From a virus (taxonomy: Duplodnaviria; Heunggongvirae; Uroviricota; Caudoviricetes): 14,011 bases of DNA. The notes beneath the pieces were generated by a model. It did no database searches. It saw only the letters and a list, made by a program, of their open reading frames with translations, and had not been told where the DNA came from. The stretch lies in the IMG/VR virus record IMGVR_UViG_2855308460_000004; one strand, 5' to 3'. The position numbers were made by a program, and so were the translations under genes. How positions within the stretch are numbered: the stretch's first letter is position 1; each line of letters opens with the position of its first letter. Of the stretch, positions 1 through 14,011 are shown in pieces.

Positions 1-330
1 ATGGAAGAAAACAAATTTAAAAGTGTACTTCAGGAACGTGTAAACAAAGATAAAGAAAATGCTAAAAAAGATGCTGAGCTTAGGAAACAATTTGGTATTG
101 AAGATGGTAGAACCGTAGGGATTAAAGTTCATAAAGAAAATATAATGGGCACTATATGGCGAATATTATCCGACATTATTCAAACTATATTAAAGATAGT
201 ACTCTTATGTTTTGCGATGATTGGAGTATTATCTATACTTCATCCGGACATACGTGAAATACTACTAATCAGTTTAAAAGACTGTATGGAACAAATAAAA
301 GTATTTGCACCATTTCTTCCAATAGGATAG
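1..330 (+). CDS. Small membrane protein, function unknown (charged N-terminus, one hydrophobic segment ILKIVLLCFAMIGVLSIL)
   Basis: 109 aa ORF starting at window position 1, so the RBS is not visible. It loosely resembles small membrane proteins I associate with Clostridia conjugative elements (recollection, unverified). Confidence 0.7.
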   Translation: MEENKFKSVLQERVNKDKENAKKDAELRKQFGIEDGRTVGIKVHKENIMGTIWRILSDIIQTILKIVLLCFAMIGVLSILHPDIREILLISLKDCMEQIKVFAPFLPIG

Positions 331-354
331 ATTTGAGAAATAATAGGTAACAAA

Positions 355-786
355 ATGCAGAATTTCAAACAGGAATTAGAACGATTTTTGGTAGCACAGG
401 AGAATATCTACCCATATGCCTTATCTGAGATGAAAGATGGCCATAAACGTAGTCATTGGATTTGGTTCATATTTCCGCAAATTCATGGACTTGGACATAG
501 TGAGAAAGCACGGTATTTTGCTATAAGCGATATAGAAGAAGCTAAGGCATATATGGCTCATCCCATACTTAGCAAAAGACTGATAGAAATATCAAATGCT
601 TTATTATCCGTGCATACAAATAATGCAAGAGAAGTAATGGGATATCCTGACGATTTAAAATTAAAATCTTGTATGACACTATTTTCGATTATAAGTGTAA
701 ACCCTATATTCCAACAAGTTTTAGATAAATTTTTCAATGGAGAAAGGGATGAACAGACTATATTAATTATCAATGGATTCCAATAA
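355..786 (+). CDS. DUF1810 family protein
   Basis: Family signature KRSHWIWFIFPQIHGLGHS...YFAI..IEEAKAYMAHPIL..RL and GYPDDLKLKSCMTLF. Confidence 0.9.
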   Translation: MQNFKQELERFLVAQENIYPYALSEMKDGHKRSHWIWFIFPQIHGLGHSEKARYFAISDIEEAKAYMAHPILSKRLIEISNALLSVHTNNAREVMGYPDDLKLKSCMTLFSIISVNPIFQQVLDKFFNGERDEQTILIINGFQ

Positions 787-789
787 AAA

Positions 790-811
790 AGAGCCTTAAG
801 GCTCTCTTTTT
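790..811 (+). terminator. Intrinsic terminator after DUF1810
   Basis: AGAGCC-TTAA-GGCTCT followed by CTTTTT, preceded by an A run. Confidence 0.85.
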
Positions 812-955
812 AATTCATGTCCACATGAATGGCATACAAATCCATTCAGAAACAGTTTCATGTCAAAAGATATTTCAATTGATGAAATAAAGAAAATATG
901 GCTGGAATGTCAAGAAGCTGTAAGAAATAAAATAAATCACGAAAGCAAATATTAA
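800..955 (+). pseudogene. Possible 3' gene remnant (..SCPHEWHTNPFRNSFMSKDISIDEIKKIWLECQEAVRNKINHESKY*)
   Basis: Stop-free frame 800-955 that looks protein-like, begins inside the terminator and has no RBS. The internal ATG at 860 would give only 31 aa. Confidence 0.3.
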
Positions 956-964
956 AAACAGTAT

Positions 965-991
965 TGTTATACTTGTAAAAAATACATTATA
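965..991 (+). promoter_or_regulatory. Promoter region of the 1023 gene: extended -10 TG-n-TATACT (965-973) and CATTATA (985-991)
   Basis: Motifs read directly; RBS AAGGAG precedes ATG 1023; no good -35 seen. Confidence 0.45.
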
Positions 992-1022
992 TAAAAGATA
1001 AACATAAAAAGGAGATTATAAT

Positions 1023-1538
1023 ATGAAAAGATTTTGTCCAGATTGTGGAAGCGAGTTTGAAAGAAACTTTTGCCCAAAATGTGGTATTATGGGATTAACA
1101 GAAGAGGAATATAAGGCATATAAAAAGGCAATGGAGGATACAAGTGAAAATGTGATTGAGGAATCCATGAAATCAGGAGAAACTGAAAAAAACAGTAAAC
1201 CAGAAACTCCAGTTGAGGTGAAAATTATCGATTCTACAGGAATTGAAACCGATGAAATGGATCCTGATACTGAAGGATTAGAGACCTCTGAAACTGAAAA
1301 AAATCAGGAACCATCTGAGGATGGAAAAGAAGAAAGTGAAGATGCTAACTGTTCATGTTCTGAACCATGTAGTGGAGCTTGTCATAGTTGTTGTGATTAC
1401 GATGATGATTGTGTCCTTGATGAAGATGATTCAGAGGAGATTACATTTGATGGAAAAAAAGCAGCTAAATTCGTAATTGGAGCAGCTTGCTTAATCGGAG
1501 CTATTATTGCAGTTAAGGTATTAAAAAGAAAGAAGTAA
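1023..1538 (+). CDS. Zinc-ribbon / acidic / Cys-cluster protein with C-terminal membrane anchor
   Basis: CPDC..CPKC at the N-terminus, long E/D/S-rich linker, CSCSEPCSGACHSCCDYDDDC, then hydrophobic FVIGAACLIGAIIAVKVL plus KRKK; strong RBS. Confidence 0.8.
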   Translation: MKRFCPDCGSEFERNFCPKCGIMGLTEEEYKAYKKAMEDTSENVIEESMKSGETEKNSKPETPVEVKIIDSTGIETDEMDPDTEGLETSETEKNQEPSEDGKEESEDANCSCSEPCSGACHSCCDYDDDCVLDEDDSEEITFDGKKAAKFVIGAACLIGAIIAVKVLKRKK

Positions 1539-1543
1539 AATAG

Positions 1544-1565
1544 AGAGAGGGTGACCTCTCTTTTT
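1544..1565 (+). terminator. Intrinsic terminator
   Basis: AGAGAGG-GTGA-CCTCTCT plus T run, just after stop 1538. Confidence 0.9.
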
Positions 1566-1661
1566 CATTTTTTGTTCATAGTCCCAAAAACCCATAATAT
1601 TTAAGTAAATAAAAAAGAGTATACCATAAAAATTGCGTATATGTAGAAGGAGAATAAAATA

Positions 1662-1919
1662 ATGGAAAATATCAAAGATTTTATCTTAAACATCAGCAAT
1701 TGGCATTTAAAAGATGTAGTTGGCCTCCCAGAAGATGGTTCATACTGTTTTATTATTTTTGGAAATACTAGTAAAGGATATAAATGGTCTGTTGGTGGAT
1801 ATAGTATATCTGAAAAACTATTTTACTGTAATCTTGGATTGGGAGGAATGGTGGTTTCGGAAAACGATGTGGTTGCATGGAAACAGTGGGAAGAAGTCCT
1901 ATTTGATCTGGTAGAATAA
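1662..1919 (+). CDS. Small hypothetical protein, DUF551-like (phage-type)
   Basis: RBS AAGGAG; pattern W.....LPEDG.YC.......VVAW resembles DUF551-type phage proteins (weak motif-level match). Confidence 0.6.
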   Translation: MENIKDFILNISNWHLKDVVGLPEDGSYCFIIFGNTSKGYKWSVGGYSISEKLFYCNLGLGGMVVSENDVVAWKQWEEVLFDLVE

Positions 1920-1943
1920 AAAAACAGTCTTTCGACTGTTTTT
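1920..1943. terminator. Bidirectional intrinsic terminator between convergent genes
   Basis: AAAAACAGTC-TTTC-GACTGTTTTT, a perfect 10-bp stem between stops at 1919 (+) and 1951 (-). Confidence 0.9.
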
Positions 1944-1950
1944 CTTTTTA

Positions 1951-2151
1951 TCACGATGCTGTATATCCTTCAAAGTAAACAAATAAAGGCTGGGTAATTC
2001 CTTCTGCCGCTGCCTCATCTACTGTAATACCATTAGGATACTTCTGCGTAATGTACTCCCAGCTAGGCTCGTCTGGAAGAGGTGCCGCAAATGAGGTGAA
2101 TGGAATCATAATCATACAACACAAACTTAAAATAAATAGTAAACTCTTCAT
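1951..2151 (-). CDS. Small secreted protein (66 aa, about 44 aa mature)
   Basis: RBS AAGGAG on the - strand; signal peptide MKSLLFILSLCCMIMIPFTSFA/A; own terminator. Confidence 0.75.
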   Translation of the reverse strand: MKSLLFILSLCCMIMIPFTSFAAPLPDEPSWEYITQKYPNGITVDEAAAEGITQPLFVYFEGYTAS

Positions 2152-2247
2152 TTTAGTTTTCTCCTTCTTCTCTTTATTTATTACACAAATATAGTGTAAT
2201 TATTTTATGAATGATAATATTCGGAAATCTATTTTTTTAAAAACAAT

Positions 2248-2254
2248 CATACTA
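2248..2254 (+). promoter_or_regulatory. CATACTA putative -10 element of secA
   Basis: 43 nt upstream of ATG 2291; the same heptamer lies 39 nt upstream of the 4806 gene. Confidence 0.45.
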
Positions 2255-2290
2255 AAAATAGAATAAAGCGTTATAAGAAAGGAAATTAAT

Positions 2291-4657
2291 ATGTTTAAAA
2301 ATAGATCGATGAAAAGAATGGTAGATAAAATTCTTAGCTACAGACTTAAAATGAATGCGTTATCTGATGAAGAGTTAAGAAGTAAAACATCAGAATTCAA
2401 AACGCGCATAAATAAAGGCGAGAGTCTTGAAAAAATCCTTCCAGAAGCGTTTGCAGTTGTGAGAGAAGCCGCAAGACGTACTCTTGGTATGGAGCATTTT
2501 CCCGTTCAGTTAATGGGAGGTATTGCCCTACATAAAGGATATATAGCTGAAATGAAAACTGGTGAAGGAAAAACACTTGTCTCTACCTGCCCGGCCTATC
2601 TGAACGCATTAACAGGAAAAAGTGTTTACGTAGTAACGGTCAATGATTATTTAGCAAAGCGAGATGCTGAGATGATGGGCCAAGTCCATCGCTTTTTAGG
2701 TTTAACCGTTGGAACCGTATTAAGCGAAATGGGTACATTGGAGCGGAAAGATGCTTATCAATGTGATATTACCTATGTGACAAATAATGAATTGGGTTTT
2801 GATTATTTACGTGATAATATGGCAATGACAAAAGAACAGCAGGTCTTAAGAGGATTAAATTATTGTATCATTGATGAAGTAGACTCAGTGCTAATCGACG
2901 AAGCCAGAACTCCACTTATCATTTCTGGACAAAGTGACCGTTCAACCAGCCTTTATGTTGCAGCTGATTTTTTGGCGAAAAAACTACATAAGGGTGAACC
3001 ATCTAAAAAATACCGAAAAGTAGATATGCTGATGGGAGAAGATATTGAGGAAGATGGAGATTTCATCATAGAGGAAAAAGATAAAAATGTGCATTTGACT
3101 GCATATGGCGTTGATGAAGTCGAAAGATTCTTTCATATTGAGAATTTAGCAGATCCGGAAAATATTGATATACAACACCATATGAATATAGCGTTAAAAG
3201 CTAACTATATCATGAATATAGACAAGGACTATGTTGTTAAGGATAATGAGATTTTGATTGTGGATGAATTTACTGGAAGGACCATGCAGGGAAGAAGATA
3301 TTCAGATGGCCTTCATCAGGCAATTGAGGCGAAAGAGAATGTAGATATTAAGAAAGAATCACGTACGATGGCAACCATTACATTTCAGAACTTCTTTAAT
3401 AAGTTTGAAAAAAAAGCAGGTATGACAGGAACTGCCAAGACAGAAGAGAAAGAGTTCAAAAGTACCTACCATATGCCAGTCATAGAAATAGCAACAAATA
3501 AGCCAGTAATTCGTAAGGATTATGAAGATGTTGTATATAAAACCAAAAAAGAAAAATATGAAGCAATTATAAAATCAATTGAAGAATCTTATGAAAAAGG
3601 TCAGCCTGTTTTAGTAGGTACGATTACTATTGAAACATCAGAATACTTATCTAAGCTGTTGAAGAAAAAGGGAATTCCTCACAATGTCCTGAATGCCAAG
3701 CATATTGAAGAAGAGGCAGAAATCATCATGAATGCAGGAAAATTTAAGGCTGTTACGATTGCTACAAATATGGCTGGCCGAGGAACAGATATCAAATTGG
3801 ATGCAGATGCAAAAGATACAGGTGGTCTTAAAATAATTGGCACGGAACGTCATGAATCAAGACGTATTGATAATCAGCTCCGCGGTCGTTCTGGACGTCA
3901 GGGAGATCCAGGTGAATCAAGATTCTACATTTCCTTAGAAGATGACTTGATGAGGCTGTTCGGTTCGGAAAATATGAAACAGATGTTTGAAAAAGCAGGT
4001 ATAGAAGAAGGAGAAGAACTTCAGCACAAACTCCTTACAAAAACCATTGAAAACGCACAGAAACGGGTTGAAAATAATAACTATGGAATCCGTGAGCAAT
4101 TATTGAAATTTGATCAGGTCAATAATGAACAGCGTGAAATTATCTATGCTGAGCGAAATTTATTATTGGAACAGACTAGTGTTAAGGATACAATATTGGA
4201 AATGATGAAAAATAGCATTGACTTGATTATAGATGATTATTTTAAAGAAAAAGCAGAGCATACAGAAGTTGATTTTGAGGAAATGTTGATGAAGATTTTC
4301 GGCCTTATACCAATAAGAATGAATATAAAGGTATTAAATGCCTATACGAAAAAAGAACTGTTAAAATTTATGAATGAAGAAATTGAAGATTTTTATCACA
4401 AAATAGAACAGAAATTTGAAGACATTGAAGATTTAAGAGTAATGGAGCGGCGTATTTTTCTAAAAGTAATTGATATAAACTGGATGAACCATATTGACAA
4501 TATGGAAAAATTAAAAGAAAGTATATCTCTACAAGCATATGCAGGACATGATCCTGTGGTAGAATATAAACTCAATGTGTATGAAATGTTTGATGAAATG
4601 TTAAAAACAATTAGAAATGAAACAGTAAAAACAATAACACATATGGTTTATCAATAA
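2291..4657 (+). CDS. secA: Preprotein translocase ATPase SecA (orphan paralogue lacking the C-terminal tail and zinc-binding motif)
   Basis: MKTGEGKT Walker A, DEVDSVLIDEARTPLIISG, TNMAGRGTDI, GTERHESRRIDNQLRGRSGRQGDPG. 788 aa ending TITHMVYQ with no GRNDPCPCGSGKKYK.CC. Confidence 0.97.
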   Translation: MFKNRSMKRMVDKILSYRLKMNALSDEELRSKTSEFKTRINKGESLEKILPEAFAVVREAARRTLGMEHFPVQLMGGIALHKGYIAEMKTGEGKTLVSTCPAYLNALTGKSVYVVTVNDYLAKRDAEMMGQVHRFLGLTVGTVLSEMGTLERKDAYQCDITYVTNNELGFDYLRDNMAMTKEQQVLRGLNYCIIDEVDSVLIDEARTPLIISGQSDRSTSLYVAADFLAKKLHKGEPSKKYRKVDMLMGEDIEEDGDFIIEEKDKNVHLTAYGVDEVERFFHIENLADPENIDIQHHMNIALKANYIMNIDKDYVVKDNEILIVDEFTGRTMQGRRYSDGLHQAIEAKENVDIKKESRTMATITFQNFFNKFEKKAGMTGTAKTEEKEFKSTYHMPVIEIATNKPVIRKDYEDVVYKTKKEKYEAIIKSIEESYEKGQPVLVGTITIETSEYLSKLLKKKGIPHNVLNAKHIEEEAEIIMNAGKFKAVTIATNMAGRGTDIKLDADAKDTGGLKIIGTERHESRRIDNQLRGRSGRQGDPGESRFYISLEDDLMRLFGSENMKQMFEKAGIEEGEELQHKLLTKTIENAQKRVENNNYGIREQLLKFDQVNNEQREIIYAERNLLLEQTSVKDTILEMMKNSIDLIIDDYFKEKAEHTEVDFEEMLMKIFGLIPIRMNIKVLNAYTKKELLKFMNEEIEDFYHKIEQKFEDIEDLRVMERRIFLKVIDINWMNHIDNMEKLKESISLQAYAGHDPVVEYKLNVYEMFDEMLKTIRNETVKTITHMVYQ

Positions 4658-4766
4658 GAATTTAATAACATTTTCTTACCTAAGAAGTAAGTCCCATTAT
4701 CCATAATCTCTGCGTGTTTGAAAATGAAGAAATCTCATTTTTCACCTTTTTCACTTAATATAAAAA

Positions 4767-4773
4767 CATACTA
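4767..4773 (+). promoter_or_regulatory. CATACTA putative -10 element
   Basis: 39 nt upstream of ATG 4806; RBS AAGGAGG follows. Confidence 0.45.
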
Positions 4774-4805
4774 ACTATAGATAGAATAAAAGGAGGAATT
4801 ACAAA

Positions 4806-5288
4806 ATGAACGTTAAATTTTCTGACCAGGAACTGTATCTTGATGCAAATTCAATTTTTTTAGCTGGGCCAACAATGAGGAATAGTACTTTTTCAAAATC
4901 CTGGAGAAAAAAAGCATGTATGATTCTTGAAGAATTCAAATTCGATGGAACTGTATATGTTCCTGAATATTATTCCAACAAGGAATTTGAAGATGATGCT
5001 TATATTAATCAGACAAAGTGGGAGTGGGAATGCCTGGATATAGCAGGTGTAATCGTATTCTGGGTACCTAGACAGATGAAGGATATGCCTGCATTGACAA
5101 CGAACATTGAGTTTGGTAGATACCTGACGAAAAAAAAAGATTCTGTAATTCTAGGGTACCCAAGATACACAGAAAAGATGAAGTATATGGACCTTCTTTA
5201 TCGGACAGAAACGGGAAGAATCCCAGAAACAACTTTGGGTGGAACTCTTAAAAATGCAGTATCACAATTAGATTACTTAAACGAATAA
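4806..5288 (+). CDS. Nucleoside 2-deoxyribosyltransferase-like protein (Nuc_deoxyri_tr2-type)
   Basis: SIFLAGPT.R....SWR, VYVPE, Q..WE...L..A.VIVFWVPR, MPALTTNIEFG with the family Glu retained. Confidence 0.85.
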   Translation: MNVKFSDQELYLDANSIFLAGPTMRNSTFSKSWRKKACMILEEFKFDGTVYVPEYYSNKEFEDDAYINQTKWEWECLDIAGVIVFWVPRQMKDMPALTTNIEFGRYLTKKKDSVILGYPRYTEKMKYMDLLYRTETGRIPETTLGGTLKNAVSQLDYLNE

Positions 5289-5305
5289 TATATTTTGTGT
5301 ACTTG

Positions 5306-5329
5306 AAAGAGGGCGTAAGCCTTCTTTTT
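5306..5329 (+). terminator. Intrinsic terminator
   Basis: AAAGAGGGC-GTAA-GCCTTCTTT plus TT (one G-U pair, GNRA loop). Confidence 0.85.
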
Positions 5330-5392
5330 ATTTGTATCAAAATTTTCTCATATTAGTTAAACATCAAAAGAAGAATAAAAGAAAGGAAGCTT

Positions 5393-5534
5393 ATGAATTA
5401 TAACAAAGAAATAATCTGGGAAATATTCGACTTATGAACTATTTAGTGACTGGATTGGAATGTATGCATTATCAATAGCAAATTTGATAAATGTTGGAAG
5501 TGATGTCTGGAACTATAGGGAAGAACAATTTTAA
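5393..5534 (+). pseudogene. Frameshifted, truncated gene remnant resembling the N-terminus of Clostridia mobile-element proteins annotated as N-6 DNA methylase
   Basis: RBS GAAAGGAAG and ATG 5393 give MNYNKEII; a second frame from 5415 reads SGKYSTYELFSDWIGMYALSIANLINVGSDVWNYREEQF* (stop 5532-5534). The family link is from memory of the SGKYS.YE.FSDW..M.A.SIAN...W..RE pattern. Confidence 0.5.
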
Positions 5535-5629
5535 AATGTGTTAATAAAATAACAAAATATAAGATTTTGGTTACCATTTTGTAAAAAAAGGTCATAATGT
5601 AGTAAAGATTATACGCTTATAAATAAACA

Positions 5630-5636
5630 CATATTA
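5630..5636 (+). promoter_or_regulatory. CATATTA putative -10 of the NAD salvage operon
   Basis: 37 nt upstream of ATG 5667; ATA at 5611-5613 lies 16 nt upstream (sigmaE-like spacing). A second CATAAT is at 5593. Confidence 0.4.
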
Positions 5637-5666
5637 TCAAGGAATAAAATAAAAAAGGAGAGAAAA

Positions 5667-6215
5667 ATGAAAGAGAAAATTTTAGTAGTAGTAGATATGC
5701 AATATGATTTTGTTTATGGGAGTTTAGGAACACCGGAAGCACAGGCAATTGTACCTAAGGTTATTGAAAAAGTCACTAATTTTGATGGAACCGTAGTGTT
5801 TACCAGAGATACCCATGAAGAAGACTATTTAGAAACATTTGAAGGGAAAAAACTGCCAGTGGTTCATTGTGTTGAAGGAACGTCTGGATGGGAAATCATA
5901 ACAGAAATTTTAAACGCTGGAAGTTTTAAGCGTCCACAAAAGGATTTATCATGGATATACGACAAAACAACATTTGGCTGTATTAATCTGGCAAAGGATA
6001 TCCAAAACAAATTATTCATTGAACAGGATGAGCTGGAAATTGAGTTAATTGGACTTTGCACAGATATTTGTGTTGTTACAAATGCTTTATTATTAAGGGC
6101 TTATATGCCAGAGGTACCTATTAGGGTTGACTCAAGTTGCTGTGCAGGAGTTACAAAAGAAACACATGAGGCAGCCTTGAAAACGATGCAGATGTGTCAA
6201 ATCGATATAGTTTAA
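5667..6215 (+). CDS. pncA: Nicotinamidase (isochorismatase-family cysteine hydrolase)
   Basis: VVDMQYDF (Asp), TRDTH and HC metal ligands, DKTTFG (Lys), GLCTDICV (Cys); directly upstream of pncB. Confidence 0.9.
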   Translation: MKEKILVVVDMQYDFVYGSLGTPEAQAIVPKVIEKVTNFDGTVVFTRDTHEEDYLETFEGKKLPVVHCVEGTSGWEIITEILNAGSFKRPQKDLSWIYDKTTFGCINLAKDIQNKLFIEQDELEIELIGLCTDICVVTNALLLRAYMPEVPIRVDSSCCAGVTKETHEAALKTMQMCQIDIV

Positions 6216-6269
6216 TAATGAGAGAGTAGGAATGACATTTCAAGTAAATATAAAAGGGAGAATAAAATA

Positions 6270-7742
6270 ATGAAAACACAGAGCGCAGAAAGAAATTTAA
6301 GCATGATTATGGATTTTTATGAGTTAACAATGGCAAATGGGTATTTCAAACATATGGACAGAAATGTGCAGGTTGCATTTGATGTTTTTTACCGTAAAAA
6401 TCCTGATAATGGTGGATATGCAATTTATGCCGGACTTAAGCAAATCATTGATTATATAAAAGCGTTGCATTTTGATGAAGATGATATTGCTTATTTGAAA
6501 TCACAGGATTTATTTGACAAGGATTTTCTTGATTATTTACGGCACTTTGCATTTACAGGAAGCGTTTGGTCATTTGATGAGGGAGAGATTATGTACCCTA
6601 ATGAACCAGTTATCACAGTAATTGCACCACTTATTGAGGCACAGCTTGTAGAGACAGCCATCCTGTTACAGTTTAATCATCAGAGCTTAATTGCAACTAA
6701 GACCAATCGTATAGTGCAGGCCGCAGATGGAAGAGGTGTGTCTGATTTTGGAGCCAGAAGAGCTCATAACATGGATGCCGCAGTATATGGAGCAAGAGCG
6801 GCTTATATTGGTGGAGCAATCGGAACAGCAACTGTACTTGCTGGACAGATGTTTGATATTCCGATTAGTGGAACGATGGCGCATAGTTGGGTTATGTTTT
6901 ATCCGGATGAATACACAGCTTTTAAAACATATGCTTTAACATACCCAGATGCAACAACATTGCTAGTGGATACCTATAATGTTTTGGAAAGTGGTGTCCC
7001 TAATGCAATCCGAGTAGCGAAAGAAGTGCTGGAGCCAATGGGAAAGCGGCTAAAGGGAATCAGATTGGATAGTGGTGACCTTGCTTACCTATCTAAAAAA
7101 TCTAGGAAGATGTTAGACGAAGCCGGTCTAACTGATTGTAAAATTGTGGTATCAAACAGTCTGGATGAATATACAATCCGTTCCCTTATTAATCAGGGAG
7201 CATGTATTGACTTATTTGGTGTTGGCGAGCGATTGATTACAGCTAAATCAGATCCTGTGTTCGGTGGAGTCTACAAACTTAGTGCAGTAGAAGAAAATGG
7301 CGAATTCAAGCCAAGAATTAAAATTTCTGAGAACGTAGAAAAAGTTACCAATCCAGGTCTTAAGCGAGTCTGGAGAATCATGAACAAGGATGGTATTGGA
7401 GTTGGTGATTTATTAACTTTATGGGATGAAGATCCTAGAGATACAGCTGGCTCTTATGAAGTGATTGACACCCGAAATCCTTGGAAGAAAGTGGTTCTTG
7501 ACCATTGTAGTTTTGTTCCATTACAAAAACTTTATATTAAGGAAGGACGAGAAACTAATGAGTGTGAATATCTGAGTAATACAAAATATATAAAGGAACA
7601 TGTCGCGAAGCGTCTTAAGCATGAAGTTTGGGATGAAGAAAAACGTTTTGAAAACCCACATCTCCATTATCTTGATATGTCACCCGCTTTATACAAATTA
7701 AAGATGGATATGTTAAATGAGCATGGAGCAATTGAAAAATGA
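6270..7742 (+). CDS. pncB: Nicotinate phosphoribosyltransferase
   Basis: DFYELTM, DFGARRAH, GTMAHSW (phospho-His), LLVDTY, IRLDSGDL, GGVYKL. Confidence 0.97.
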   Translation: MKTQSAERNLSMIMDFYELTMANGYFKHMDRNVQVAFDVFYRKNPDNGGYAIYAGLKQIIDYIKALHFDEDDIAYLKSQDLFDKDFLDYLRHFAFTGSVWSFDEGEIMYPNEPVITVIAPLIEAQLVETAILLQFNHQSLIATKTNRIVQAADGRGVSDFGARRAHNMDAAVYGARAAYIGGAIGTATVLAGQMFDIPISGTMAHSWVMFYPDEYTAFKTYALTYPDATTLLVDTYNVLESGVPNAIRVAKEVLEPMGKRLKGIRLDSGDLAYLSKKSRKMLDEAGLTDCKIVVSNSLDEYTIRSLINQGACIDLFGVGERLITAKSDPVFGGVYKLSAVEENGEFKPRIKISENVEKVTNPGLKRVWRIMNKDGIGVGDLLTLWDEDPRDTAGSYEVIDTRNPWKKVVLDHCSFVPLQKLYIKEGRETNECEYLSNTKYIKEHVAKRLKHEVWDEEKRFENPHLHYLDMSPALYKLKMDMLNEHGAIEK

Positions 7743-8245
7743 TTATAAGTGGATTTGCCGGGATAGGGAAGACTTATCTCGGCAATAAATATAAGGATAT
7801 CATAGATTTGGAATCCTCTGACTATAAATGGGTTTATTCAGATGAATTAAATGGTATGGATAGGGAAAAACGGAAAGGCTTAACAGAGCGCCTCTTTAAT
7901 CCTGAATGGCCAGAAAACTATATTAATGCGATTCTGGAAACAAAGAAAAAATATAAAATTGTATTGATATCGCAGAGTATTGAGATTTTGGCAGAATTAC
8001 GATTAAGAAAAATACCATTCATTGTTGTAATACCGGATATAAACTTAAAAGAAGAATATATTGCAAGATGTAGGAAACGAGGAAATAACGAAGTCTTTAT
8101 AGGATTTATTTCTGATTATTACGAATACTTTATCAATAAACTGATGAGTAAGGATGATCCAAAAGTTATCTTAAAGTCAGGTGAATATCTAGAAGATGTT
8201 CTAATCAAGGAAGGATATTATAAGGAGAGAGAAGATGGATTATAA
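7739..8245 (+). CDS. Uncharacterised P-loop NTPase, probable small-molecule/NMP kinase fold
   Basis: Walker A GFAGIGKT (7751-7774), IDLESSDY, lid-like EYIARCRKRGN; 4-nt ATGA overlap with pncB and 11-nt overlap with nadE. Confidence 0.85.
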   Translation: MIISGFAGIGKTYLGNKYKDIIDLESSDYKWVYSDELNGMDREKRKGLTERLFNPEWPENYINAILETKKKYKIVLISQSIEILAELRLRKIPFIVVIPDINLKEEYIARCRKRGNNEVFIGFISDYYEYFINKLMSKDDPKVILKSGEYLEDVLIKEGYYKEREDGL

Positions 8246-10181
8246 TAAATATTTCATAAGGGCAGCTGTGGCAACACCTAAGATAAAAGTTGCGGATACA
8301 GAATTTAATTCTGAGGCAATTGTAAATTTAATTCTGGAAGCAGAAAAAAATCAGGTTAAAATATTAGTACTGCCTGAACTATGTGTGACAGGATATACAT
8401 GCCAGGATTTATTTCTTCAGAAGACATTGCTAACTGAAGCATATAAATCAGTGAACCATATAATGACAAAAACATCGAAGTGTAATTGTCTTGCTGTTAT
8501 TGGATTCCCATATGAACATAATGGAAAACTTTATAATGTTGCCGGACTTTTAAAAAATGGAAAAATGCTCGCAATTGTCCCTAAGGTTTATCTACCGAAC
8601 TATCAGGAGTTTTATGAAGCCAGGCATTTTGCAAAAGGGAAAACAAAAGTAGAATATGTAGATTGGGTCAACCCACATGAAACTTATCCATATGAAGTAC
8701 CATTTGGCACAAATATTCTATTAAGAAACAAAGTGATGGATGTTATAATCGGAACGGAAATTTGTGAGGATTTATGGGTGCCGGATCCAATAAGTACGAA
8801 ACATGCATTAGCAGGTGCCAATATTATTGTTAATCCATCTGCATCAAATGAAATTATAGGGAAAAGAGCTTATCGAAAACAGTTAGTCGAGACCCAGTCT
8901 GCAAGGCTTATTGCAGCATACATATATGCAAGTGCAGGAGAGGGTGAATCTACTCAGGATTTAGTCTTTAGCGGCCATAATTTGATTGCAGAAAATGGAA
9001 CAATATTAGGAGAGCGGAAGTATGAAACAGGAAAATTGTTAATCAGAGATATTGACATTGAAAAACTGAATGCGGAGCGAAGAAGAACAACCACATATGA
9101 AACAGACAATCAGGACTATACAATAGTTGATTTTGAATATGAAAAAAAAGAAATTCAAAAAGTAAGTTTAAAAAGATTCATACCAGCTTCACCATTCGTG
9201 CCTTCAGATGAGCTTACAAGAATAGAAAGATGTAAGGAAATCATGCTACTGCAATCCTTAGGACTGAAAAAACGGATGGAACATATTGGTTGTAAAAAGA
9301 CAGTGATTGGAGTATCTGGAGGTCTTGATTCAACCTTGGCATTACTTATTATCAACAAGACATATGAAGCACTTGGACTTCCTAAAGATGGAATTCTGGC
9401 TGTCACGATGCCGTGTTATGGGACAACAAACCGTACATATGAAAATGCATGTGACTTGGCAAAAGAGATTGGCTGTACACTAATGGAAATCCCAATAAGG
9501 GAATCTGTAACACAGCATCTAAAAGATATCGGACACGATATGGAAAATCATGATGTGACATATGAAAATGCTCAGGCAAGAGAGCGGACACAGGTATTAA
9601 TGGATCTTGCTAACCAGGAAAATGCAATTGTTGTTGGAACAGGAGATTTGTCTGAACTGGCATTGGGATGGTGTACTTATAATGGAGACCACATGTCAAT
9701 GTATGCTGTCAATGCAGATGTTCCAAAAACCCTTGTCCGTTACCTGGTTGATTATTATGCACATGCTGAAAGCAGTGAAGCATTAAAAAAGACACTTTGC
9801 GATATCCTTGAGACTCCGGTATCGCCTGAATTGCTTCCTCCAGATAAAGGCGGGAAGATAATTCAAAAAACGGAAGAGAAGATTGGACCATATGAACTAC
9901 ATGACTTCTTTTTATATTACATGATGCGATATGGATTTGGTCCAGAGAAGACATTTATTTTAGCAAGAGAAGCATTCAGCGGAACATACACAGAAGAAAC
10001 AATACTTAAATGGATGAAAGTATTTTATAAAAGATTCTTCAGCCAGCAGTTTAAGCGTTCCTGCTTGCCGGATGGCCCGAAAATTGGTTCTGTCAGTCTG
10101 TCTCCACGAGGAGATTTAAGAATGCCAAGTGATGCAAGTGTTAACCTTTGGATGAAAGAGTTGGATGGAATAGTCTTATAA
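8235..10181 (+). CDS. nadE: Glutamine-dependent NAD+ synthetase
   Basis: Nitrilase-like N-domain with the Glu-Lys-Cys triad (LPEL, VPKVYLPNY, EICEDLW) and synthetase domain GVSGGLDST, YENAQARER, GTGDLSE, PVSPEL. Confidence 0.97.
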   Translation: MDYNKYFIRAAVATPKIKVADTEFNSEAIVNLILEAEKNQVKILVLPELCVTGYTCQDLFLQKTLLTEAYKSVNHIMTKTSKCNCLAVIGFPYEHNGKLYNVAGLLKNGKMLAIVPKVYLPNYQEFYEARHFAKGKTKVEYVDWVNPHETYPYEVPFGTNILLRNKVMDVIIGTEICEDLWVPDPISTKHALAGANIIVNPSASNEIIGKRAYRKQLVETQSARLIAAYIYASAGEGESTQDLVFSGHNLIAENGTILGERKYETGKLLIRDIDIEKLNAERRRTTTYETDNQDYTIVDFEYEKKEIQKVSLKRFIPASPFVPSDELTRIERCKEIMLLQSLGLKKRMEHIGCKKTVIGVSGGLDSTLALLIINKTYEALGLPKDGILAVTMPCYGTTNRTYENACDLAKEIGCTLMEIPIRESVTQHLKDIGHDMENHDVTYENAQARERTQVLMDLANQENAIVVGTGDLSELALGWCTYNGDHMSMYAVNADVPKTLVRYLVDYYAHAESSEALKKTLCDILETPVSPELLPPDKGGKIIQKTEEKIGPYELHDFFLYYMMRYGFGPEKTFILAREAFSGTYTEETILKWMKVFYKRFFSQQFKRSCLPDGPKIGSVSLSPRGDLRMPSDASVNLWMKELDGIVL

Positions 10182-10206
10182 AAAAGAGAGGAAATCCTCT
10201 CTTTTT
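10181..10206. terminator. Bidirectional intrinsic terminator between nadE and the Uma2 gene
   Basis: AAAAAGAGAGG-AAAT-CCTCTCTTTTT, a perfect 11-bp stem. Confidence 0.92.
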
Positions 10207-10755
10207 TTATATATTTTCAAAAATATCAGTAAGTTTGAGCTGTATATTAGGAAAAGATAGCATAGTGATTTCCAGGTCGGCATTGTAATCAGAATCGTGA
10301 GGATCATCAACCAATATAAAATAGTTAATAAGCTGATACATATCATTTTGTAAGTGATAGATTTCTATACTGCGTGAATTAACATCGATTATCCAATATT
10401 CCTCCACCTTCATTTTTTGATATAATTCTTTTTTTATGGTCTTATCTTTTAATGCAGTGGCCGGACTAAGAGTCTCAGCGATGAATTTAGGAATTCCAAG
10501 ATATTGTCCCTTTTGGATTTTTTTACGATCGCACACAACCATTACATCAGGTATGACATAATCGCTTTTTTCACGATCATATTTCCAATCTAAATTTTCA
10601 GCAAACACAAGACACAGGCTTCCTTTTAATGAGCTTGATATCAGTCTATATAAATTCAAATTAACAGTTCCATGTCTGTAATCGGCAGATGGAGACATAT
10701 CAAAGACTATTCCTTCGATAAATTCCTGCTTGCTATAATCATCTAATAATGGCAT
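10207..10755 (-). CDS. Uma2 family (DUF820) PD-(D/E)XK endonuclease-like protein
   Basis: EFIEG..FDMSP....HG, VIPDVMVVCD, PKFIAETLSP.T...D...K..LY....VEEYWIID; RBS GGAGGTG. Confidence 0.92.
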   Translation of the reverse strand: MPLLDDYSKQEFIEGIVFDMSPSADYRHGTVNLNLYRLISSSLKGSLCLVFAENLDWKYDREKSDYVIPDVMVVCDRKKIQKGQYLGIPKFIAETLSPATALKDKTIKKELYQKMKVEEYWIIDVNSRSIEIYHLQNDMYQLINYFILVDDPHDSDYNADLEITMLSFPNIQLKLTDIFENI

Positions 10756-10775
10756 AGTAACACCTCCCTACAATA

Positions 10776-10804
10776 AGTATACTCAAAAAACACAAGATTT
10801 ACAA
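10776..10804 (-). promoter_or_regulatory. sigmaA-type promoter of the Uma2 gene
   Basis: On the - strand: TTGTAA (10804-10799), 17 bp, TATACT (10781-10776). Confidence 0.65.
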
Positions 10805-10866
10805 CATAAAATAATTATACCAAAATGCAGACTTCTTTCATGATAAAAATATGGAAGGAGTTTTAT

Positions 10867-11382
10867 ATGAACTGGAAATTACACCTTACATTAGGCGCGG
10901 TCAGTGGAATTGCAGGAGGACTATGTCTTTTATCAAATCCTGCATGGGCTGCTGGATATACATTAACATGCACAATAAGCTCACTATTTAGTGATTTGGA
11001 TTCACCAATGTCAAAGCTCGGAAGAACCACGCCAATGATATCAAAATTTTGCAATAAAATGTTTGGACATCGCGGATTACTTCATACTCCTTGTTTCCTC
11101 TTTTTTAGCTGGCTATGTTATTTTAACTTAAGCAAGAACATTTATGAGAGTAATACTTTTTGGGTGATGTATGGATTTTCTGTCGGTTTTCTATGCCATA
11201 TGATACAAGACCTATTCACAAAAGGTGGCATCAAGATACTATATCCTTTTTCAAAAAAAAGATTCCACTTAACAAATTTTAAAAGTAAAAGTAAGATACA
11301 CAATGGTATAACGGTGCCATTGATTATTTTATCAGTTTATATTGTTCCCAAAATGACGATTTACATAATGAACTTTTTTTAA
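10867..11382 (+). CDS. YdjM/DUF457-family membrane-bound metal-dependent hydrolase
   Basis: H..LG, SDLDSP.SK.G, HRGLLHT, H..QD.FT.GG...LYP with hydrophobic segments. Start moved from 10825 to ATG 10867 because RBS GGAAGGAG sits at 10853-10860. Confidence 0.88.
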   Translation: MNWKLHLTLGAVSGIAGGLCLLSNPAWAAGYTLTCTISSLFSDLDSPMSKLGRTTPMISKFCNKMFGHRGLLHTPCFLFFSWLCYFNLSKNIYESNTFWVMYGFSVGFLCHMIQDLFTKGGIKILYPFSKKRFHLTNFKSKSKIHNGITVPLIILSVYIVPKMTIYIMNFF

Positions 11383-11420
11383 TTAATAAAATGCCATTAT
11401 AAAAATAAAAGGTGGTATTT

Positions 11421-12131
11421 ATGAAAAGTAAAAATTATGATTTAGAACATTTTAAACATGAACCTTACCAGAATTATCAAAACTATTTTTTTGATCTATT
11501 GGACCAGGAGGGTAGTGATATTGTTGATAAGTTGCTTGATGGCTTTTCAGAATTTACGGAGAAAGGAATTAATACATCGATGCAACACATTGAAAGACGA
11601 CATTTTGATATGACTGAAGAGGAAATGGTTGATAAATCTCTTTCTACAGGACAGCAACAAGGGATTTTTGCGACAGGCTATGATGAACCAATGGATAAAG
11701 AAACATTTAAAGATATGCTGTATAGTGCACTTTTTGAGTTGGGTGAGGAAATATCTAGACAATTTGTAGATTATGATAATCCATTTCGTAATGTATTTAC
11801 TTATGATGCTGGTTGTTGCGTTGGTTACGGAATTGATAAGAATTTTAATCTTGTAAAGACTAATTGTATAGAACTTGCACTTAAAGTAAGTGATGATCCA
11901 TTCTCAAAAACTGGATTCGAAATATCGACAACCTATCCATCTATGAATAAGACATCTACAATAATTAAAAGTAATGAAGCATTAAAAAAGGAATATAATA
12001 TAAGTGAAAGAAGAATTTCCTCATTCAAGGCAAAACAACAATTTCGCAAAAACATCAAAATGTCAAAGACTGAAGTGGCCGAAAATAGGGATGAAAAAAA
12101 TATGATATCTGATGCATTTAAAAATCGTTAG
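11421..12131 (+). CDS. Stand-alone bacterial RNase A-like domain protein (CdiA-CT-type toxin domain)
   Basis: HIERRH...T.EEM..K (11586 onward), F.YDAG..VGYG, and GFEISTTYP (TTYP at 11928-11939). ATG 11421 preferred over GTG 11412 (RBS AAGGTGG). Confidence 0.6.
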   Translation: MKSKNYDLEHFKHEPYQNYQNYFFDLLDQEGSDIVDKLLDGFSEFTEKGINTSMQHIERRHFDMTEEEMVDKSLSTGQQQGIFATGYDEPMDKETFKDMLYSALFELGEEISRQFVDYDNPFRNVFTYDAGCCVGYGIDKNFNLVKTNCIELALKVSDDPFSKTGFEISTTYPSMNKTSTIIKSNEALKKEYNISERRISSFKAKQQFRKNIKMSKTEVAENRDEKNMISDAFKNR

Positions 12132-12159
12132 TTTACATTTGAAAAAGATTGATTATAAT
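12132..12159 (+). promoter_or_regulatory. sigmaA-type promoter
   Basis: TTTACA (12132-12137), 16 bp, TATAAT (12154-12159). Confidence 0.65.
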
Positions 12160-12181
12160 AATAGAAAGAGGAGATAGACAT

Positions 12182-12553
12182 ATGCAAATAGAAATAAAAG
12201 ATAGTATTATTAATGAAATAGGATCACTTCCAGAAAAAGTAAATTTAACTCTGAATGATTTTCTTGTAATGGCAATTCAAAATCAAATTAAAATAGCCAA
12301 TATGGCATTTGAAAGAAATATTTACGAAGCATCTGAATTCCATGAATATCCAATATTGCCTCATGAAGCGGGCAGAATTATGAAAACATTAAAAGATAAG
12401 GATATTTGTGCAGAATTGATTATCAATCCTAAAGATAGAAAGGATGTAACAGTAAAAGCTAAAATAGAAAGTATAGATTTCGGATATATAAAAGAAATAT
12501 CAAAAAATCATATGTTAACAATTCCATATCCAAAAGAGATGGATTTTATATAA
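12182..12553 (+). CDS. Hypothetical protein with putative N-terminal ribbon-helix-helix domain
   Basis: ATG 12182 preferred over TTG 12149 (RBS GAGGAG, promoter upstream). MQIEIKDSIINEIGSLPEKVNLTLNDFLVMAIQNQI fits a strand-helix-turn-helix hydrophobic pattern. The CDS is well supported; the fold is a guess. Confidence 0.7.
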   Translation: MQIEIKDSIINEIGSLPEKVNLTLNDFLVMAIQNQIKIANMAFERNIYEASEFHEYPILPHEAGRIMKTLKDKDICAELIINPKDRKDVTVKAKIESIDFGYIKEISKNHMLTIPYPKEMDFI

Positions 12554-12574
12554 AAAAGGCTTGAAGCCTTTTTT
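12552..12574 (+). terminator. Intrinsic terminator
   Basis: AAAAAAGGC-TTGAA-GCCTTTTTT. Confidence 0.88.
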
Positions 12575-12636
12575 ATTTATCTATAAATTAGTTTCTCACT
12601 TCTAAGCGAAGCCAAAGTAATGAGAGGTCCAAACTT

Positions 12637-12663
12637 ATAGAATCTTCTTAAATGACATATTAT
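12637..12663 (+). promoter_or_regulatory. Putative promoter ATA-N16-CATATTAT
   Basis: ATA 12637-12639 and CATATTA 12656-12662, 37 nt upstream of ATG 12693. Confidence 0.4.
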
Positions 12664-12692
12664 TATTAATAATATAAAAGGAGAGAAAATAT

Positions 12693-13781
12693 ATGAAAAC
12701 TATTAAAATTATGATGACAACGATGTTATTAACAATGTTGTTCTGTATTACATCATTTGCGGATCAAAAGAAAATCACCTCTGTCTCTGTTTCTTTGTAT
12801 GAAACAAAAGCAGAAGCAGGAACTATCTATGAAGTAGAACCAAGGGTTAGTTCGAGCTCATATGAGCTGGTAGATTATACTGTATCTAAGGATTATAGTG
12901 AATGGAAACCCGGTTCGAAAGTGACATATGAATTAACCATAGAGCCAAAGGAAGGATATAAATTTGATACCTCAAAAATCAAAAAGATTAGTGTATCAAA
13001 TGGTGAAGCTGTAAGTAAAACGATTAAAAGCAGCAAGATAACCGTTAAAGTGAATTATGTTCCCAAAGTAACACTTGAGGATCCCACCAACTTGTATTTT
13101 GAAGATGAATATTTAGCAGAGTGGGACAAAGTAGAATATTGTAAGATGTACGAAGTACAGATTCTTAAGGAAAATGATAATGGTGACTATAAATCTTATA
13201 AAACCGTAAAAGTAACAAAGCCGGAAATTGATTTGTCTTCTTATGCAACCGATGAATATGATATCAGTTTTAAAGTAAGGGCAATTGCAAAGGATTCTGA
13301 CCAGTCCAAATATCTGAAATCATCCAATTGGGTAGATTTTAATAATTCCGTATCTGCAGATGATAATACAACATATGGGAATTTTTCTGGCAGTGGTGAA
13401 AACCTGGTATTCAAAGATTCAGAAGGTAAAGTATCTGGTTGGCAGCAGATCAATGGAAATTGGTACTACTTTGACCCGAACAATGGAAACAAAGCAGTTG
13501 TTTCTAATTGGGTGAATCAGAACGGACAGTGGTTTTATTGTAATGAATTTGGAATCATGTTAACTGGCTGGGTGCAGCTCAACGGGTACTGGTATTATCT
13601 AAATCCGATATCAGATGGCACAAGAGGAGCGGCTAAAACCGGATGGCTCTGTGCAGGGCCGAGTGGACCATGGTATTACTTCCAGGAAGGAGTAAATGGG
13701 CCATTACCAGAAGGCGCAATGTATGCTAACTGTAATACACCAGACGGTTTTTATGTAGACGCGAATGGAGAATGGAGATAG
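12693..13781 (+). CDS. Secreted cell-wall-binding repeat protein (Lachnospiraceae type) with beta-rich, FN3-like N-terminal domains
   Basis: Signal peptide ending TSFA/D; C-terminal repeats GWQQINGNWYYF, NWVNQNGQWFY, TGWVQLNGYWYYL, TGW...GPWYYF and terminal TPDGFYVDANGEW. No catalytic domain recognised. Confidence 0.9.
   Translation: MKTIKIMMTTMLLTMLFCITSFADQKKITSVSVSLYETKAEAGTIYEVEPRVSSSSYELVDYTVSKDYSEWKPGSKVTYELTIEPKEGYKFDTSKIKKISVSNGEAVSKTIKSSKITVKVNYVPKVTLEDPTNLYFEDEYLAEWDKVEYCKMYEVQILKENDNGDYKSYKTVKVTKPEIDLSSYATDEYDISFKVRAIAKDSDQSKYLKSSNWVDFNNSVSADDNTTYGNFSGSGENLVFKDSEGKVSGWQQINGNWYYFDPNNGNKAVVSNWVNQNGQWFYCNEFGIMLTGWVQLNGYWYYLNPISDGTRGAAKTGWLCAGPSGPWYYFQEGVNGPLPEGAMYANCNTPDGFYVDANGEWR
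13437..13778 (+). repeat. About four degenerate aromatic-rich cell-wall-binding protein repeats
   Basis: Repeated GW...NG.WYY pattern in the translation. Confidence 0.85.
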
Positions 13782-13784
13782 GTA

Positions 13785-13979
13785 ATGAGAACTTGGAAAG
13801 AAAACGTTCCTTCATGGCCAGATGTAGGACAAATTAAATGTGAAGAAGTAAAGACTACATATGAGGAAGATGAAGATTCGATAATTTTTCATAATCCAGA
13901 GTTAGGAAAAAAATATAAATTTGGTGGTGTATCTACCAGAAGAACAATTCAATTGTTTAATGATTTCTTTTTGAAATAA
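13785..13979 (+). CDS. Small hypothetical protein
   Basis: 64 aa ORF starting 3 nt after the previous stop with GGAG upstream; no recognisable motif. Confidence 0.55.
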   Translation: MRTWKENVPSWPDVGQIKCEEVKTTYEEDEDSIIFHNPELGKKYKFGGVSTRRTIQLFNDFFLK

Positions 13980-14011
13980 CAAAGATGGTTTATTTGATTG
14001 ATGAAAGCTGA

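Follow-up and report, generated by a model that had tools for sequence, protein, structure and literature searches.

A predicted deamidating NAD+ salvage route, encoded by an operon and a distant NadD-family gene, on a giant, GC-poor mobile element from gut Lachnospiraceae

The stretch of DNA analyzed here, 14,011 nucleotides in full length (the window), contains a pncA-pncB-X-nadE operon that, together with a NadD-family gene elsewhere on the same contig, probably gives a giant, low-GC, plasmid-like element a complete second salvage route for element-controlled NAD+ homeostasis. In deamidating (Preiss-Handler) salvage, PncA converts nicotinamide to nicotinate, PncB joins nicotinate to PRPP to form nicotinate mononucleotide (NaMN), and NadE uses nicotinate adenine dinucleotide (NaAD), glutamine, and ATP to make NAD+. 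The operon would supply these three enzymes of the four-step pathway, and the NaMN-to-NaAD step would come from the divergent NadD-family gene, which lies in a conserved nadD-DUF7768-sirtuin group. Since that gene and the operon share a contig, the element is predicted to encode the whole Preiss-Handler route.

Organization of the salvage operon

The features of the operon and its surroundings are as follows.

4806..5288, + strand: NDT-like gene (nucleoside 2-deoxyribosyltransferase-like), PF15891, Pfam E 3.4e-12
5305..5328, + strand: terminator-like hairpin that ends the NDT-like gene and sets the operon apart from it
5409..5525, + strand: N6-methyltransferase gene remnant (tblastn, 77% identity to the L004 methyltransferase over 39 aa, E 2e-15)
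5630..5637, + strand: conserved CATATTAT motif, its last base 29 nt ahead of the pncA start codon
5667..6215, + strand: pncA, nicotinamidase-type isochorismatase-family hydrolase, 182 aa, PF00857 E 1.4e-21
6270..7742, + strand: pncB, nicotinate phosphoribosyltransferase, 490 aa, NF006695 654 bits (cut-off, 469)
7739..8245, + strand: X, 168-aa P-loop protein of a phage family, between pncB and nadE
8235..10181, + strand: nadE, glutamine-dependent NAD+ synthetase, 648 aa, NF002730 861 bits (cut-off, 473)
10180..10207, + strand: strong intrinsic terminator, 12-bp stem plus T-run, common to the operon and the convergent Uma2 gene
10207..10755, - strand: Uma2-family gene, PF05685; PADLOC candidate PDC-S03, E 2.5e-48

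The four genes and the single terminator proposed in a preliminary description of this DNA were recovered, the genes with exactly the same ends and all on the + strand, and the terminator as the hairpin at 10180 to 10207. The pncB stop codon and the X start codon overlap as ATGA, and the nadE start codon lies 11 nt within X, with a strong Shine-Dalgarno site ahead of it; X is translationally coupled to both neighbors. With coupled genes and flanking terminators, pncA to nadE is predicted to form a single transcription unit, which starts at a conserved motif upstream of pncA and ends at one strong terminator. In an alignment of five element variants, the ATATTAT core of the motif is invariant and the upstream sequence around it diverges, and the CATATTAT motif is inferred to be a candidate element-type promoter element. 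The operon would be driven from this motif rather than controlled by NiaR or NrtR. As described earlier, the window contains no NadD/NadM, NiaR, or NrtR-type regulator in Pfam and NCBIfam scans, which also found no Nudix protein in it. In addition, NadD, Nudix, KptA, and sirtuin proteins used as tblastn queries gave no match in the window and its flanks, and Rfam found no riboswitch, for NAD+ or otherwise, ahead of the operon.

The best solved relative of PncA is the Pyrococcus horikoshii PncA (1ILW; E 8.5e-12), and in the alignment to 1ILW it has the catalytic residues D10, K100, and C135 and, as its metal site, D48-x-H50 with H67. PncA thus has the isochorismatase fold, the Asp-Lys-Cys triad, and the Asp/His/His metal site that mark a nicotinamidase. 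Its score against the NCBIfam equivalog NF008623, a model based on the 213-aa enterobacterial nicotinamidase type, is below the cut-off (22 bits versus 174), and the predicted substrate, nicotinamide, rests on the active-site residues and the best PDB match. PncB contains the N-terminal, catalytic, and C-terminal NAPRTase Pfam domains and passes its equivalog cut-off. NadE also passes its cut-off and combines a CN_hydrolase (glutaminase) domain with an NAD_synthase domain, with SGGLDS at residue 361; the N-terminal glutaminase-site stretches LPE and EICED were read by eye, not from an alignment to a solved NadE.

The genes around the operon are of accessory type, as had been noted, and include those for the NDT-like protein, Uma2, YdjM, and a choline-binding protein. 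The NDT-like gene, a separate transcription unit in the window, is the upstream neighbor of the NAD genes in all the relatives seen (ahead of pncA in L004, L014, and L015). In the related locus L004, a Macro (O-acetyl-ADP-ribose deacetylase) and CobB-type sirtuin fusion is encoded immediately upstream of pncA. The methyltransferase remnant in the window marks the deletion of the Macro-SIR2, methyltransferase, and 161-aa genes found there in relatives; a remnant of Macro-SIR2 was not detected. The Macro-SIR2 gene is deleted in the window and broken in three relatives, and the salvage genes are intact, so the operon is not kept solely for that sirtuin. The Uma2 gene is outside the NAD pathway and occupies a variable slot 3' of nadE; in L004 and L015 this slot is taken by an R2K ATP-grasp gene, and in L006 and L014 it is empty. 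An 18-gene tRNA array follows the window.

The distant NadD-family gene and the carrier element

The earlier statement that the operon lacks nadD is correct for the window but not for the element. A NadD-family gene, which the preliminary description had proposed to look for on the rest of the replicon, lies about 248 kb from the operon, at about 19.5 to 20.1 kb of the same 472,371-bp contig. The protein, named for Enterocloster aldenensis, scores 119.4 bits against TIGR00482 (cut-off, 112.45) and contains TIAH and ISSTKVR, which fit the (H/T)xxH and ISSTxxR motifs of such nucleotidyltransferases. The gene is flanked by two CobB-type sirtuin genes, one of which matches the NAD-dependent deacylase model NF001752 at 321 bits, and the nadD-DUF7768-SIR2 order is kept in the related Lacrimispora genome G001. 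An AcrIC5-domain ORF lies close to nadD. Three sources had been suggested for the adenylyltransferase step, and the gene found matches one of them, an enzyme encoded elsewhere on the element. A host NadD need not be assumed, given a NadD-family gene on the same contig, and a Francisella-type route in which NadE acts on NaMN is unnecessary once the replicon has NadD; the NadE here is of the long glutamine-dependent type.

The window corresponds to about 262.6 to 276.6 kb of the contig, QSGP01000005.1, which is part of the Enterocloster aldenensis assembly GCA_003467385.1. Assemblies labeled Hungatella hathewayi and Lacrimispora amygdalina contain syntenic copies, giving three genus labels in all, and the only datasets found to contain the DNA are gut and wastewater metagenomes. 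The earlier view that the genes are cargo-borne is borne out by the low GC content of the element loci (33 to 35%, versus 39 to 46% for the host nadE, nadD, and pncB in G001), by a separate NadE clade, and by second, host-type gene copies in G001. This genome has two copies each of NadE, PncB, and NadD, with identities between element and host copies of 51 to 55% for PncB and NadE and 27% for NadD; it is the one relative genome searched in which the duplication of the host pathway is seen. In the tree, likewise proposed in the preliminary description, the element NadE stands apart from the host copies in its own clade on a long branch with 100/100 support.

These data support the view that the DNA comes from a giant mobile element with low GC content, at home in gut Lachnospiraceae, and not from the host core chromosome. 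The competing reading, an ordinary salvage operon of the host chromosome with no mobility involved, would fit the housekeeping nature of pncA, pncB, and nadE, the presence of a NadE in 356 of 401 sampled genomes of the family, and the cell-type genes, such as secA, in the neighborhood. It is very improbable and already largely refuted: the element lies about 10 GC points below the host genes, its NadE forms a separate clade and is of a type found in 1 of the 401 species genomes, the one locus appears under three genus names, and none of the contigs with these genes exceeds 0.56 Mb. The genes would also have to be the host's only pncB and nadE, which does not apply, as the relative G001 has its own pncB, nadE, and nadD.

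The element looks plasmid-like by markers that come likewise from G001, where the operon's contig carries a VirD4-type coupling protein and Pfam searches for two phage families, TerL_ATPase and HK97 capsid, gave no match. A search for AAA_10/VirB4 in G001 gave one weak match, on a low-GC contig. A megablast of the whole window against phage and plasmid collections and a scan of viral contigs with NadE found no match. The "plasmids" matched by PncB in PLSDB were rejected as precedents; the top match, Monoglobus "plasmid 17," contains both fusA and mutS and resembles a piece of a chromosome. The 472-kb contig of the window also carries secA, a ribonucleotide reductase, and tRNA arrays.

Relation to known NAD+ systems and megaplasmids

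The gene set is not new, as the preliminary description had proposed it might be: a pncA-pncB-nadD-nadE set is already present in Bacillus phage G, and the counter-defense idea was published in 2024 (PMC11662467). The 497-kb genome of phage G (JN638751.1) resembles the window in having a deamidating NAD+ set in one neighborhood, gp273 to gp283, where the annotations are isochorismatase hydrolase, nicotinate phosphoribosyltransferase, nicotinate nucleotide adenylyltransferase, and NAD synthetase and small unknown ORFs lie in between; its PncB is 48% identical to that of the window. Unlike the window, phage G has nadD inside the cluster, a short NadE with an annotated length of 275 aa, and extra Nudix and KptA-like genes, and it forms virions. 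No accessory gene is common to the phage G cluster and the window, and the enzymes are only 29 to 48% identical, so the two sets are analogs and not orthologs.

The NAD-jumbo phages of animal and human guts have genomes larger than 200 kb with complete gene sets for making NAD+, among them Preiss-Handler clusters (pncB, nadD, and nadE), as well as genes for NAD+-consuming enzymes, and a role in countering Sir2-type NAD+ depletion was proposed for them (Li et al., Microbiome 2024, PMC11662467). The Preiss-Handler examples named are of the Kuafu clade, for which every predicted host is in the Bacteroidota, and the genomes are classed as phages (PMC11662467). Their defining feature, a complete NAD+ pathway on an element of more than 200 kb, is found here as PncA, PncB, NadE, and NadD on a 472-kb contig. 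The element differs from them in its Lachnospiraceae host, the inclusion of pncA, the distant location of nadD, and the plasmid-like signs seen in G001.

Three counter-defense systems, NARP1 (the PRPS-like Adps plus Namat, a Nampt-like ADPR-PP transferase), NARP2 (Nampt plus Nmnat, by way of NMN), and NARP3 (the transporter PnuC plus a bifunctional NadR-like enzyme), resemble the window in that genes of mobile elements rebuild NAD+. They are amidated, have two steps or two genes, and are proven in counter-defense, whereas the four-enzyme deamidated route of the element is predicted from its genes. The window has no PRPS-like protein as in NARP1, and its phosphoribosyltransferase is a NAPRT equivalog; it has no Nampt as in NARP2, PncA and NadE indicating the deamidated route; and it has neither the PnuC nor the NadR-like enzyme of NARP3. 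Chromosomal pncA, pncB, and nadE of Bacillota belong to the same families and share the same chemistry, and the sampled Lachnospiraceae NadE proteins are 55 to 61% identical to that of the window. Compared with these genes, the window copy is element-borne, lacks NiaR/NrtR, has small genes of phage type inserted into it, and belongs to a separate clade.

The Hodor megaplasmids are conjugative elements of more than 300 kb in gut Bacillota that were formerly filed among huge phages, with a GC content of 44 to 47% and a G1 or G2 backbone of Rep_3, ParA/ParB, sortases, and giant surface proteins; NAD genes are not mentioned in their description (Yuan et al., bioRxiv 2026, PMC12934698). Membership of the window's element (33 to 35% GC) in this group was not adopted, as the GC content differs by about 12 points.

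Gene X and the roles of the salvage route

X was assigned to no family in the Pfam and NCBIfam scans. It contains the Walker A motif GFAGIGKT and matches phrog_4182 (E 4e-35), a family common among jumbo and T4-like phages, with homologs in 205 phage records and about 3,600 representative clusters. Its AlphaFold model (pLDDT 90.7) has TM scores of about 0.5 to AK6/Fap7, TmrD, Gmk, and NRK1, and X is predicted to have a nucleoside/nucleotide-kinase-like fold. A role as the missing NadD-like step was considered and rejected: the fold is that of a P-loop kinase, nucleotidyltransferase motifs are missing, relatives have lost or truncated X, and the contig carries a NadD of its own. X may instead add a fifth, new step, as a nicotinate/nicotinamide riboside kinase or in another phosphotransfer, which would make the operon a novel pathway variant. 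Such a role would be consistent with its translational coupling to pncB and nadE, with conserved motifs that look catalytic, and with the human NRK1 among the matches to its modeled fold, but these matches are weak and scattered across many kinase types, and the family is large. Furthermore, X is missing from the L014 operon and cut to 121 aa in L006, with pncA, pncB, and nadE intact in both, and in the five phages inspected its homologs lie in early-gene regions that have no NAD genes close by. A fifth step is accordingly improbable, and because of its loss in L014 and truncation in L006, X is not a core step of the pathway and is more probably variable accessory cargo.

We infer that element-controlled NAD+ homeostasis is the most likely use of the route. 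The element would duplicate in full a pathway that is also present in the G001 host, and the route would clear and recycle nicotinamide from NAD+-consuming enzymes. The sources of nicotinamide would be, first, the CobB-type sirtuins that the element itself encodes and also, in relatives, the Macro-SIR2 fusion beside pncA; host NADases, if any, would feed the route too. Nicotinamide inhibits sirtuins, and nicotinamidase relieves the inhibition.

The operon may alternatively be a counter-defense module, the reading of the preliminary description, rebuilding NAD+ from the nicotinamide freed by SIR2-, TIR-, or DSR-type NADase defenses of the recipient, so that the element, or phages on it, would establish despite abortive NAD+ depletion. 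By analogy with NARP1 to NARP3, which prove that rebuilding NAD+ is a real counter-defense, this role would fit genes that duplicate a host pathway on a mobile element and begin with nicotinamide, the product of NADase defenses. The AcrIC5-domain ORF near nadD and the variable defense-like cargo adjoining the operon are compatible with it, and the same idea has been published for NAD-jumbo phages (PMC11662467). However, the route takes four enzymes, whose two loci are separated by about 248 kb, and consumes PRPP, two ATP, and glutamine; ADP-ribose is not reused, in contrast to the compact amidated routes NARP1 to NARP3. The nearest NAD+ consumers are housekeeping-type CobB sirtuins of the element and not defense SIR2 proteins, and PADLOC gave no match for the pathway proteins. 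Defense by NAD+ depletion is not known to be an established source of selection on conjugative plasmids. A counter-defense role is thus unlikely, and it is at least as likely that the route recycles nicotinamide from the sirtuins of the element itself. The broader proposal that this is the first counter-defense NAD+ reconstitution of a conjugative giant plasmid, by a deamidated route with X as an NAD-linked helper enzyme, is a long shot; if true, it would give phrog_4182, a large orphan phage family, a function.

The operon is not a new kind of system, because both the gene set and the hypothesis are already in the literature. Rather, the predicted element-controlled homeostasis route indicates that a complete private nicotinamide-to-NAD+ salvage is also carried by giant plasmid-like elements of Lachnospiraceae and not by jumbo phages alone, on an element that also has its own NAD+-consuming sirtuins. 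This fits the semi-autonomous picture of such elements, which here have tRNA arrays, secA, and ribonucleotide reductase on the same contig. The operon and nadD also provide a cloneable gene set for asking whether a deamidated route counters NADase immunity, as amidated routes alone have been proven to do so far.

Organization of the operon and its enzymes

The preliminary description of four co-directional genes was confirmed, with exact ORFs and one terminator at the operon end.

Features of the operon and its surroundings (window coordinates; strand where assigned)
4806-5288: NDT-like gene (PF15891), the constant upstream neighbor of pncA in all variants
5305-5328: hairpin terminator closing the gene upstream of the operon
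5409-5525: remnant of an N6-methyltransferase gene, 39 codons (E 2e-15)
5630-5637: CATATTAT motif, 29 nt before the pncA start
5667-6215, +: isochorismatase-family protein, the PncA candidate (family match)
6270-7742, +: PncB (NCBIfam NF006695, 654 bits versus a cutoff of 469)
7739-8245, +: X, 168 aa, without a match among Pfam/NCBIfam models
8235-10181, +: NadE, long glutamine-dependent type (NF002730, 861 bits versus 473)
10180-10207: terminator with a 12-bp stem, closing the operon
10207-10755, -: Uma2-family gene (PADLOC defense candidate PDC-S03, E 2.5e-48)

The pncB stop codon overlaps the X start as ATGA, and nadE starts 11 nt inside X, preceded by a strong ribosome-binding site. The identity of PncB is unambiguous. 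The PncA candidate scores below the enterobacterial equivalog cutoff; its closest solved structure is the Pyrococcus horikoshii nicotinamidase 1ILW (E 8.5e-12), and it retains Asp10, Lys100, and Cys135 for catalysis and Asp48-x-His50 and His67 as the metal site. NadE contains an SGGLDS loop, and stretches resembling a glutaminase site (LPE and EICED) can be read by eye in its N-terminal domain. As initially described, the window is without nadD/nadM and NrtR/NiaR-type regulators: family scans and tblastn found no NadD, NadM, Nudix, NiaR, or NrtR-like genes in the window or its 2- to 6-kb flanks, and Rfam found no riboswitch. The ATATTAT core of the CATATTAT motif is unchanged in five diverged element variants. 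The motif agrees with a recurrent CATNNTA element noted separately and may serve as a promoter specific to the element. Such an invariant motif upstream of pncA suggests that the operon is expressed from the element's own program and not under NAD-responsive control.

A giant low-GC element with a distant nadD

The X protein is encoded on contig QSGP01000005.1 (GCA_003467385.1; 472,371 bp), of which the window represents ~262.6 to 276.6 kb. The window and its relatives have GC contents of 32.5 to 35% and share the gene order NDT-like, pncA, pncB, and nadE, usually followed by ydjM and then a choline-binding protein. This order was found on a 396-kb contig labeled Hungatella hathewayi, a 151-kb contig labeled Lacrimispora amygdalina, and several metagenome contigs, and none of the contigs carrying the NAD genes exceeds 0.56 Mb. 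An 18-gene tRNA array, with no rRNA nearby, starts ~0.5 kb past the window end (16812-18955 of L003, a locus reaching beyond the window). In addition, the low-GC element encodes a full-length 788-aa SecA (window 2291-4657), conserved in a relative (L015), with a DUF1810 protein (355-786; E 1.8e-55) upstream of secA.

The L. amygdalina genome with a related element (G001) contains two copies each of NadE, PncB, and NadD, which are split by GC content, with one set on 31 to 34% contigs and the other on 39 to 46% contigs. The window NadE shares 70% identity with the low-GC copy and only 55% with the host copy; for PncB, the corresponding values are 79% and 51%. The five element copies group as one clade (100/100 support) on a long branch of the NadE tree, whereas the G001 host copy is placed among other chromosomal copies. 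NadE occurs in 356 of 401 sampled family genomes, and the element-type copy was found only in G001, all others being 55 to 61% identical. In G001, the only relative searched, the operon genes duplicate functions of the host. The possibility that the operon is the host's only chromosomal one is refuted, with duplication shown in that relative only. A VirD4-type coupling protein of 736 aa is encoded on the operon-bearing low-GC contig of G001, and TerL_ATPase and HK97 capsid had no match in G001. The GC content, synteny across hosts, host duplicates, NadE clade, rarity, coupling protein, tRNA array, and contig sizes support the operon being cargo of a giant mobile element that is probably plasmid-like, in agreement with its preliminary characterization as cargo-borne.

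The second NadD of G001 is encoded on a contig with 31% GC, where a 301-aa DUF7768 protein and then a SIR2-family gene come next. Among the homologs of this NadD, a 212-aa protein named nicotinate (nicotinamide) nucleotide adenylyltransferase, of Enterocloster aldenensis, maps to ~19.5 to 20.1 kb of QSGP01000005.1, the window's own contig, ~248 kb from the operon. This NadD-like protein (10001-10639 of L028, which covers ~9.5 to 30.1 kb of the contig) scores 119.4 against TIGR00482 (cutoff, 112.45), has TIAH and ISSTKVR motifs, and shows only 27% identity to the host-type NadD of G001. It carries GSFNPPTIAH, in which TxxH replaces the bacterial HxGH; TxxH is the kind of motif found in eukaryotic NMNATs. 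Two CobB-type sirtuin genes flank the NadD-like gene, one of which matches NF001752, a model of NAD-dependent protein deacylases, with 321 bits. The locus also encodes a conserved 302-aa DUF7768 protein, nrdD, nrdG, TatD, an HD_4 protein, and an AcrIC5-domain ORF of 69 aa. G001 has the nadD-DUF7768-SIR2 gene order as well, and the operon and NadD also co-occur on the 396-kb Hungatella-labeled contig. With NadD on the operon's contig, the element is predicted to encode all four Preiss-Handler steps. The proposed absence of nadD therefore holds for the window and fails for the replicon; neither host NadD nor a NaMN-using NadE is required as a work-around, and the suggested adenylyltransferase elsewhere on the element is borne out.

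Gene X and the variable slots

X has an N-terminal Walker A loop (GFAGIGKT) and conserved DLES, RKG, NPxWPxNY, and RxxxRGN motifs. Its AlphaFold model is confident (pLDDT 90.7) and resembles the small P-loop kinases AK6/Fap7, TmrD, guanylate kinase, and NRK1, with a TM score of only ~0.5. X is a member of the phage family phrog_4182 (E 4e-35). Its homologs are present in 205 phage records, most of them from T4-like or jumbo phages, and make up ~3,600 representative clusters in total. In five phages examined, no NAD genes lie near the homolog, whose neighbors are early genes of unknown function. A distant homolog on a 189.9-kb JGI contig is surrounded by small co-directional ORFs in a phage-like array that also includes an AAA_33 kinase and a T4-type RNA ligase.

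Contents of the pncB-nadE slot
Window: X alone
L004 and L015: X and a 141-aa ORF
L006: X truncated to 121 aa
L014: four small, unrelated ORFs, zinc-ribbon and DUF551 proteins among them

Because this slot varies across the element family, X is accessory cargo rather than a step of the pathway; it may nevertheless have a helper role. The slot after nadE is also variable, with the Uma2 gene in the window and an R2K ATP-grasp gene in relatives. On the pncA side, the interval from the NDT-like gene to pncA in L004 contains a gene (158-1477) for an O-acetyl-ADP-ribose deacetylase macrodomain fused to a CobB-type sirtuin, then a methyltransferase gene, and then an ORF of 161 aa. This block is deleted from the window, which keeps the conserved pncA leader, and in L014 the NDT-like gene directly adjoins pncA. 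The fusion is intact in L004; in L005, L006, and L015, it has been split, frameshifted, or disrupted by an IS605-type insertion, a pattern of repeated decay in three relatives.

Known systems and possible function

The phage NAD+ reconstitution pathways NARP1, NARP2, and NARP3 (2026; PnuC and a NadR-like enzyme) are experimentally supported and all amidated, in contrast to the deamidated route here, and the window encodes none of their signature proteins. Giant elements with the deamidated route have been reported before. In Bacillus phage G (497 kb), a stretch of ~7 kb contains genes annotated as a Nudix hydrolase, isochorismatase hydrolase, NAPRT, a KptA-like protein, NadD, and NAD synthetase, of which only the four enzymes are common to the present element (29 to 48% identity). 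Complete NAD+ pathways were reported in 174 of 668 gut jumbo phage genomes (Li et al., Microbiome 2024; PMC11662467); Preiss-Handler clusters (pncB, nadD, and nadE) are among them, as are numerous enzymes that consume NAD+. Both the gene set and the anti-defense idea had been published before, and the novelty first proposed for the module does not stand. Some such "huge phages" are really conjugative megaplasmids (Hodors; preprint, PMC12934698); NAD genes are not mentioned in that paper, and Hodor GC contents are 44 to 47%, compared with 32.5 to 35% here. A PLSDB entry, Monoglobus pectinilyticus "plasmid 17" (NZ_OY725741.1), was not taken as a plasmid precedent: with fusA, mutS, miaB, and prs beside pncB, it looks like a misfiled fragment of a chromosome.

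The NDT-like protein may release the pyridine base from a nucleoside or nucleotide, feeding the pathway. Sirtuins release nicotinamide, which inhibits them and which nicotinamidase removes. Both NAD loci have sirtuin genes (the pncA-side one in relatives such as L004), an arrangement suggesting that the element recycles nicotinamide of its own making. The salvage genes are retained where the adjacent sirtuin fusion has decayed, so the need for them is wider than that one enzyme. Counter-defense, in which the operon would rebuild NAD+ consumed by host defenses, is unproven and seems unlikely as the main role, while being compatible with a homeostatic function. The explanation that we favor, with moderate confidence, is that the complete Preiss-Handler route would give the element control of NAD+ homeostasis, tied to its own NAD+ consumers.

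Follow-up and report, generated by a model that had tools for sequence, protein, structure and literature searches.

A phage-type P-loop kinase encoded between pncB and nadE in an NAD salvage operon: a tentative candidate for a riboside kinase

The window analysed here is the whole 14,011-nucleotide stretch of the IMG/VR record IMGVR_UViG_2855308460_000004, in which a small gene, hereafter X, lies within an NAD salvage operon with the following features.

4806-5288, + strand: nucleoside 2-deoxyribosyltransferase-like gene (PF15891), upstream of pncA
5305-5328: terminator-like site after the PF15891 gene
5667-6215, + strand: isochorismatase-family gene (PF00857, 1.4e-21), presumably the nicotinamidase gene pncA; first of the unit
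6270-7742, + strand: pncB, nicotinate phosphoribosyltransferase (NF006695, 1.5e-196, 653.7 bits against a cut-off of 469)
7739-8245, + strand: gene X, 168 aa, P-loop kinase-fold protein and member of PHROG 4182
Residues of X: Walker A, 5-12; D23-x-E25, after strand 2; ExRKG, 43-47; NPxWPxNY, 54-61; lid RxxxRGN, 110-116
8235-10181, + strand: nadE, glutamine-dependent NAD+ synthetase (CN_hydrolase plus NAD_synthase; NF002730, 6e-259, 860.8 bits)
10180-10207, + strand: terminator-like hairpin ending the pncA-pncB-X-nadE unit, common to the convergent Uma2 gene

Gene X overlaps both of its neighbours, as the initial annotation had noticed. The stop codon of pncB (7740-7742) and the start codon of X (7739-7741) overlap by 4 nt, in the form ATGA, and the ATG of nadE, preceded by GGAG, is found at 8235, 11 nt inside the end of X. 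Terminator-like sites were not found on the + strand from 5329 to 10179. The best explanation of this arrangement would be that X is co-translated with pncB and nadE in a pncA-pncB-X-nadE unit. The presumed pncA is also present upstream of pncB in the related loci L001, L096, L097, L129, L130 and L131, and the PF15891 gene upstream of it is also kept in L001 and L129.

The dN/dS of X, from 0.09 to 0.17, is within the range of pncB and nadE, showing that the gene is under purifying selection. Given this low ratio, homologues that number in the hundreds, and an AlphaFold2 model with a pLDDT of 91.6, X is a real, selected gene. That the protein is uncharacterised, as originally stated, was borne out: no significant match was found in Pfam (E up to 1), NCBIfam or PDB sequences, a literature search found no published characterisation of the family, and PHROG 4182, to which X belongs (4.2e-35, 122.5 bits, residues 2-158), is itself of unknown function.

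The AlphaFold2 model was matched to P-loop kinases over its full length by Foldseek, with a probability of 1.0 and matches including AK6, Gmk, NRK1 and TmrB, and by VIA-align, with Z scores of 8-9 over residues 1-162. X is, as modelled, a P-loop kinase fold, with a five-stranded parallel alpha/beta core of kinase type, and the two motifs from which a kinase had been recognised hold up at the family level. First, the GxxGxGKT Walker A motif reads GFAGIGKT (G5-F-A-G-I-G10-K11-T12), directly after strand 1, and among the 105 family members compared its G10 and K11 never vary. Second, residues 110-116 form the lid-like RCRKRGN, which, since R110, R114, G115 and N116 are conserved family-wide, is a true lid motif of the RxxxR type rather than a chance basic patch; R110 and R114 would act in the lid, judging from the secondary structure of the model, in which a helix spans residues 101-113. 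These four residues, together with D23, E43, K46, P58, Y61 and P99, are at least 90% conserved in the 105 members. A further motif, D23-L-E25, follows strand 2 (residues 21-23 of the model), and in 35 close relatives D23 is invariant, with E25 and S26 each at least 90% conserved.

The X protein contains zero histidines, so that an HxGH motif is impossible. This, together with the P-loop kinase fold and the lack of an HMM match to NadD models (TIGR00482/PF01467), rules out X as a NadD analogue, in agreement with the initial annotation. To describe X as being in the position of the missing step was nonetheless misleading, as X is not plausible as a NadD replacement and three related pncB-nadE operons (L129, L130 and L131) are without it; the best reading makes X a supplement to the NAD salvage operon, with an accessory role. 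A relationship to the alpha-ribazole kinase CblS was also considered and dropped, as no supporting evidence was found.

A structural search of the model had been suggested as a check on kinship with NadR, PhnN and the nucleotide kinases. It settled the fold but singled out neither NRK1, NadR nor Gmk; indeed, no kinase subfamily was singled out by any of the fold searches (pdb, Swiss-Prot AFDB, VIA-align wide, BFVD and Atlas). The Z scores obtained with VIA-align were 9.2 for both the Trl1 kinase domain and GK-like domains, 8.3 for the Clostridium Pnkp kinase, 7.5 for T4 Pnk, 7.2-7.3 for NadR and 6.8 for NRK1 (TM 0.55), and the resemblance to NRK1 and NadR is not above that to many other kinases. 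HMM searches of X gave no match to AAA_28, PRK or dNK; AAA_28 and PRK are outside the 25 families matched by most of the 105 family members, and a lead from X to AAA_28 in Atlas scored 0.89 only. The sole sequence-level match of the family to a solved structure is that of its profile to shikimate kinase 1via (E 1e-4), over residues 3-47, that is, the P-loop and the acidic strand-2 motif.

Shikimate kinase belongs to the hydroxyl-directed kinases, which (with gluconate kinase, T4 Pnk/Trl1/Pnkp, TmrB and PSTK) rank among the best VIA-align matches, with Z scores of 8-9, and with which X has the RxxxR lid in common. The conserved D-x-E of X may be the counterpart of their acidic strand-2 motif, with a putative role in catalysis, where theirs reads D-x-D. 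Unlike them, X carries the unique ExRKG and NPxWPxNY in its substrate-binding insert, and it falls outside all of their Pfam and NCBIfam models. Hydroxyl kinases, more typically than NMP kinases, have a D-x-E in this position; in NMP kinases, Arg/Thr motifs after strand 2 hold the phosphate of the NMP.

A role in phosphorylating an NMP, such as AMP released by NadE or PncB, or the dNMPs of a phage, is quite improbable. The fold matches of X do include AK6/Fap7, guanylate kinase and uridylate kinase, with Gmk also among those in Swiss-Prot AFDB; its homologues are automatically annotated as 'guanylate kinase' or 'nucleotide kinase', and X adjoins adk in several MAG loci. However, X has D-x-E instead of Arg/Thr motifs and matches no ADK (PF00406), Gmk/Guanylate_kin (PF00625), Cytidylate_kin or Thymidylate_kin HMM. 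Moreover, Gmk and Cmk are kept in X-bearing genomes and Adk adjoins X in secY-adk loci, so no displacement of these kinases by X is seen.

We consider it very unlikely that X supplies PRPP to PncB by acting on ribose or on sugar phosphates such as ribose 1,5-bisphosphate, set free by nucleoside hydrolases, Nudix or ADP-ribose hydrolases. This would fit the pairing of X with the PRPP-consuming PncB, and recurrent neighbours of its homologues, namely IU_nuc_hydro, NUDIX, ADP_ribosyl_GH and Qng1, release ribose or ribose-5-phosphate. Yet X resembles the PhnN/guanylate kinase family at the superfamily level only, through the GK-like domains mentioned above, without an HMM match to PhnN or Gmk, and X-bearing genomes retain a Gmk of their own. 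In addition, the conserved aromatics W57, Y61 and F120 may point to a ligand that bears a base, and ribose-5-phosphate cannot be converted to PRPP by a single P-loop phosphoryl transfer. The PRPP-supply and AMP-recycling ideas of the initial annotation hence gained no specific support from either the HMM comparisons or the D-x-E motif.

Little credence is also given to X being a polynucleotide 5'-OH kinase, or modifying an ADP-ribose-derived molecule in phage-host conflict. Trl1, Clostridium Pnkp and T4 Pnk are among the best structural matches, homologues are present in phage early regions, and Macro-SIR2 and ADP-ribosylglycohydrolase genes lie near members of the clade of X. But one phage with a homologue (L007) already has Rnl1 and a separate AAA_33 kinase, the cellular neighbours are small-molecule enzymes and transporters, and for X PADLOC returned only chance-level matches, none of them significant.

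The family as a whole, PHROG 4182, has around 1,900 representatives at 50% identity, with 205 phage records, and is mostly phage-borne. Homologues of X are found in T5-like phages, AR9/PBS1, phiR1-37, c-st and jumbo phages, where they are placed in early-gene clusters, and the cellular carriers are small-genome gut and rumen bacteria. X is a direct member of this family, and the copy in the window differs from the phage proteins in being chromosomal and within an NAD operon. NAD linkage is absent from the family as a whole: the neighbourhood survey proposed in the initial annotation revealed no enrichment, as NAD genes were near the X homologue in one of the 80 genome loci and in none of the 27 viral loci. 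At family level, this is an outcome that the annotation had itself named as telling against its proposal.

What the family-level context points to is ribosides or nucleotides. An NT5C plus nucleoside-hydrolase fusion gene is immediately upstream of the X homologue in eight loci, and His_Phos_1 immediately downstream in eight loci; HAD, PHP, NUDIX, HD, MFS and EamA genes are recurrent neighbours. Homologues are fused to NUDIX (P0139) and to Qng1/Q_salvage, the latter fusion being kept in six clusters at 81-100% identity, and in ten of the C- or N-terminal extensions that longer homologues carry, a Pfam scan detected no domain at a significant level. In five loci (L036, L053, L059, L069 and L070), secY and adk are separated by a cassette of DUF1064 and X, and L048 has a comparable PHP-X-adk order that lacks both secY and DUF1064. 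Five distant X-bearing genomes, a sample of incomplete MAGs insufficient in size and completeness to reveal displacement of a kinase, encode Gmk (5/5), Cmk (5/5), Tmk (3/5), PRK (4/5), NadD (4/5) and PnuC (1/5), with dNK above cut-off in none.

The immediate relatives of X have a different setting. In all relatives with at least 60% amino acid identity and visible context, pncB is immediately upstream of X (the window, L098-100, L001-3, L095, L096 and L097), and these pncB-linked genes group together as a single clade (support 100/100). Five of the loci (the window, L001, L096, L097 and L099) preserve the ATGA overlap, and L095 has a 1-nt gap. Other genes around the clade are variable, and include pncA, nadE, ADP-ribosylglycohydrolase, GNAT and Macro-SIR2. 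The clade has a single origin, in one Lachnospiraceae lineage (Hungatella/Lacrimispora relatives); it was not found in scans of viral collections, and a scan of viral contigs for close relatives was empty. As X is fixed directly behind pncB, near NAD and ADP-ribose genes, an NAD-related role is plausible for this clade. Given its single origin, however, the pncB-X association counts as one evolutionary event, and the overlap means that the pair would move together, joint function or not. X is also dispensable, even within the setting of its own clade, as judged from the three operons without it and from Hungatella hathewayi, in which the gene has decayed through G8E, G10E, an in-frame deletion and an early stop.

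These observations are relevant to the view that X is a hitch-hiker, that is, a phage-derived kinase for the generic salvage of (deoxy)nucleosides or nucleotides that landed in a pncB-nadE insertion hotspot, uses the operon for expression only and has no specific NAD role. We regard this as the main rival, and only slightly less likely than our preferred reading. First, the family is mainly viral, its phage members are in early-gene clusters, and its NAD linkage is as scarce as described. Second, homologues are inserted in unrelated conserved operons elsewhere, as in the secY-adk loci and L048. Third, variable small ORFs fill the pncA/pncB/nadE gaps of relatives, for example four in L129, including DUF551, where the pncB-nadE gap holds unrelated small phage-like ORFs; X itself is absent from three related operons and decaying in L097. 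Fourth, a dNK-family kinase is above cut-off in none of the five small genomes that carry X. Against this view, X is retained behind pncB down to about 72% PncB identity, with its overlap preserved and under purifying selection, and the pncB-X pair persists in L095, which lacks adjacent pncA and nadE, and beside an ADP-ribosylglycohydrolase gene in L096.

Our preferred reading, which we hold tentatively and at less than even confidence, is that X is a hydroxyl-directed riboside kinase co-opted to feed nicotinic-acid riboside (NaR) or nicotinamide riboside (NR) into NAD salvage. The family would phosphorylate the sugar hydroxyl of ribosides or nucleosides, and in this operon the acceptor may be NaR and/or NR, yielding NaMN or NMN. 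Such a step would be a side entrance to the Preiss-Handler route, converging with the product of PncB, and NAD would be finished by NadD, encoded elsewhere, and NadE. X would then represent a phage-type family member that became fixed behind pncB in one Lachnospiraceae lineage. A pyridine-riboside kinase had been among the initial proposals; it stands as the best single guess for the pncB-linked clade, but as an NAD role it does not extend to the family.

The known nicotinamide riboside kinases, namely the eukaryotic NRK1/2 of the uridine-kinase family and the C-terminal RNK domain of NadR (AAA_28), are like X in their small P-loop kinase fold with a lid, in the acidic residue after strand 2, in their linkage to NAD salvage genes, and in aligning structurally over the whole of X. 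Unlike NadR, X is neither fused to an NMNAT domain nor linked to pnuC, and unlike both types it matches no PRK or AAA_28 profile and its wider family is not NAD-linked. The NARP3 route consists of PnuC plus a NadR-like enzyme, not an X-type kinase (PMC13464706). Counting for a riboside kinase is that L131, which is without X, carries a NadR-type AAA_28 gene within the same cluster. Counting against it are pnuC, of which none was seen in the window or among the called genes of related loci and which is so scarce in the distant genomes, and the absence of PRK, AAA_28 and dNK matches and of family-wide NAD linkage already noted.

A broader proposal, which we think unlikely, is that PHROG 4182 is a new and widespread family of kinases that phosphorylate ribosides at the 5' position, with acceptors that differ from clade to clade. 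The pncB-linked clade would add a third type to the nicotinamide/nicotinate riboside kinases, not homologous to the others, and the Qng1-fused clade would be the long-sought queuosine kinase that makes queuosine-5'-monophosphate. The latter compound is the substrate of Qng1 and is produced by an 'unidentified kinase' (PMC9881137). In a more exotic variant, the pncB-linked clade would phosphorylate an ADP-ribose-derived product in a cell- or MGE-borne route of NAD reconstitution.

The family of X has no Pfam model, and it spans many large phages as well as small-genome gut bacteria that are apparently dependent on salvage. If X is a hitch-hiker only, it would be an ordinary phage-derived accessory kinase in an insertion hotspot. 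NAD salvage is a contested resource in phage defence, and if the pncB-linked clade phosphorylates NR or NaR, bacteria would have a new way into this salvage. Should the Qng1 fusion be the mark of a queuosine kinase, the family would provide a candidate for a step of queuine salvage so far without an assigned enzyme. Assignment of the acceptor would annotate thousands of genes that are now 'hypothetical' or misnamed 'guanylate kinase'.

The open reading frame at window 7739-8245 (+), termed X, was confirmed at exactly the coordinates of the initial annotation. Its product of 168 residues carries the Walker A motif GFAGIGKT at residues 5-12 and an RCRKRGN stretch at residues 110-116. The overlaps reported with both neighbours were also found, namely, an ATGA shared by the pncB stop codon and the X start codon, and a nadE start codon, preceded by GGAG, 11 nt inside the 3' end of X. 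The surrounding features of the window are as follows.

4806-5288: nucleoside 2-deoxyribosyltransferase-like gene, upstream of the presumed pncA
5305-5328: terminator-like hairpin
5667-6215: isochorismatase-family gene, presumably pncA, upstream of pncB
directly 5' of X: pncB, canonical NAPRTase (NF006695, 1.5e-196)
7739-8245 (+): X
8235 (start codon): nadE, glutamine-dependent NAD synthetase (NF002730, 6e-259)
10180-10207: terminator-like hairpin

Since no terminator-like hairpin was found on the + strand between these two, pncA-pncB-X-nadE would, judging from the sequence, form a single transcription unit; a search for Rfam elements across the window returned none. Near-identical DNA to window 7600-8400 occurs in mouse-gut metagenome runs from several studies, which makes a Hungatella-related Lachnospiraceae of the murine gut the apparent source organism. 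Elsewhere in the window, a 788-aa SecA (2291-4657) has DUF1810 and zinc-ribbon genes of accessory type as neighbours, and a choline-binding-repeat protein is encoded downstream (12693-13781); this SecA might be an accessory SecA2.

X is a functional gene: against orthologues in related contigs its dN/dS is 0.09-0.17, where pncB gives 0.04-0.14 and nadE 0.10-0.11. It has no significant match in Pfam, NCBIfam or PDB sequences, but falls into PHROG 4182 (4e-35), a group of phage proteins of unknown function. An exhaustive HMMER search retrieved 1,879 cluster representatives at E <=1e-3 (707 at E <=1e-10), and tblastn found homologues in 205 phage records, including T5-like Epseptimavirus, AR9/PBS1, phiR1-37, Staphylococcus phage S6, Clostridium phage c-st, T4-like Acinetobacter phages, and jumbo Erwinia and Serratia phages. 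The phage copies, nearly all labelled 'hypothetical', lie among clusters of small early genes, and most ESM-Atlas look-alike clusters are viral as well. X is a member of a distinct, uncharacterised family inside a well-known fold and reaction class.

The AlphaFold2 model of X is confident (pLDDT 91.6, pTM 0.85). All 105 family members compared share G10 and K11, and at least 90% of them share D23, E43, K46, P58, Y61, P99, R110, R114, G115 and N116, so that what had been described as a lid-like motif proves to be a genuine family signature, RxxxRGN. Structural comparison bore out the kinase fold but singled out neither NadR, NRK1, Gmk nor any other subfamily: Foldseek gave TM scores of about 0.5 against AK6/Fap7, TmrB, Gmk and NRK1, and VIA-align Z scores were 8-9 for GK-like domains, the Trl1 and Pnkp kinase domains, UMP kinase, PSTK, TmrB and gluconate kinase, whereas NadR (7.2-7.3) and NRK1 (6.8) scored lower. 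By sequence, X could be linked to a single solved structure, that of shikimate kinase (1via), with E 1e-4 across the P-loop and strand 2. The prior exclusion of NadD holds, as X has a kinase fold, not one histidine and no HMM match; NadD itself is present in four of five distant X-bearing genomes.

Strand 2 of X ends in a conserved D23-x-E25. An acidic motif at this position marks kinases of hydroxyl groups (shikimate, gluconate, polynucleotide, NRK and uridine kinases), whereas NMP kinases have Arg/Thr there. By analogy, D23-x-E25 would be a motif of the hydroxyl-directed kind, and an NMP kinase is a minor alternative that lacks specific support, as are kinases that supply ribose phosphate or PRPP and kinases that act on nucleic acids or ADP-ribose.

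X had been placed in the position of the missing step of the NAD pathway, and a survey of homologues for neighbouring NAD genes had been proposed. Family-wide, this survey was negative. It covered 80 loci in species-representative genomes, which belong to Clostridia and Bacilli of gut and rumen, to Alphaproteobacteria and to Patescibacteria. In a single one of these loci, L029, pncA/pncB lie less than 8 kb away, at about 6 kb, and 0 of 27 IMG/VR loci have NAD genes nearby. Close relatives behave differently: pncB lies directly upstream in every one at >=60% amino-acid identity with visible context. These loci (L-numbers), and related operons without X, are arranged as follows.

Window and L098-100 (three near-identical metagenome contigs): pncB directly upstream of X
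L001-3: pncA, three small ORFs, pncB, X, 141-aa ORF, nadE; Macro-SIR2 further upstream
L095: pncB-X-GNAT among HNH, RuvC-like, ParE and HipA genes; no pncA or nadE
L096: pncA, 90-aa ORF, pncB, X, ADP-ribosylglycohydrolase
L097 (Hungatella hathewayi): Macro-SIR2 fragments, pncA, pncB, X remnant, nadE
L129 (Lacrimispora amygdalina), no X: four unrelated small ORFs, including DUF551, between pncB and nadE
L130, no X: NrtR ... pncA-pncB-hairpin-nadE
L131, no X: pncA ... pncB-hairpin-nadE; AAA_28 (NadR-type) gene in the same cluster

The ATGA overlap is retained in five clade loci, with a 1-nt gap in L095. In the family tree the pncB-linked sequences form one clade (support 100/100), next to which branch cellular copies, including an MFS-linked one, and then viral clades. 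The NAD association of this clade is therefore real, but of single origin, and an NAD role for X would accordingly rest on one evolutionary association. A Nuc_deoxyri_tr2/Nuc_deoxyrib_tr-like gene is also kept upstream of pncA in this lineage (window 4806-5288, L001:1-70, L129:3646-4179), and in a phage-like contig an X homologue has a related gene two positions upstream (L010:4123-4647); the product of the gene kept next to pncA may be an N-glycosidase on nucleoside monophosphates, perhaps NMN or NaMN.

The PncB orthologues of L129, L130 and L131 branch inside the same PncB clade, and on the PncB tree X must have been gained or lost three times or more. In H. hathewayi (L097:6001-6366, GCA_964250555.1) X has decayed, with a P-loop reading GFAEIEKT (G8E, G10E), an in-frame deletion of approximately residues 46-78 and an early stop truncating the C-terminus, between intact pncB and nadE. 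Given these absences and this decay, the NAD operon works without X. Moreover, the gaps between pncA, pncB and nadE form a hotspot where small accessory genes vary, which together with dispensability argues against X as 'the missing step'. Related Lachnospiraceae loci hold differing sets of small co-directional ORFs there (L129:6465-7867; L001:3673-4514, 6494-6919; L096:4254-4526; L131:3530-4849), one weakly DUF551-like, and L001:6494-6919, L001:4242-4514 and L096:4254-4526 had no Pfam match; in L130 and L131 a hairpin alone separates pncB from nadE. The 365-aa AAA_28 gene of L131 (L131:1-189, cut by the locus end), which precedes pncA and pncB within their co-directional cluster, may, in this single case, substitute functionally for X.

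This pattern suits the strongest rival explanation, itself less likely than not but nearly as probable as the leading one, in which X came from phages as a generic nucleoside/nucleotide kinase and hitch-hikes in an insertion hotspot. The best-supported reading, albeit a tentative one, is that X is an accessory hydroxyl-directed riboside kinase; in the pncB-linked clade it would phosphorylate NaR/NR to NaMN/NMN, which would enter the NAD pathway. The fold, motifs, selection, clade structure and losses of X are established and the acceptor is a proposal; neighbour and fusion contexts fit, without proving, a riboside/nucleoside salvage kinase better than any other single idea. An NT5C+IU-nucleoside-hydrolase fusion gene lies directly upstream of the X homologue in eight genome loci, and His_Phos_1 directly downstream in eight; HAD phosphatases, PHP, NUDIX, HD, MFS and EamA transporters and a second AAA_18-type kinase also recur. 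Fusions join the family to NUDIX (protein P0139) and to Qng1/Q_salvage (P0136, a 473-aa ORF at L132:5326-6747, with relatives P0305-P0309). Six clusters, at 81-100% identity, retain the Qng1 fusion, and a PHP gene immediately precedes it. An Atlas fold search suggests a further X-like fusion in a Saccharimonadota GT2+NUDIX cluster, whose 640-aa representative aligns with the full length of the X model (TM 0.87).

Two other arrangements were observed. In five small-genome Clostridia MAG loci (L036, L053, L059, L069, L070; X at ~8001-8480), an X homologue and phage-type DUF1064 form a two-gene cassette between secY and adk of the ribosomal spc operon, an apparent mobile insertion in an operon with high expression; L048 has PHP-X-adk, without secY or DUF1064. 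In many RF39-like and Bacilli MAGs (L029, L030, L033, L034, L046, L050, L051, L054, L055, L064), the full-length homologue directly follows an 82-102-aa ORF that likewise matches X, and either a split gene or truncation of a tandem paralogue could account for the short ORF. A ylqF-like GTPase, rnhB and topA come after the pair in several of these loci.

Queuosine-5'-monophosphate, the substrate that Qng1 hydrolyses, is the product of an 'unidentified kinase' (PMC9881137), and on this basis the X::Qng1 fusion is a candidate bacterial queuosine kinase. The X family is large and unannotated, and touches NAD and possibly queuosine salvage.
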